This document shows positions 1-64,000 of a DNA stretch of 64,000 nt, piece after piece. The stretch lies in the NCBI GenBank assembly GCA_965202585.1, contig OZ241830.1, positions 26,288,001-26,352,000 on the forward strand. Direction: 5' to 3'. Position numbers and translations under genes: made by a program. Source of the DNA: Thalia democratica (lineage: Eukaryota). How positions within the stretch are numbered: position 1 is the first letter of the stretch; each line of letters begins with the position of its first letter. A model generated the notes under the pieces. The model searched no databases. It was not told where the DNA came from and was given only the letters and a program-made list of their open reading frames with translations.

Positions 1-604
1 TTAATAGAGTTTCGTATTCTATATAAAACAGTTTTGAAAGAAAAAAAATTAAATAATTTATAGAAAAAACGCAATAATTAAAAAAAAAAAAACAAACATT
101 ACTAATTTAAGTCACTTAAGGCTACAAAGTTATTTATCATAAAAAAACAGTTTAATGCACTTTTATCTTTTAGTTTTTTTCAACTATTATTCAAATAAGT
201 TTTATACGAAGCAAAATTTAAACATACTAAAAATTATTTTTAGTTATTTTTATTTTTTTTTATAAATTCGAATAAAGTAGATTGTTTTGTTGTCAAAGTT
301 ATAAATATTTTAGTACTTAAGAAAACTTTTAGTTATCTATTTCAGTGGTGTTTTTTTTTTAAATCCAACTCATCTTAGCTTAGATTTTTTTGGTAATTCG
401 CAAACAGTATTTATCGAATCTGCACTTGGTTTAGTTCTTGTTAACAAAATGATAAGACTTAAACTTTTAATGATTCGCCTTTAACAGTAAAGGTAGTTGT
501 TCGCTAATATTAACGCAGCGTCAGTCTAGACCACAGCATTACCTTCTAGCCTAAAGTATAAACTCCCAACAACCTCTTGTGCTCAAAGAGTACCTTATAA
601 ATGA

Positions 605-932
605 TCAGTATCTAAAATAAATGCTTACTCAAGAAAAATAGGACTGTATTAGATACAACTTTTAAAAAACGATTCAATTAAACTAATAAATTTTAAATTA
701 TAACTAAATAGTTTAATTAAAAAAAAATATATATATTAATTTTTTGTTACTATAACTAATAAATTTATAACACTAAGTTAAATAAGTAGCTGGGAATTGG
801 TAGCATGAGTTGTTTTTGTTTAGTTTATTAAATTGCCTTGTGCAATGTAAAATCTATTGTTTTACTTAATGTGGTTTCTTGTAGTTTTATACTGCAATTA
901 CAAATTAAGCATTGATTTATTTTAGATACTGA
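605..932. repeat. 18-bp perfect inverted repeat pair enclosing about 290 bp of AT-rich DNA (possible MITE relic)
   Basis: TCAGTATCTAAAATAAAT at 605-622 and its exact reverse complement ATTTATTTTAGATACTGA at 915-932; no clear TSD. Confidence 0.5.
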
Positions 933-1199
933 GTAACTAAAAGCTAAGAGGATGTATTAGATGAATCTTTGCATGTATTTGCTTGCAGTAAACTTTTTAT
1001 GAACGCATTAAAATTAATTGAATGCAGTTGTTTGTATAATACACAGATTTTTTTTCATAGTTAATGGCATTTTAATTTTTATTTTTATTTGTAGATGTTT
1101 AAAGTTAGATTATTTTCAATGTTTGTTAATAAAATATCCAAACAAAACAAGTTCTTCAGAATATACAAAAAATAAATACTTAATTTATCAAAATCTAAC

Positions 1200-4100
1200 G
1201 TCTTTACTCAGTATTACTAGCGAAGTTCTACGGAGTTTTTAAATGCATAAGTATTTAAAAGTATAGGAAAATATTTAATTGGTTATTATGCGTTTTTTAT
1301 TAACATAGAACAAAAATGTATAAACTACATGCATGAGTAAGAAAAATATCAGTGTATAGTAGTATATTAACAAAAAGCTTACCCATCTAAAGTAGAGTAA
1401 TAATTAAAAATATTCGTATATAAGTTTTGATATGATATTATAAAAGTTACTTTTAGAGATAAATCAACTACTATTAAGTTTTCAAACGACTTAAAAAATG
1501 ATAAAATTAAATAAAATATATTACAGTTTGTAAAAACAAAATCAACAATTCATATATAACAGCTTAGAAAACTTTGATAATACAGTAAATAAGTAATTTA
1601 AACGACTTTAAGTAAGGAACATAATCGAAATACTTTGATATATTTTATACTAATAAGTGTTTTATCTAAGTTTACTAACTTTTGTTTAGTTTGAAACTTA
1701 TTTTATTTTTTAACTTACGCTAAACCTTTTCTGAAACTACGAGCTAAAAAATCGAATAACAAGTTTAAGTCATCACTAAAAAAGTTTTTTAAATTGACAA
1801 AAAGATATACATTTTCATAAAGTTGGTTTTAAAACAAGGTTTATTAATCATGCAATGTTTTGTTTTATATGTTTTACTACAGTTATTCACCGGAAAAAAA
1901 TGTTTTGAAATTAATAAAATTATCAAATTTTGCTAGGCAACTAAAACTTTGAAAAAAGAAAAACACATTAGAGTTTTTTCAAAATATTATTGTTTTAAAA
2001 AAATTACCGTAATCTTATTTCTACTTATACAAGTAAATTATGTAAAATCACAACACGATGTTATTTGTTATACATTCAAAATCCAGCTGACAACTTCACA
2101 AATTTGTAAAAATAAAAAAATTAAATGAAGCTAATGACCTGACTAAATAATATTTTTGAGAGCAGAATTATAATATTTTAGCTTTTTAGGTTTAATTTAA
2201 ATGTTTGAAATTTAAAACTTTAAAATATGATGTAATGTTTAATTTTTGATTTCTTTAAAATGTTTTTTTTTTGTACTAATAGTTTTAAGTATATAAACAA
2301 ACAAAACAAAGTCGTTTCAACCCACTTTTGCAGCGTAAATAGATTCGTATTGTAAGTTTTCGTGTTTTTTCCAAATAAAGTTCCAGTTGTTACAATGACC
2401 CGGCATTTTGCAACCGACTTCCGCAGCTCCTTTTACTATTTTGTCGAACTCTACGCGGCAGTTTTCCTATAAATATGTTTTATTTATATTTATTTTACAA
2501 CCAGTAAATGAAAAAAAAAAGAAATATTTGTAAATAAATGAGCTCTGTTAGTAATTAACAATTTAGGTGTTTTGATAGTCTTTTTTTAATGTTTTTTTGT
2601 AATACTTTCTATTAATTTAGAAAAATCAGTTTTTAAAACTTGTACAAATATTTTTTGTAGTGATCAAAAATAAAGAACAGTATGTTTCACTTAATTTAAA
2701 TACCAGTTTTCCATCAGATTTTGTTAAACTTGCTGTAAGTTTCTTAGTATAGATAAGAGTCCAAATTATCATTATATCATTTCTTACCCTGAATTTATAA
2801 TTTGTAAGTATATTAGAAAATTTTTGTTTACAAACATACAGCTAAGTTCATAATAACTCCAATCTTATCAAAATATTTTTAAAACATTTTTGACGTAGTT
2901 ATTGGTATCAATTTAAAATCTAGTGTGAAATAGTTCTGAATATATTTCAAACTAAATAAAAAGAAAAATAGGGGTATGTTTAAAATCAATTCTTTGTGAG
3001 ATACTAGACTCAGTAAAATGTTTATAAGTACATTCAGATCAATTGAAAAAAATATTTTCAAAGTGTTTTAATTAAAGTTTCTTTTACTTATCGACCGATT
3101 GTTTAAATTAAAATTTATAAAAAAAAGTTTGTTTTAGCTCACGCCAGTTTATTTAACAGCTTTCGATTTCCTCTGAATTTTAGATTTAAATTATGCAAGA
3201 CTACTTCCTTTAAGACATACTCGTTTGAAGTATTTTTCAAATAACTTTTTACAAAGGCGTTTGACGCTCTTAGCACAACTAAATTGAATCTATAATGTTT
3301 AACAGATGAACATAAGTATAAAATTAATGAAGAACTTTATATAGTTTTGCTTTTAAAACACGAACTTTAATGCTATTTTCTGCAACAACTAAACATTTAT
3401 TAATGTTTTAGTCTAAAGCAGGGTTTCCCAAAGTGGGCCAAGTGGCCCCCTAGGGGGCCATGACAGATACTCAGGGGGCCATGAGCAGCAAAGGGGGAAG
3501 AGGGGGGGCCATGAGGAATAACTTGAAACTTACACTAGATATTCTTGAGTTGCAGATGAAGAGCAAAAAAAAAAAAAAAAAAAAAACAAGGTCTTATGTG
3601 TATTTTATCTTTATGGCAGTTTAGAAACTTACACTAGATATTCCTGAGTTTCAGATGAAGAGCAAAAAAAAAAAAAAAAAAGGTCTTATGTGTATTTCAC
3701 GTAGTTTATGAGTAATCTATATGTTGAAGGGGGCCATTACTTTTTCAAACTCTTTAAAGGGGGCCATTAGGAAAAAAGTTTGGGAAACCCTGGTCTAAAG
3801 TATTTAAAAATGGAAAAAGAAGTATTTTTATTTTAACATACTAAAAATGAAATTTTATTAACATTTAAAAATAGTATATTAGATTTTTAAAATTAATAAA
3901 GATTTTAAAACCCATAACAGTTTACAATAAATTGATAAGCCTTTGAATTGACTTATTAAGCCACCATTAAACTGTCAAACTTCATTAAACAAATTAACTA
4001 AGTCTGTAGTATTAATACTTTTTACATTTTAACAGTTTATAATATACAGCTTAAGTTCATAAACATAACACTTATTTTAAAATCGAGCCTTTTTGTTAAT

Positions 4101-4707
4101 ATTAACTTGTAACCCTTACACGGATACAAATATACCTGGATTATAGAGTTTATGAGTAAAAACATGAACCTTTCCACTTTTATTTTTGCTTCTTTTTTTC
4201 TCATTTCTATTGTTATTGGTAGCATTCCGGGTGTGAGCAAATCAACTTTTTTATTTATTTTATTCTTAACAGCTTTTCCATTTAAAAATGGTTCGGTTTT
4301 TTATTTGATATACACGATTAAATTATCCATACTATGTAAAAAAAATTGAATAATTTACACAAAAGAATAAAAGCTACACAAAAGTGTTATAAAAACAAAC
4401 ACATCTAACCAATGTTAGTTTTGTTTAAAAAATCGTAGTCCGGATTTTTAACTTCATTAACTTGAGTTGCATGATTAGGAAATAAAAAAGAGCTATCTTT
4501 TTTTACGTTGACTTCAGGATTGTATGCTGTCGGTTTCGACCTTAAGTTACATATTCCAACTCCTATTAAAATTCCACAAACTAAGCTAAAAAGAATAGAA
4601 AATGCAAGTTTTTTATCTACTTTGGTTATTCGCTCTTGAACCCATCTTGTGATTTCAGTGAAATTGTAACGAACACTAGTGCAACTTACTGTTTTATTTT
4701 TTGTCAT
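1200..4707 (-). CDS. Multi-exon gene for an uncharacterised type II (N-terminally anchored) membrane protein; 3' end uncertain
   Basis: Exon 4707-4410 (MTKNKTV...KKLAFSILFSLVCGILIGVGICNLR..., one hydrophobic segment) ends at a G|GTTAG donor. Downstream exons with canonical sites and mutually consistent phases: 3289-3221 (or 3143), 2788-2704 (VRNDIMIIWTLIYTKKLTASLTKSDGKL), 2466-2326 (ENCRVEFDKIVKGAAEVGCKMPGHCNNWNFIWKKHENLQYESIYAAK), 2086-2052, 1775-1719 (DDLNLLFDFLARSFRKGL), 1227-1200. Exon 4272-4136 is tentative and the link from 4136 to 3289 is unresolved. Confidence 0.55.
3419..3792. mobile_element. Non-autonomous hAT-family MITE (374 bp) in an intron
   Basis: 14-bp TIRs CAGGGTTTCCCAAA / TTTGGGAAACCCTG; perfect 8-bp TSD GTCTAAAG at 3411-3418 and 3793-3800; internal direct duplication of about 80 bp (about 3525-3605 and 3623-3698) with poly-A runs; no transposase ORF. 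Confidence 0.92.
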
Positions 4708-7700
4708 TTTTTACTATGTAACTACTAGTATTTTGTTGTAATTTTTCGTTTTGTTTGGTATCATAGAAAAGTTTAGATTTAACCGTTAACACAAACTAGT
4801 CTATTATTTTAGAATTGTTTAAAATATAGTAAGCAAAATAGTTTTTGAACTAGTTACATAAATAAAAACTTCAATATTTAAACAAATCTTGATGTTATAC
4901 TAAAACTAAAATTTTTCACCGTATAGTTTAATCCTAATACTTAATTAAGAGTTGAGATATCGAAAAAAAAAAAGGATATTGTTTTTTTTTTTTTGATGAA
5001 TTAATGTTTTCATGTAAGCAAAACACTTGAAAACCAGTAAACACTTAAAACTACAATCATTAAACAAATTTATGAACAACAATAGAAAGATAAAATACCA
5101 TATTAATTGTGCTACTTTAAACTCTAATTGCAAAAATGTTTCGAAAACTTTAACAAAGAGTACTTAAAGTCAGCAATCGTTAGTTTTTAAATAGTAAGAA
5201 CAAATATTCTAAAACAGTCTACATAATTTTTAAAACAAAATAGTTATAATTTAGAAATAATTGAAAATATACAAAATAAAATTACTTTTTTAATAAAAAT
5301 AAGATTTGTGTTTAGTGTCTTAAATTTGTGTTTATTTCATAATGGAAAAAAAAATTATAATGGTTTAAGAAAATGTTTTTTTTTGTAAAATCAAGACACT
5401 AAAACTTAATAAGTTTAAAAAAAAAGTTGCCCATACTTTAACAAGTTAAAAAAAAATTGTAATTTATCAAAAAAATCAAAATAATTTGTTTACTACAACA
5501 TCGTTAAATAAAATAGTTATAAGATAGATTTTGATATAAAATATCTTTTCAGTTTTTTTAAATTCTAAAAAGTCAAAAGGTTTATCGTCGTTGTTTTTTA
5601 AACTCACCTTGAACTTACTTGTAGACTAATGACTTATACTTTAAATTAAAATTAGTTGTATGTGAGTAACATATAGGTCACACAAAATAGTCAATAGGTC
5701 ACAAAATATAATATTTTAATAAAATTTTAACAGTTATTAGAAGAAAACACCAAAACAATAAAAAACATTTAATGAACTGTTACAAAGTTTAAACAGAATA
5801 TTATTTATTGTTAAAAAATAGTAGTTAAATCAAGTATAATTTATTTAAACTAAAACATAATAACTGTACATTCAAAACTAAAACTGAATGAAAAAAAAAA
5901 GCATATTGGTTTTGAAATTAAATAAATTAGTTTCAAAGATCCATATACCAAGTACATTGAAAATTTTATTTTGTGTTGTTTTTATAATTTGAGTAAGTTT
6001 TTTTACAACTATTTAATCAGAACAGTTAACTTAAAAATTTGTAAAGTAGTAACTTTTATAGGTTACATAATATAATATCATATTTTTAAACTAAAATGAA
6101 AGCATGAAATCCAATAAATTTTTTTAAAGTAACTTTTAATAATTTTGTTTAACAAATTAATTTAAAACAGTTTTTGAAAGCATACTTTATAAAATAAGTA
6201 AACTAAGCACCAAAACATTATTATATAATTAAAACATTTTTTAGTGAGTTTACCTAGATAGTGTGTAGATAAAGTATTTTCCATAAAAGGTTTTCATGAT
6301 CTAGAGAAAAATTAGTCATATTTTTATATTTAATCAAAAAAAAAACTTGAAAATTTGATTTTGATACTGTTGAATTTTAGTTTTTTCTACGTATATGAGC
6401 ATTTTTACGAAAAACAAAATGTTTTTCATTATAGCTTGCTTTAAGTTTGTATTGGTTAAAGAAACGCTATTTTGAACACAAACTAAAGATCAGTATAAGT
6501 TAAACTGTAGTATCATTGTTTTTAAAGTGTAGTAAATATCAATTACGACTCAAAATTTTACAAATTTAAACTTATGTATATGTATATATATAAATTTTTG
6601 TAAAAGTAATTCTTTAAATCTTCAAAGTGGTAAAACAAATTCATGTTTAATTAATTAAAACTAACTTAGATGTAAACATTTAGAATAAAAGTAACGAGCT
6701 TGAAAATATTAGCCGTACTTTAAAAACAACTTATTATAAAAGCATTTTAATAATTATTTTTTATAGGAAGGTCTATTTTTCTTAAAATCAAATTTTTATA
6801 TTAGACGTTTTTGTACATTATTAGCACATGTTCACTAAATATGTTTAACTAAACTTTATGTTTTGAGTAACTTTTTAATGTTGTCACAGTTTTTGATTTT
6901 GTTTTCAAAATTGCAGACTTTCATTTGAAAAAAAATGAATCGTCAAACATATCAGTATAATTTTTTATTAATCAACTGTTAATACGTCAATTTTTATACA
7001 TTAATTTACCTTTTTCAAAGCAAAGTTAAAAGTTCAATGTTTTCATCAGTATCAACATTTTTTAAAAACCTAAAACAGTAAACAATACTGACTGACTTTA
7101 ATCAATTTAAAACAAGACTATTGTAAAAATATATCAAAACTTAAATGTGCTGTAAATTTTGACATAACTAATTTTTAATGGTAGCAATATAAGCGAAAAG
7201 TAATTACATTGTAGTTCGAATAAACGAAAATACATAAGAAGGTATCAAAAATTCTATTAAACACTTACATAGAACGAAATATTGCTAATAAAAACTTGCA
7301 AAAATCTATCTAGTTTTTGCTATTTATAAATTTTGCAAGGAAACAACAAATAAATAATTCTACTACGACAACAAAAAATATTTAGAAAGTCTAAACTAAT
7401 ATTCAAACATTAATTTTTTTTTGTACTTTAACCAAACTCAAAGGTACTTTAAAATATGTTTTATTTTTAAAAAGTAAGCAGCTATACTGCTTGTTTTACG
7501 AATAAAGCATAAGAAACGAAAAAGTATGAAATAGAAAAAAAAATCTAGTAAAAATGTACTACTATTACGCTGAGGGGTTGTCATGCTACAAACTTCAATT
7601 AAAAATTACATTTTATTTAAAGTTTATTTGTACTTATTAAAGTTATTTTCTTCTTAAAATACTTTTAAAAGGTTAACTACTTTTGTTTGATAACATTAAA

Positions 7701-9932
7701 ATTGGCCATTCTTAACATAACTAGTTTTATTAATAATAAACACTTTTTATGAAACTAGACAAGTTTAAATTATTTTCTAGCAATAAAAACTTTTTTATTA
7801 CTTAGCATGTTCTTATACATTTAAAAAACTAAACTTGTTTTTATTAATGTAAACTGTTTAAAATTATTTTAAACTCAATGACACAAAGTAGTAGTTAAAC
7901 TATATTTGTACAAAATAGAACATTTATCAATGTTTTAATATCATTTCAGTATTTGTTAATAAGTTTAAGCTTTTTTGTACATGTCGTGTTCAAATTGTAG
8001 TTAACAAAAATATCAAGCTTTATTATCTTTAGTTTAATTTAAGTTTTTGCCACTTAGATAAATAAAGCTTACTACAAAAACTTTATTTCAATGATTATAA
8101 CACAAAGCTTAAACACAACCTTTCCTTGGTAATAGTTGGTGATATACAAAACCTTTATCTGCTAAAATTATTTTTTCCGTTCATTTTTTTCGGTCTTTAA
8201 GTTTTATTCTTTTTAGTTTAAATATCTTTACTTTTATAAGTAGCTATAAAATTTAGAGAAACTGAACATCTGTCTTAAAATTTAAAAAACTATTTAAACT
8301 AAACTGTATGCTAAAATATGTGATTTGTACTTCTAGATAACAAAAAAGTAATTAGTTTGTTTGTTAAACGGAATTTATTTAAAGTAATCTTTAGGTTATC
8401 TTATGTACTTAAAAGACAAAATAATTATAAGTATTTTGATATAAACACTTAACAAAACATTAAATTCATTGTTTAAGTTTAATTTCAAATGTAAGATAAA
8501 AAAAACATAAATCATACCTTGCATTAAAAACATATGATATTAGAAAAGTAGAAATAAAACTATGTAAAACATAAACAAATGTTTCTACTGTATTTAAAAT
8601 TGTTTAGAAAAAGTTATCAACAATTCTATTTTTCTCATAACACTGTAGTAAAAATTAAAATGTCAATAGAGTTTGAAACTTTTGTTAACTTTCACAAAAA
8701 TTTTTTTTTTAATATTTTAGTTTTATTTCTGTTTTGTTTTAAAAAATGTTTTTATTAGTTTTAAATTATCATAAAGCGTTTCAACTTTTTATTAGTTGTA
8801 TTTAATATTAAAAAGAAAAAGTCGTACATTTTAAATTTCTATACATGCAATTAAACTTAACTACCTGTAGGTTACATCTATAATAGCTAAAAAATAAAGT
8901 TTACCTTTTTTTAGTTTGTAAAATAAAGCAAACAACCTTCAAGGTAGGAGTAACATAGAAAAACTTTCAAATGACATCAATGAATCAAAAGTTTATTGTA
9001 TTTAATACTCTTTTAATTTTTAAGTTTAAACAACACTATGAAAACAAAGTTTAGAAAATCTAACCTAACATACTTAAAACTTATACAATAAGAAATATAT
9101 GGATACTTTATATAAAAGCATAAAGCAAAACAACTACGCACAAAATTTAAAAAATGTTTAATTTTATTACTAAATTCTAAAGCACATAAATAACATTTTG
9201 TTGCAAATAAATTTTCAGTGAAGTAAAATTGAAGTAATAAGAAATGTTGTAAAAGGGGTTAACAAGAGATAAACTAATATTAAAAATAAAAATAGATTTT
9301 TTTAATGTTTTTAAGTTCAAATAAACAAATAAAAAATTGTAAATACTTAATAGCTTGTGTTGTTATTCTACTTTAAAACTTACACATTATTAAGTTTAGT
9401 CGATCAGAAATCAATTTGAAAAATCTTAAAAAAAAATAGGAAAAATATAAAAAATGCAGCAACATAACTTTGGCTCAAATATAGAATTTTTTTACTCAAA
9501 ATAGAGAACTTAAAAAAACTTAAATAAAAAATTTTATAAAAAACTAATACCACACCACAATGAAACTTCTAAAAACTACATAAGTTACAAAAGAACAGCT
9601 TAAATGACAATCTTTTTTATCTAAAGTTGTAGGTGGAAATCTAGTTTAAATTAGCTAAAAATAGAAAAAAAAACAGTAAATCATTTTAGATTTTAAACAC
9701 TAGTTTTCTCTTTGTGAATACGTAAGTGTTGATTTGCGATTTTAAGTTAACAATCCTATTACTTTTAATATTCTAACAACTGTAGGTTGTTAAGATTTTA
9801 TAGTTATTAAGAAACAAGAAATACTAAAAAGTAAAAGTATTTTTCATAATTTCTAGCCTCTAGTGTAAAATTTAAACAAATGAAAAAATACAAAAATAAA
9901 AGTGCTTTTAAGTCCACGCAACTAAAATACAT

Positions 9933-10068
9933 TTAAAAAGAAGATTCCCTGTCAATTTTTACATTGTTAAAAAGAAGATTCACTTTAAATTTGTACATTG
10001 TTAAAAAGAAGATTAACTTTGAATTCGTACATTGTTAAAAAGAAGATTCCCTGTCAATTTGTACATTG
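9933..10068 (-). repeat. 4 x 34-bp tandem repeat spanning the SLC5 stop codon and 3'UTR
   Basis: Units at 9933-9966, 9967-10000, 10001-10034 and 10035-10068, consensus TTAAAAAGAAGATTcmCTkTsAATTtgTACATTG; the 10035-10068 unit encodes the last codons and the TAA. Confidence 0.95.
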
Positions 10069-13000
10069 TTAGGAGGTTGTGTTGCTTGTTGATACACTGA
10101 AGACTGCTCACCTTGCTCCAGCAACGGGGTCTTAGGAGGAACCCAGGAATCACTTCTCTCCAACTCACTAGAGGTCGCTTTTTTCTTTTTTCTTAGAAAT
10201 TCGCACAAAAGCTTTTCGTCTATTTCTTTGTCTCCGTTGAAACCTTAATTTCATTTCTATGCATTAGTGAATTGTAAAATATATAAAAGTTAAATGTTAG
10301 AAAATAAAAACCAATTCTATAACAGTACTTCTTAGCTAAAGCTAGTGTAAATAGTAAACAAATTTTACTGGAACAGTAAGGGTTTTAAAACATTTTAACT
10401 CACTACTCTTTTAATAACTTTAATTTTATTTTTTATATAAAAGTTGTTTACAAAAGCTGTAACTCAAAAGCTTTTTGTTTTTACTAAACGTAGAAAATTA
10501 AAGTTGTGACTAATTATACTAGTAACTTTTAGTTTACTTGTATATAAAACAACTAAATAAAGTTTATTTTAAATTCTATAAAATTGTATGAAACCTGTTA
10601 ATGCGCTGACTAATAACCCAACAAGAATTGTAATTATTGCCCCAATTGGTGCTATGTAAATGTATGAAATATCGTAGAAGAATGCTATAGGCGGTCTGTA
10701 TAAACATTTAAAGTAAACAAGTAACATATTTTAGATATGTTTTGTGTTTAAGAAAAATACATTTATTTAAAAATAAAAGACTTTGTCGTAAAAAAAAACT
10801 TATTTAATACTAAAAAAAAGGTTACCTTATTTAGTTCACTAAATGTATATTAAATAAATTTTAAAGTAGTATTTAACATAAAATAGCACTTGGTTATATC
10901 ATACTTAACAAAACACTTAAAAATGTATAAAAGTTTAGAGTTGCAGATAAAGTTAAACTTTATAAAATTTTATCTGCATTTACCTTTCTTCTTCAATTTT
11001 GATCATTTCAGTTGTTGTTGCATTAAAATACGCAGCATTTGTTGCATTGTAATAGCCATCTGTAGTGTTGTAGTAGCTCTGCGTAATTTGATCTCCAGCT
11101 ACGTAAACTAAGCACTCTTCAGTCGAAACTGGCATGACTCTCCTGAACTTAGCAGGTTTCGGGTACATTTGGGTTCCAACAAACTTCCACACGTTTATTC
11201 CGAAACCGACCAATGTTCCTACGATTGCACCCTACAAAAATATTTTGCTTTGATGTTTTTCAGTGAAAATTTTTCTAATTGCAAATGGTATTAAAATTGG
11301 TCTAGCATTTTTTATTGTGTTCCTAAAGTTTTAAGAGATAAACAATTGGTGTATAAACTGTAAAAAGATATGTTTACAAATTAGAACTTATAAAAGCTTA
11401 GTAGATGTGAACATATTATTTTTTAATGCGAAGGCAACAATTTAGCACTTGCTATGTGCTTGTAAAGTTCAAATGTTTTCTGTAAATAAACGAATTTTAC
11501 ATTTCCTCTTTGTAAAAATTTGTCTGTTTAAGCTTATTACGACATAAAGCTACTTTGCTTACAAAATGTTTCTACAATTTTGTTGACTTTTCTCATTTCA
11601 CTGAGTCAAGTTCGACTACTTGATTGGTCAATTTACAAGGTTAAAATGTAAACAAATTCAAAACATTTAAATTTAAATTCGGCAATCTAGTAGAAAACAT
11701 CTAATAAAAACATTAAAAGTCAAGATTAGTATTAAAAAAGTTAGCAACAATGTTTATTTTTAAAATTTTTATGTTTTTTATACTAAAGTGAATACTCAGA
11801 AAATTGTTAAAACTAACTTATTTTTGAATAAAAGTGCCAAAAAAAGGCTTTTGTACTTAAAGCTGATTAAAATTAAAAAAATTAAATCTTTTTAACTGTG
11901 TTTAAAAAGCAGACATTAAAACAATTCTCACCAAACTGTTAACTTTCGGCATCATCAATCCCATGGTAAACAAACCGACAAGTGCGCCACCTATCGCTCC
12001 CAACACCGTGTACGCCATCTAGTGGTAAATTTTGATTTGTCAATATATTAGTCGCGGTACCCAAATAATTAAATTATTGTTTAATATAAGCAACTAACTT
12101 ACGATAATAAATATAAGCAACTAAGTTACGATAATAAATAGTAATGTAACTATCAAAGTATTAAATTACTATTATTACAGACTATCCTATCTAGTGATTA
12201 AAATAGAGTTTCAAGTAACATAAGTTAGCAAATACGCTTAAGTAACCTTAAACTAAAACTTATAGTAATTTATGACTTAAAATTGTCGCTGCATTGTTTT
12301 TGTTTTTAATTATATTATTGGGTCAATCAGTACAAAAAATTAACCGCTCTTTTAATAAAAAAAGAAAACTGATATTTTCTTAGTACACCGTACCTTTATA
12401 TTTGTATCATATAATTTAAAGTTACACGACTTTCCAATTACATCAGATCACATTAAATAGTAATAAAAAAAGAAAAGTAAGAAGTAATCTAACTTAAGAT
12501 TAATCTTTAATAAAATATGTAGTTTAAAATAGTATAATGTTTGTTTCGCATCCACTAAAAAATTAAATATTTATAAATCTTAAATAAATAAAATAAAGCT
12601 ATACTTGCAGATTCTTGTGCTTTATGCTTCAAAAATTTTGTGTTTTTCAAAACCTTGTGTTATAAATTATAAGTAATTAGCTAACTAGTACAGTAAATAG
12701 TTCACTTAAGTTTGCATGCATTTACATGGAATGGGTGTTGAAACTTTTTGTTTGTCAAGACATTGTTTACTTTGAGCTTTGTTTGTAACTTGTATACTTA
12801 TGTTTACTTATTGGGATGTTTTTTACATGATGGCTGAACTTTTTTTTCAGCAACACTTACTTTTTTCTTCTCATAAAGTTATTTTAACTAAGTAGACTTC
12901 AATAAAAGAAAATTAATTTTTAAATTTTTTAAAAGTGTATTTATTGCAACAGACTAGTAAAAATGTTTTAAATATTTAAGCAACAATATAACTAAGGTTA

Positions 13001-16000
13001 ATTGTAATTTTTAATAAAAATTATTCACGTATACAAACCTTATAAAAAACATCTGTATTTTATTGTATCAGCAACAACAGTAGACAGTATTTTAACATAC
13101 CCTTAAAAGACCACCAATTTGAGAAGCAATGTAGGCAAACAGTATGTAGATCAGTCCGAAGAAAATGACGAGAAATCTGCTGAGATTCTTGTAACTTTTC
13201 TCACTCCAGTTAGTGTAAGGCCTGATGAAATCTTCCAAACTCACGCAAGCCATCGCGTTTATTCCCGATGATATTGTGCTGTTTGAAAATGTATTTCTAT
13301 AAACTTTTGTAAAGTAAAATTGTAAACTTCTCGACTTTTTTACTGCGAATGTAATTTGTAAGTTAAAAAAGTTACTGAAATTAATACAAACTTTTCTAAG
13401 CTTTAAACTATCTTTATATCTTTTAGAAGAAATTTTCACAAAATTTTTGCGCAACAATTTGTTGCTTTTTCGATAAGTTATAACAAAGTAGTTAGTAAAT
13501 ATAAGTTAGTTTGTATAATTATGATAATCAATTTGATTATAGAAAAAACAACAGAGAAACTAACCTCAACGAACTGCTGTAAACACCAGCTACAAACATT
13601 CCAGGCACGCCAGGAATATAACTTAGAATATCCATTACTATGAAGGGAAACAGCTGTAAAAAGAATTAAAATTGGTCATGTTTTATATAAATAGTTAGAT
13701 ATCTTTAAAGTCTGATTTTGTGACAGTCTACATTTTTAGTTATTGAAAGCGAATTGTATAACTGTTTGTAACTGAAATACTAAAAAGGTAGTAAAAAATT
13801 GTGTATTAAATGTGAATGACAAGCACCACAACATAGCAATTCAGCATAACCTAGTGTCGTAAAAAATACAACTACAAATATAAACTGTATTGTAAAACAT
13901 AAAATGAGCCAATAAGGTGTTAGATACTTTGCGTAAACAGAAAAAAGTTATAAAAAATAGTTTTTTAAAAGTTATTGTTTTGAAATAGAGCTTTGTAATC
14001 TTAATATTAATCTTTACTTGATCGCCTTTATTGATTTGACCGTTTTTAATAGGATCACAGTTCTTGTAAGTCGAGTATATCACCAATCCGGTCATTCCCG
14101 CCAGAACAAGGATTATTATCAAACCTACGCTGTTCAACATAATGGCTCTGTAATAAAGTTTAAAAGTATTTAGTTTAATAAAACTCATCAACATATTAAT
14201 TTCATTTTTAATACATAAATAAGGTAAAAAATCAACCAGCTTAAGTTTTTAAGTTTGCATTAAATTTATCTTAATATAACAAAAAATTGTCACTTGCATT
14301 ACTAAAAAAAGCATCAACTTAAAAAGCAATAATGTTGTTAATTTAATGTTATAATAACAGTAATTGGCCGCAATGAAAAAAAATCTAGTATATTAAGTAA
14401 TTTACAGTTATATTTTTTAACATTCTTGACGATTTGTAGATAACTGAAGAACGTTCAAAAATGTTCATTATAAAGTTTTTTTTGTTAAGATGCTTACATT
14501 TTTGCATGTCTTTTACTTTTGCAGCAGACGTATCTTTGTACTTGGGCCTGATTGAGACCGTTTGTGGCAAGCCAAAACACTGTGCCTCCGATTGTAATCG
14601 ACCAAAACGTGTGCCTTATTCTCGGGTCTAGCTCAAAGCTGTTATAAAGTTGGTATGGTTTTACTTTTATAAAGTTGGTAGAAACAAATTTTATGTAATG
14701 CAATTAAAAAATTGTTGAAATTTACTTTACATTTGTAGTATTGATAAAAATAGTTTTTAAACAGTTAAACTGCTGAAAAACTTTCTGTAAAGTAAATATT
14801 TCAGAGTGAAGCATTTTAGGTTGATTAATATTTTTCTGATGTCTTATGCTACCAGTTTGTATCAAATAGTTTGTTCAATTACTAAACATCAACGACAAAG
14901 AGAAATATGATTTTACCAGTTTTACGAGAACATCAATTAGCTTAACAAAATCTTGTTCAACATTCAACAAATTATAATATGATTCAAGCGTAAATTAATG
15001 TTCACAAATATAAACGAAACAAAAACTACCACAAGAAACTGTTTTTTGTTTTAATAATTATTACCCGTTTATAAATATTTATATATTTTTTTATAATAAA
15101 ATTCAGCATGTTATTATTTATCTTAAAACCAAATGTTTATTTTTTTCAATTTTTTTGTTGTTTATTTTTTATTCAAACACTCTTAATTAAACTTCACGAG
15201 TATCAAAACAAACTGGTTGAAATCGATTCTTCCCCCATCAACTGCATCCCTCCATATGTTCCCGAACCCTCCCTGATTGATCGATCCCTGAATGATGACT
15301 GCTACAAATCCGAACATCATCACCACTGTTTGGATCACGTCCGTCCATATTACTGCTTTTAATCCTCCCTGAATGTACAGTGAAATAAAGTAAATTGAAG
15401 TACTAATGTGCGAAAACAAAAGATAGGGCTAGTTTATTTTAAAGTGAGATGAAGCTAATTTTATGCTTTTTATAGCAGCTAATTAATATTTATGAACATA
15501 GAACTAATAATAAATTGTTTTTAGTTCAATGTTTTCTTGTTTATTTTTAGGTATGAGATATACAAATCAAGATGTAAACAAAGTTCTAAATTACTTTGAT
15601 ACAATAACTTAGTTATAAAACTTTAAAAGTTTATTTTTTGTAACTTTAAAATTTTTGACTTTTATTAATGTTTTAGAAATGCAAGCAAGTAGTTTTACAA
15701 ATAATTAGATTAAAACTATCGCACTGTTAATAAATTACAAAAAAAGCGCAATTTTTAAGCTCTATAAACAGTACAACTTCAATAAAACTGTCAAGTATGG
15801 AATGTTAATTTGACTAAAATACTTTAAAAAAAGTTAAAACAATTAGATTTTTAAATTTGAGATACAAAGTTTTATATCTATAAAACGTTTTGCATACTGA
15901 CTTAGAAAATTGAAATTGAAGAATTATTAATAAACTAACTAATGAAATATAGAACATACAACAAACTTGTTAATTAAGGGTAAAATATACAAAAACTAAC

Positions 16001-18724
16001 AAATGAAAGTAAAACATACAATAAGCTAACTAATGAATTTTTTTGAAACATGTTTTTTGTATGCATGGTTGGACTACTTATCAACTTGTTATCTATTTAA
16101 CTTTTTTTATAAATAATCTATCAACGAACTAACCAAGGATGTATAGAACATACAGCACACTCCAGTGGTAAGAATTGCAATCCACTCATTGAAGCCAGTC
16201 ACTTCACTCAATGCAATGGAGGGTCCGTAAACAACCACTCCCCCGTACATTGTCTGATGGAAGTATTTTTTTTAATATATTTTAACTATATGATTATTAA
16301 TTATTTTTATTTATTATACTTTTAAATGATTACATATTCTATTTTTAATGGAAAATATCACAGTCAACTGCGTAGCTAATTTTTAAATCATTGTCTGATA
16401 GTTGTAATGTACACTATTTAAAGAATAACAACTTAAGTTAAATAAATCACAAAGTTAAAGTTTAATGTTTTAAGTATCATTTATGTTAAAAAAAATTTAA
16501 GGTAAAAAACGATATAAATTTTTATTAAATTATGAAATAACTAAATTTCAGCTGAATAAATACACTAAAATTCAATAACAAGCTATTAAACCTACATTTA
16601 TAATCTATATGAAAAAGCGCACAAAACTCTATTTGAATAAACGAGCACAAAACATTAAAACACTGAATAAAATTAACTATTGAATGATAAAGGCATTAAA
16701 CATGGTACTTAAGGGATGACTTAATAAAATGTGCAATGTACTGTACATAAGTACTTAAAGTAAGACAAAAATTTTATTCAAACTTTTGTAAAATTAAAAC
16801 AAAGTTACGAGTTATTGTTATATGGTTCAAAAAATGTTCATCTAAAATATATACAATAATTTCATTATTCATGCTTTCATAATTCAGTATAAATTTAGAT
16901 TTCGAAAACGATTATTAATAAAACTAAAGGTAAGAAAAATAAGTATTAAAAAAAACTTAAATAAGTCAGGCAGTTGAAGATTTAGTAGTAAAGTAAAATC
17001 AAATTTATAAATAAGTGTAGAAAACGGACAAGCATTTAATGCCTTCAACAAATTAAAATTTATATAGAACTAGATAAATATACTTACTGATACAATCATG
17101 TATAGCGCAATGGCGAGCATTTTTGTAGAGTTGTTGAACCTCATTTTCAAATACTGTTAATAAAATTTATTTAATAACATTTTAAGTTTTAAGTCGTATC
17201 AAAGATAGTTAAGTAGTTTAATTTGATAGGTTACTTAATTTAAGGTTGGTGTATTTAGAAAAATTTATATAAAACTTATGCTATTTTCTTTAAAAAAACA
17301 TATGTAATTGCTGTTTACAGCTGAAAAAAAAAGTACTGGAATATACCAACCTCGTAAGTTGACTTGAGTCCCAGGTCATAAAACACCGGCATGTACACCC
17401 AGCCAATAATCAGTGGCAGGACAGCGTACGGTACTATGTACCACGAAAACATGGTCCCGTAAGTGTAGTATTCGGATGGTACACCCAATATGGTCACACT
17501 TGACATAAAACTGGCTATCAAGGACATTGCGACCGGTCCTGTTTGATAAGTAATTATTGTCATTAAAAAATTGTTATGATATTAAGAAGTAAAAAGTTGA
17601 TCGAAATTTATGTTAAAAAATCTTTAAATAAATTTATATAATCTAAATTTAGTATATATACTTTTATTCAAACATTTTTGTTTAAGTAAACACTAAGTCC
17701 AAAATTTGACATATCTAAAAAAAAAAATTGCGAATAAAAGAAGTCGTTAAGCTATTCTTTTTTTAATATTTAATTTATATTTTAAATATAGAAAATCAAT
17801 AACAAACGGTTATTATTAAAATTTTAATTATATGAAACATGTTTTGTATTATTGTTAATATAAGAGCAAAGAATTTGTTTGTATTACTTTATGTTTAAAG
17901 TCAAGTGTTTGAAAAACTACTACTGTTTTATACTACTAAACAAACAAAAACATAGCGTATAAAAATGTTTAAAAAAGGGTCGTAAAACTTAAGTGCGCGG
18001 ACAAGATTCAACCCATCAAAAAGTTTCCGCTTTGCGACGTATGTTTAACCTAAAATCAAACTTTACAAAATAACAAATATCAAGGATTTAATAATATGTA
18101 ATCACATATATGCTTTTAATTCATCTGTCACTAAACATAGTAATTATTAAACTGTTATCTAAGTACACTTTTTTTTGAAAAAAAAAAGTTTTACGAAATT
18201 TTTGAATATAAAGTGACAACGTTTTTTTTTCTAACAAGTCTGGCCTGCGAAAGACTTTTTAGAGCAAACCTGTCCCGTTATTTTTGCTTTCGACCACTGG
18301 TGTTAAAGCTAAAACATATACAAAAGTATTGCATAAAATTTTAATCAGAAAAGAGTTTAAGTATCTTAATGTTGTTTATAAAGTATAAAATATGGAAATG
18401 AATATGCTATATTAGTTTATTTAAATTGAAATTCATGAGATAACTAAATTTAACAACAATTAACATCAGTAAAACTTTTTATTATCTAAAGCAATACTTT
18501 ACCAAAATTTGGCAATAACTATTCTTTTCTAACTAAAAAAACAATCTCACCGTAAGTCATACTTCTACCGGCCATCAGGTAATCTCCAGTCAGATCCTCG
18601 CTGTTTTTGTTCTTCTTCTCTTTGACAAAGAAGTAGACTCCCACCGCGGCAGAGACGCACAAAAGAACCGCGAACACCACATAGTCGACCGGTTCGAACT
18701 TGTTTTTCACGTATATTTGTTGCG
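10035..18724 (-). CDS. SLC5A8-like: Sodium:solute symporter, SLC5A8/SLC5A12/SLC5A6/SLC5A5 subfamily (sodium-coupled monocarboxylate transporter-like), about 630 aa; start codon lies in an unresolved upstream exon
   Basis: 13 phase-consistent GT-AG exons: 18724-18551, 17538-17351, 17153-17088, 16253-16134, 15368-15214, 14638-14498, 14147-14018, 13653-13565, 13278-13101, 12018-11932, 11231-10984, 10695-10595, 10243-10035. Family motifs: [81 protein letters not shown]. The exact orthologue within the subfamily cannot be determined by eye. Confidence 0.95.
17975..18300. mobile_element. Probable DNA-transposon/MITE fragment in an SLC5 intron
   Basis: GC-elevated non-coding stretch ending in CTTTCGACCACTGG (reverse complement CCAGTGGTCGAAAG, resembling hAT-type CAGTGGT termini); no matching opposite TIR found. 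Confidence 0.3.
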
Positions 18725-20511
18725 CTGAGAAAAATAAAAATGTTTATTTATTTATCTTTTTCACATAAACAACTGATGCAATTCTTTTTTATTACTTTTT
18801 GTTGTGTAAAGAATAAAGGAACTTTAAAGTTAAATTGATTTTGAGAGATTATAAACTCAGGAGTTTTAAAGAACAATTTTTGTTGCTTAATAAAGGTCTG
18901 TATTTAAAATTTTAAGTTATTTAACTTAAACAAAGAAACCGAAATAAAAAAATTCAATATATGTTTATAATAACAGTTTGGTGAACAATACTTTTAAAGT
19001 AATGCACTTTAGATTTGCTAACAAAAGTACAGGATTATATTTTCAAATGGTAAGTTATTTATGGTAGACAGAAAACTCTTGATGTACTAATAGTCTATGT
19101 ATAACTAGTGTTAAATCTCAGTTAACTGTAGAAATTAATAATTCAATTTTGAAAACAACAAATACAAATGTTATGGAAAAAAATATTACACTTATAGTTT
19201 TCAAAAAACAAATACTCTTTTTCAATGTTTAAACTTTTAAAACTAGTAAAATTAGGTTATGTTTGTTTAAGATAAAGATATTAATTTTCATATTCTTTTA
19301 TATTCTGCTCTGAATATTCTTAACACCCTTGTTAACTTAATTAAAATGCAATGTCAAACGAATTGTAAAAAAAAATAGAGCTTCACTTTGTTGCGTTGTA
19401 TATTTATACATAGTATAGATGTTACACATTTATAGCTTTTATGTTTTTGTTACAGTACAAGTAAATGAGGTACACTAAAAGTATTACGTGTTTGGATTAA
19501 TTTAAAACAATGAATTACTCAAAAGATAAAAAATATTAAAAAGAAAGAACATCAAGCTTAAGAATTTTAAAAACTAAAAAATAAGTTATCCTAAATTATT
19601 AGCATACTTTAAAACTAAGAAAACTAAATTACAAATAAAAACAGTCAAAAACGTTATTATACTATAAAAATTTAAAATTAAAAGTTTTGCTGTAAATTTT
19701 AACTCTAAACTTATAAATATATCAAACGAAAAAACAAACTTTGTTCACTAGTTGTAAATGAGGTGGTATATGAAGCTTCAGTCGTCATTTATATTTTGTT
19801 CTTTTTACAGTATTATATCATTAAAAGTTTAAGCACGTATAAATTTAATCCACAACTGTTTATAAGATGTATATCATTTAAAATTCTTTAAGAAACTAAA
19901 TTATCATACAAATTTGCAAAATTTAGTTATAATATAAATTTTCAAATTCATTAAAACTAACAAGGTCTGATATAAAAACTAAAAACCATAAAAAATAAAG
20001 TATGAAACTAATTAATTTAAAAGAAATAATGTACTTAGTTTATTTTTTCGTTTAAAAGTTAACGTAAATTATGAATATTTCCATGTAACTAAGTTTGCAC
20101 TTCAAAATAAAAACTAAAATTAACTAACACTGATATGCTTTCAAATTATTAATAAAATTATGAACTTGAAAAATTTCTTACAAACAAAATTAAGTTCAAC
20201 TTTGCTGAAACGCACATTGTCAAGTGAATAAAAGACATTCTATACGCAACTAAAACAAACAAAATAAACTTTTAAGAGTTGCGCTTAATGATTAACCAGT
20301 AGTAAGTTTGCAACATCTCCGTCTGCAATTGTAGTGCATTGTTTTTTGTTTGCTTGACATGTTTAACCAAAACCTTTGTTAGTAGTATATAGCTCGTATA
20401 CTTTGGTTTATGTTTAACATAACACTTTACCTATTTTTAACTTTCTGTAACAAAGTTCAATTCTTACAAGCTTGTCGTTTAGAAAACCACGCTGAAAAAA
20501 AATTAAATACA

Positions 20512-20520
20512 TCACGTGAC
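20512..20520. promoter_or_regulatory. E-box/CLEAR-like motif TCACGTGAC in the divergent intergenic region
   Basis: Sequence match only; a second CACGTG lies at about 20743. Confidence 0.3.
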
Positions 20521-23271
20521 ATTAAAGTTTTTAAAATGGATATGTGTAAATTTAAAGTTTGTAAATGGTTTCAGTATATTGCACTTTACTACATCAAACG
20601 CAAAAAAAAATTGTTTTATCAAAAAAAATCATAAATATTTAACTTTGTTTGATTGTTTTAAAGAAACAGATACAACTACATGTTTTTCTTTATAAAAAGT
20701 TACCTTAAGCTAAAACAAATCGACTGCTTTCTCCTTTAAAAACACGTGAAAAATCTAAACAATACTTTTTCAAGCTTCGTATCGATATCAAAGTGAAGAT
20801 AGATTCAGTTCTCAACTCATCTTATTACGATAAGACCTTAAGAACTCAGACAACTGTAACTTATAAATGCAAAATATCACCACAAAGAAATACTATAAGT
20901 AGTACACACGAGACTGCAAATCATGCGTCGCGAATCGGTTATTTAAGTTCACTAATTGCTAATTAGTTGTTTGTTAGAAGCCGCACAGCTAAAAAGTAGT
21001 ATCAAAGTTCATTTGTCTGTTAGAAATATTTCTGTGTGCAAGTTTACAGTTGTCTTGTTGTTAATTTGCATTTATTTTACAGTAACCTCTAAAACTCATA
21101 AAAAAATTCAAATTGGTATTTAAGTCATTCCCGTCAATTTAATATCTGGTTAATTTGAAACAGCTAAAGCAAATTCTTCTAAATTAATTTCTTTTTCCGG
21201 TTCAAACTTACCAAAACACTTGATCATTTTATCGTGAGTATACTGTAGGGCCAATCTAACAATTTTTTTTACATTAATGTTGTAAAATTGTAAACAACTA
21301 ATTAGCGATGACCAGTTAAGATTTTGATTTTCAAATAAAGACTCAAGATAAGATTTTCAAGCCTTACTTACACTAGATACCGACGTAAAAGGTAGTAGAG
21401 TTTAAAAATTTCATTTTATTACTATTTTTGATTTATACTGTATAAGCTTTGTTTGTTTTTATATTTTCTTAAATTTTTATTATTCTATTAGTTATTATAA
21501 GTTGGTATATAAGTAACTAATGATGTAATGAAACAAGTCTATTAGTTTGACAACACAGAAGTATCCACTGTAAATAATTAAACTAAAGTAATTTATAATA
21601 AATTTTCAATTTTGATGTCTGTTAGACAAAAAAATAAATGTTTTATTGGATTTTGTTTGACTTTTTTTTTTGGTTGTAAGTACGAAACAATAATTAGGTT
21701 AATAGTTTGATTAAAGTTAAAACTAAAAATAAAATTATCACTATCTGATTTAACTCAAAACACTTTTTGTGTTTAAATGTCAAAACGTTGGTGTACTATT
21801 TTTATTTGCTTTCTGATTTTCGAAATTGTCCTCAGTTTATTAGCTCAAAAGCTAAATCAAATAAATCAATGTGCAAATATTTTTGTTTCAAAATAACTAG
21901 TTTCGGTAGTTAAAACTAGTTTCGGTAAATTTTACAAGTAATTGTATAATTTTTAATTATATCATTTTAAGTTATGTTTTATATATTATTATAAATACAT
22001 TATTTATAATGGTCAGCTTTCCTCATCGAAACTAGTTATTGAATAACAAAAAACTTTTATGCACTTATTTATCTGGTTAAACTATTGTGTAAAAACTTAA
22101 AACATTATAAAGGGTGTCTAAACTTAAAAGTTTGTTATTCATTTAAAAAGTTAGTGAATTCAGTTTTAAGTTTTATAGTTGAAGAATTTATTTCATAAAC
22201 CTTAATGAAAAAAAAACCGTCTTTAAATTTTAAATTTATTTATTCTTATAACAATTAAAGTTCTAAAAAATTGTGCATAATTTCATGTTTAAAGGGTTTC
22301 ATTTAAAAATAGCGTAACTTGTTCATAAATCAAATAAATATTCCAAGTTTATGTTTTGTCGCATTGATGTACTGTAAAGCTACTATTTAAATTTTACTTT
22401 ATATCAACTTATATATATCGTGTAATCACTAGTTTTAATGATTATATTTTTTAATAACAATCAATGTTAAAAAACAATTAAAGTTGATTATTTATTTAAG
22501 TCAAGTTTTAAAAGGTTTTTAGTAAGCATTATTAAGCAAGTCTTAAAATGATTTACTAATAGTGTGTAATGTTGAATAAAACTCAAACTACAAACTAAAT
22601 TGAAAAGTTTTAGGCAAGATTATAACTTCAAAACAAAAATACGTCAACTATAAAAAAAGTAGTTTTAATGGTATAAAACTATCTTTTGTTCATAAAAAAT
22701 ATAATACATGAAAGCTAGCCTAAACAAATATAAATATAGCTTTTGAAATATACTAAGAGTTGTTTTTTTTAAAGAAAAATTACACAAACTTAAAACCCTT
22801 TACTAGTTTTGCGCTGAAAGCTTTAAAAACAAAATCGTTTTGTTTTGAAAACTTATGTGTATTGAAACAAACTTATTGTTTTTTATTGTTTGTTTTTACA
22901 GATAAGTTTAATTCACTTTATTCGATTTTGGTGTTCTATATAAACCCAAGTAAATAGTTTACAAATATATATTTTTTAAACAATGTATGCAGATGTAAAT
23001 AATTTTCAAAGCGTGTATAAAAACACTAATGAAACATAAAGTTGTTTTTGTTGTGTAAATTACTCATTTAGAAGTTTACTTAGTACTTGAAGTACAGCTA
23101 GATATTTAACAGCCAATTAAAATTAGAAATTATAAAGCCACAAAGTTTAAGTATGTTAATAAAAGTATTAACTATTTTTTTCTTTAATGATAAGTTTATA
23201 ATTTTATATTAAAACCAACTTAATTTTTTTACTACTCTCCTTTTTAGCATATTATTTTTTACAGAAACAAA

Positions 23272-26200
23272 ATGCCAAGTGTGTTTATTTCATTTTTGCT
23301 TTTCACGTTTGCACTTTCTTTAAAGTGCCCCTCACGGTTCGATCATGCCAGTGACAAGATTCCTTATTTGTACGAAAGCTACCACTTGTCTTCTTACATC
23401 CGACGCGAAGGTCAGTTTACTTACTTTCGAATTTAATAAATAAATCTGTTTTCTTGGCTAGAAAGTATAAGTGACGTTGTAGGTTATTGTAACGTTATTA
23501 GAGTATTGTTTTAAACAGTAGAAGAAAGCAAACTGCTAATTTATATATTTTAGTTAGTACACTTTTATAAATTTAATTTACAAAAAAAAAATCTAATGTA
23601 ATATTATAGAGCATTATACGTAGAACAGCCTTTTATAAATTGATTCTAGCTATAATGTGAAACTTAAACTGTAATAAGTTGTATTGTAAAATATAAAACA
23701 AATATAACACACACAACTGTAGGAGCATGGGTGGACTTGTATCATTTGGAAGTTTCCAAAGACACAAAAAACAACAAGCAGAAGACGATACTGCAACAAT
23801 CTGATTATTATTGGACGAAAACTGAGCTGACAGACGATTATGACGTAGACCAGCAGTTTTACCAGCAAGAAAAAGCTTATTATAACAATGGTAAAATGTT
23901 CAAATTTTTGGGAAAAATTTGTGTAGTTTTCATATAGTTCAGATTGTCTGTTTGAAAGCAGTTCAGTTTTTTAAGAAAAAAGTAAAATTTACTTATAGGT
24001 GTAATAAAAAACACATTATTTTTATTCGATATTACATAGTTTTTTAAATGTTACTAAGTTCAAAAAAAGTTATGAAGTATAAATATGTTATGATTTTAGT
24101 TAAACAAAGTAGTAAGCTCCAACTAACTTAAGTTAAATAAATTTTAAGATAACTTATAATACTGTCGGTAAAAAAGCTTGGTTGGTACGTTAGCATTCTA
24201 AATACGATTTTTGTTTAAAAAGTAAAGTTTTCAAAGTTTTTTATTTCAATATGACTAATACGCTTTGTGTACAACAAATTATTTGAAACAGAAAGAACTA
24301 CATAAACAATTACAACAATAGCTATAAATATTAGTTGTATCAAATGAAACTCATTTTATGATTTTAAAATAGTAAACAATATATGTGTTATAAGGTCGTA
24401 TTGTTAGGTTACAATCAATAAAAAACAAAGTTAGTTTAAATATTTATACTCAAAGTAAAAAATACCTAAATAACTTATTGTTTACTAATATTGTAAGTAA
24501 CCTTGACTTGGTTTCAATTCCAACTCGAAATGCATTTTTTAGATACTGATACTGTGGTTGTAAACAACACATGCACTGTAAATGATTTGAAGAACAAGAA
24601 ATCGACAATATTTCACCATGAAATAGACACAACCGTGAAAACTAGCAGTGATGTGGGGTTCTTTTTCAATCAGGATTATCCTGCTGTTACAACTGTTAAT
24701 TTGTTTTTGCTTTTTTATTTTGAAAAATGAAGTAATTTTAGATTTTGTGAAGGTTTTTTTGTCAACAAGTTTACACCATCAAAATGTTTTTTTTATTTTA
24801 TTTTAACACTGTTTAAGTTGTTTAGGGTTTTAAAAAGATAATTTAGGTTTTTATATGATAATAAACGTTAAGGTATGCCTACATATAAACGTACTTTTTA
24901 AAAGTTTTATGACTTTTGTATCTTATTTGATATAAAAAATTATTTAAATTTATTCAATAATTTGTTCTAACACATATCTAATATAGTAAGTCAATGTCAT
25001 ATACTTTATTTAACAGTTAAAGTTTACTTTAAAATAAAAGCATTTTTATTCTATAAGTAAACACTTCTTTAAATTTATAGTACATAAATAACTTAACTTT
25101 AAATATGTAAAAATTTGATAAAATTTAATTAAAATCTTTAAATCACTTAAAAAAAACCTCATAGTTAAGTTAATCAAAAATTTTACAATATACAGCAAAA
25201 TAACATCGAAAAAACGATGAACTATGAGACTTGTATTCTCTTCAAAAACAATAGTATTAGGTATATTGTGAAGGTTCAATATTTGTTACACTGGTTTTTC
25301 AACACACCTACACAAATAAATTCGGTTACCATCGACGTTAGTTTGCATCAAATAGTTTGAGCTACCTTTTGTAAAGGATTTGTACTTAAGCAAAGCTTAT
25401 AGTTTTACTTGCTATGTATAAAAACTATTAAAGTTTTCAAATGTAGTTAAAAGATGTTTTCCTATTGTTTCATAAAACATTTTTATTAAGTTTTTTCGAA
25501 ACAAAATTCAAAAATAATTAAAGTGTAAATCTAAGCTTAAAATATTTAAACAAACTTTGTCGTATTCTGTATTTTTGAAAATTGTGTTAATTTTTTTGTA
25601 TGACTAAAAAGTTTTTAGGCTTTTAAATAAACGGTTTTTCACTAAACAAAAGAACACTTGAGTTAAAACTAGATCTGCTTAAAGTTTATTTAAATTTAGG
25701 CGACTGATCAATCAGGTAATGATTCAACAACTACTTTTTATCTTGAAGACTACAAAAAGCTAACTGATTTCACCATTGAAAATCCTCACAATATGATTTG
25801 TGAAGGTTGTTTTACAACTATAAAAACTTACTTACAACGTGTGAAATGTTTTCTTAAATTTTTTATCTTATTGGTGTACAAAAATATCAAGTTGAATTAT
25901 AAATCAAAAATGTTATGTTTTAATTTAGTTAGTAAAACTTAAATTTAAGAAGTCTGAAAAATTTTTTAAGCTATACACAGTAAAAAAATTGACTATAACT
26001 AGATCATCTTAGTATATTTCTAAACTTAATGTTGATAGTAATTTTTTATTTTTTATCTATAGAGCGTATACCTTTTGATAAGAATCTTACTTTAAGAAAT
26101 GAGTTTACTATAACTAAACTTGCTTTAAACTGATATTAGCTATATATTAACAAAATTTACAACTATTTTAGGAAGAAAAGATAATCCCAATTTACAACTA

Positions 26201-29200
26201 CCGCACTTCAATCAGAGTAAATTGCACTTACTTACAACTGAACAGTTTAACTACGATGTAAAACCCTCTATTGTGACTGAAATGTTTTTTGATTTTACAA
26301 GGAATTTTTCAAGATTTGTTGTTAATTACAAGACTAACTAGTAAGTTATTAAAATGAGTAGTTTTGATTATTTTAGTAAATATATAGTTATTATTAGTTA
26401 TAACTCATGCTAATACTCGTCAAAATGTTTTAAATGATTATTTACCCACTAAAATACTTTTTATTAAATTTTTAATAGCTAGATGATTATTTGTTAGATG
26501 ATTTTTATACTGTTGTATATATTTGCTAATTCTTTTTAGTTTTACGACCTAGTAGGTTAACTAAGTTTTATAAGTGCTTGCTTAAGTTTATGTAGTTAGA
26601 TAGATTATATAGTGTTATAATATTATGTTATAGTGTTCTCAACGGAAATGAAAGTCAAGTTTACAAACTTTCAAATGACGGATGCGAAATTTTGAAAGAA
26701 AACCCGTTTAAAGAAATACTGTCGTCTAAAAATGGATTTGTGAGTTTAACTTAGAAAAAATATGTGCATTAGTTTGAAATATAACAAAAGTTTTACATAG
26801 AATCTGTGCCGTAATGTTTAATTGTATTCAGTTAAAAAATGGAAAATAATTACAAAGTTATCAAACAAGATAGTAAGGAACACATATTTGAATAAGTAAA
26901 AAAAAACAACATTTAGCTGTTTATACAACCTTTTAAAGGTAGCTATCAACCAGAAGTTAGAATTTCGATAATATTCATTTTAGTTATCTAAGAAAAGTTT
27001 AAACGACCTGTTATCATTTGACGAGTATAAATATGGAGGATCTACTTACATTACGCCTGGAAAAGTATCTGAACTCGTAAAACATTATTTCTTTCAAAGA
27101 TATACAAATTCAAAAGTTTGTTTCTAATTTCTTAAATTGATAGATATTTAAAATTTATATTTAGTTAACGACTAAAAAATTTATTGTCTTTTATAAAGAC
27201 ATTATTTGCTAGAAAGTTTGAAATAGTTTGAAATAGTTCTAGTCATGTTTGTTACTTAAATAGTTTGAGACTTTTTAAAATACACACACTTTTTTGGAAC
27301 AAGTAAAAAAAAATTATAAACCAATTACTTTTTATCAAAACTGAACCTTAGTTAAACATAACAAAATAAAACAAAAATATTTATTAAATCCTTTTTACTT
27401 AGTTTTACTTTTTTTAAAACTCCACATTAATACATACAGGGTGATGTTGTATTAAACAAACTAACAGTGAATCAAAACAAAACATCAGGAGAAATTGTTC
27501 TCTCACAAATCGATCATGGAAGGTTCACTGCAGGGGAAGACGTAAGTTGTAAACTCAGTATTGTTTAAGACACATTTTTGTTATCTAAAAAGTTTTAAGT
27601 CCATCTTGTAAAAATTTAAACAGTAGAACATTTTATAAACATAATACATTTTTTTTAGTTTTTCCTACTTTTAAAGCAGATAAAGCATATATTATGTTGA
27701 AATAACGTTAATTAAAATAATAATAAGATGCAATTGGCTGCAAACACGACTCTGGTGTTAGAAGAAGTAAACACAAATGTTAATGTCGAAGATTTTGACG
27801 TTTCTCAATGCTTTGTGAACAAACCGATGAACTTTTATGTCATTCGGTTTGGTGAAATTGACTACAACGACTTAAGTTTTTTGAGCGAAAATTTCTTAAC
27901 TTTTAAAAGTTAGGTTTCATTAATTGTAACATTAGTATTTAATTTCTTTATGGATTACTTGCTTTTTAATAAAAAAAATCATATTGATCTATCTCTATTG
28001 ATATCTGTGTAAAATAAATATAAATTTTTAGTAATTTTTCCAGAACTACTTATCTCGAAATTAAGCAAGCTTATTGATGTTGACCATCTGAAGATCAATA
28101 AAGACATAAGTTATTATAGACACAGCAAACAGCTTTTTGTCACTTTTTCCATCCTTTGTACTTCTTTTAGTAAGTTTATCGATCAAACTTATCTTTACAT
28201 CAGTTACAGGTTTATATAACACTTTCCTCAGGTTTGTGTTAAAGTCGTTGTTTTAGTTTCGACTAGCTAAAATTAAAGTAAAACAACTGCAACTCTTTGT
28301 TTTTTTTTCTGGCAACGTCCTCGAACTTTGAACGACCAACTACCTTTTAGATCAAAAGTAGTTAAAACATTTTTTTTAAATTAATTACTAGGATATCAAA
28401 GCTTGTAGTATTGTTAATTATAGCAACCTGCCGCTTAGGTACGCACTGTCGATTTACCGGAACTTTGCGCTGCGTTCAAAGTTCATACCTAAGCAACAGG
28501 TTACGGTATAGTTTTAGCTTGGTAAATAAAAAATATTCTGAGTATATTCAACAGTATAAACATGTTAAAATACAAAATAGTAGTAATTTTCTTTTTTTTA
28601 TTTTGTTTATAACAAATGTTTATATATTAAAGTATTTATTTTTTTACTGTTTAAAGGTATAGTCAATTTATAATTGTATAAACTTGTCTAAGTATAGGAT
28701 TTAAAATAGTGCACATAAGTATGTTATGTAAAATATATCTTCTTTAAAATAGCTTGATAATTCAAGTGCTTGGTTATAATTAGTTCATTAAAGTTTTTTT
28801 TTTTACTAAAACACGATATTTATTTAACTTTATACAGCTGAGCTTGAAAACTCGCATTTAGACAAAAAAATTGTTGAAAGTCTAAACAGGGAGCTGATAG
28901 GAGGAAATTTTTTTATCGAAATAATCAATAAAAATACCGTGAGTTGCTTTACATTGCATTATGAAAAAAAATGTGTCGAAAGTTATGATTGATAGAAAAA
29001 TTTATATACAATATTACTATAATACTATAAACTTATTTTTAGTGTTCAGATGACAAATTCAAAAACTTAAACTTTTAAAACTATTTAAAAAACACGCAGT
29101 TACAAAACAACAAAAACTTTAATTTTTAAATTATTTTATTTAAGAAATATTATTAAAATAAAAAGAGTTCAGTTGTAATAAAGTATTTACAATTTTTTTT

Positions 29201-29437
29201 TGTTACTATATTCTTAATTACGATTGCATTTTGTCTTTACAGACTTTAGTGTTGAAAGCAGAAAACGAACCGTTGATTACATCACAAGCTTTTTTCAACT
29301 TGAAAAACCACAGCCCAACAATTCCCGTTGTAATTGCAGTATTTGTTACTTTACTGGTCGTTGTTGTGTTGCTAACTTTAGCATTTGTGTTCAGAAAACA
29401 TTTATATAATATGCAGTTCAATTACAAAGTTTGGTAA
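23272..29437 (+). CDS. Type I membrane glycoprotein, paralogue A (605 aa); probably two LolA/ependymin-like domains plus a membrane-proximal domain
   Basis: 13 phase-consistent exons: 23272-23410, 23723-23890, 24543-24694, 25196-25336, 25700-25805, 26172-26340, 26634-26739, 26984-27115, 27440-27541, 27728-27908, 28044-28169, 28838-28938, 29243-29437 (1818 nt including TAA). Signal peptide MPSVFISFLLFTFALS; TM IPVVIAVFVTLLVVVVLLTLAFVF; tail RKHLYNMQFNYKVW. Fold assignment is inference. Confidence 0.9.
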
Positions 29438-30224
29438 AAAGGGTCTGTATAGCTTTTTCTTTTTTTTCTTTTTCTGATTAATTTCTTTGTTCTCATTTAC
29501 TTGCTATCTGTTCTAATAAAATGATTAAAATTACAGGTTTTATGTATTTTGAAACTTAAATTAAATTTAAACAAGTATACATTTTAAAAATGTTCTCAAC
29601 ATTAATAAAACTTATTTGCATTATACTGTTATTACTGAAAAATCGTGACGACTCGTTTAACATTTTTGGTGCCAATAACTTATATAATATTTAATAATTC
29701 TGTAGGTTATTAGCCATGAAACATCATTTTTCATTATTTAAGTGTTTACCAACATCTGGGTTGTGTGTAAATAAATAATATTACAAAATATAACAAACGT
29801 AAATAGTCTTTAAAGTTTAAAATTTAATATGAATATATAAATTTAATTTAAATCTTAACTTTTATGTTGCAGTTTAAAATGATCAATATACAATAACCAT
29901 GTTTCACATTGATTAATAAAAGTATTTCAGAAACCGGTTTTGTTTACTAAAAATCTCACTTGTTGTGTATTTAATTATCTTATTGATCTCAAAATGCCAA
30001 TTACAGAAAAGTAAATACTAAGGAATATGAGTTTTGTGAAAATTTGTTTTACTGATCGTCAAACCAACCTTACATAAGAAACTTAGTTTTTAGAACGACT
30101 TGTCATTTTCTAACGTTAAAAAATTTAATAAAAAAAGCTAAACGAAGTGGACTGCTGATACAAGATTGACCGACCCAAGGGCTAAACATTTATCTAAAAA
30201 TTTAAACTGAAGATCATTGTAAAC

Positions 30225-30496
30225 CAGGAGTCGGTAAACTGCGGTCGCGGTTTAATCTTAAACTTATACTTATAAAACAATGAAAACAGTTTCAATGTAA
30301 AAACCTCCATATAGGCTTTTAGTTTAACATTTATTAGTTATTTTCGTTCCCCTATTTTAGTTTGAAGAATATATTTATATTGATTACTACAAATATGTAG
30401 TAATCAATATAAAGCGGCCCGCGGACGACTTTCTGATATACAGTGCGGCCCGGACACTAGTAAAATTGTCGACTTATAAAAGGCGGCCGACCTCTG
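30225..30496. mobile_element. Degenerate hAT-type MITE between the two paralogues
   Basis: Imperfect TIRs CAGGAGTCGGTAA... / ...GCCGACCTCTG; flanks TTGTAAAC and GTGTAAAA (6/8 match, decayed 8-bp TSD); subterminal GCGGCC motifs. Confidence 0.7.
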
Positions 30497-30533
30497 GTGT
30501 AAAATAATGTTTCACAAAAATATAAAACGAATA

Positions 30534-30541
30534 TGACGTCA
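30534..30541. promoter_or_regulatory. CRE palindrome TGACGTCA about 1.1 kb upstream of paralogue B
   Basis: Sequence match only. Confidence 0.25.
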
Positions 30542-31678
30542 GCAAAACAAAATAAAAATTACAAATAAAATTTGTTGCTATGTTACATATTAAGAAACAC
30601 TCTCAAAAAACAAGAAACCTTCTCATTTTATCTAGTTTTTGTTGTTAATCAGTATTTTTACTTTTTTTTGCAGTAATTAAAGTGAAGTTTTTAGTGTTAT
30701 TAAAATCTTAATTATTGATATAAAGTGTTTTGGTTTTATAACTACTTACTTTACAATGAACTGCTATTTTACAACTATATAAAGCTTCAAACATTAAAAA
30801 AACATTAAAGCTACGTCCTTTTTTTTATAAAACTTTCTTGTGTTATCAGTTATAAATTACTATGATTAAAAAAGCTTATATAATATTAAACACTAAAACT
30901 AAAGTCTTCATACTGAATATGTAAAATATAATCAGTAAGTTTTGTTCATAAGCGAAAACATTTAATTAGTTGCGTTAGAAGCTGTTGTCCAAATAATGCT
31001 GTTTTCTTATGAAATTTAAGCTTTATACTAATAGTTTTTAACAATAATTGCTATTAATGAAGCAACTTTTGATAAGACTAAAACCATAAAAAATTTTTGT
31101 GTTAAATGTTTTGCAATACAAAACTACTTTAAAAAATATTTGTGTTATAAAACAAGTGATGTGTATTAAAAACTTTGTGTTTGACAAATAAGTTACATTC
31201 ATTTAACATGCGATTTGCTTTGTATATAAAATATTAAGGAAAAAACACTAGATAATACTAATTTTTTTAACGTATATACTTAGTTTTGATGCGATATTAA
31301 AATTTTTCAAGTTGTTTTTGATAAATTGAAAAACAATCAGTTTTATTTTGCTAGTTCTTTCACTTAATAAAATAAAATCTTTAATTTGTTTTATTGATAG
31401 CTTTATAAAGCGATTAACTTAATTCAGCTATTTCTTATTGTTAAATGTTTAACAGCAATTTGCTTATTCACTTGTTAGTGTAGTCCGAAACTTTATAACT
31501 AAATTCAAATCGGTATCTTTTTACATCTGACTTTTTTAATACACATATTTAGTCTTTTACAAAACATTTATTCATAAGGTTTTAAAATATTGAGTCGATA
31601 AAAAAAAATTCAAAAGAAAGTAATGTGTTTTTAAATTACCTTAAATACCTAATGTTTAGATATTTTTTAGAAGCAAAA

Positions 31679-34600
31679 ATGTTGAGATTGATAATTACGT
31701 TTTGTCTTTTCATTTGTGCTTTGTCACTAGAGTGTCCTTCAAGATTTGAAAAGGCAGATTCGAAAATTCCGTTTTTGTATGAAAGTTATTACTTTGAAGT
31801 GGATAAAAAATTGGATGCTTCAACTCAAGGAAAAGGTTATTTAAAACAAAAAATAATCTTCAGCATCTTTTAGACAAAGATACTTATTAGTTTTAAAAGA
31901 TTAATTTTTATTTAAGCTAAAATTCTAACGAAGCAAATAATTATAATAAAAAATAAGTTTAAACTTTTAAACAAACATTTCTTAGTAAATTAGCTTTAAA
32001 AATTTTATAAACTTAATTTAAAATAAGCAATTTTGAGTAAAAATTACCTTTTCAAGTAAATTATATTTATGAAAAATAATATTTTTAACACTTTTTATTA
32101 TCAATTTTTAAAATATTATTTTTATTAATTTAATAGTCCTTGATTTCTTTTAACTTTTTTCAAGCTAAAACTAAAATCAAATAAATTTAATTAAATTTTT
32201 TCTAAACTTACTTAGCTAAAGCAAATACTTAACAAATTATACTCAAAAGCTAAACCGTTTAATAGTAAAGAAAATTATTCAGCGAAGTTAATTTAGTGCT
32301 AAACATTTTCAAAAGGTTATATACTTTTTGTACTCTTCACATGTTTAATATAAGACATTAATAGTTTTTAAGAACATAGATTTTTATAATCTTCATGGAA
32401 TAATGTTTGTCTTAAATATATTTCAGATTGGTCAAAAACAATAGCGTCCGCAATTATTACAAAAGACTCGAAGAACAATAGAAAAAGCACAATATTAAAG
32501 CCACCGAGTCAATATAAGACAAAAATCCAGTATACAGACGATTATGATTACAAGCAACAATTCCGCCTAAAATACAACTATTTTGAGTCTAACGGTATGT
32601 TTATTTCTAAAACGATTTAATTTTGTATAAAGCTAATATATTACGTTACGAAATTTAAGCTTATTTTTTTTTACTATTTATTAAGCTTTCTTAAAAGTCT
32701 TGGAGCAAATTAGTAGAGTTCACCAAAGTAAAAATTTAAAGCTTTAGTAAATATTTTGGTGATTTTTTTGAAATAACTGTATACTGTATGAAAATGCATT
32801 CATATCACAAGCTTATAACAGGATAATTAACAAAAAGTTGAAATCAGTAATTTTTTTTTAGCTAAATAATATTTAAAAACCTTTTTACTAACATTTTATG
32901 ATAGATATTATTTATTATTATTATTATAATTATAATTTGATAGGTATTACTATTTTGTTCTAGTTATGTGTCTGTAGTGTTTTAAATACTTATACTGGAG
33001 CTTTAACATCATAAAAATCTTTAATTTTTTTTTGTTAGTTAGACTAAAGCTAAAGAATATAAATCATTCTCATCAACACTCAGCAAGTTTAAAAACAAAT
33101 TGTTCTTGACTAAAAAAGTATAACTTTACTAAACTTACTCCTACCACGTATTCTGCAAAACAGTCACAGATTAATAAGTAAATGAGGTAAAAACATTTCG
33201 TTTTCAGCTCAGCTCGGCGTGAACTCAACGTGCGCGGTGAGCGATTTGGAAAGCGACAAATCAACGATGTTTCACCACGACATCGACGACACTTTGAGCA
33301 CGAGCAGTGACGTCGGGTTCTTCTTCAATCAAGAGTATCCTGCCATCAAAACTGTTAGTTTATTAGTGTTTTCATTCTTTTTTTTTAAAGTTGTATGAGA
33401 GGAAAGTTTAAAGTTGTCTTCAAACAGTTTACATTAAAATTATATAATCAAATAAAAAGCTACCTATAGTTTGTTATTTTACAATTATTAAATGCTTTCA
33501 CAATGACCTTTTAGTAAAGACCTTTAAACTATTCGGCTATGTTTTAAGTTTTTAAAATTGTTATCAGAAAATAAAGTTATCTAATTATACAAAAAACAAA
33601 AAGTTACTTGGTAAACGGTATCTAACTTAATTTGAACATGTTGATATCAACTAAGTTTTTAATTTTTTAATTGCTTGTTCTACAACTTTTAGTTAATTTA
33701 CTTTTACAATAAATATACAATATACAGCAAAACGACACACACAAAACAATTTCCTATGAAACTTGCATTCTCTTCAACAACAAAAGTGTCATGTACAACG
33801 TAAAAGTTAATTATGGACAAGTATTTTGGTTTTTCTCCACAAAGTACCAGATTAAATCAGTTAATATCGACGTTAGTTTGAATACAAAAAATATTTTTTT
33901 TATACATTAAGTATAAAATATATAACAAAAAAAGTTTTTTGGTAAATTTTAAATTTTTTTACACAATTTAAAATTTATTTTGGTTTTAGTGTACGTAATA
34001 ATAAACAAAGGACACTGATAAAAATGGTAAAAAGTTCAAGCTGTACAAAATCCAATTAGTTACAAAAACATCCGCTAACACATTATCACAATAATAGAAC
34101 ATTTTTCTAGGCATCTTTACCCGACGGGCAGAAAAGATCATTGACTTTTTATATCAAAAACTATCTAGAGTTGACCCATATTGCACTGAAAAATCCAACA
34201 AACATTATATGTGAAGGTTGTTTGCTATTTTATAGCGTATATCACTTATTATTATTATTTATTTGACATAAGTTTTATGTATAGTAATTTAATTGGAAAA
34301 TTAAAAATAGTTGTAAATTTTACTTGTTGTTTGAAAATATCTAAGGCAAAACAATAAAGTTAAAAGTCCAAGTGAATCTTGAAAAAGTTGACAAAAATAC
34401 TCTTATACTTCAAAAAAAAATGAACATGATCGTATTTAAAATTTAGGTCTTAGCTTGAGACTTCTTACTTACAATTCTTCCTTGCAATTACTTAATCTGA
34501 CGCTTTTGTACCGATATGGTTTGTTAAAAAACAGTTGGAAACAAAATTTACCTAATTTGTGTTATGATAAATAATCTTTTACAACGTATCACTGTTAATT

Positions 34601-37600
34601 TAACTAAACTTCTAATTATAAGTCTAACAAGGCTCATACTTTTTCAGGAAGAAAAGACGTTCCAAATTTTCAACTGCCACATCTGAACAACGACAGATTG
34701 CATTTACTAGTAACTGAACAATTCCAATACAACGTGAGGTCTCCGATCGTTACTGAAATATTTTTTGACTTTGCAAAAAACTTATCAAGATACAATATTA
34801 ACTACAAAACTGATTAGTAAGTTGAAGTTGTAATTAGAAGTTTTAAAGTTGTTAAATGTTATAATAGTTATTAAACTGATATAGTAATTCCCAAACTAAG
34901 AGGACGATATTTGTTTAGTTTTTATAACGTTTATAAATTGTTGACTTATTAGTTAAAATACTAAATAATATTATCTTCCCTTTTTAGGTTATTTTGAAAG
35001 TGTAATGTATTAATTTTTAGAGAACTTAAAGAAACTTTGAAATCAAGTATTGCGACTAAAAAATTTATCATAAAGAGCTGTTATAACCAAAATTAGAATT
35101 TTGTAATTAATTCTATAATGCACTTAGTAATTTAAACTTGCAGCTTTTTTAACTAGCTTATATGTTTTTTTTCTTTTAAATGTAACATGTCACTTTAAAC
35201 TTTTAACATCATAGTGTTAAAGCTAAATAAGTAATTTATTAAATGTTTTAAAAAAACACAACTTTTGGCATTAAAAAACTCAATCCTTGAATACTAAAGT
35301 ATAGATGATCTAAATACGTATAAATGGCTAAGACCTTTCATCACTCTATTTGTTTTACAGTGTTAAAAATGGAAATAAAAATCAAGTTTACCAGTTATCA
35401 AAAGATAGGTGTGAAGTTATAAAAGAAAATGCGTTAAAAGAAATGCTATTTTCTGGTGAAAGTATTGTTAGTTATTTTTAAAAAATAATCAAAAAATAGA
35501 ACATTTTTATAAAATGATAAGATAACCTAACTATCTAACAATTTAGAGTTTTATAAGATAATGTTTTGAAAACAATATCTTATAAATGGTATAAAACAAA
35601 CGAATTATTAGATAATTTTTAGACTTATAGTTTAAAATATTTTTTATCATATTACTTTTTAAAAACACAAGATTTTCTAAAGTTTTGTAACATTAGATAT
35701 AACATGAAAGCTTTGGTTAAATAAACACGGTGAACAAAATTTCTAGAAGATAAATTTATACGAAAAAAAGAAAAGTTAAAAAAAATATGACATTTTAAAA
35801 ACAGTTATCTCTGGAAAGTATGATTGAACTATTTTCTTTTGATAATTACAAGTATGGAGGCTCATTTGAATACAAAATAACATACAAAAAACCTGTTCAA
35901 AGCTTTGCAAATTACTATTTCATTCACCAATATTTAGGCTCGAGTGTTAGTTTTCAAACTTGTTTAATTTACATAGTTAAATTACAATATTCAAAAATTA
36001 AAAAGTATGATAGTTATACAATTAAAAATAAAAAACATTTTCAATCGCAAATGACTTTTAAAATATAAAAAGCAAGTCCTAAAAAGTTGTAATAAACAAG
36101 TATTTAAAAAAAGCATTGAGATATTCTTAACCTTGTTTAAAAAAGGAACTAAAAACAATTAAAAATTTATAAACAGGGTGATTTAATTGTTAACAAATTA
36201 ACAGTGGTACAGAATAAAACGTCAGGAATAATTAAACTTTCAAAAATTTACCACAAAAGATTTAATACAAAGGTAAACTTAAGTTGTTGATTTTAATCCT
36301 ATATTTAAATAGTTAATGTACGATTTGTTATACTTATAAGAAAAACTTAAGTTTTCTCAAACTAGTAAACTGTAACAACAAATAGAGCACATGTTTTTAT
36401 AATCAAACTGTTTTTAAAGTACGAAACTCTTACCGATACGACTCTTGAGTTCGAAGAAATAAATACAAATGTACACGATAAAGATTTCGACGTTTCTCAA
36501 TGCTACGTAAATAAACCTCTTGACTTTTTTATTGTTCAACTTGGTGAAATTACTGAAAAAGACATGCTTGTTCTCAGTAAAAACTTTTACAGTTTTAAGG
36601 GTAAGTGTAAATTAACTTTTTTAATTCTTTTTAGTTTTACTTTTAGTTACGTAAATAGCTTATAATGTATAGCCTTGTGCTTATATAAAATATAAACTTA
36701 GTTTATATAAAAAGAACTTTAGTTTTAACATCAAAACCTAATTGTGGTTAAAACTACCAAAATTCTGGTTTACATGCCATTGCATAATTGTCTTTATTTA
36801 GTCTTTCTATAAATATGACTTGATTATTTTTTGTCGTAGAAATATTTGTCTCAAAACTGAACGAACTAATTGATGTTATTCATTTGAAAATAAACAAGGG
36901 TATAAGTTATTATCGACGGAATGGAAAATTGTTTGTTACATTTTCTATCTTATGCACTTCCGATGGTAAGTTTTGGAGATTTTTTATATGTTTGTTTGAG
37001 AAAAGTAAATACTTTTTTTTCTGAACGAATTAAAAATTCGTTTAACTTTTGTTTTATTTGAAAAAAGTATTTTTTCGAAATAGTTTTAAAAATTAGGTAA
37101 ATATATTAAAAAAATTTTGTTTCCAATTAGTGGGTTTAATGTATTTTACTAAATTTTTTTGAAAATTTAATGATTGTATATTTCTCTTTTATATAATAAC
37201 TCATTATACTTATGTACACTACTTAAATTTGTTTTGAATATAAACAAACTACTAATTATTAGAACAAAACAAAAACTAATAAAATAGGATATAAGTATCA
37301 GGATTAAACTCAAAATGTAATTTAAAAAAAATTCTTTATAAACATTATAGTACCAACAACTATTCTTACTGAAAAATTATACATATACCAGATTAAGGTT
37401 TTTTTAAATTAACATACTAAACATTTAATTTTTTCACAGTCATTTTATTTTATCATTATTTTCTCTCACTTTAAATAATTTTTTACATTTATTTTTTAGA
37501 AGATAAAGAAAACATGGTTTTGGATGAAGTTTTTATTAAAACTTTGAATGCAAAACTAGCAAGAAAAAATTTTATAATTGAAATTCCGAGCCAAAATTCA

Positions 37601-38084
37601 GTGAGTTATTAAATATGTAAATAAGTATAAATAAACGTCATTTTAAAAGTTTGAAGTAATACAAAATTCAATTAAAGTAGTGTTACCATTTATGTTACTT
37701 TTTTTTAAATTTTAAAACTATTAAAATTTATAGTTAAATTTACAAATTGAAAACATTTTTCAAATAATTTAATAACTAAAGCTAAAAGTTTTAAATTTTC
37801 ACAAATTAGACAAAAGTTACTTACATTAAACTTTACAGAAAAACAGTTGTACAATGAAACTTTAAACGCTTTTACAGACTTTAGTATTACAAGCAACGAA
37901 CGAACCACTCTTGACTTCAAGGAATATTTTAAATGCAAAAACAACAAACAACTGCAGCCCAACAACTGCAGTGATTATTGCCGTTTTTGTCACTTTACTC
38001 ATTGTTTTAGTAGCGTTATTCTGCGCATTTGTATCTAAGAAATATTATTATACAGGTCAAATTGATTATAAAATCTGGTCTTGA
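31679..38084 (+). CDS. Type I membrane glycoprotein, paralogue B (615 aa), tandem duplicate of 23272-29437
   Basis: 13 phase-consistent exons: 31679-31835, 32427-32594, 33208-33353, 33728-33871, 34111-34216, 34648-34816, 35361-35466, 35805-35945, 36177-36272, 36420-36600, 36840-36965, 37500-37600, 37878-38084 (1848 nt). Same intron positions and phases as paralogue A; shared blocks CPSRF, SSDVGFFFNQ[DE]YPA, ICEGRKD, FDVSQC, LFVTFSILCTS. Confidence 0.9.
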
Positions 38085-41000
38085 GGATATACCTATTCAT
38101 TTCTATCATTTGATTTTCGTTCATTTTGATAAATCAAAAACCTTTATTCATATGCATAAATACAGCTTCATTTTTATCTAATAAAGGTAGTCTACCGATC
38201 GATCCATTTTATACATTTGTTTTCTTTGCTTAAAAAGTGCATCGTATTAAGATCTTCATAAACTAAAAAAATTATTAGCAAGCGTATTTTTGTACACAAC
38301 TATCTATTTAAGAACTTGAAAAAGTTTTATACTCAAACTAGGTTTTATAACTATATGGAATCAAAACTTATTCAGTATACCTAGTTTAAGTAGTAAATTA
38401 TAAAATATTTCTTTTATAGATACTTAATTTTCAGTTGTTAATGTAACAGTTTTAATTAATTTAAGTTAAGAAATTTTATTTATAAAAAAACCTATTTATA
38501 CAAACACAATTTATTTATTCTAAGTTTAAAAGTTAAGACTTATTAAAATGTAAAATAAGCATGACTCACAAAAGATGTTTAATCAAGGTTTCTTAAACGT
38601 TGTTTAATAATTTATTTCAGCGCTTAGAGTTTTACTCACCATATAAAACTTACAGCCAATTTTGCCGAGCCAAAAGTAATTGCCATATTTTTTATCATTA
38701 TTCATATCATAATAGGCCTACTTCAACCCGAACTAGTCGTTTGTTTATTGTATAATGTTTGGTAATATAACAAAGTATCTAGTTTATTCAAAAGTTAGTT
38801 GCAACAGTATGTATATTAATAGATTTCCATACTATTTTGACTTTAAATTCATTGTTAACAGTTAATTTACAATTTTGAATATTAAATTGGGAAACTATAG
38901 AAATTCGATATCAAAATATCTCAGATAAACCTGCCAAAGATACTTAGGGCGAAGTTTAATTTAACGAATTAATATAAAATTTAAAAAGTTATTATAGTTT
39001 TTTTTATTTTTCAATTTTCAATATTTCACCCACGAAAAGTTTATGATTATTAAGTTTAAGTGCTCATAAGCTCGGTGCTAAAATAAAGTTTGTAAAATAA
39101 AAAAAAAAAGTTAAGCTAATTTGAACTAGTTCTGTAAAACTTGTAAACGTTTTAGAAACAATAAAAACTACTTGAGAGTTATATAATTAAGAACTACTAC
39201 TAACAAAAATAATTGAAAAGTTAACACTAAACAATTTATAAAAAAAGCTTATATGTTTTATAGTTTTTGCTAACATCAAATATTATCAAGTAAGTAATTT
39301 GAAGTCTAATTTTTTTTATCGTAGTTACTACACGTCAAAGTATTAAAATTCAACTTGAAACAACAATTTAAAAATTAAAGATTATTTTCAATAAAAATAT
39401 TTATTTTTTAATTAAGTTATAGTTCAACTGTATTTAGTTAAAGTTGAACTTCAACGATGAAAACTCAAAAATAGCATAACATACAGAATATTATTGAAAA
39501 AACTGACACACTTTATATTTTTGTTTTATTTTAAACATATAAGCTTGTGGTTTTAATAGTTAGAACGTTTTAAAACATTTACAGAAATATCTTAGATAAT
39601 TTTTGGTAATTAAGAACTCCATATAGATACTGATTAAAACTTATATAGCAAATTACTTTTAGTTTGAAGTTATTTTGGATTGATAATAATTTGTGTTAGT
39701 TAATTTCGAAATTGGAACATTAATTATTACTTGTTTATATCATTAGCTATAACCAAAATGTAGTCTTTAAGAAAAGAAACACATGCTAACAAAGTTATGG
39801 TGCAAATATTACTTGTTGTATTTATAGCAATGTTAGTTCAGTTATACTTTAATATTAAATTATAAATTAATATAAATTAACTTTCTTTATAGCTTCTGAA
39901 TAATTAAACTGGCTGAAAAAGTTGTTTTACTAGATCAAAACTATATATTATTTCATTGGAAAAAAAGTATTTCAGAGTTATTTATTAAAGTATGTGTTCA
40001 CTTAGTTTTTGAGCTGAAAAATAGAAGTAGTTTTTATGAAACAAAGGTCTACATACAAGTTTACTTACGTTTTTTTTCTGTTTGTTTTATATTATGTTAA
40101 TTATTTTAGTCAGTTAAGAAATAGTATAACTAATTCTAATAAATTACGTAAAAAAAAGTTAAACAATTTAATTAATTAAAAAAAAAAAGGAATTTGATTT
40201 GTAAAATATTTTTTTTAATTTTAAACAGTTTCAACAATAGCAAAAACGTTTATATCACTAATTTTAAATATTTTAAGTTCGTGCATATGATAAAAATCGC
40301 TATAAAAGTAATTTAGACAGATAAATTAACAGTTTTATAAACGTAGGTCGAACAAATCTTAGTCCAGTGAATTTTCTATACATACTGATAAGAGTGTTTT
40401 TAGTTCATAGTCAAATAAGAATTGACTTGTCTAAAAAAATTATTTCATTAAACTTCGTTTGAGTAGAATTAATAACAAATTTAAATTTTATTTAAAATCA
40501 AAATCTTTTTCGATTTTTTTAACCGGAAAAGTTTAACTGTAACATAATAAGGAAATATCTAACTAGTTTCAATTTAATTACATAAATTATGATCTAATTA
40601 CAAACATATTTATGCGAAATTCAACTTCTGGTTAATGTTAATTTTTGTAAATACTTAAAACCACGTTAAACATAGTACTAAAGCGTTTTAAAAATAAATA
40701 TTAAACAAACTGTTTTATTGAAAAGAAATAAGCGTTTAAAAAAGTAGTTTTCACTGTTAAGTAATAGTGCTTGAATAATTTTGTGATAACTATCACGTGT
40801 CCAGCAGTGAAATTATTGAAATGGTGTAAACTAAAATGGCAACAAGTTTATATATTTAAACTTATTAAACTACTGTTTTTAATGCGGAAGTAATATGTTG
40901 CTTACGGATGTACAGTTGTTTAAAAAATTAGACAATATAATGTAGTTAGTATAAAACACTGCATTTCTGTTACTAACAAAAACACTTACAATTGTTTGAA

Positions 41001-41245
41001 GTTTTTTTTTGCTTAACTTTTTTACTTTTTTCTCTATTGTTATTTAGTAAGGTAAGAGAATGCTAGAATACTATTAATCATGCTAAGGTTTTTGCTTTAG
41101 TTCAATATATCTTCATTTTTATTAATTTAAATTATAAAAAGAAGTTTTTCAGTATAACTTTATATTTTGATTATTGTTTACAGAACTTTATAAAAAGTAT
41201 TTAGTTTAATACTTGTCAGGAAAATAACACTGAGTGAAAATTGTA

Positions 41246-44200
41246 ATGTTTGGTTCAAAAGAACGAATCTCACAATTGAAATTTATCAATGAAAAAGGTT
41301 ATAATATGCAGCGAATCAACAAAATTCGAAACAAAAATCCTCATAAGAAAGTTATGAAGAAAAAAGCTACGAATGAATCTACTTGTAAATTTAAACCAGT
41401 GGATCAGTTAAACGAAGGAAAGGAAAATAATAATAAAAATACAGGTTTTTTGTGTTGTTCTACTTACTACAGAGTAAATATAAAACTAAATATGCAGGTA
41501 AAAGACTTAAGCGCTTTACATTTTATTGTTTTTGATTTAAAAAAAGTTAGACAAATTAATTTAGATGTCATATCATTATTTTATTTTATTAGTATATGTG
41601 AGAATCTTTTATTAAAACTAAAGTGATTTTAGAGAATTTTTTAAAATCTTAAATTATTAATTTTAATTGTAAAAACCATAAAGTTTTTTTACAAGTTACG
41701 AATTAAACTAATCAAAACGGATTAAACATTCTATAATTAACTTTAAAAAAACATTTTTCTTTTAAAGAGTTATATGTTAACGTATGCTGCAATATTTTTA
41801 TATAGTTCTAAATTTTTCAAACAGACAGCAATTTTGACTCAAAAGAGGTGCAAAATTTAGTTCAACTTTTGATGAAACGAAAATGCGAACTACAAGCGTT
41901 GACGTTTTGGAACGATAAACTTCTGAACCAACTTAAGCATATGAGTAAGTTTTTAAAAGAAAAAAATCTTAGCAGCATTATATGTTTAAAAGTTTGAAAA
42001 AAGTATAAGAGAATTAAAATTTAAGATCTTTGGTAACAACGATTTAAAACTAAACTTGTAAAATTAAGCTTTTTTTTTCATATATAAATATGCATTATAT
42101 ATTTAAAAAAAATATATATTAAAAAAACTTAAAAATAAGTTTTAAATTTTATATAAGTAAATTCTTAGTATTAAATGTTTCAAGTAATAAAAAAAATGAA
42201 TTATAACAGCACAATCTGGAATTCCTGTTCTCGACCCAACCAAGCTAATAAAATATAATCAAATTAACTCAAATAAACACGACAAATTGCCACAAGAAAC
42301 AGTTGACTTGCAACAAAAAGTGAACGAGTTGCAAAAAGCACCAGTAAGTTCTACAACTTACTCAATATTTGTATCAAAGTTTGAACCCACAATTAAACAA
42401 ACCAATAGCGCATTCTAGCGGTTATTTTCATAAACAAAACGCAAATAACCAACAAGCTCTTGTGAAGCAGGCTGGTGCATCAGCACTGAAAAGTAGCCAG
42501 TATCCCACACAACAAGCTGCTCATGCTCAAAAATCATTTGAGTCAAGTCAAGTTCCACGTAAGTTGAATAAAGTGTTTTATATATTTATGCGTATTTTGA
42601 AAGTTTTCGAAGTAAAATTTTGTACTGTATTCTTACTATAATCAGTTTCATATTAAAAAGATAAAGCTACGATATACTTACTTAATAATGTGTGATGTTG
42701 TACTTTCTTTTACTATAAACTCTCAGAAGGTAATCAAATTACAGTTTTAATTAACAATGAAAGACTCAAAACAGCATTAATTAGAATATTTTTTTTTATT
42801 ATCTTAAATATGTTATTTAAAACCTATGGTGTAATTTCCAATGATTGGTGTTAGTGGTTTTGTGAAATTCCATGAAACTTAAAATGTTTGCTAACGTTGT
42901 TATAATTTGTTGTAAGCTTTGCTATTATTTCATATGTAGGTAGAAGTAATTATGTTGCTGAAAGTCCAACTTCAGCTGACAAAACAATTCCTGCTCAACT
43001 TTTTGTCAACTCAAAAGTTCACAAACATCAACAACCATTGAATCAGACTTTACAGCAGAATGCGGGAAAGTTGTTTCCGTTGCTACAGAAACAAATTGCT
43101 GAAAAAAGCGGATTGTACAAACTACATAACTTTTGTTAGTTTCCTCAAGTAAGCATTATCGCCCATCAAGGCTCGTTTTCGTCTGTCAGGAAGTACTAAT
43201 TAGTAAGGCGGTGAAAAAGTTAATAAGTAGATTAGTATTAAAAAGGCCATATTGAAAAAACGTTTCGTTTTTTTTAATTTCTGCCAAAGTAGCGTTTATT
43301 AAAAAAAGTTTGGGGCACCCTGAACTAGATGGGGACTTGTCAAATACGCACGGAGACGCTTTTGCTCGAAAGATCCTTTTGCTAGGGAGTGAAAATAATT
43401 ACAATTATAATTAGAAAGTTATATAAAAGACAAATTACCGACTAAGAGTAAGGGTTAGGTGAAACAGTTATAGTAAAAAAGTAAAATTAAATTAAAAAAA
43501 CAAAATTTTGACCTGTGCGAGGTGTCTTCGCGCAAAAGTGCTCATTTAAAAGTGACCCTTCGTGCGAAATTAACGCCGTTTTAAAATTGTCTTTGAACAA
43601 AAATTACCCTTCGTGTAAAAGTGACTTTTGTGCGAAAGTGTCTATGTGCAAAAAAGTGTTAGTGCACAAGTGACCTAACACTTGTATGCATACTTGACTT
43701 ATACCCGTAGTAAATAGACAAATGGTTGTAAACTTATTTAAGCATGTTAATAATAAAGTTTACTGCGTTGTTATTACATATTGTTCGTTTTATAACGCTG
43801 TTAAAAAGTGTTTGTTAATTTAAATACGATTAATTATTGATAACTGAAGTCTTTTGAAGTGTTAGTTTAGCTATTTTGTACAATAAGATTTTAAGTGTGC
43901 TGTAAAAAAAAAACTTTCTAAAATATTTATTTAAACTTGTGTATTTTGTTTTGTTTGAACACTGATTTAATAGATGATATATTGTTTATTTATGTTTTTT
44001 TTTGTTTTGCAAACAGTTCACCAATACAACGTTAACAACAGTTTGATAAACTTAACGAAAAACAAGCTTAAATATCTGGAAAAGAAGTTCATTGATTTCA
44101 GTTTTTACTTGACTGAACAAGAACGTAATTGTCTGGCTAATAATATCAATGTTGATGAAAAAATTGTAAGTTGATGTTAAATATTTTAATATACTGTGCG

Positions 44201-44675
44201 GTTAAACAAATACTTAAAACTATTTGTTTTAAATTAATTCTTACTAGAACTGGTTTTAGTTGTTTATATCTTTAGTAAACATAAAATACTGACTTTTAAA
44301 TGATCTTTGTTCAAAGTTTTTAGTGTTTATAACTTCTATTACTTTTTAATAAATGAAATCGAATGCTCGGAAACAATGGCCTTATAAACAAACCAAATAT
44401 TACAAGCAGTGTTTTGCAATGTAAAATAAATAAAAAGTTAATCTACAGCACTTAGTAAACTACAACTTTTAATGTTCATCCTATTTAACTTTAATGTTTT
44501 ATATTTCATTTTCATTTTGTAAATAAAACTTAAAATTTAGGTAGAGTTGTGGTTTGAACTGAGAAGAAATAATCTACCGAAAAATCCTGAGTTTAACATC
44601 AATGGATTTTTAGCTGAAAAACAAAAAGAATGCCAAGCAAGACAGAAAATACAGAACAAAATAGCTTTAAATTAA
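41246..44675 (+). CDS. Q/N-rich protein with a C-terminal highly divergent homeodomain
   Basis: Exons 41246-41444, 41825-41944, 42210-about 42343/42347, about 42409-42559, 42940-43134, 44017-44165, 44541-44675. The last two encode LTKNKLKYLEKKFIDFSFYLTEQERNCLANNINVDEKI|VELWFELRR, matching homeodomain L/F8, L13, L16, F20, Y25, L26, R31, L34, A35, E42, V45, W48, F49, R52, R53. The exon 3/4 junction has a phase problem. Confidence 0.8.
43200..43322. mobile_element. Truncated hAT element end in a homeobox-gene intron
   Basis: Ends in AAAAGTTTGGGGCACCCTG (hAT-type TIR, related to the 3792 terminus), followed by AACTAGAT; no left TIR found. Confidence 0.5.
43331..43681. mobile_element. Degenerate foldback MITE of the TGCACG/CGTGCA-array family
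   Basis: Starts GGGGAC; left GCACGG/GCTCGA units; central CCGACTAAGAGTAAGGGTTAGG core; right arm of about 17-bp (T)CGTGCAAAA-like units. Same family as 60525-61226, in the opposite orientation. Confidence 0.65.
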
Positions 44676-45049
44676 TACTAAACATAGTGTTGTGATCGTA
44701 TTAAAATAATACTAATATCTTTGATAAAGTTGTAGTTTTCTAGTGTTTATAATTCAAATATATTTTAAAAACTAATAAAACTATGATTTGTACAATTCCT
44801 CTCTCTTTAAAACTTTGGTTTCTTATTCAAACTTGGAAAAAAAGTATGATTAATTAATAGTAGTTTTAAGTGAAGTTTGTTTAATAGTGTTTATTATGAA
44901 TTTGTGCAATTGTTATAGTCTACATACTAGATATAATTATACTTAAGTCTCATTTAATTTATTAACTAGTATATTTCTATAACACTTACTTTACCACTAA
45001 CTTTTTCTAAGAGATATGTATATGGTGCTAACAATAACTTGATCTATTA

Positions 45050-47394
45050 TTAATGAAGAAGTGAAACGTTTCGTCTATTAAAACAAGTTTTTACTTTGTA
45101 TTATAATAACAAGGTTTTTGCTTTGTAGTTTTTGTCGACAATTGTTGGTTTTGTTAAAAATTATAGTTTGTTAAAAGTTATGATATTTTCAAGGTATAAA
45201 ATGTTTTTGAAATATGATAAATTACAAATAAATTAATTTACGTGTTAAACACGAATAGAAATTGTTGTAATATATAAGTGAAAAGAGAACGAAAAAACAA
45301 TTTTTGTATTTAATTAAGTAAAGTATATACAATAAGGTTAATCACAAAATACCAATATTTACTATCAATTGCAGGGTTTTCTAAACTTTTTCCCCCTTTA
45401 AAGAAACAAAAAATGACACCCTGACTCCCTCATCAAGATTAAAAACTACCAAAAAAATAGTTAAGACTTTTTTGTTCTTAATCAACAACTTCAAAATATC
45501 TAGTGTAAGTTTCAAATTAAGATATCATGGTCCCCTTGTTGCTACTTTACTGCTCATCCCCCTTTAGTGCTCATTGCCACATGAGTATCTATCCTTGTCC
45601 ACTTTAGGAAACATCAATCTATTTTTATGTTTTAAAAACATTTTAAATACTAATATTATATCTAAAACCATTAAACTTAAAATAGTTTCCTATAGAAAAC
45701 TTATTGGAATTTTTTTTCACATTATATAATAAAACACAGTTTTACAAGCTTGATGTATAAAAATTTAGACAAAAGTTAATTTTTTATTCTTCACAAAAAA
45801 TTAAAAAAAAAATCTATTCAATATATTTTAAGATAATATCAATATCTAAAACAACTTCATTTTGTAGCAAGTTTATCATAATGAACATGTTTCATACACA
45901 TTTAGGTTTTTTACTACTAATAGTTATAGACTAACTTGTATGAAATTAGTTGGTGACAATTTTCATAAATTTCTTCCAACTTTTTAACTACTAAATATAT
46001 GCGGTAGAAATAAATATAATCTTTATTTATAACATTTGATTATAGAGCTTAATTCACTTTTTTTGTGTTAAGTTTTTTCAAAAAGCGAGAAAGTAGTAGA
46101 AGAAAAAGTTTAGTTTAGATGTAATTTAAATAATATGATCCAGACTTAAACGTATCGTATAGTTGTGAAAACTATTCTCAAATGTCTCATTATGGTGACT
46201 ATTAAGTAAATTATTTCTAATAACAATTAAATATAGCATTTAATAAAAATTACAGAAATAAAAGCTTATTTTTAGTGACTTAAAGATAAGCAAATAATGC
46301 AAGCATGTAAAATAAGTTACTTTTTTCAGCTTAACAAAAATATTGATTTAAAAGTATAAGTAAGAGTTATTTACAATTAATAAACTTTTTCGATTGAAAT
46401 TAAAAACGAAATTACAAACAAAAATTTAAGTGATAGATTACAAGCTATTATATTATTAGTTTAATAAAAAGGTTTAACCATTAACATTAAAACAAGTTAG
46501 AAAAGGTGGGTTTATTTTTTATTATTTATTAAAAGTTGTCATTAACTAAGCATAAAAATTCAAAAAATAGTTTTTTATCACTAAAGCTATATTGCAATAC
46601 TTAAAATAGTTTCATCTGTTTAGATAAAGGGCATAGACACTTACCCAAAGCAGTACGTGCAGTACTATATGCTAAAAAAGTAAAACCAATATTGCTAAGT
46701 GATGTCTATAAAAGAAACAATTTTTTTTTCATTCTAATATTATTTAGTAACTAATTATTTTAATTCTTTAAATATTTTAAATGAATTGTCTGTTTTGTTA
46801 AGGTTTAATAAAAATAAAATTATTCAGGAAACGGTATATGTATTTAACTTATATTTTGTAAAAGCTGTTAGTGTTTTAGTTTAGAAAATATAAGTTAAAC
46901 CTTAAAGTTTATTTCTGTAGGAAAAACTTCAGCTTAAGCTTAATCGATAGAAAAAAATGTTTCACTTTAGTTTAAACAGATTTTGTCCCAATCTATATAA
47001 AAAGTTGATTACTTAATGTTTTAAAATGAAATGACTACAATCTTAATATTTTGCTACGTATTCCAAATAAAACATAATTTACAAAATATCAAATAAATTT
47101 TTGATCAGTTTATAAACACCACACTTTTAAATTAAAGGTACTATTTAATTTTAAGGTAAGTTAAAATACTAATTTCATATGATAGAAATGTAGCAGCATC
47201 ATCAACACTTTTGCTAGCTTTTAACTGGATGTCAAAATAACATACTAAACCAAAAAAGTATACTTTAACTTTTTCATAAACTAATAGAAATATAAAGTTT
47301 TGTAATGTATAAAAATATTTTAATTAATTTAGATATGTAGAGTACACACAAACCAGCCCTTTGCATTTCTAGTCGACATATGTCAACTTGACGA
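45050..47394 (-). CDS. Candidate small-exon gene of unknown function (3' part only), convergent with the homeobox gene
   Basis: Chain of short exons with matching phases: 47394-47355 (RQVDICRLEMQRA), 47280 or 47224-47170 (...LKASKSVDDAATFLSYEI), 46671-46645 (TYSTARTAL), 45987-45936 (VKKLEEIYENCHQLISY), 45074-45050 (KRNVSLLH stop). 5' exons not found; no homology recognised. Confidence 0.4.
45372..45615. mobile_element. Old degenerate copy of the 3419-3792 hAT MITE family, reverse orientation
   Basis: Begins CAGGGTTTTCTAAACTTT and ends CCACTTTAGGAAACATC; internal CCCCTTTAGTGCTCATTGCCACATGAGTATCT matches the reverse complement of about 3460-3495. Confidence 0.7.
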
Positions 47395-50312
47395 CTAAAA
47401 TATTAATTAAGTTAATATTTAAAATAAAGAGAATTTAAATTAACTGCAGTTAATAGAGTATCAAATCTTAAAAGTTTTTTTTAGCACTCTTTAATTTGAA
47501 TGTTTTCAAATTTTTTGCACTGCCCGCTCTAATTAATTTGCCTTAACAAGACACTATGGTCTCGAGTTACAATCATTAAACTAAGTAAGAAAAAAATAAA
47601 AACGAACAAAACGAATTATAGACTGCAAAAATTTATTTAAACATCAGTTTATGTTTTTATGTATAAATTTGTAAATGCCTTTTACCATTTAACTTCAAAT
47701 GTTAATTAAAATAAATAGATAAAGTTCATAACCATTCGACCAGATTTTTACTAAAAGTCTCTTTTCAAACATTAATATACATGGGAAAAAATAATATTTC
47801 TTTTATAAGTAGGTTTATTTACAAAGTCTTTAGTATGATAGCTTTTAACTTTTTTAATAGTTAAAACATTTAACAAATTACTGTAAAAAGAAATAACATG
47901 ATAGCTAATTGTGTATTTATTTTTTCTCATAAGTTTTTATTGAAATAAACAAATTTAGTCAATTAGTTTGCTGTTTAATTACGTAGTTTATCCTGTTACA
48001 ATTTATATAATCTAATTTATAGTTAAATAACTACATTTATACGCAATTTAGAATAAGTCAATAAGCCTTACTTATTGTTCCAAGAAAACTATTATTTTAC
48101 TACTAAAATACCATTACAGGTTTCAATTTTTCATTATAAGATATGGGTAAAATTTTAAATTTCAATAAGTTTGAACTACTTTTATTTTGTAAACTCGCAA
48201 TGTTACTTTTTGTTTGTTTTATAACACACGAAAAACGGTCTTGTCTTGGACAAAATGTTAAAAGGTACCAGAGAGGTTTGTGACACGAAAACCGAAGTGT
48301 TTTTAGTTCAATGCGTCCTAAGACCAAAAATTTGGAACGTATTTTTTTCGTTTAACAGCTTTAACAATACACACATAACAAACAGAATTGTTTTATATTG
48401 TTTTCATTAGTAAGTTGACTTTTTGTACAATTAAACTTATTTTACATTTTTGTATAATATTTTTGGATATTTTGATATACAACTTGTGTTATTAGCTGTG
48501 TATATCTTGTATGTATTTTATGCTAAAACTTATAATATTAAATTTACTTAACTATCATATTTTTGCAAAAGTAAACTAAACTATTAAGCATTAGATACAA
48601 TAAGTAAACTATATAAAGTTAAGACCAAATATATCAGTTAAAATATGTTAAAGTATTACACATACTTATTTATTGATGTGTAAAGCCGTACATTATAAGT
48701 ATTCTTAGATAAATTTATAAAAACTGGATTTTTCTCGAAATTTGTTATTCTCCATAATCAAGTTCAAAGTTTCTGTTTTAATTTTATTTTGATATAATAA
48801 GTTGACAATTAAGTTACCAGATTTGCCACACATTTACTCAAACATTTACGTTTTGAAATATATTTTACCTTTTAAAATAAAAACAAATTAACTTTCATTC
48901 AGCACTTAATACTCTCTTTTTAGTTTTATTTTACAAATGTTTCGTATTTTTTTTAAAATAAACAAATATAACATGCGGAAACTGATTAAACACTGCAACA
49001 CTTTATTTATTTCTTAACTTCCTCTTCTGTTAATAAAATTGTTGCTTATGTAACAACAATCACACTTTTTAAAAGGTAACTAATTTTGCAACTGTTTTTA
49101 AAAGCCTCCGATATTATATATTTATAATTCATATGAAGTGAATTTTCTCTTAAATATGTTCTAACTTAGTTATGGTAATCTAAAAAATCCTACTTGCCTG
49201 TTTACTCATCTTGTTAAACTTTTATGTGTTTTAATTAAAAATTAATTTACACAAGACTATCTATAAGTTTAAAAATCAAAAAAGGTTTGTAAAAAATATT
49301 TTTATTTATTGTTTAAATTATGTTTTATTTAGGGTATTTAAATTTAACTTAAAACATAATCGTTGTTTATATGAACATTTTAAAATTTTATAGTTCTAAA
49401 ACATGTTGAAAGCTTTTTGTAAATAATAGTGAACGTATATAATTATAAAATTAAAATTTAGCTGTATTAATATATGACTAAAAAGAACAGTTAAAATTGT
49501 AGATCTTTTTAAAATATTAAGGCTAAAATGTAAAACATTTAAAATGGTGTTACTATAGATCAGTAATTGTCAGGCTTTTAAAATTAGCGGGAAAATTTTC
49601 TAGAAAAAATATTTAGACCGCATTTACTTAAACTTATATATAACTTATCAAAAACAAAAACACTATTTAAAACCAAAAGTTAGATATAAATAGAAAATGA
49701 CTTGTAATTAGTATTAGTTAAATACATCGCCTAATTGTAAGTTTCTACGACAAAAACTGTTGTTTTATTCTTTGAAAACATATTTTTTTTGCTGAAAAGT
49801 GTCTAAGGACTGCATATTTTTCTTTTGCAACTGCATTTAGCCTACGAGCCACAGTTTTTCTGTTCTAAAGAAAATCGCGATTTTCATTGTTGTAACTTTC
49901 AATGTTCTACAAAGTTCTGAAAGCTTAGGTTTTGTACGTATAATAATTTTATTTAAAGTCTTTAAGTCAATGCCTAAACAAAGTCCTTCTTTTATAAATA
50001 AAACCTATCTATTCATTTATGGCTTCAAATCTCAAAGGTAGTTGAGTAACAAGAATTTTTTCAAATTTTTCAGTTAAAAATAGATAAAAATTAAGTGCAC
50101 AATAAGAAAATGCTTTGAAATGGTTTTTGAAAATTTTAATAATTGTTAAATGATTATCACAAAATTAAATTTATTAAAATAAGTATGCTGGTCTTATAAC
50201 ATATAAGGAAGTGAAGTATTTAATTAACTTCCGCAAAAAAATATTTTCCCCTTTAAATATGAAACTTGCAAATTATTTTCAGTATGTTGAAAAAGCAAAT
50301 TTATTTTACACA

Positions 50313-51714
50313 ATGAAAAATTTTTTAGTTAGTTTCAAGTTTTTACATTTAACATTTAAAAATAAGTTTACATAACTATAATTTATTTTCTTAGCGTTTT
50401 CTTGATCTAAGTTTATTAGTCACAGAGATTATTTTTAATTTTTAGTGTATTAGTTTATTGAAAAAACGAAGCATACGAAAAATTACTAGAAAATTTTTGA
50501 TTTAAGGACCTGGGTACACAAAAAGACCTCTCGGTCATCGAGTTGCATACCCAACTTTTATAAGTCATTGTTAGAAAACTTTAAAAAATTAAAATACATA
50601 AACGTTTAAAATTATAGAATTAAATTATAGAATACAGCTGTACGTACTTTTGTTGTGTTGAAGTTATAAACTGTAAACGTGTATTACGTTTATCAAACTA
50701 AAATATGCCTCAATTCTACCGTTAATTTTTAAGTTTATTTACAAATAAACAAACATTTTTACACATTAGATTCTAACAATTTGCATTGGGGGGTTACTTG
50801 TGAGCGGAAATGTGGTGAAAAGATCCGAAGATTATGAATATTACGACTCCGATTACTACGCATCTGATGGGGAACCTGCTGAGGAAGATTTGTTTGTTAA
50901 AACGACCAAAAGTGGTGTTGATGCTTTGATATTTGGTTACAAAGAAAAATTTGACGTGAAGTCGAAGTTTATCAACACACTTTTACTTGCACAAGAATAT
51001 AAGTTAGCAACTTATATTTATATAACTAAAACAAACTAATTATTATGTTTTATTCAAAGCTTATAAAAACTATATTTTCTGAAAAAAAAAAACTCTGAAT
51101 AAAACCTGTTGTACTTCAATTTTATTTTTTTACAAAAATTAATTATTCTATTTTAGAATAGTTTACTAAGTTATTCAGTTGATAATTTTTTAAAATGTCA
51201 ATTTTAGTGTTAACATTTAAATAGTATTAGCTTAAAAGTAGCTAAATTTTGTATAATTCATTTCTTATATCGTACAAAAAACTTGTCACATTATTTTTCG
51301 AAAACAGTAATACAGCTATTATTTAATTTTTATTAAAAAAAACTTTAAACGCAAAAAATTAAATTTTTTATTTTAACCGTTCTAAATAACTACTTTATTA
51401 AGTTTAATTTCGAAAGCGGAGCAAGAGTTAGCGAGCAATGGACCACAGTTGAAAACAACTGCACTTTCTCCCCACTGAAAACCCCCACTACGAAATTCGT
51501 TAACATCTTCGAAGAGGGGATCATGACGTGTCACGATGACGTAAGCGGTGACGACGTCACAATAGAGTACAAGCAGTGCACGACGGAAGGCGCAGATTTT
51601 TGTGTGGCGATGGGAGAACAATTGGCGGTGGGTTTCGAAAAAATCATACTTCCTTTTTCACAGCTGGCAGATTACTTCATCGTTCCCAACTGCTGCACGT
51701 GCTACAAGAGTTAA
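50313..51714 (+). CDS. Secreted Spaetzle/neurotrophin-like cystine-knot protein (170 aa)
   Basis: Exons 50313-50327 (MKNFL, lower confidence), 50770-50955 and 51403-51714, all phase 0. Signal peptide MKNFLILTICIGGLLVSG, KR site, acidic Tyr-rich pro-region, then 7 Cys ending VTIEYKQC...DYFIVPNCCTCYKS, resembling the Spaetzle-family D-x-F-x-x-P-x-C-C-x-C terminus. Confidence 0.75.
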
Positions 51715-52097
51715 AACTATTTTGTTGACAATCATAATGTCAACTGTTTTATTCTAACTTATTTGAACTTAAGAAGCTTTTCTACAGCATATCCAGTAAA
51801 CTTTGTCGTTTAGTTGCCAAATAAACTAGTTATGTAAAACTTGAAAAGAACAATTATAAATCTATTTAAATTTTCAAACTTCAGCACACAACATAATCTT
51901 ATTTTGTCGTCACTCGATTGAAATATTTCAAGTTTGATCGATTTGAGTATCTTGAAATTAAAGTAAAAATTAATTTCAAATCCTTGAAAGTTCTTTGCTT
52001 AACGAGAGAATTTTATGTAGAAAATTAAAGTCTTAAACTGTTATTTTTACCAGTTAGATAACATGACATTCAAGGTTTCATCTTTTATACTGTACAG

Positions 52098-52400
52098 CAG
52101 CGGTTCTTAACCTTTTCATCATGTTTTACCTTTTTGGAAGATTATTACCAAATTTACCCCTTTTTGGAAGGTAGTTACTAAAGTCAATCCAAGTATACAA
52201 AACAGTGCTTAATTTTGAAGAAAAAAATGTGATTTTTTGAAGTCTAAGCTTATTAAATAGAAATAATGATAAAATAAAAATAATTTATTCAACCTAAAAC
52301 AACACAGTGAAAAACTAACTTATACATTTAAAAGGCAATTAGTAATCATTAACTTACATAACTTGTAATAAAGAAAATTTACCCAGGTTAAGATTCGCTG
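52098..52400. mobile_element. hAT-type MITE (303 bp)
   Basis: TIRs CAGCGGTTCTTAACCT / AGGTTAAGATTCGCTG; 8-bp TSD CTGTACAG (52090-52097) and CTGTACAT (52401-52408). Confidence 0.85.
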
Positions 52401-55013
52401 CTGTACATCATAATTGTTATATATGTTTTAACTAAGTTAAAAAGAAAAAAAAAACTAAATAATTTAAATCGATTCGTTTCGATATAGTTTTTTTGATAAT
52501 TATAAAACTTTTATGACGTTTGTAAAAACTTTTTTTTTTTGAAACCAGCATATTGCATTTTAAATAAAACATTTTGATAAAAATATTCGGACAAGGTAAA
52601 AATGGAAATTATTTTTATTTGAATATAAAATGTTATTAATGTAACTTTAAATGAGAATATATGGTAATAACTGATCAACGAAATCAAAATATCTAACAAA
52701 GTATTGCAACTTAAGTATAAAAAAGTTTTAAAGAGAAGTATGAAACAAAAATATTCAAAAAAAAAAATAATTTAAAGAAAACTATTTGCTATTTTAAAAA
52801 TAATACTTTAGTTTTCCCTTTTTAATTCAATTTTTATGAAATATTATAAATAGATAAGTATAAATATATAAGTTAGTGATATTTATTTTTTTTAACCAGT
52901 ATTTAATTTTCTTATTTGTTTTATTAGTGTTGAAACATGGTAAGGTTTAACCGACTTGGAAAAAAAAGTTTTACGACTCGCTTTATATTAGCCTAAAAAT
53001 AGCACATTTTAAACTCTTAAAGTTTTTTATTTGTCCTATCTAAGATGCTTTTTGCTATTTTAGCAAAGAAGTGAATATTTAAAAAGGTTAAAAGTTTTGT
53101 TGAATTATTTGTTAATTAAAATCTTTTTGAAACACTTAATGAGCAACAAGTTTAGTTAGGTTAATGTTTAATCAATATTACATCAATGGGAAATCTTATT
53201 AACTTTTTCAATTTTAGCGAAGTAGCTTAAACGAAAAACAGTTATTTGCTTAAAATAAAGACTCCTAACAGTACTAAGTCAACAAAATTTAAGTATTTTG
53301 TTTGTTTTTATACTCTATATATAGTCTATGATGAGAATTTTCTTAAAAAAACAATCAGTTTTTTCTCGTTGCTTATTTTTTGCTAAATTCTTTATTTTAA
53401 ACTAAAAGATAACCAGCTAAAGTAGAAAACATTAAAATAAATACGTGAACTGTTTGAAAAAAAAAATATTAAAATCATTAAATCTATCGTATTCAATTAG
53501 CATTAATTTTTGTGTAATTAAAAAACGATATGTTTAAAATTTTCAGCTTTAAAAAGCATTCAGTTAATTTTTAATCAAACCAACATATTTTTCTAACATT
53601 TGGTAGTTGAGTAGAAATAGTTTTCTCGTTAAACTAAGTTTTATTACTTTTCCTACACTTTCAAAAATAATTGTTAATGTTAGTTGAATATAAAATAATT
53701 TATTTAAGGAACAAATAACTTGGTAGTTAATATAATTAGTTTAATGTAAGTTTAACTGGAATTAAGTTGTATCTTTTGAGTTTTAAATTGCGCAATTTTA
53801 AAGAACACACTACTTATTTTACTTAAGTACATAGTAATATTATACGTTATTCACATTAAGTTTATAAACAATTATACCTAATAGTACAATTTCTTTGACT
53901 ATTTTTTTGAAAAACTTTCAATAAAACTTCTTTCTTTTTTTATTAATTAAAATAACTGTTCTATTCTAAAGACTTCTTTAAACTTTAGACTTTACAAAAT
54001 GTTTTAAAAGATACAAATTTTATAAAAAGTAATGCAGTTTATTAAATAGTTTTATGCATGTTTACTACACTACTATAATATTAACATTGAAGTTAAACAT
54101 TTCTTTTAAAGTACTTTTCGAATCCAAATTAATGTCAAATGTGCTGTTAAGAAAAACTATTTAGACCTTGTTTATTTGTAAAAACTATTAATATGAAATT
54201 TGTCATTTTAAGTAATCTAAGTAGTATTTTAAATTAAGATATCATAGTTTAGTGTACAATTATCTATAACACCAATTAACTAAAAAAACTAGAACAAAAC
54301 ACTTATTAGTTACTATTGTAGTAAATTATTACAAAGTTAAGGATGTTAAGACGAGTAAAAATGCTTAATTTTGAAGAAAAAGCAAAAATTAAATATAAAT
54401 TAATGCATTTGATAACAAATTATTAATTTAAAAGTATTTTTATTTGTAAATAGTTAATTTAAACAAAAATTGTTTTTTGTTTTTAATCGCCTTATTATTT
54501 AAAAGATAAAAACTATTGAAAAAAATTGTTTTATCTTTTTTGTTCGAGTTTGTTCTATTCCAGCTATAAGTCTAAAACTTTTTTATCTAGTTTTATAAGT
54601 AGGTAATCAAACTGAAACTTTACTTATCTTTTATAATAGCAAACCCTTAACTAATTTGTTATAAACGATAAAGAAAAAATATAAGCTTGTAGAAAATTTT
54701 AACGAATATTTCGTAAAGAAATCATTCCTTGAAAGGGAAACATACTCAATCCGTTTTAAAGATGTATCTAATTAGTCTTTGTTTAAAATTAGACATAAAT
54801 ATAAATTTTTAACTGCATATAAAATAAAACAAATTCTTTTGTCTTATATGTTAAGTCTTTAAACTTTTAAAACAAACTTCACTGACAGGAAAGAATTAAA
54901 AATCGATTGCCTATTCATAGGTAGAAGTATTCAAATTACTTTCGATTAAAGTATATAAAAAGTGGAAAACTTTTCAATTACGCCAAATTCTTTTTGTTCT
55001 AAACTGCTACAAA

Positions 55014-55472
55014 ATGAAGTATCTAGTTGTGTTTTTAGCTTTTCTCGTTTATTCTACATGCAACTGTACAGTACAGAAGTGCTACAGTTACGAAACCAAC
55101 GACCCGAGATTCAACAAATCCGATCCCAAAATTGAAACTTGCACGCCTCCTTGGAACGCTTTCTGCGCATCGGCGACCCACAAAAACGGCGAAGTTCCCA
55201 ACGAGACGTGTGAAGATGATGAGTATTGCACGGAACTCGGTTGTGTTGGTGATAAGTACTGCAAAGAACCGGGAACCTATGAACACGATTACCCGGGTTT
55301 GAGAAACGTGAGGTTCAGTATGACTTGCTGCAACACGAATTTATGCATTAACTTTGAAAAAGAATCGGAAACGTTGAACAGCGAAACTTCCAGCGCAGCA
55401 CAGCCTTCTAACAAAATTTGTTTTCATTTGTTGTTTTCCACTTTATTTTTAGTTTTCTTCATGCTTTATTAA
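55014..55472 (+). CDS. Intronless Ly6/uPAR (three-finger) domain protein with signal peptide and predicted GPI-anchor signal, 152 aa
   Basis: Single ORF; signal peptide MKYLVVFLAFLVYSTCNC; 10 Cys in the mature domain ending CCNTNLCIN; S/A-rich omega region, then hydrophobic tail ICFHLLFSTLFLVFFMLY with no cytoplasmic residues. Confidence 0.88.
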   Translation: MKYLVVFLAFLVYSTCNCTVQKCYSYETNDPRFNKSDPKIETCTPPWNAFCASATHKNGEVPNETCEDDEYCTELGCVGDKYCKEPGTYEHDYPGLRNVRFSMTCCNTNLCINFEKESETLNSETSSAAQPSNKICFHLLFSTLFLVFFMLY

Positions 55473-57935
55473 CTCCTAAAGTTTAAAAAAAAAAAGCTTA
55501 AACTTACTTTTGATGAAAATTAAAAAAAATAGCTTGTTTAAAAATATAAACTAAAGTGACAAATTTTATTTTTATTGTAGTTAAAAACTTCAAAATGTAT
55601 TTACTTTATAAACCACACTAGATTTTTAGCAAGTATGTTTGTATATAAAAAAAAATTAAAATATTCAAATGTAAAGTTTAAGCTCAAAAATATTTAGTTT
55701 GGTTGTGTGATTTAAAATAACAATGTCTAAATGAACAAAGTTTGTTGATTAATACAAAAAAAAATCAAATGCTACTTTTAACTACAATATCCAAGGGTTA
55801 AAGAGGAATACGAATAAATTCAAATTTTTTGCTTGTTTATATATAAAAAGTTTTTGTTTACTTAAAAAAAATTATAAAACTAAAAACTAAGCTTTTTTTT
55901 AAGTTGTGCAGTTTATATTCTATTAAAATATTTCCATATGTTATTAAATCTACTTGAAAAATATTGTTTTAATAGCATTTAGTATGGTTTGAAAAAACAT
56001 TATAAATTCAGTTTATACAAAATAGTTTGTTGTAAACACTAAATTTAGTTCTATTTAAACACTTGAAGTATTCAATATTTTTCAATATATAATAATACCA
56101 CTAGCCCTAATAATTTGATTTATTTAATATTAATCACTAAGTAAAACACCATTTATGCTTATCAAATACATTTTTGACGACAATAAAAAATTACAAAGCT
56201 AATTATATTTATCAGTCATTTATTTTTAATTTTTTCTATTAGTTAACTTAGTTAAATATATTACGTATATAATTGTACTAAATCAAATAAACAAATATAA
56301 CTCAAACTAAATACGTGATCAAAAACACTATTCGCTAATAAAGGTAATATAAAGCAATTACTTGTCAATTGACACTGTTGCGTAAAATAAAATCGTAATA
56401 CTTGGAGTAAAATTTACTCAGTAGAATTTTTGGTTGATTTATGTGTCTATTTAAAATTTGGTTTTATCTTAACTTTACACTTAAGTATTGAGTTCTACTG
56501 TATGTTATCAAAAAAACTTGTATATAGTATAAAAATTTGTAAAGATAGTTTTAAATGTATAAAAAATTTTGTCGTTTTGTTAGTCTCTTAAAATCAGGGG
56601 ATTTAATTATTTGAAAGTAAAATGTTAATTTGAATAATACATATTGAAAATATAAAAACTATGTTTTTTTTTTACTATAAATAAGTGTTTTGTCTTACAT
56701 GTAGTGTTTAAAACTATACTTAACTTTATAAAGTGTTTAGTTATAATTTAAATAAAAATTTTATTTTCGTAACTTGTGTTTAGATTTCAATTCAAAAACA
56801 ATAACTAAAATACAACGCTTAAAATCACAAGATTTTGAGATTTAACAATCCTATGAATTGTTTATTGCCATAACTAAAATATATCTAATTAAGTTATTTT
56901 TGTCAAAAGACTTAGAAATTTTAGCAGTTTTTTTTTGAATTTTCATATAAAACACTAAGTGTTTGTCCATTACAAATTAACACTTATTTTAAATCACAAT
57001 ATTAAAATAAATGTTTAGTTTACAAAATCTTACATTTAATTGGCATCATAAAACCTTTTAAGTTTAAGCATGCTCATAAAACGTTTTTCTCTGTATGACA
57101 AAAATCCTAAACTAGTTTTTAATGAGACGATTATAGTAATCAACATTTCCGTTGAACATAAGCTACGATTTATTTTCGCTTATTAGCTAAAATTCATTTT
57201 AAATGCTCAAACGTGTTTTGGTAAACTCACTGAAATAATTTAGTAATACATGACTGTATTTAAACTTCAGAGAAAATTATGAGTAGAGATGCTGCATCTT
57301 GTGGACGTATAGGTTTACTAGGAACACATTTTTACTCGTGTATGTATAACAAGCACATAAATATACAGTTTATACTGTAAACTTAACTTAATGGAAATTT
57401 TCTTTTTGACTTCGACTTATAAAGAATCTTTTTTTCTTTATACGTAAAGTTATAGGTATGTAAATTAGATTTTTCAAAGTTATATAAAACATAAAGGCGC
57501 GAAATACTAATTAAAAGTATAGTATAAAAGTTTACATTGTAAATTTAAAGCTGAAATTTCAATATCTTTACATTAACAACTACTAAGAATAAAGTGAAGA
57601 ATTTATGATATTTTTATTTGTGTTACATTCTTGATTGGAAACTTTTTTTAAAGATTTCAGTACCTATAAAAACCTTGTCAAAGTAGTTTAGCAAAGTACA
57701 AAGTGTAAGTTGAGACTCTATCTCGGGCACTTTAGTGTAACAAACGGAAACTGCTAATCAAATTTAGTTTGCAAGGTGTGAATACAGTAGTTCTTTATTT
57801 AAAACGTTGATAATTTTATTAATTTAACATAAAATAGTTTAATTAGTAACACAATTTAGATGATTTTCAAAGGTTGATCATTATTTTCTTTCACAATTAG
57901 TTAAACCATTTGGAAACGGTAAGGTGTAGTGATAA

Positions 57936-58625
57936 TTTTTTTTTTTTTTTTAGCTCGTTTTAACTTGTAGTTGAGTCTGATAATTTAATTTTGAACTTAG
58001 CATTGGGATTATTCTTAATTTTTTTATTGCTTTTATTAAATGCTAGCGCTGTTTTATCGTTTGCATGATTATTTAAATCTTGATAAAATGAATTGTAATT
58101 TATAATTTTGATTTTATATAAACTGATAATTTTACGTTCCGATTGATAAATTCATGAAACTTTTAAATGAGACTTTGATTTAAGTAACTAAGTTTGTTTT
58201 CCTTGGTAAAATACATATGAAAAAATAAGTATTCTTTTAACTAAATTGACTGAATTAGAAATTATTCTTCTTGCTGTAATGACAGTTTTTAAAAATTAAA
58301 ATTAGTTAGTAAGTAAATAAACTTTTGCAGAAAATGTGTTTAAACATTGGTTGTTTAGCTTTAATTATAAAGAAATTAAATTGATATTGTTATTTAAAAA
58401 CAAATTTATTGAGTTTTTAATAGTTTTTAAACTTTTAATTTTAAATTTAAAGCTAAATTTCATATTAACATCCAAATTTACGCCAATTGGTTGTTGTACG
58501 ACTATTTATTGACTATTATATTTTGTTGAGATAGCCTGAAAAAACATTAATGCAAATCTTTAACTATTTGTATTTAATTCGCTTATTTCAAACTTAGTTA
58601 TGTTAACTTTACATTCTGAATAAGG
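57936..58625 (-). pseudogene. Decayed ORF of about 220 codons followed by an A16 tract (retroposed or TE-derived relic)
   Basis: One minus-strand frame reads PYSECKVNITKFEISELN...QQPIGVNLDVNMKF...TARRIISNSVNLVKR...NHANDKTALAFNKSNKKIKNNPNAKF...STTS stop, with 7 internal stops by my count; T16 at 57936-57951 lies 8 nt after the final stop. Confidence 0.35.
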
Positions 58626-58770
58626 AAACTAAAATTCGTTAGTGAAATTGAAAATACTTTTTAAAGTTTTGAACATTATAAATTCATTTTCTAAAAACTT
58701 TTCACAATGCTAATATATATTCTTCAATTTAATTTTAACTAACTTTCTATAAATGTTTGTATATTAGTAG

Positions 58771-58802
58771 ACTAGGCTATCTTTTTATTAAGATAGCCTA
58801 GT
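58771..58802. repeat. Perfect 13-bp-stem hairpin
   Basis: ACTAGGCTATCTT-TTTATT-AAGATAGCCTAGT. Confidence 0.85.
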
Positions 58803-60524
58803 AACTAAAGCCGATTAGCCGTGTTTTATAAAAGTAAAATATTATAAGTTCGTTTTTTTTAAAAGTAACAAAAAAAAACCAAAACCTTTATTGTGCTATA
58901 AAAAGACTGATGTTTTGATGTTTACAAAAGCTTATACTTATATATATATCTTTTTAAAGTAAACCCTTTAAAGTTGTAAAACTCAAATAGTTATGAAATT
59001 GAAAACTACTTTTTATACAACTTAAATCTCAACGCAGATTACTAATTAATCTTTATTATTGAAACAGTGCATTTTTTAAATTTAATACCTGTATAATATA
59101 AATTCACATCGTTATAAAATATAAGATTAACTTAATTGATTTTCACCATTGTTCTTACTATAGATTAATGAAAAAAATGTATAAACAGTGATAATTATCT
59201 AATTGAATCAGATTTGCACTTACAAAAGTAGGATTAGTCTTAAACTTCATTAAACTTTAAAGTTTAAGGTAAATGTAATAAATAGTTAGTTACATTTTAG
59301 TTTAGATTTATGATGAAGTGTTTTAGGACATTTTTAGCCTTTTTAAATATTTCTTTACCTATATTCTACAAAAATAACATTCAATTTGAATAAAAGTAGA
59401 AATTTTTTAGGATTTTTTTTACAACATTGATTCTATTTTGTTATTGTCATTATTAATATAGTTTAAAACCAATCTTCATTAATCATTGTAAAAATTTAAT
59501 TTGTAGACTAGATAATATTTTGATCTGAACACTACAATGCTTAATGTTTTTATACTCATTCGCAGCGAAAGATGAGAAGTATTTAGTTTAACTAGTTTTA
59601 AGATGAAGTGTTATTGTACAAAAGTACTTTATTAACTGACTCCGTTTTGTTGCTCATAAGTACTTCTTAAAGTAGTTTTCAAAGATTAGGGTAAAAAAAA
59701 GACTAGTAAGTTTTAGAATTTGTATCTTAGATTTAACAATTCGAAAATAGCTTCTATTCTTTCCTTACAGTATTTATTTATTCTATGACTAGGTACTAAA
59801 GTAAGCTATGCATAGTTATCTATCAGGTTAGTTTCTTACATAGCTATGTTTTCTTAAATTAAAATTTATAAAGACAAAAAATATTTTCTACAACATATGC
59901 TTTATGTTTTAAAGAAGTTGAACTCGTTTTCAAACCTCCTTGTTTATTTCTTTTCTAAACAAACAGAGCTTTACAATTACAATTGTAATTTTTTAACCTT
60001 TTTCTCGTGTAAGTAACAAAAGTTACTAGGTAATCATAACGTTTACCTGTTTAATTTTTAGTAAATATTTTTGTCTAACAACTGCGAAACACACCGCAAG
60101 TAACAATTAAATTATGAGACTATTGACCCTATCACAACTTAAAGTAAATTATAAAAAACTTGTATGATTGTACCCTTTAATTAACTAAGCAGTTATCTAG
60201 AAATACAGTCATTTGAATAGTCATATGTGTATGGGATTAAGAGCTAATTGGAAACAACAAAAAATTGAGATTTTGAATTAAAAATAAACTTTTTTTGTTC
60301 AATTTAATTTTTAGCTTTATTGTAAGTATAAAAAGTAATTTCTATAGAGAAAATATTTTTTTATTATATTTGAAAACTACAAAAGTATTTAAACTAAATA
60401 AGTAAATTTATTACTAAATAAACCAATAAACATATCGTTATTATCAAAAAACATAATTTTTTTTTGTTTAGAAGAATGAAATAAAGATCGAAATAAAGAA
60501 TTGTTTGACATGATGATCCTTTAA

Positions 60525-61226
60525 TTTGCACGAGCGTACAAAGTTGCACGAGGGGACAAAATTGCACAAGGTCACAAAATAGCATGAACACACTTTTGCA
60601 CGAAGGGTAACTTTTGCACGGGCAGACAATTTTGCACGGAGGTATTTAAAAAAAAACTTAACAATATTTTTTTTTAATTATTTAAATTTTTTTATTATCT
60701 ATCACTGTTACTCCTAAACCTTACCCTCGGTCAGTACTTAGAAATTTTTTTATTAATATTTTTTTTTTACTTTTACTGTTACCCCTAACTTTTACCCTCG
60801 GTCGGTAGTTTTTTTTCTTTTTAATTAACATTTATATATTCATTCTTTTTTTTTTATATAAAAAATTGTTAGCTGTTTTTTAATTTTTTTTACTACCACT
60901 ATTACCCCTAACCCTTTCTCTCGGTCTCCAACTTTTTATTTTTTAGTTTATTTTTCTGTTTTGTATATAATTTTTTTTACTCTCGTGCAAAAATGACCGT
61001 CCGTGCAAAACTGTAACTCGTGCAAAATTGACTCTTGGTACAAAATTGTCTTCGAGCAATTTTGTCCCTTCGTGTAAATTTGTCTTCGTGCAAAAGTATC
61101 ATTGTGCAATTTTGTGCCCTCGTGTAATTTAGTCTTCGTGCAATTTAGTCCCCTCGTGCAATAAAGTAGCCTCGTGAAATTTTATCTTCGTGCAATTTTG
61201 TCTTCGTCCAATTTAGTCCTGTTCCC
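60525..61226. mobile_element. Foldback MITE with inverted arrays of about 17-18-bp TTGCACGA / TCGTGCAA units
   Basis: About 7 TTGCACGA units (60525-60645), three central CCCTAAC...CCCTCGGTC repeats (about 60710-60930), about 14 TCGTGCAA units (60980-61220), terminus CCTGTTCCC. Confidence 0.8.
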
Positions 61227-62561
61227 ACTTAAAATTTAAATTAACTTGTTCGTTTTATCAATAGATTTCTTACCTCAAAAGTCTAATATAAACAAAATAA
61301 AAAGTTACTAAAAGTCTTAATAAAGTTTAATAAATAATACAAAACTATAATTCTATAACAGAAAATTGTTTTGATAAGTAAGTTGATAACATCATGCTAA
61401 AACAATGATCCAATAAAACAAACTTACCGTCGTTTTATTTATCATCGTATTTTTCATTAATTAAGTTAAGTGAAAAGAAGTACAAACAGCAGAATATATG
61501 TCTTGCCCTAAAGCAAGTCAGTTCATATAACATTTTAATATGAGATGTTATGACTTTTATAGTAGTATTCTGTTAATATAAAAAACACTGTACATATACA
61601 TTCAGCTTTCTAATAATGTGTTAAATTTTTGATAATAAATTTTTTTCAATATTTCTGATGCAGTAAATGACTTTTCTAGGTAACAATTTGTACCGAACAA
61701 GGTAAATATAAAACAAGTTTAATTTTTATATATATTACTAGTGTAACTAAACACACCAATTTAACCTTTTTTCAAAATTTAATTTTTTAAACATTGAAAA
61801 TTTGTATATAATATGTAAGAAATTGTTAAAAGTGTGAAAGTAGTTATTTGCGAAAAGTTTTTAAATTTTAATTTCTACTTGCACTTATTAATATTGAATT
61901 AAAAATAAAATAATTGTGTTTTTTAGGTATAAATAAAGGTTAGAAAAAATCATTTAGTTTTAGTTATTACAAAGATAAAATATATTGTCAAAAGTTTTAC
62001 AACAGCTAGATAATAATTTATATAAAAGTTTTAAACAAATTATATTTTACTAGGCAAGTTAAAGCTTAACTTAAAATCTACTAACATTAGATTTCTATCA
62101 TAACGCTGATTAAAAAACACTAAAGACTGAAAAAATATTTCTGTATTAATCTTTATGTTTTGTCAACACTTCAAGACATAGGAGTAACTTAATTTAATTA
62201 TTAAATCAGATTATAGTTTACAAAAAGTTTGTTATAACTATTCAGCTTGTTAGTTTAACATAAATAAATTAAATAGTTTTTAGGAAAAAACTAGAACAAG
62301 TTGAAACTTGGTTTAACTAATTCGCTTTAAATTGTGAACGCTAGTACTTACATCTATTTCAGAGTATAATTTAATTCTAAAATTATTGTACCGATAAGTT
62401 CATTTAGTAATTAAAATAAACGATTTTTTTTATCTCCTATCACTATAGCTGTATTTATGTTTATGACCTTATTTGTTATTTTAGCAGTTCTTTTTTTTAT
62501 ACACTGCTTATTACTTAGGTACCTACTTTTTTAGTTTGTTTTTAATTATTTCTTTGTACTA

Positions 62562-64000
62562 ATGATGGCAACAACGAACTGCTTTGACCCACTTCTAGCA
62601 GCAGGAAACAGTTTTATGACCAACCAACCGTTAACTTCCGGAATAAGTCAACCGTGTAAGATATATGACGTCACAAATCAACAAAACTTTTCAGCTACAA
62701 ATGGTCATTACATTAATGGTAACACATTGAATTTTTCGAACGGTATAATAGATTATTCGTTGTTAAATTCGGATTTCAATGACAATCAGGTTTGATTTGG
62801 TATAAAAAACTTATAAACAGCTACTAAATTAAATAGAATTTATTGAAATTTATTTTATTGAATATATTTTTCTCTTCGGATTTAGGGTGTAGCCTTAAAA
62901 AAACAATAGTGACCTCATATAAATATATTAAAAAAGGCTTCTTATAAAATTGTAATAAAAATAACGAACTGTTTTATAAACTTTATCAAGTTTTATAATG
63001 AAAATTTCGTTAATCTTTCTAGGTAGCTGTACAAACTGCTATCAACGCAGGCAAAATTCATCAAAATCTGCAGCTGCAAAGCTTCCAGCAATACCTACCT
63101 GCAATAGGGAACCCAGAAAGTAGAGCAAACTACCAGCAAATTACTTTAGCCAACACTCACAAGTCAGTGCAAAATGACTATCAAACACAACAAAAGAACA
63201 ATCTTGCTGTTGTTAACCAACAACAAATGCAGATGTTCCAGCAAAATGTTAATGACAAGTGTTACAACACAAGTTCTGTACAAAATCAAAATGTCAACCT
63301 AGGACTTGGGCAACATCAGTTTGCACAACAACCACAAATACAACAAGGTCAGCAGCATATTCCGTTGGTTCAAAATAACCAAACAAATACATTTTTGTTG
63401 AGTTTTATTCTTGAAAAACTAAAAAGTGTAACCTTATTTATTCTAACAGATCAAAAAAAAAGATATCCTCAGCAATACTTAATGCCACGAACTCACTCAC
63501 TTCATCAAACCAACGTGCAGAATAATGCTGGTATGAGCTTACACTTGAATTTTAAATTAGTATCTAAAAATTATTTATTTGCTTTTGTTAACAGACCTGA
63601 TAGCTGTACAACATAGTGGTGACCCTTTGCTAGTAAACAACAGACGAAAGGTAATAAAACAGACAGTTTTGTATTTAACTGGGAAATCGATCATTTTTAT
63701 GTACAAACTTTTTTTTTAGATTAGTGAAGCTGTGCTTTCAAGCTCAAACATTAAGAATTTTAATTTTGAATCATCTGACGGTGAAAGACCAGGACAGTAA
63801 GGATGTTTTATTTCTTAGAGCATTTACGACTTCTAGTAAATATACTCATTAACTCTAATATATAAAACTTTTATTTTTTATTAGAACAAAAATAAAGAGA
63901 GTAAAAAGTTTTGTATTATTTTTTTACAAACATGCGCATCAAATTTGAAATATGTTATAACTCCTTTTAGGACTCGTGTGAAATTTACAAGACTGCAGTT
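62562..64000 (+). CDS. Q-rich protein, probable homeobox transcription factor, truncated by the window end
   Basis: Phase-consistent exons 62562-62789, 63023-63530 (may contain a short intron), 63595-63650, 63720-63796, 63971 to end. The spliced end reads ...SSDGERPGQ-TRVKFTRLQ(L/F), matching homeodomain N-terminal arm and helix 1 positions R5, F8, T9, Q12, L13. The rest of the domain lies outside the window. Confidence 0.7.

Follow-up and report, generated by a model that had tools for sequence, protein, structure and literature searches.

The window analysed here, a stretch of 64,000 nt from the planktonic tunicate (salp) Thalia democratica (assembly GCA_965202585.1, contig OZ241830.1, 26,288,001-26,352,000, forward strand), whose genome is very AT-rich, contains two intact genes, A and B, arranged in tandem on the same strand. 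Exon models were obtained by an exon-by-exon six-frame comparison of positions 23000-29700 with positions 31400-38300 of the window, which recovered 13 colinear conserved blocks between the two gene regions. The spliced open reading frames encode proteins of 605 aa (gene A) and 615 aa (gene B), with GT..AG at 24 of 24 splice sites in the two genes taken together. The two genes agree in all exon-end phases (1,1,0,0,1,2,0,0,0,1,1,0), and 7 exons are of exactly equal length; some uncertainty attaches only to the precise acceptor of intron 1 and to the junctions of introns 2 and 9. A preliminary description of the locus had proposed two 13-exon genes with identical intron phases, and the gene models bear this out:

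Gene A, 23272..29437, + strand: 13 exons, 605 aa
Gene A protein layout: signal peptide; half 1, aa 19-235; half 2, aa 236-435; putative alpha/beta module, aa 436-560; TM helix, ~566-590; 14-aa tail ending in YKVW
A exon 1, 23272..23410, +: aa 1-47; signal peptide and invariant Cys19 (23326-23328)
A exon 2, 23723..23890, +: aa 47-103; Asp60, followed by Lys67 at +7; acceptor somewhat uncertain
A exon 3, 24543..24694, +: aa 103-153; invariant Cys113 (24572-24574); family motifs S-T-I-F-H-H and G-F-F
A exon 4, 25196..25336, +: aa 154-200; invariant Cys166 (25232-25234)
A exon 5, 25700..25805, +: aa 201-236; terminal invariant Pro-x4-Cys234 (25799-25801); end of half 1
A exon 6, 26172..26340, +: aa 236-292; start of half 2; invariant Phe275-Asp276, with Arg283 at +7
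A exon 7, 26634..26739, +: aa 292-327; invariant Cys309 (26683-26685)
A exon 8, 26984..27115, +: aa 328-371; invariant Phe339, Tyr342 and Tyr362
A exon 9, 27440..27541, +: aa 372-405; donor somewhat uncertain
A exon 10, 27728..27908, +: aa 406-466; invariant Phe428-Asp429 and Cys433 (27809-27811); predicted last strand of half 2, followed by the opening strand and helix of the juxtamembrane module
A exon 11, 28044..28169, +: aa 466-508; part of the juxtamembrane module; Cys504, found in A and B only
A exon 12, 28838..28938, +: aa 508-541; juxtamembrane module, helix-strand pattern
A exon 13, 29243..29437, +: aa 542-605 and stop; stalk, TM helix and tail
Gene B, 31679..38084, + strand: 13 exons, 615 aa; architecture as in gene A; tail ending in YKIWS; invariant cysteines at aa 19, 117, 170, 239, 314 and 439
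B exon 1, 31679..31835, +
B exon 2, 32427..32594, +
B exon 3, 33208..33353, +
B exon 4, 33728..33871, +
B exon 5, 34111..34216, +
B exon 6, 34648..34816, +
B exon 7, 35361..35466, +
B exon 8, 35805..35945, +
B exon 9, 36177..36272, +
B exon 10, 36420..36600, +
B exon 11, 36840..36965, +
B exon 12, 37500..37600, +
B exon 13, 37878..38084, +: stalk, TM helix, tail and stop

Membrane topology and ectodomain modules

Hydropathy scans of both proteins reveal an N-terminal hydrophobic signal-like segment, with small residues between it and the first cysteine, and a single TM segment (A ~566-590, B ~574-598) followed by a C-terminal tail of 14-15 aa. Each protein has a sequon-rich ectodomain of ~540 aa, with 11 N-x-S/T sequons in A and 7 in B; the hydrophobic segment and the sequons match the signal peptide and secretory-pathway entry of the ependymin-related proteins (PF00811). 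The signal peptide, the many sequons, the one TM helix and the short tail of the preliminary description are all upheld by these scans and counts.

Residues 436-560 of A look like a separate alpha/beta juxtamembrane module, with a strand followed by a helix in the AlphaFold2 model of the exon-10 fragment, and helix-strand patterns in exons 11-12. This element preceding the TM helix was absent from the earlier account. In position and secondary-structure pattern, and in these respects only, it resembles the SEA-type modules of membrane mucins, which are likewise alpha/beta modules of ~120 aa just outside the TM segment; unlike them, exons 10-13 give no Pfam SEA match, and the G-S-V-V-V autoproteolytic cleavage motif is absent from the sequence.

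The gene family and its divergence

Across the T. democratica genome there are at least 22 matches to exon 10 besides those in A and B themselves (21 of them at E <0.02), distributed over at least 6 chromosomes and frequently arranged as tandem pairs; the A/B family comprises at least 20 genes or loci. The membership of the pair in such a family had previously been overlooked. Most of the paralogues were reconstructed only in part; their exon structure is common to that of A and B, and some possess an additional Thr-rich mucin-like stalk. All 7 of the conserved cysteines are retained between A and B (positions 19, 113, 166, 234, 309, 433 and 504 of A), and beyond the pair 6 of the 7 are invariant in every recovered paralogue exon. 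The previously suggested conservation of the cysteines hence holds family-wide, except in the case of Cys504, which is limited to A and B.

Relatives outside this genome are scarce. A search of 1.8 billion representative proteins with the exon-10 profile recovered as relatives only three exon-sized ORFs, of which the one traced (P0001) is encoded on a 733-bp Tara plankton metagenome scaffold, and no full-length relative was found in this library. An fn3-repeat protein (P0003) was rejected as a spurious match of the same profile. Two scans of JGI metagenomes for relatives or spliced transcripts gave no match.

The A and B proteins share 52% aa identity, with an uncorrected pN/pS of ~0.38 (pN 0.28, pS 0.73), and therefore represent an old tandem duplication under purifying selection. 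Concomitantly, their introns have diverged to the random level and are no longer alignable, while the exons have been kept. Among the differences listed from a second sample, 7 synonymous and 6 non-synonymous ones lie in the exons (117 further differences are beyond those listed). These observations bear on the proposal that A, B or both are relics without expression or wrongly modelled chains of exons. It draws on the fact that no RNA run was found covering the A/B stretch, and on stop codons in exon 10 of 3 family members elsewhere in the genome; against it stand frames open across 13 exons in both genes with canonical splice sites, a non-synonymous divergence well under the synonymous one, and the retention of exons amidst randomized introns, and we regard it as very improbable. 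The duplicated, diverged pair of membrane-anchored proteins proposed earlier is supported: A and B are intact tandem genes for type I membrane glycoproteins.

Ependymin landmarks and tests of the proposed fold

The preliminary description had further suggested a double LolA/ependymin fold. An 11-stranded, curved antiparallel sheet with a hydrophobic groove characterises LolA-like proteins. The fold of the ependymin-related (EPDR) proteins belongs to the LolA/LolB structural superfamily (PMC6363788), and its characteristic residues are, in EPDR numbering: 1) a near-universal disulfide, C113/C210; 2) a second disulfide, C42/C172, conserved in several EPDR clades; and 3) the most conserved sites D70, R77, W151, P174, F191 and F204 (Wei et al. 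2019, PMC6363788). We mapped these landmarks post hoc, after the sequence had been seen, and in part with an EPDR1 sequence checked against the residue numbers in PMC6363788 only.

In this mapping the six family-invariant cysteines follow the EPDR landmark order. Half 1 would contain the pairs 19-166 and 113-234, and half 2 the single pair 309-433, the pairings being assigned from position only. Cys113/Cys234 and Cys309/Cys433 of A occupy the positions of the universal pair, and the second cysteine of each ends its half; the C42/C172-type pair has candidate counterparts in half 1, namely Cys166 and Cys19, the latter immediately following the signal peptide, and half 2 lacks both. Asp276, present in 10 of 10 sequences, shows the D70/R77 spacing to a basic residue, with Arg or Lys seven residues further on in 5 of 7 aligned exon-6 sequences. 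In the AlphaFold2 model of the exon-6 fragment (pLDDT 63), which forms an antiparallel meander of three strands, Asp276 lies at the end of strand 2 and the basic residue in strand 3. The half-1 counterpart would be Asp60 and Lys67 in A, with I-Y-D followed by Lys-rich residues in the paralogues. Invariant Tyr362 and Phe428-x4-Cys433 fit W151 and F204..C210 respectively, and Phe142/143, likewise invariant, are the candidate aromatic counterparts in half 1. A Y-[VI]-P motif occupies the expected place of P174 in exon 9 of most paralogues, and A, B and half 1 lack a Pro counterpart; for F191, no clear counterpart was found.

The formal homology tests were uniformly negative. Pfam, including PF00811 Ependymin, yielded no match at E up to 10 with all exons of A, 10 of 13 exons of B and the paralogue exons, a search of low power given pieces of 33-64 aa. 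A six-frame search of the whole 800-Mb genome with the Ependymin HMM gave no match in the window; its only candidate in the genome is spurious, not being a coding exon. Family profiles of exons 3, 6, 7, 8 and 10 compared with all PDB sequences, including EPDR1, returned only chance matches to unrelated helical proteins, and Foldseek with the model of the 55-aa exon-6 fragment returned only generic beta-meander matches (E >0.5). The fragment models for exons 6 and 10 are single-exon AlphaFold2 predictions with pLDDT 63-66. A language-model (atlas) search with exon 10 pointed in the LolA direction: its Pfam-carrying neighbours are DUF1571, DUF4292, TP_0789-like, DUF2092 and LolB, and by the tool's own count the ten best belong to one family or clan, the clan that includes LolB, with scores of 0.79-0.86, under the tool's lead threshold of 0.9. 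The corresponding searches with exons 6 and 2 gave no LolA-clan match.

An internal repeat had also been suggested, from two D-x-x-x-N segments. Both segments are present, but statistical support is lacking, as half 1 against half 2 gives no BLASTP match and an hhalign probability of 0.1-0.3 between family profiles. The sole hints of an internal duplication are the parallel motifs and two similarly placed phase-0 introns (3/8 and 4/9).

Two further explanations have to be weighed against these results. The first is that A and B belong to a thaliacean- or tunicate-specific family of type I membrane glycoproteins, with a beta-rich ectodomain that is unrelated in fold to EPDR/LolA and landmarks that coincide by chance in a Cys-poor, aromatic-rich sequence. 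The uniformly negative HMM and profile searches, the missing internal repeat signal, and relatives confined to three exon-sized ORFs, with none in the JGI metagenomes, all speak for it. Yet it has to accommodate six invariant cysteines and at least 5 other invariant residues in EPDR landmark order and approximate spacing, the joint absence of one disulfide pair from half 2, and exon-10 neighbours that are all of the LolA clan, an odd coincidence under this explanation; we consider it a serious competitor of somewhat less than even likelihood. The second is that the ectodomain is another known extracellular module, such as a ZP, MAM, discoidin or lectin-like beta-sandwich domain, diverged beyond the reach of exon-level searches. 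Such searches do have little power, and ZP and MAM proteins are commonly type I with a short tail; nevertheless, no Pfam or PDB match to these families appeared at E up to 10. The cysteine patterns of ZP-N, MAM and discoidin domains would probably not fit A and B, either in cysteine number or in the half-1 spacing (94, 53 and 68 residues), and this explanation appears improbable.

Taken together, the evidence lends only partial support to the double ependymin/LolA reading: the order of the EPDR landmarks and the LolA-clan neighbours of exon 10, albeit with weak scores, argue for it, and the Pfam, six-frame Ependymin, PDB-sequence and profile-profile tests argue against it. The data demonstrate the gene structures, the topology signals, the family, its invariant residues and purifying selection; we infer the fold, the ligand binding and the location of the proteins.

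Proposed architecture and its significance

A and B are old tandem duplicates within a large family of type I membrane glycoproteins that has expanded in this lineage, and we place at about even the chance that these proteins have two highly diverged EPDR-like domains and an alpha/beta module. Under this proposal, the ectodomain would consist of two EPDR/LolA-like beta-sheet domains, spanning aa 19-235 and aa 236-435 of A, and a compact alpha/beta juxtamembrane module at aa 436-560, leading into the TM helix and the short tail. Each EPDR-like domain might form a disulfide-stapled hydrophobic groove that, like that of EPDR1, accepts a lipid or another hydrophobic ligand, and the TM anchor would hold both grooves on the outer or luminal side of a membrane. 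The location may be the cell surface or the endolysosomal system, the latter via the Tyr-x-x-hydrophobic-like C-terminus that A and B share, and the diverged paralogues would differ in ligand. A more specific formulation, which we advance tentatively and hold to be somewhat less probable, is that at least 20 genes have arisen in a salp radiation, each encoding a membrane-tethered protein with an extra juxtamembrane module next to two EPDR/LolA-fold domains. Diverged past the reach of family models, these proteins would bind or sense diverse hydrophobic ligands at the surface or in the endolysosomal system.

Comparison with known systems places this architecture in context. With the EPDR1/MERP clade (PF00811; structures in PMC6363788 and PMC6608618) the proteins share the signal peptide and N-glycosylation, and they have candidate counterparts of further EPDR1 features: both widely conserved disulfide pairs, in matching order and at roughly matching distances, an Asp with a basic residue at +7 at the beta2/beta3 turn, a conserved aromatic residue in the second shelf region, and a Phe followed by the C-terminal Cys. 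In contrast, EPDR1 is a soluble, single-domain homodimer of ~190 aa, whereas A and B have two putative domains per chain, an extra module and a TM anchor, show no HMM-level similarity to it, and lack both the vertebrate C88/C222 pair and a counterpart of P174. Two-domain EPDR proteins are listed for the Basal-2 clade, including Ciona intestinalis F6YPW2 (PMC6363788, Supplementary Data 1), although some multi-domain EPDR models may be fused gene predictions (McDougall et al. 2018, PMC6280359). Set beside A and B by description only, these resemble the putative two-domain layout of A and B in having two EPDR domains per predicted protein, and in occurring in a tunicate, and differ in that no TM anchor or third module has been reported for them. 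The members of the LolA/LolB clan (LolB, DUF1571, DUF2092, DUF4292 and TP_0789-like), akin to exon 10 as language-model neighbours, are bacterial periplasmic lipoprotein carriers without disulfides and without HMM similarity to A or B.

Ependymin-related proteins are widespread secreted binders of hydrophobic ligands, whose functions are mostly unknown. If the proposed architecture is correct, a membrane-anchored, two-domain and strongly expanded form in a planktonic tunicate would widen the range of architectures in the LolA/EPDR superfamily, and would imply that deep LolA/EPDR branches are missed by current family models. If the fold assignment fails, the family would instead be a sizeable group of surface glycoproteins specific to this lineage, in animals that are ecologically important and poorly annotated. 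Under either reading, the curated exon models provide a starting point for annotation.

Gene models and age of the tandem pair

G+C content is about 24% across the whole window, and six-frame comparison of 23000-29700 with 31400-38300 revealed 13 colinear conserved blocks. From these, two genes were modelled by choosing the donor/acceptor pairs that preserved the frame and gave the highest similarity between the copies:

Gene A, complete: 23272-29437, + strand, 605 aa
Gene B, complete: 31679-38084, + strand, 615 aa

Splice sites are GT..AG in all 24 cases, exon-end phases are the same in both genes (1,1,0,0,1,2,0,0,0,1,1,0), and seven exons are of equal length; alternatives are possible only at the acceptor of intron 1 and at the intron 2 and intron 9 junctions. 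A and B share 52% amino acid identity, and each protein has a signal-like hydrophobic segment at the N-terminus and, towards the C-terminus, a single strongly hydrophobic segment followed by a tail of 14-15 aa. There are 11 sequons in A and 7 in B, and seven cysteines are common to both. The 13 blocks, shared phases, hydrophobic segments, sequons and common cysteines thus bear out the gene pair, topology and conservation of the preliminary description. A polypyrimidine tract with AG at 23255-23271, seven bases 5' of the gene A ATG, could be the acceptor of a 5' UTR intron or of trans-splicing, a process common in tunicates.

Comparison of A with B gives a pN of 0.28 and a saturated pS of 0.73, and their introns align at about 50%, no better than random AT-rich DNA; the duplication is therefore old, and both copies have been retained under constraint. 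Gene A is nearly unchanged in the DNA contigs of two samples that come from separate studies, with at least seven synonymous and at least six non-synonymous exon differences among the variants listed. A search for RNA runs containing the region found none. In sequencing run X3, a second contig version of 26669-26997 and 27093-27409, about 11% different plus indels, lies beside a near-identical one, and represents a divergent haplotype or else a close copy that has been collapsed.

Elsewhere in the window, a single 152-aa ORF (55014-55472, + strand), with a signal peptide, many cysteines, the motif C-C-N-T-N-L-C-N and a hydrophobic C-terminus, looks like a Ly6/uPAR-type GPI-anchored protein, and has no Pfam match. 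At 13092-14194 on the - strand, two exon ORFs (117 and 121 aa) that look like parts of membrane proteins recall a sodium:solute symporter; their Pfam matches are at chance level only.

A large family in the Thalia genome

Besides exon 10 of A and B themselves, an exon-10 profile matched this 800-Mb genome at 22 further places, on contigs C1, C2, C4, C5, C6 and C9 and on unplaced scaffolds, many of them in tandem pairs. Three copies, all on C2, have stop codons and are likely pseudogenes. In the paralogue DNA examined, iterative exon searches found homologous exons 1-13 with the same limits as in A and B, at just 35-45% identity to A in the best exons.

Paralogue loci (among L004-L029; tandem or close pairs are frequent in the family) and features within loci (own coordinates)
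C5:3225587-3247973, paralogue locus
C1:89762753-89772630, paralogue locus
C4:35469781-35505256, paralogue locus
C6:34049407-34091941, paralogue locus
C2:81.5-84.8 Mb, paralogue cluster, at least 7 members
L012:6188-6751, - strand, last exon of C5 pair, Thr-rich repeat of about 100 aa (mucin-like stalk) ahead of TM helix
L013:6089-6730, - strand, last exon of C5 pair, Thr-rich repeat of about 100 aa (mucin-like stalk) ahead of TM helix
L013:9337-9867, retroelement long ORF
L019:2355-3212, retroelement long ORF
L020:5559-6662, retroelement long ORF
L025:3810-4403, retroelement long ORF
L030:3216-6223, retroelement long ORF

Six cysteines are invariant in the family (19, 113, 166, 234, 309 and 433 in A numbering), whereas Cys504 is confined to A and B. 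The further invariant positions include, by exon, S-T-I-F-H-H and G-F-F (exon 3), F-D (exon 6), F..Y and Y (exon 8) and F-D.S.C (exon 10). In some of the paralogues a mucin-like, Thr-rich stretch precedes the TM helix; A and B, unlike the C5 pair, lack such a stalk. Retroelement long ORFs, reverse-transcriptase-like and GIY-YIG-like endonuclease-like, adjoin or sit inside several of the loci. A set of 1.8 billion representative proteins, scanned in full, yielded only three matching exon-sized ORFs from outside this genome, one of which was traced to a Tara plankton metagenome scaffold.

Evidence for and against a double ependymin/LolA fold

Ependymin-related (EPDR) proteins, which have a LolA-like fold, share the disulfide C42/C172 and, nearly universally, C113/C210, and their most conserved sites are D70, R77, W151, P174, F191 and F204 (Wei et al. 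2019, PMC6363788). The family-invariant residues of A and B occur in the same order as these landmarks. In half 1 (A aa 19-235), Cys19 immediately follows the signal peptide, Asp60 has Lys67 at +7 residues, then come Cys113, the invariant aromatic cluster G-F-F and Cys166 in that order, and the C-terminal end is P-x4-Cys234. Half 2 (aa 236-435) retains the invariant Asp276 with Arg283 at +7 residues, Cys309, F339..Y342, Tyr362 and Phe428-x4-Cys433, and the motif Y-[VI]-P occurs in exon 9 of most paralogues, at the place expected for P174; half 2 lacks an N-terminal Cys and an equivalent of Cys166, so that both partners of one pair are absent together. As the mapping was post hoc, with the sequence already known, and relied in part on an EPDR1 (the mammalian member) sequence verified solely through the residue numbers given in PMC6363788, we take it as suggestive of the EPDR reading, short of proof. 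Two-domain EPDR proteins are listed in the Basal-2 clade, e.g. Ciona F6YPW2 (PMC6363788), and McDougall et al. (PMC6280359) warn that some multi-domain models are fused predictions.

An AlphaFold2 model of the exon 6 family alignment (pLDDT 63) is a meander of three antiparallel strands in which the Asp closes strand 2 and the Arg lies within strand 3, the places held by D70 and R77 in EPDR1. In a language-model search, the only Pfam families among the neighbours of exon 10 were DUF1571, DUF4292, TP_0789-like, DUF2092 and LolB, at scores of just 0.79-0.86; by the search's own count the ten best Pfam-bearing neighbours belong to one family or clan, which we take to be the LolA/LolB clan. The searches with exons 6 and 2 produced no comparable result.

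Against these indications stands every formal search. Pfam gave no ependymin/LolA match in any A exon, in ten of the thirteen B exons or in the paralogue exons tested; the Pfam Ependymin model run over six frames of the whole genome had no true match, its single weak candidate being rejected as non-coding; and family profiles of exons 3, 6, 7, 8 and 10 found no EPDR/LolA match among all PDB chain sequences. Half 1 and half 2 had no similarity by BLASTP or hhalign, and the internal duplication suggested earlier is thus not detectable by these methods. All of these tests have little power, since the queries were single exons of 33-64 aa and the family alignments were shallow (Neff about 2-3). 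The double fold itself, favoured by landmark order and the exon 10 neighbours, is plausible but unproven, and we regard the odds as evenly balanced.

Putative juxtamembrane module and probable role

Past Cys433, the exon 10 fragment model continues as a strand and a 13-residue helix; together with the family-conserved patterns of exon 11 (strand-strand) and exon 12 (helix-strand), this suggests a juxtamembrane beta-alpha-beta-beta-alpha-beta module of about 120 aa (A aa 436-560). It resembles the SEA domain in position, but has neither a Pfam match nor the G-S-V-V-V motif. The sequence Y-K-[VI]-W at the C-terminus of A and B, absent from other paralogues, could be a sorting signal. Most likely, the family comprises putative membrane-tethered binders of hydrophobic ligands, which have diversified across its many members.

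Follow-up and report, generated by a model that had tools for sequence, protein, structure and literature searches.

A gene that encodes a protein of about 300 residues in at least five exons is present on the forward strand at positions 41825-44675 of the window, the 64,000 nt stretch of Thalia democratica DNA analysed here. Its features are listed in Table 1. In the orthologue L021 the gene is a single continuous ORF of approximately 309 codons in five exons, spanning all four junctions, with exon lengths of 120, 351, 195, 149, and 135 nt, against 120, 349, 195, 149, and 135 nt here. Exon 1 is 90% identical between the two at the nucleotide level, with a dN/dS of 0.18. The first in-frame ATG is at a different codon in each species, therefore an additional 5' exon is likely. 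Exon 3 retains both its length and its splice sites in the two species and its frame continues into exon 4. The repeat within intron 3 has a summed contig depth of 350-1350 over positions 43260-43675, and its tblastx matches are scattered repeats near the paralogous loci on contig C7 described below. No significant Pfam family was found with exons 1 to 3, with exon 5 alone, or with the exon pieces of these paralogues.

Table 1. Coordinates within the window of the exons and introns of the atypical homeobox gene
Feature	Coordinates	Strand	Description
Exon 1	41825..41944	+	Coding; conserved motif ..KRKCEL.ALTFWNDKLLNQLKHM; splice sites shared with L021 (255-374)
Exon 2	42210..42558	+	Q/S-rich, fast-evolving; 349 nt here, 351 nt in L021
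Exon 3	42940..43134	+	Linker ending ..LYKLHNF; phase-1 donor T/GTTAGT
Repeat-bearing part of intron 3	43141..43963		High-copy repeat; unaligned to the orthologue L021, where it is absent
Exon 4	44017..44165	+	Homeodomain positions 1-44: non-basic arm, helix 1, loop with 1-residue insertion, helix 2
Intron at homeodomain position 44/45	44166..44540	+	GT..AG
Exon 5	44541..44675	+	Helix 3 VELWFELRRNN, turn LPKNPEF, fourth helix (residues 69-92 of 93), stop

The homeodomain is encoded by exons 4 and 5. Splicing of 44019-44165 to 44541-44675 (+) gives a 93-residue peptide, identical on re-translation to that proposed in an earlier reading of the sequence alone. The splice signals are canonical, with acceptor cag before 44017, donor gtaagt after 44165, and acceptor tag before 44541, and the stop codon is at 44673-44675. 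The donor GTAAGT and the acceptor TAG/GTAGAG of the intron within the homeodomain are kept in both L021 and a third taxon, L033. These conserved splice sites, together with the frame, support the predicted 44165/44541 junction; searches for sequencing runs turned up no RNA run with the locus, and contigs of the only three runs found (the kind of which is not on record) run across the intron. The spliced peptide scores 31.7 bits against the Pfam Homeodomain profile (PF00046; E 1.4e-7, profile positions 6-52 of 57), which is above the curated cut-off of 22.9; a HMMER check against this family had been proposed in the sequence-only reading. Exon 4 by itself scores 20.2 bits, under the cut-off.

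Homeodomains are the classic example of a module that reads DNA, and no residue in them is more conserved than Asn51. With the V at 44031 numbered as position 1, an alignment with other homeodomains (A1) agrees with every residue assigned in the sequence-only reading (L5, L8, L13, L16, F20, Y25, R31, L34, E42, V45, W48, F49, E50, L51, R52, and R53), as well as with its placing of the intron between positions 44 and 45 and of one extra residue in the loop between helices 1 and 2. The core residues that mark membership of the homeodomains, L16, F20, W48, and F49, are all present. The combination of N51 with a basic arm (R3/R5) is not, as the domain has L51, E50, and L5 and there is no K or R in positions 1-9. 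The claimed replacement of the base-contacting residues N51, Q50, and R5 and of the basic arm is thus borne out. L021 and L033 likewise have neither N51 nor a basic N-terminal arm, and E50 and L51 are fixed across the three taxa. The net charge of the domain is +2 (+3 in the orthologue), against +4 to +11 in the eleven WFQNRR-type homeodomains of A1. Of the basic and polar residues, R52, R53, K10, K12, K14, and N55 are retained, so that some DNA or RNA contact is possible.

A three-helix homeodomain fold was predicted for the spliced peptide, as the sequence-only reading anticipated. AF2 with alignment A1, which included ordinary homeodomains, gave a model with a pLDDT of 91.3 and a pTM of 0.81, the pLDDT from the single sequence being only 50. 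The helices of this model are at 14-26, 33-42, 47-59, and 69-92, the last of which is a confidently predicted fourth, C-terminal helix beyond the three of the homeodomain. The best 50 Foldseek matches in the PDB are all homeodomains, at 0.6-1.1 Å over 47-52 residues, with Engrailed in this same range of 0.6-1.1 Å. Likewise, when VIA-align was used to rank 48,161 PDB representatives, homeodomains took each of the first 43 places (Z 5.3-8.3). Among AlphaFold DB clusters, ordinary homeodomains alone were found and the four-helix arrangement was unmatched (TM by query no higher than 0.56).

The two further taxa, L021 and L033, are known solely from Tara Oceans plankton contigs; in both, reading frame, splice sites, and the WFELRR motif are preserved. 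Exon 4 is 86.6% identical to L021 with no gaps, while the intron that follows is 71% identical with 64 gap columns. Exon 5 is ungapped in both comparisons, at 84% identity to L021 and 94% to L033; for L033 the exons are 94% identical and the intron 86%. Against L021, dN/dS is 0.11 in exon 4 and 0.12 in exon 5, compared with 0.34 in exon 3 and approximately 0.7 in exon 2. The 41 substitutions in exons 4 and 5 change 17 amino acids, against an expectation of 27.6 (permutation p = 5e-5), and random placement of these substitutions creates a stop in 95% of cases. The homeodomain exons are therefore maintained by purifying selection in three taxa and are not part of a decaying pseudogene, the alternative that comparison with relatives had been proposed to decide.

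Among 1.84 billion protein representatives the sole close relative is an ORF of 42 residues on Tara contigs, and all further protein-library matches are unrelated multi-homeodomain proteins with scores summed over many domains. A word-index search with exon 5 returned two ORFs and nothing more, no relative was found in JGI metagenome contigs, and no account of this homeobox family turned up in searches of the literature. The host is a tunicate rather than a cnidarian, as its ascidian mitochondrial code shows. The gene is confined to one small group of planktonic tunicates; the lineage-specific homeoprotein of the sequence-only reading is a genuine, intron-split homeobox gene.

Within the wider homeodomain superfamily, the best 60 of 106 PDB sequence matches are all homeodomains, nearly all of the ANTP class, at 20-31 bits; Engrailed, HoxA9, Abd-B, and other ANTP-class domains lead among the matches listed. 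Among those listed, the ANTP class (Engrailed, posterior Hox such as HoxA9 and Abd-B, Cdx, Ftz) gives the best matches, at no more than 41% identity over 46 residues. The layout of the helices and the core residues L16, F20, Y25, L34, W48, F49, and R53 are held in common, and a 44/45 intron occurs in several ANTP-class homeobox genes. However, ANTP-class domains have N51, Q50, R5, and a basic arm in place of L51, E50, L5, and a non-basic arm, and the domain described here differs further in its 61 residues (one extra, in the loop between helices 1 and 2), its charge of +2, and a helix 3 that is ended early by LPKNP and followed by the conserved fourth helix. None of the canonical homeoboxes of the same genome is closer to it than E 0.09. 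The TALE superclass was rejected on the basis of A1, since it has a three-residue insertion between helices 1 and 2 and here there is one residue.

Other homeodomains also depart from the classical form. The homeodomains of ceramide synthases lack N51 yet have the same fold, and CerS6 structures match the model at Z 5.9-6.0. Nematode multi-homeodomain proteins with WFQDRR also keep the fold, two of them (P0001 and P0003) having D51. The sequence kinship of both with the present domain is no more than that of the domain in general, and their architectures are different. HOPX is a homeodomain protein without DNA binding that works through SRF and HDAC2 (PMC9179269). It was named for comparison in the sequence-only reading, and the likeness is that of a homeodomain fold without DNA-binding residues, HOPX acting via protein partners (PMC9179269). 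As kinship the comparison fails; the nearest of the listed sequence matches are ANTP-class. HOPX has 73 residues and consists of the homeodomain only (PMC4901127), whereas the present protein has about 300 residues, at least five exons, a Q/S-rich region, and an extra helix. The solved structure of HOP (1uhs) reaches Z 6.3 against the model, less than ordinary homeodomains do (Z 8.3), and HOP is not among the best 60 of the 106 PDB sequence matches. Membership of the HOPX family is ruled out by the approximately 309 codons in five exons, the weaker structural match, and the lack of a listed sequence match; the likeness to HOPX is in the probable mechanism rather than in family membership.

A further homeobox gene is present in the window from 62563 onward and also has a Q-rich N-terminal region. 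It was considered as a tandem relative and rejected, as its two homeodomains have 46/47 introns and keep N51.

Approximately 10 paralogues were found on another chromosome of the same genome, at 52.28-54.48 Mb of contig C7. These share the intron position, the one-residue loop insertion, and an (I/L)PxNPE(F) turn with the window gene. The C-terminal motif NPEF..EC is also common to both, with the fourth helix carrying (Y/F)L....EC. Over 77-81 ungapped residues the copies are 36-42% identical to the window gene, and the BLASTP match is 63.5 bits at 41.6% identity over 77 ungapped residues. No shared upstream exons were found by tblastx. The C7 copies are under the Pfam Homeodomain cut-off at 17.8 bits, carry E47, L50, K51, and T52 with net charges of -4 to +1, and are fast-evolving, with a dN/dS of 0.65-0.72. 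At least one is clearly broken (L018, in which W48 is a stop), and a stop is also found in six more of the exon 2 matches. The window gene is single-copy and is the most homeodomain-like member of the family, the C7 paralogues included.

The explanation considered fairly probable is that this is a real tunicate gene with an altered homeodomain that is kept by selection, is most likely non-classical, and probably serves as a protein-contact module. The N-terminal part of the protein carries a conserved motif, its Q/S-rich middle evolves fast, and its C-terminal homeodomain, atypical though ANTP-like, is followed by a conserved extra helix. This homeodomain is predicted to retain the hydrophobic core and three-helix fold, with N51 replaced by L, Q50 by E, and R5 by L, and the basic arm gone. 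As the altered form is itself kept by selection, classical TAAT-type recognition has most likely been lost, judging from the residues and the charge of the domain. By analogy with HOPX, the domain probably works through protein-protein contact in transcriptional regulation, and the protein is probably nuclear. The functional unit would include the fourth helix together with the conserved turn (L/I)PxNPE(F/I).

A possible, though somewhat unlikely, alternative is that the protein is still a sequence-specific transcription factor, in which the altered helix (L47, E50, L51, N54/N55), R52/R53, and the helix 1 lysines read a new site and the Q-rich region is an activation domain. The fold is retained, as is R53, which contacts phosphate; N55, one helical turn past position 51, is kept in all three taxa, and helix 3 is strongly constrained, as reflected in the dN/dS of exon 5. 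Transcription factors typically have a Q-rich region at the N-terminus, as does the neighbouring homeobox gene from 62563 onward. However, the arm is non-basic, a glutamate at 50 and a leucine at 51 face the groove, and the net charge is below that of every WFQNRR-type domain in A1. In addition, the C7 paralogues differ at positions 47, 50, and 51 and have charges that are at or below +1, so that no surface for reading DNA is conserved across the family.

It is also possible that the copy in this genome has recently been inactivated, as a null allele or young pseudogene of a functional ancestor. In the reference, exon 2 has a 2 nt deficit near 42357-42359 that generates a frameshift and a stop at 42416, while the exon is open throughout in L021 and both contigs of run X3 carry 2 extra letters at 42357/42359. 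The frameshift would end the protein ahead of the homeodomain. No in-frame ATG lies downstream, and a check by hand of canonical donor and acceptor pairs gave none that brings the frame back. Several of the C7 paralogues being broken is also in keeping with inactivation. However, exons 4 and 5 are free of defects and have the low dN/dS given above, and the deficit is seen in the reference assembly alone, runs X1 and X2 having no contig over the site. A near-identical X3 contig (3 mismatches in 440 nt) has the frame intact, therefore the deficit is at most that of one allele or an assembly error. Inactivation is for these reasons thought improbable. Chance resemblance to a homeodomain in AT-rich non-coding DNA is already refuted: the window is 24% G+C, so that open frames rich in K, N, I, L, and F are common, and exon 4 alone is under the Pfam cut-off, but the spliced peptide is above it, the frame, splice sites, and exon-over-intron conservation hold in three taxa, and the paralogues have the identical intron site.

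One tentative proposal, rather unlikely as it stands, is of a putative closed four-helix interaction module without direct action on DNA, the gene being the constrained founder of the approximately 10-copy planktonic-tunicate family. Here the proline-rich turn (L/I)PxNPE(F/I) would fold the conserved helix 4 back over the side of helix 3 that formerly read DNA, which would account for the leucine at 51 being tolerated and conserved.

The window gene connects the C7 genes, which are orphan-like and score under the thresholds of domain detection, to bona fide homeoboxes. It is also a further instance of the very large expansion and divergence of homeoboxes in this tunicate genome. Its homeodomain has had N51 and Q50 replaced along with the basic arm, yet purifying selection in three taxa is as strong as that on ordinary transcription factors. 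Though it appears from its sequence to be a modest, lineage-specific case, the gene is a natural test of the uses of the homeodomain fold without classical DNA recognition.

The homeodomain exons lie in very AT-rich DNA (G+C 21–29% per 2-kb bin in the window) and have canonical splice signals, with cag before 44017, gtaagt after 44165 and tag before 44541. Spliced, they give a 93-residue peptide that reaches 31.7 bits (E 1.4e-7) against the Pfam Homeodomain profile, for which the cut-off is 22.9 bits; exon 4 by itself scores 20.2 bits. The sequence-only reading saw here a homeodomain with its fold kept and its DNA-contact residues lost; both its numbering and its assignment of residues as kept or lost are right in the 28-row alignment A1. 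The best sequence matches among solved structures are all homeodomains, led by the ANTP-class proteins Engrailed, HoxA9, Abd-B, HoxC9, Ftz and Cdx. The gene resembles this class, yet no named family could be assigned to it. Membership of the TALE class and kinship with HOPX were both rejected.

Without an alignment, the AF2 prediction is too uncertain to judge (pLDDT 50), with four helices already visible. With A1, whose rows are the spliced peptide, exon segments from relatives and homeodomains retrieved by the protein search, pLDDT rises to 91.3 and pTM is 0.81, and helices are predicted at 14–26, 33–42 and 47–59, with a fourth at 69–92. The homeodomain fold claimed from sequence is predicted, by a model biased towards that fold by the ordinary homeodomains among the A1 rows. 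The top 50 Foldseek matches in the PDB are homeodomains only (0.6–1.1 Å over 47–52 residues, TM by target ≤0.93). An independent all-against-all comparison with 48,161 PDB representatives gives homeodomains in places 1–43 (Z 5.3–8.3). Matches among AlphaFold DB clusters are likewise homeodomains only, and none has the four-helix arrangement.

Among 1.84 billion representative proteins searched there was a single close match, P0002, a 42-residue ORF from ENA marine metagenomes. The contigs associated with it (L021–L029), several from Tara Oceans assemblies, align to 41603–45944 with approximately 72% identity in non-coding sequence and 84–87% in exons. In the fuller orthologue contig, L021, five exons join into an uninterrupted frame of about 309 codons, counted from the first ATG; every splice site is conserved in the window and four of the five exons are identical in length. 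A third taxon (Tara contigs L033/L034), closer to the window, spans the end of exon 4 and the whole of exon 5 with 94% exon and 86% intron identity. The nearest relatives of the animal appear in Tara Oceans plankton metagenomes. WFELRR is read in all three taxa, therefore E50 and L51 are fixed. No RNA run containing the locus was found; the contigs of the three sequencing runs found (X1, X2 and X3) extend across the intron at 44165/44541.

Exons of the window gene and its orthologue, and the C7 paralogue sequence (dN/dS by NG86, window against L021)
Feature	Window (+ strand)	L021	dN/dS	Translation
Exon 1	41825-41944	255-374	0.18	
Exon 2	42210-42558	627-977	0.71 and 0.67 (two halves)	
Exon 3	42940-43134	1339-1533	0.34	
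Exon 4	44017-44165	2179-2327	0.11	44019-44165: HQYNVNNSLINLTKNKLKYLEKKFIDFSFYLTEQERNCLANNINVDEKI
Exon 5	44541-44675	2743-2877	0.12	VELWFELRRNNLPKNPEFNINGFLAEKQKECQARQKIQNKIALN, then stop
C7 copies				..TKHQLVYLNVFFDSFGFYITNLERSILAKLIKVDEYL / IDEWFLKTRSKIPENPEFCTKQYLLDRYNECK...

The window and L021 do not share the first in-frame ATG of exon 1, so the true start probably lies in a further upstream exon, beyond the reach of the orthologue contigs. A 130-codon open frame is present just 5' of exon 1 (41234–41626), where these contigs stop short. It may have a phase-1 donor following GAAAAAG at about 41297 and could thereby provide the missing start codon. Intron 3 contains a high-copy repeat (43141–43963; summed contig depth several hundred to 1350) that is absent from the orthologue contig, with imperfect repeat-like units at about 43500–43680.

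In the reference, exon 2 lacks 2 nt relative to L021, and the resulting frameshift leads to a stop at 42416. No canonical splice choice restores the frame, and there is no in-frame Met downstream. Of the three runs, X3 alone has contigs at this site; both carry two additional letters at 42357/42359, and apart from these one of them is almost identical to the window. Either the assembly is in error here, or the deficit belongs to one allele or is a recent null.

Between the window and L021, the 41 substitutions in exons 4 and 5 cause 17 amino-acid changes, against 27.6 when the same substitutions are placed at random (p = 5e-5); a stop codon arises in 95% of such placements. There are no indels in these exons and 64 gap columns in the intron between them. 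Neutral decay, as in a pseudogene, is therefore rejected for the homeodomain exons. The segment beyond homeodomain position 60, to which the fourth helix belongs, is under equal constraint (0.122/0.925). Position 44605 is A in all three runs (G70E, as in the distant orthologue). At 44668, A in one haplotype ends the protein two codons sooner, an early stop shared by L033; constraint therefore does not extend to the last residues.

Mitochondrial sequence was also found in the assembly. COX1 on contig C1833 (8315–9631; L030:1501–2817) has its conserved Gly motifs only under table 13, the ascidian mitochondrial code, in which AGA and AGG stand for Gly and TGA for Trp; the animal is therefore a tunicate and not a cnidarian. 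Several COX1-like fragments full of stops, on C4 (56.84–56.94 Mb) and C757, probably represent mitochondrial DNA copied into the nuclear genome.

No second copy of the gene was found in a peptide search of the whole 802-Mb assembly. The same search identified a family of about 10 paralogues (L003–L018) on contig C7 at 52.28–54.48 Mb. These share with the window gene the intron codon, the one-residue loop insertion, the turn (I/L)PxNPE(F) and a fourth helix with (Y/F)L....EC, and the spliced peptides match by BLASTP at 63.5 bits, with 41.6% identity over 77 ungapped residues. The C7 copies score 17.8 bits, below the Pfam cut-off, and evolve fast (dN/dS 0.65–0.72 between two diverged copies). 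Their domain is more degenerate still, with WFLKTR. Of the exon-2 matches, three are intact and seven contain a stop, with one clear W48-to-stop in L018; no upstream exons are common to the C7 copies and the window gene. Within this lineage-specific family, the window gene is therefore the member that is single-copy, under constraint and most like a homeodomain.

The homeobox complement of the genome is very large: a first look gave 870 PF00046 candidates, of which 150 were scored, all above the cut-off. Arrays of copies with identical scores and long ORFs (470–920 aa) with several homeodomains each occur among the candidates, whose loci include C4 36.18–36.71 and 75.43–75.52 Mb, C6 69.83–70.22 Mb and C7 50.9–51.8 Mb. 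A neighbouring Q-rich gene (L019), from 62563 to 64000 and on to about 66470, has two homeodomains, WFNNKR and WFQNRR, the second with a one-residue loop insertion, and both have introns at 46/47. It is PRD-like and was rejected as a relative of the family.

The window gene has the profile and fold of the homeodomain superfamily but lacks its DNA-contact residues. The main base contacts of homeodomains are N51 and the arm arginines. Since these are replaced, by Leu at 51 (beside Glu at 50) and by an arm with Leu at 5 and no basic residue in positions 1–9, classical TAAT recognition is unlikely. Helix 3 ends early, at L56-P57. The net charge of the 61-residue domain is +2 (+3 in the orthologue, −4 to +1 in the C7 copies), against +4 to +11 in eleven WFQNRR-type homeodomains of A1. 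R52, R53, the helix 1 lysines and N55 are retained. The main rival explanation is that DNA binding is kept with a new specificity; however, the window gene and the C7 copies differ at residues 47, 50 and 51, which speaks against a DNA-reading surface common to the family. The best-supported reading is that the homeodomain would act mainly as a protein-contact module, to which the conserved turn and fourth helix would belong, in a transcription-related protein. The mechanism proposed resembles that of HOPX, which does not bind DNA and works through SRF and HDAC2 (PMC9179269), although for the window gene it is inferred only.

Literature searches found no description of this family. Precedents exist both for homeodomains without N51 and for lineage-specific homeobox genes that diverge fast. 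The finding is of moderate interest because an altered form of the homeodomain is demonstrably under selection, and because a family below the profile threshold, on C7, is tied through it to true homeoboxes.

Follow-up and report, generated by a model that had tools for sequence, protein, structure and literature searches.

A seven-cysteine secreted protein from a probable salp genome, a candidate ligand of the cystine-knot cytokine superfamily

The locus described here raises the question whether a small secreted protein with seven cysteines in its C-terminal domain is a Spaetzle-like ligand, as the first-pass annotation proposed, a ligand of another branch of the cystine-knot cytokine superfamily, or a protein of unrelated fold. 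The gene is located on the plus strand at positions 50313-51714 of the window (the whole 64-kb stretch of DNA analysed) and consists of three exons with a coding sequence of 546 nt, corresponding to 181 predicted amino acids. The three exons, the signal peptide, the KR site, the acidic tyrosine-rich stretch and the seven-cysteine C-terminal domain were all found where the first-pass annotation had placed them. In the following list, the untranslated regions are given according to an orthologous cDNA, L001, a marine JGI metatranscriptome contig without introns.

50252..50259, plus strand: putative TATA-like box TTTAAATA, preceding the predicted transcript start by 25-32 nt; position set by the 5' end of the L001 cDNA
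50284..50312, plus strand: 5' UTR of approximately 29 nt with a predicted start; L001 aligns here at 77 % identity
50313..50327, plus strand: coding part of exon 1, MKNFL being the start of the signal peptide; donor GTTAGT
50328..50769, plus strand: intron 1, 442 nt, 24 % GC
50770..51002, plus strand: exon 2, acceptor TTAG, donor GTTAGC, phase 2
50770..51002, plus strand: content of exon 2, with the remainder of the signal peptide (ending at 50808), KR at 50818-50823 and the acidic tyrosine-rich stretch at 50824-50889
within 50770..51002, plus strand: conserved middle region of exon 2, FVKTTK...FINTLLLAQEY
51003..51416, plus strand: intron 2, 414 nt, 18 % GC, phase 2
51417..51714, plus strand: coding part of exon 3, acceptor AAAG, containing the entire seven-cysteine domain; stop codon TAA at 51712-51714
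51460-51462 (first) to 51700-51702 (last), plus strand: cysteine codons of exon 3, which also encodes an NNCT sequon and the end PNCCTCYKS
51715..52097, plus strand: 3' UTR, the minimum extent being the alignment of L001; 75 % UTR identity

L001 encodes a 177-amino-acid orthologue (P0004), which crosses both predicted junctions exactly (MKVYI-VIAIC... at the first and ...LAQEH-N-GASIG... at the second). Nucleotides 54-287 of L001 align to exon 2 and nucleotides 281-940 to positions 51418-52097, and the orthologues have MKVYI or MKVFI at the position of exon 1. Two genomic ENA contigs from relatives (L003 and L004) contain an AT-rich intron whose AG acceptor coincides in codon position with that of intron 2. 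Another marine metatranscriptome contig, X4, covers 51434-51740 with approximately 92 % identity, and thus includes part of exon 3 only. The first 8 nt of L001, ACATGGGG, look like the remnant of a template-switch oligonucleotide; if so, the mRNA would start at about 50284 and TTTAAATA would lie at the distance given in the list. An AATAAA sequence is present in the 3' UTR at 51820-51825. The GC content is 42 % in the coding sequence, compared to 18-24 % in the introns and 24.5 % in the whole window. A high-copy repeat fragment, recognised by its depth in sequencing data, is located inside intron 1 at about 50472-50595.

When the exon-3 frame was used as the query of a word-based search, one cluster of six proteins with 75 % identity over the domain was obtained, namely three proteins of 177 amino acids from JGI metatranscriptomes and three of 88 amino acids from ENA assemblies. 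The dN/dS ratio (Nei-Gojobori) was 0.30-0.42 overall, 0.21-0.27 in the cysteine domain and 0.42-0.70 in the N-terminal part. Three DNA runs from the same or a very close organism differed from the exons at 9 synonymous and 7 non-synonymous sites, and no frameshift, indel or stop variants were found inside the exons in these three runs. The earlier claim that this is a real gene for a secreted protein is thus upheld by the cDNA junctions of L001, the conserved position of intron 2, the higher GC content of the coding sequence than of the introns, dN/dS values below 1 and the lack of disrupting variants. The locus is a functional, transcribed gene, transcription having been seen in a related species, and it is under purifying selection which is strongest on the cysteine domain.

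Relatives were detected only among close kin, and the family is best described as salp-restricted. No paralogues of the seven-cysteine gene were found within the 64-kb window, and a scan of metagenome contigs with the family alignment gave 212 pattern matches, none of which was confirmed. Among 1.84 billion representatives, phmmer matched the exon-3 domain to three sequences only, all of them spurious: they are translated satellite-like repeats that hit TCHEDLSA. The real orthologue cluster escaped this search, and little weight can therefore be given to the lack of further matches.

The first-pass annotation had assigned the DNA to a probable cnidarian genome. The very low GC content and the short AT-rich introns resemble those of Hydra, which has 29 % GC; in a comparison of 38 tunicate genomes, however, Thalia democratica has 25.3 % genomic GC with coding sequences almost 17 points higher (PMC13746493), and the 24.5 % of the window with 42 % in the coding sequence fits this species better than Hydra. 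The orthologues were found in marine metatranscriptomes and metagenomes, all of the orthologous contigs coming from marine samples. A search for the Ciona spliced-leader pattern and with Rfam gave no taxon marker within the 64-kb window. With this GC pattern and the marine orthologues, the host is most likely a pelagic tunicate, a salp of the Thalia group, and a cnidarian host is very improbable. With a salp host, the interpretation of the protein as a Toll ligand in a non-bilaterian, and the argument from the split Toll-like receptor system of Hydra, fall away, and the high interest originally attached to the locus on that account lapses.

The predicted signal peptide, MKNFLILTICIGGLLVSG, corresponds to residues 1-18 and was read from the sequence as MK, a hydrophobic core and VSG. 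It is followed by NVVKR, with KR as residues 22-23, that is, 4-5 residues past the likely signal-peptide cut, and by the acidic tyrosine-rich stretch SEDYEYYDSDYYASDGEPAEED (residues 24-45). KR and DY.YY are kept in all full-length orthologues, KR being the only conserved basic pair. Within the acidic tyrosine cluster the conserved core is limited to S-[EK]-D-Y-x-Y-Y, and the remainder, DSDYYASDGEPAEED, is not conserved. There is no conserved basic site ahead of the cysteine domain, the window copy having GAR and the orthologues GAS at this position. The acidic stretch had been described as a pro-segment; this reading is doubtful because KR follows the signal cut by so few residues and no conserved basic site precedes the cysteine domain. 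A release from a pro-domain in the manner of Spaetzle or NGF is unlikely for the same lack of a conserved basic site. The approximately 75 residues ahead of Cys I would probably be retained after maturation, as in IL-17, and a putative tyrosine sulfation of an N-terminus S-E-D-Y-x-Y-Y is plausible.

The product of exon 3 is 98 amino acids long and contains exactly seven cysteines, at positions 15, 38, 54, 62, 92, 93 and 95, and the 181-residue protein ends in DYFIVPNCCTCYKS. All seven cysteines are invariant in the seven aligned sequences (7/7), as are the NNCT sequon and the CC-x-C motif three residues from the C-terminus. The eighth cysteine of the full protein is in the signal peptide, and the number of cysteines in the mature protein is odd, which, the protein being secreted, speaks for a dimer joined by a disulfide bond.

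That mature Drosophila Spaetzle has seven cysteines and ends in a P-x-C-C-x-C motif, as stated in the first-pass annotation, was confirmed in PDB chains 3e07_A and 4bv4_L, in which the cysteines of Spaetzle C106 are at positions 10, 47, 54, 68, 98, 99 and 101 and the C-terminal end is IPSCCKCALKTG; Aedes Spz1C (PDB 7B1B) carries LPSCCKCA. The plan of Spz1 and Spz2 comprises six knot cysteines and one extra cysteine adjoining Cys V, with no others (PMC2772990). The salp domain has this plan, its cysteines agreeing with C106 in count and order and differing in the I-II and II-III spacing. The intervening residues number 22 from the first to the second cysteine, 23 from the second to the fourth and 30 from the fourth to the fifth, compared to 36, 20 and 30 computed for the same intervals of Spaetzle, and the Cys II-III interval is 15 compared to 6. 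The salp intervals are within or near the ranges of Spaetzle, IL-17A, NGF and PTTH, human IL-17A having 21 residues between Cys I and II and 31 between Cys IV and V.

Two registers would fit a knot. With the cysteines taken in order, C15, C38, C54, C62, C93 and C95 would be Cys I-VI and C92 the interchain cysteine; the ring-forming segment C2-x15-C3 is then longer than in any of the families compared. In the alternative register C54 and C62 would be Cys II and III, with a ring of normal size; this register shares EGAD with the C-EGADQP-C of Spaetzle and would leave no Cys IV.

Profile searches placed the protein in none of the families with which the first-pass annotation had associated it or against which it had suggested comparison. 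Pfam-A hmmscan of the window domain, the full-length orthologues P0004 and P0006 and all seven members of the alignment produced no match at E<=10 to any cystine-knot family, Spaetzle, NGF, IL-17 and Noggin included. A Pfam Ig_NOMO match of the orthologues (E 0.019-0.059), below the cut-off, was regarded as chance, as was a match to an NCBIfam arginine deiminase (E=0.17). With phmmer against all PDB sequences only a chance match was obtained, with no cytokine and no neurotrophin at E<=10, and the family profile searched against the same sequences gave an empty result at E<=10. When the window domain was compared by BLASTP with the last 65 residues of Drosophila Spaetzle C106, only 13 residues were aligned, LADYFIVPNCCTC with VQNSFKIPSCCKC, and hhalign of the family alignment with a mini-profile of Drosophila and Aedes, which is thin and of low power, gave 7.7 % probability over 11 columns. 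In global alignments to C106, assessed with cysteine-fixed shuffles, the window copy had z=2.15 and an orthologue -0.19. The same last 65 residues of Drosophila Spaetzle, identical to PDB 3e07 and 4bv4, also served as the seed of a word search, which yielded no candidate within the permitted lengths. The similarity to solved Spaetzle appears to be confined to the terminal motif only.

Structure prediction with AlphaFold2 gave pLDDT values of 36.5 with the single sequence and 40.5 with the seven-sequence alignment, and the models were unusable, also for deriving the disulfide topology that the first-pass annotation had named as a test. Foldseek against PDB and Swiss-Prot models with the low-pLDDT model returned noise (E>0.5, TM<0.32), with CNOT2 and COMM domains as the top matches.

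Among the language-model neighbours in the ESM Atlas of two orthologous 88-amino-acid domains (P0007 and P0005), Spaetzle came first, followed by mixed Spaetzle/NGF/IL-17, IL-17, NGF/BDNF and Noggin clusters, with scores of 0.86-0.87 at the top and 0.80-0.87 overall. These neighbours had 160-170 shared features, and the ten best family-bearing matches all belonged to one clan. The window's own domain reached only 0.57, against unrelated ShK clusters. By the calibration of this method, scores below 0.9 are leads only; recognition is low (1878). The cysteine pattern from which the first-pass annotation started is probably also what these signals depend on, and they would then not be independent of it. 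The proposal of a Spaetzle-like ligand thus retains the count and order of the cysteines and the language-model leads, and has no support from profiles or alignments.

As a rival reading, the gene could code for a cysteine-rich secreted protein that is specific to its lineage and whose fold has nothing to do with the cystine-knot cytokines, for instance one that forms part of the tunic or feeding mucus or modifies them, the precursor of a defence peptide, or a protein with a role in reproduction; its Spaetzle-like cysteine count and CC-x-C motif would then be coincidental. All of the alignment- and profile-based tests were negative, AlphaFold2 found no fold, the family is confined to close relatives and evolves fairly fast, with N-terminal dN/dS values reaching 0.7, and the window copy has no cytokine-like language-model neighbours. 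However, two orthologues point independently to the clan of Spaetzle, NGF, IL-17 and Noggin, and the order of the cysteines, the extra cysteine beside Cys V and the position of the C-terminal motif match Spz1/2 (PMC2772990). The negative profile results are themselves weak evidence, because IL-17s and Spaetzles keep little sequence similarity (PMC11087794). The unrelated fold is a serious possibility, although we would not expect it to be the correct reading.

That the protein is a true member of the Spaetzle family, and as such the endogenous ligand of a tunicate Toll-like receptor, is suggested by the seven cysteines in the Spz1/2 arrangement with P-x-C-C-x-C, by the first place of Spaetzle clusters among the language-model neighbours with their many shared features, and by the local EGAD match within the C-x6/7-C segment. 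It is made improbable by the lack of a match to PF16077, by a similarity to solved Spaetzle of at most 11-13 residues, by the shorter Cys I-II loop, and by the lack of a conserved basic site before the knot domain, which implies that there would be no activation step by a protease cascade. In addition, a literature search found no paper describing Spaetzle in a tunicate.

A highly divergent cytokine of the IL-17/Trunk type, signalling through an IL-17 receptor (double FN3 and SEFIR) in a pathway that tunicates have kept, is somewhat easier to accept but still unlikely. Tunicates have IL-17, IL-17R and CIKS, and the sequence similarity among IL-17s is low (PMC11087794, PMC4517768). IL-17 clusters occur among the language-model neighbours at 0.83-0.85, the long N-terminal part without a conserved pro-domain cleavage site is IL-17-like, and the Cys I-II and IV-V intervals of 22 and 30 residues are close to those of human IL-17A. 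The alternative register, without Cys I/IV, would resemble the T2 type, the sole type reported in tunicates. Against this, no match to PF06083 was found and none of the hallmark IL-17 motifs is apparent, the Cys II-III interval is 15 residues (7 in the alternative register) compared to 4 in IL-17, and a full six-cysteine knot would be at odds with the report that tunicates and vertebrates have lost complete-knot IL-17s (PMC11087794).

On the present sequence comparisons the salp protein cannot be assigned to any named family, Spaetzle included. The reading that we prefer, and to which we give an even chance, is that of a ligand of the cystine-knot cytokine superfamily which is restricted to salps and probably dimeric. 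In such a ligand, signal peptidase would cut after VSG18 and a proprotein convertase would remove NVVKR, leaving the N-terminus S-E-D-Y-x-Y-Y, potentially tyrosine-sulfated. The C-terminal approximately 85 residues would fold as a domain of the cystine-knot cytokine type, the superfamily which includes Spaetzle, the neurotrophins, Trunk/PTTH and IL-17, and with the cysteines taken in order the pairs would be I-IV, II-V and III-VI. The odd seventh cysteine, beside Cys V, would form an interchain disulfide, and the covalent dimer would bind a cell-surface receptor, for which the LRR/Toll type and the FN3/IL-17R type are the candidate classes.

Tunicates are the sister group of the vertebrates. 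Ciona has no neurotrophin/Trk/p75 system (PMC2772990), and Trunk has been reported from cnidarians up to amphioxus (PMC11087794). Tunicates retain IL-17, IL-17R and CIKS, complete-knot IL-17s having been reported as lost in tunicates and vertebrates and tunicate IL-17s having been reported only as the incomplete-knot type (PMC11087794). That salps keep a full six-cysteine-knot ligand of the Spaetzle, Trunk or ancestral IL-17 type with a seventh, interchain cysteine is a rather doubtful proposition. If true, a conserved, expressed and secreted salp protein with the complete Spaetzle-type cysteine plan would bring a further ligand family into the tunicate picture, and it would be a concrete candidate ligand for the ectodomains of tunicate Toll-like receptors and IL-17R. 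Should the fold prove unrelated, the gene would be simply another secreted protein confined to one lineage, and its interest would be modest.

In comparison with known systems, the neurotrophins (NGF family, PF00243) and Trunk/PTTH share with the salp domain the plan of a six-cysteine knot ending in C-x-C, and NGF clusters are among the language-model neighbours of the salp orthologues. PTTH, as in Bombyx, also shares the seventh, interchain cysteine and the 22 residues between Cys I and II. NGF, Trunk and PTTH are released from their pro-domains by cleavage at a basic site immediately ahead of the knot; the salp protein has no such site, and it has no profile match to these families. The IL-17 family (PF06083, including the IL-17s of Ciona) also consists of small secreted proteins of similar length and very divergent sequence, in which an N-terminal extension is retained in the mature protein and the C-terminal knot region ends in C-T-C and a few residues; it is known in tunicates along with its receptor. 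The salp protein differs from it in having no Pfam match and no recognisable IL-17 motifs, and in having C-x15-C or C-x7-C where IL-17 has C-x4-C. Spaetzle C106 (PF16077) differs from the salp protein in its Cys I-II loop (36 residues, compared to 22 in the salp domain), in its pro-domain cleavage site before the knot, which the salp protein lacks, and in being an arthropod rather than a tunicate protein. The two are alike in being secreted, in the extra cysteine directly before Cys V, in the 30 residues between Cys IV and V, in an odd cysteine count consistent with a covalent dimer, and in the P-x-C-C-x-C motif a few residues from the C-terminus (in Drosophila and Aedes; three residues in the salp protein), and Spaetzle is the top language-model neighbour of the salp orthologues.

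An exhaustive phmmer search with the exon-3 domain of the 7-Cys protein, against 1.84 billion representatives, matched only three long proteins of tandem ~50-amino-acid repeats (P0001-P0003), the repeats being translated satellite-like DNA. Their E-values, down to 7.5e-22, are misleading, as short matches were summed across the tandem repeats, and these candidates were rejected. The library searched has gaps, since the genuine cluster of 75 % identical orthologues was missed there.

Downstream of the stop codon, ~380 nt (window 51715-52097) could be aligned at 75 % identity with nucleotides 572-940 of L001, the intron-less marine metatranscriptome contig encoding a 177-amino-acid orthologue, and the alignment extended beyond the AATAAA at 51820-51825. 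The identity of intron 2 was at a similar level (79 %), and the 3' similarity is therefore probably the result of low neutral divergence rather than of a conserved element.

L001 starts with ACATGGGG (nt 1-8), which we take to resemble the remnant of a template-switch oligo. If it is such a remnant, L001 would extend to the true 5' end of the mRNA, at window ~50284, the mRNA would carry no spliced leader, and a TATA-like sequence would be located 25-32 nt upstream of the mRNA start:

50252-50259, TATA-like TTTAAATA, positioned relative to the inferred mRNA start at ~50284

Intron 1 contains a piece of a very high-copy repeat (window 50472-50595), with a word depth of ~150,000-220,000 compared to 55-85 in the single-copy flanks in three DNA runs. 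Other copies of the repeat are longer on both sides, as indicated by loose ends with shared flanks. No second copy was found within the 64-kb window, nor did the repeat have an Rfam match.

Other open reading frames were also seen in the window:

55014-55472, + strand, single-exon ORF of 152 amino acids with a signal peptide, many Cys, an MTCCNTNLC motif and a hydrophobic C-terminal tail
13092-14194, - strand, two ORF fragments, judged by eye

The 152-amino-acid product had no Pfam match, and an identical protein was absent from the contig index; in its sequence features it resembles a three-finger protein of the Ly6/uPAR type with a GPI anchor. By eye, the two fragments resemble exons encoding an SLC5-type sodium:solute symporter, a membrane protein.

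Follow-up and report, generated by a model that had tools for sequence, protein, structure and literature searches.

A predicted double-homeodomain gene of a dispersed, apparently lineage-specific family in Thalia democratica

We found that the open reading frames at the downstream edge of the analyzed stretch of contig C6 (the window; 64,000 nucleotides) are part of a gene that continues across its boundary. Gene A, as we call it, lies at C6:26,350,562–26,354,472 on the + strand and is modelled with 11 exons that join into a single 1359-nt frame encoding 452 amino acids, with AG/GT at every border. The window holds the 5′ two-thirds of the gene, while the remainder lies past the window end at 64000. 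We consider it probable that this edge of the window belongs to an intact gene with two homeodomains, whose family comprises about 14 loci in the genome and whose product would act as a sequence-specific transcription factor. Gene A spans the window boundary, and its annotation requires the 11-exon model given in Table 1. Genome coordinates correspond to window position plus 26,288,000 on C6; positions above 64000 are extrapolated window coordinates, and the exons located there were read from the flanking C6 sequence. The GC content of the window is about 25% throughout.

Table 1. Predicted exons of gene A (window coordinates) and related copies in the genome (contig coordinates).
Feature	Position	Strand	Remarks
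Exon 1	62562..62789	+	ATG at 62562; 76 codons, open to GT donor
Exon 2	63023..63347	+	Q/N-rich; AG/GT borders; phase 0 to 1; homologues in B, C, D and E
Exon 3	63450..63530	+	Q-rich, ...RYPQQ...
Exon 4	63595..63650	+	DLIAVQHSG...; 56 nt, size and phase equal in A, B and D
Exon 5	63720..63796	+	Length of 77 nt throughout the paralogs; phase 0 to 2
Exon 6 (HD1 start)	63971..64100	+	First 30 nt in window; AG acceptor; Pfam Homeodomain E=1.6e-7
Exon 7 (HD1 helix 3)	64259-64337	+	Opens NWFNNKRSKLIR; start reads NWFNNKRSK
Exon 8	64432-64472	+	Gene model; 41 nt, size equal in A, B and D
Exon 9	64759-64871	+	Gene model; 113 nt, size equal in A, B and D
Exon 10 (HD2 positions 1-46)	65313-65445	+	QRITLNFDQLEILEDFYNFTSWYPMVDQIEKLAKRSKLSCYEVK; Pfam Homeodomain E=6.8e-5 scored alone
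Exon 11 (HD2 helix 3, tail)	66377-66472	+	NWFQNRRRKNRK; TGA stop
Paralog B	C6:26,389,122-26,385,399	-	Intact, 452 aa; 11 exons and phases of A
Paralog D	C1:98,029,103-98,025,791	-	Intact, 447 aa; 11 exons and phases of A
Copy C	C6:23.47 Mb		Resembles B (exons 85-97% nt identical); three frameshifts
Copy E	19-kb unplaced contig C1450		Resembles D; exon 1 has two indels
Distant relatives	C1:92.44 Mb; C2:56.83, 77.46, 78.31 Mb; C7:13.97 Mb		HD1-then-HD2 order

The first exon carries a conserved N-terminal motif, DPLL...SFMTNQPLTS...YDVT, which recurs in the mRNA-derived proteins P0001, P0023 and P0024 discussed below, and it shares 71–74% amino acid identity with paralogs B and C. The intron 5′ of exon 3 has 102 nt and remains open in frame in gene A; we regard it as real because its 101-nt version in B would shift the frame if it were retained. 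Exon 5 ends with CA/gt, and thus contributes positions one and two of the Q codon that precedes the first homeodomain (HD1). A preliminary description of the window had proposed that the exon starting at 63971 continues the frame of this donor and opens a homeodomain. Indeed, the exon fits the donor CA/gtaagg at 63796/63797 and the joined reading is Q-T-R-V-K-F-T-R-L-Q-F, in which the last residue, formerly ambiguous between L and F, is F, its codon TTT being completed by the first two bases past the window. The edge residues begin a true homeodomain with R5, F8 and Q12 present, and exon 6, whose 3′ end reads ...EILEASFKKSQNLKNGRKLFISEMTGLTENQVV/gtaagt at 64100, passes the curated Pfam Homeodomain cut-off of 22.9 bits on its own (PF00046, 31.4 bits). 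Because exon 6 extends past 64000 and exon 7 supplies helix 3, HD1 also has L16, F20, W48 and F49, the four residues singled out beforehand as decisive, together with N51 and R53. A likeness of the edge exon to the nearby CTCGTG tandem repeat (60982–61219) had been pointed out as well; this turned out to be coincidental, because exon 6 is kept at 92–97% nucleotide identity in paralogs at other loci.

The predicted protein is built from the N-terminal motif, a Q/N-rich region of about 250 residues, HD1 (residues 254–313), a basic/acidic linker of 61 residues, a second homeodomain (HD2, residues 375–435, hence 61 residues) and a conserved tail of 17 residues. The long Q/N-rich part noticed earlier was confirmed, with a combined share of Q and N of 29% in the 253 residues that precede HD1. 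The layout of a Q-rich N-terminus followed by a C-terminal homeodomain thereby stands, while the single homeodomain that had been assumed has to be replaced by two. HD2 retains R5, L16, W48, F49, N51 and R53 and has F/Y at positions 19–20 beside a one-residue insertion, which lengthens the segment from helix 1 to the YP turn by one residue (44 residues versus 43 profile positions); its sequence across the exon 10/11 junction is QRITLNFDQLEILEDFYNFTSWYPMVDQIEKLAKRSKLSCYEVK/NWFQNRRRKNRK. The first exon of HD2 reaches 23.0 bits when scored alone. Both homeodomains thus retain the positions important for the fold and for contact with DNA. They are 29% identical to each other, and their recognition helices read N47, N50, N51, K52, R53 and S54 in HD1 versus N47, Q50, N51, R52, R53 and R54 in HD2. 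Among homeodomains, N50 and K52 are unusual residues. The full-length relatives P0001 and P0024 score 80–88 bits with two stretches each, and no other Pfam domain was found in the gene A protein or in the full-length relatives.

Both homeoboxes are interrupted in phase 0 between codons 46 and 47 (QVV/NWF in HD1, EVK/NWF in HD2), and this intron is kept in all paralogs examined. An intron at this place (homeobox nucleotide 139) is a hallmark of the PRD (paired) class; 31 of the 33 PRD-class genes of Nematostella possess it and it is taken as ancestral for the class (PMC1779571). When we searched solved structures with HD2 of the relative P0001, the best matches were DUX4 HD2, Paired, PRRX2, Aristaless, ALX4, HESX1 and Goosecoid. 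The search with HD1 of P0001 gave a mixed top list containing Engrailed, HOXB13, BARHL2, DUX4 HD1 and Aristaless. The single homeodomain exons of gene A itself match solved homeodomains weakly (E 0.4–0.9; 0.5–0.9 for the first exon of HD1), and HD1 is very divergent. A low-confidence AlphaFold2 model of residues 245–435 of P0001 (mean pLDDT of only 50, from a 3-sequence alignment) places three helices per domain at the expected positions.

Genome searches at the DNA and protein level, followed by modelling on gene A, yielded four close copies. Gene B is arranged tail to tail with gene A, 31 kb from its stop codon, and by sequence it is the true paralog of gene A, with about 80% identity at a dS of 0.49. 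Paralog D is intact as well, and the recognition helices of A, B and D are identical. The lesions of copy C are a 4-bp tandem duplication in exon 2, an additional T in the HD2 exon and a missing A in the last exon. Pairwise dN/dS values (NG86) for the whole protein, HD1 and HD2 are 0.39, 0.19 and 0.13 for A versus B, 0.30, 0.16 and 0.13 for A versus D, and 0.24, 0.13 and 0.13 for B versus D; values of 1 or more appeared in 0 of 300 codon bootstraps, bearing in mind that pairwise dN/dS is blind to a function that A has lost very recently. The homeodomains and the tail behind HD2 are under the strongest selection; the linker gives 0.22–0.58. These ratios show the predicted gene A to be under purifying selection.

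We ran two profiles, one of the HD1 first exon (A2) and one of the HD2 first exon (A1), against the whole genome. HD1-type exons follow the pattern xR[VIA]KFTRxQ...TGLT, while HD2-type exons comprise 44 codons and read [KQ]RIxLxFDQ...W[YF]P.... The HD1 profile gave 17 matches, of which 14 have an HD2-type match 1–3.5 kb downstream on the same strand. Of these 14 paired loci, six lie on C2, three on C6 (A, B and C), two on C1 and one each on C1450, C7 and C5. Gene A fits the pattern with its HD1 exon at 26,351,972–26,352,100 and its HD2 exon at 26,353,314–26,353,445, both of them among the top matches of the respective profile. The HD2 profile, on the other hand, returned at least 103 matches, at least 45 of them across the full 44 residues, and these lie mostly in arrays on C2 (11.5–14.5 and 62.5–63.2 Mb), C4 (15.8–17 and 29 Mb) and C7 (35 Mb). 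Because the arrays have no HD1-type partner, the 61-residue HD2 type is part of a much larger paired-like expansion, and because only 14 of more than 100 HD2-type exons are paired with an HD1-type exon, the double family forms a distinct, dispersed subset of it.

A tree built from both first exons places copies A–E in a clade of their own with 98/97 support, on a long branch. The distant relatives listed in Table 1 share with them the 46/47 introns, the N-terminal motif and a G-x-E-x-N-K tail. This tail, G-[IFV]-E-[IVM]-[NS]-K, and the N-terminal motif can be aligned in A, B, D, P0001, P0023 and P0024. Gene A belongs, as an intact copy, to a lineage-specific family of double-homeodomain genes that is undescribed so far. 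Our search of the literature for tunicate or salp genes with a double homeobox gave nothing relevant.

Beyond this genome, we searched 1.84 billion representative proteins with a profile and obtained 18 matches, with P0001 (435 aa) as the sole full-length relative, and a word-indexed search of 5.8 billion proteins added P0023 and P0024 and nothing further; none of them is named. The multi-homeodomain proteins P0007–P0017 are likewise without a name on record. P0001, P0023 and P0024 have 433–445 amino acids and one JGI sample as their common source. Their source contigs measure 1.35–1.54 kb, are intron-less, share a 5′ leader and have 3′ UTRs. The P0001 contig is colinear with the exons of the loci at C1:92.44 Mb and C2:56.83 Mb (71–86% nucleotide identity), and the alignment blocks end at the predicted splice junctions. 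From the structure of the contigs we infer that they represent the mRNAs of three paralogous genes in a related species and that the sample is a metatranscriptome. In all three, a single frame runs from the N-terminal motif through HD1 and HD2 to the tail, showing that in family relatives both homeodomains are contained in one spliced transcript. These mRNA-like contigs stem from another organism and, according to the tree, from a branch of the family different from the subfamily of gene A. The locus of gene A itself was found in two runs of one sample, as short genomic contigs that cover the introns. Joints seen in these two runs were considered as splicing and rejected: they have non-canonical ends and 21-letter sides, which marks them as repeat artefacts, and none of them is located at a predicted intron.

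Could our model have fused two neighbouring genes by mistake, one with HD1 and the other with HD2 as its single homeobox? The joining exons 7–9 are short and poorly conserved, with the linker dN/dS range given above, and the runs over the gene A locus consist of genomic contigs only. However, exons 7–9 keep their sizes (exons of 41 and 113 nt are identical in length) and phases in A, B and D without any stop, a separate ATG-initiated frame is not needed, the mRNA-like contigs of the relatives carry both homeodomains in one continuous frame, and the pairing of HD1 followed by HD2 is kept at all 14 loci. We consider such a merger very improbable. Somewhat more room has to be given to the idea that gene A is silent or has recently died, with a frame that is still open, while B, D or other members carry the function. 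The family clearly experiences birth and death, as seen from the three frameshifts of copy C and the two exon 1 indels of copy E; the identical recognition helices of A, B and D could make them redundant; the runs that cover the locus are genomic DNA contigs only; and outside the homeodomains the A–B dN/dS is fairly high with 0.44. Against this stand 452 open codons, an ATG and 20 canonical splice sites, all preserved at a dS of 0.49 from B, and a homeodomain dN/dS interval of 0.07–0.36 that excludes neutrality. Moreover, copy C is already broken three times at 85–97% nucleotide identity to B, so that unconstrained copies must decay fast, while gene A stays open. A dead or silent gene A is thus unlikely in our judgement, and an intact, selected gene with two homeodomains is the reading with which we continue.

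The preliminary description had also suggested that gene A and the homeobox gene at 41246–44675 are old duplicates, of which one kept and one lost the DNA-contacting residues. The upstream gene possesses a homeodomain (44019–44165 and 44541 onward) that is real but weak, with a Pfam score of 20.2 bits. The two genes lie 18 kb apart on the + strand, both combine a low-complexity N-terminus with a C-terminal homeodomain region that is interrupted by an intron, and with gene B they are the sole homeobox genes within 152 kb. Several results speak against the suggestion. The homeobox intron of the upstream gene falls between codons 44 and 45 (...DEKI/VELWFELRR), while it falls between 46 and 47 in both homeoboxes of gene A, and the upstream gene has one homeodomain instead of two. 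Its identity to HD1 (20%) and HD2 (25%) is below the 29% that HD1 and HD2 share with each other and no higher than between unrelated homeodomains. Searching the gene A protein with tblastn gave no match at 41–45 kb at E<0.01, the reverse genome searches with the gene A family do not recover the upstream gene, and its homeodomain exon hit the genome only with weak matches on C7 (the best ones), C4, C8 and C175 and with none of the 14 double loci. Shared ancestry of the two as old duplicates therefore seems hardly credible, and they appear to be linked by proximity and strand alone. The expectation of homeobox relatives nearby came true in a different way, namely with gene B, which lies further downstream, and not with the 41246–44675 gene, for which no kinship emerged. 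The flank scan that had been proposed for further copies, carried out with a local homeodomain HMM over C6:26,268,001–26,420,000, delivered gene B and otherwise only gene A and the atypical upstream gene.

How does the double-homeodomain family of gene A compare with known ones? The mammalian ETCHbox genes (Argfx, Dprx, Leutx and Tprx), Obox, Rhox and Crxos are divergent paired-like genes with rapid duplication and loss in a narrow lineage, and expression in the early embryo is documented for them. The family of gene A resembles them in its divergent paired-like homeodomains, its rapid duplication and loss and its lack of orthologs outside a narrow lineage. They mostly encode a single homeodomain, however, compared with the two of gene A. 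More than one homeodomain per protein is found in ZFHX, ZHX/HOMEZ, HDX and amphioxus Mux, which belong to other classes, form ancient conserved families and carry extra zinc fingers or other domains, while in the gene A protein the homeodomains are the only Pfam domains.

The closest parallel is provided by the DUX genes (DUX4, DUXA, DUXB, DUXC and mouse Dux), in which two paired-like homeodomains are likewise joined in one polypeptide and which, too, are multicopy genes that arise and are lost. Those DUX genes that contain introns have each homeobox split at the equivalent position (PMC3004920). HD2 of P0001 matches DUX4 HD2 best with 34 bits, followed by Paired with 31 bits, and because this margin is too small, a specific kinship with DUX cannot be argued from it. 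The two layouts also differ. The DUX homeodomains are N-terminal, while those of gene A are placed at residues 254–435 behind the Q/N-rich region; in solved DUX4 chains they are about 15–20 residues apart, compared with the 61-residue linker of gene A. DUX proteins continue with a long C-terminal part, whereas only 17 residues follow HD2 in gene A, which leaves no room for a C-terminal domain of the DUX4 type. The extra residue in HD2 and the combination of N47 and N50 in HD1 are further peculiarities of gene A relative to DUX.

The mitochondrial COX1 gene of the assembly (contig C1833) displays the universally conserved GGFGN, DPxGGGDP and FFGHPEVY motifs only if AGA/AGG, present as 32 codons, are translated as glycine. 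This assignment is that of the ascidian mitochondrial code, which is used across tunicates (PMC7047913). Because the COX1 motifs require this code, the host is a tunicate; a cnidarian (Hydra-like) host, considered in view of the 25% GC, is rejected for this reason. The GH6 domain of cellulose synthase (PF01341), taken as a tunicate marker, matched neither this genome nor the control genomes and is therefore uninformative. DUX genes are reported to be unique to eutherians, where they were derived from the single-homeobox gene sDUX (PMC3004920, PMC9882399). On this published account, taken together with the tunicate host, the double layout found here must have arisen independently, and common descent with DUX is excluded.

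For the function we rely on what is known from related families. The gene A protein would be a sequence-specific transcription factor, in which two paired-like homeodomains could bind neighbouring TAAT-like half-sites of a single DNA molecule in the manner of DUX4. The set of N47, N50 and S54 probably gives HD1 a half-site preference unlike that of HD2 with its Q50. The Q/N-rich N-terminus may serve as an activating or condensate-forming part. One may go further and speculate that pelagic tunicates independently invented DUX-like regulators, that is dispersed, fast-turnover genes with a prion-like Q/N region that would operate in a germline or early-embryo window, for example during zygotic genome activation or the unusual embryogenesis of salps, and of which the A–E clade would have acquired a new half-site specificity. 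We regard this extended scenario as unlikely in its entirety.

The literature treats two paired-like homeodomains in one protein as a eutherian invention, represented by DUX. If the layout originated a second time, independently, in the vertebrates' sister group, this would provide a natural replicate of DUX that shares the intron-split homeoboxes and the birth-and-death evolution, and which could show what tandem homeodomains read and for what reason they evolve. Annotated proteomes do not contain the family, which is represented by just three anonymous environmental proteins among 5.8 billion. It adds to the evidence that this pelagic tunicate genome contains very large unannotated homeobox expansions. 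Finally, marine metagenome contigs, one of them from Tara Oceans (PRJEB4352), carry an HD2 exon like that of the A subfamily with 77% nucleotide identity.

Besides the intact gene A, which encodes a first and a second homeodomain (HD1 and HD2), and its intact paralogs B and D, the genome carries two copies with indels in their exons, C and E (see the table below). In copy C, exon 2 contains a tandem duplication of 4 bp, the T-run of the HD2 exon has one T too many, and the last exon lacks one A. Its introns 8 and 9, at 904 and 1948 nt, are also far longer. Both homeodomain exons of this copy are nearer to A (97-98% identity) than to B (93-96%). Copy C is probably a young pseudogene. Exon 1 of copy E holds two 1-bp indels that compensate each other; this copy may represent a divergent haplotype or a duplicate in decay, or it may stem from an error in the assembly.

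Relatives of gene A are also found as three mRNA-like contigs (L015, L029 and L030), which are about 86% identical to one another and have a conserved 5' leader (...aaggtcttgaatttaaacaatc) in common, placed immediately before the ATG. Because all three derive from one JGI sample, 3300018893, several paralogs of the double-homeodomain family appear, from these sequences, to be co-expressed in a related organism.

Exons of the HD2 type extend far beyond this family. More than 100 exons in the Thalia democratica assembly match the first homeobox exon of the HD2 type, which encodes 44 residues, and most of them are arrayed on C2, C4 and C7 at intervals of 7-20 kb without an HD1-type partner. These exons form a very large paired-like homeobox expansion that has the one-residue insertion in common. 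Three identical weak HD1-type matches (33 bits each) lie at C6:40,105,549-40,195,790, inside long open frames of 158-257 aa, and none of the three is accompanied by an HD2 partner; they may belong to another homeobox family that is locally triplicated. In other eukaryote assemblies (ENA and Logan; contigs of at most 2.1 Mb), the HD2 profile weakly matched the unnamed proteins P0007-P0017, which are 212-1051 aa long and each contain 2-12 homeodomain-like repeats.

Coordinates of repeats, HD2-type exon arrays and copies C and E
Feature	Location	Description
Repeats upstream of gene A	window 60526-61219	units of 16-18 bp (TCGTGCAA-type), tandemly arrayed in either orientation; also a 71-bp repeat
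HD2-type exon arrays	C2: 11.5-14.5 Mb, 62.5-63.2 Mb	
HD2-type exon arrays	C4: 15.8-17.0 Mb, 29.06-29.73 Mb	
HD2-type exon arrays	C7: 35.3-35.5 Mb, 44.8-45.0 Mb	
Copy C	C6:23,472,389-23,478,011	family member; exons 85-97% identical to B (nt)
Copy E	C1450:13,255-16,623	D-like; unplaced 19-kb contig

The CTCGTG repeat of the preliminary description corresponds to the tandem arrays upstream of gene A and is not coding. The arrays and the 71-bp repeat lie about 1.3-2 kb 5' of the gene A start codon.

COX1-like fragments riddled with stop codons were seen on the nuclear contigs C4 (56,844,236-56,944,224) and C757 (31,294-32,138). They seem to represent several insertions of mitochondrial DNA in a stretch of about 100 kb. 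Contig C1833 carries the intact COX1.
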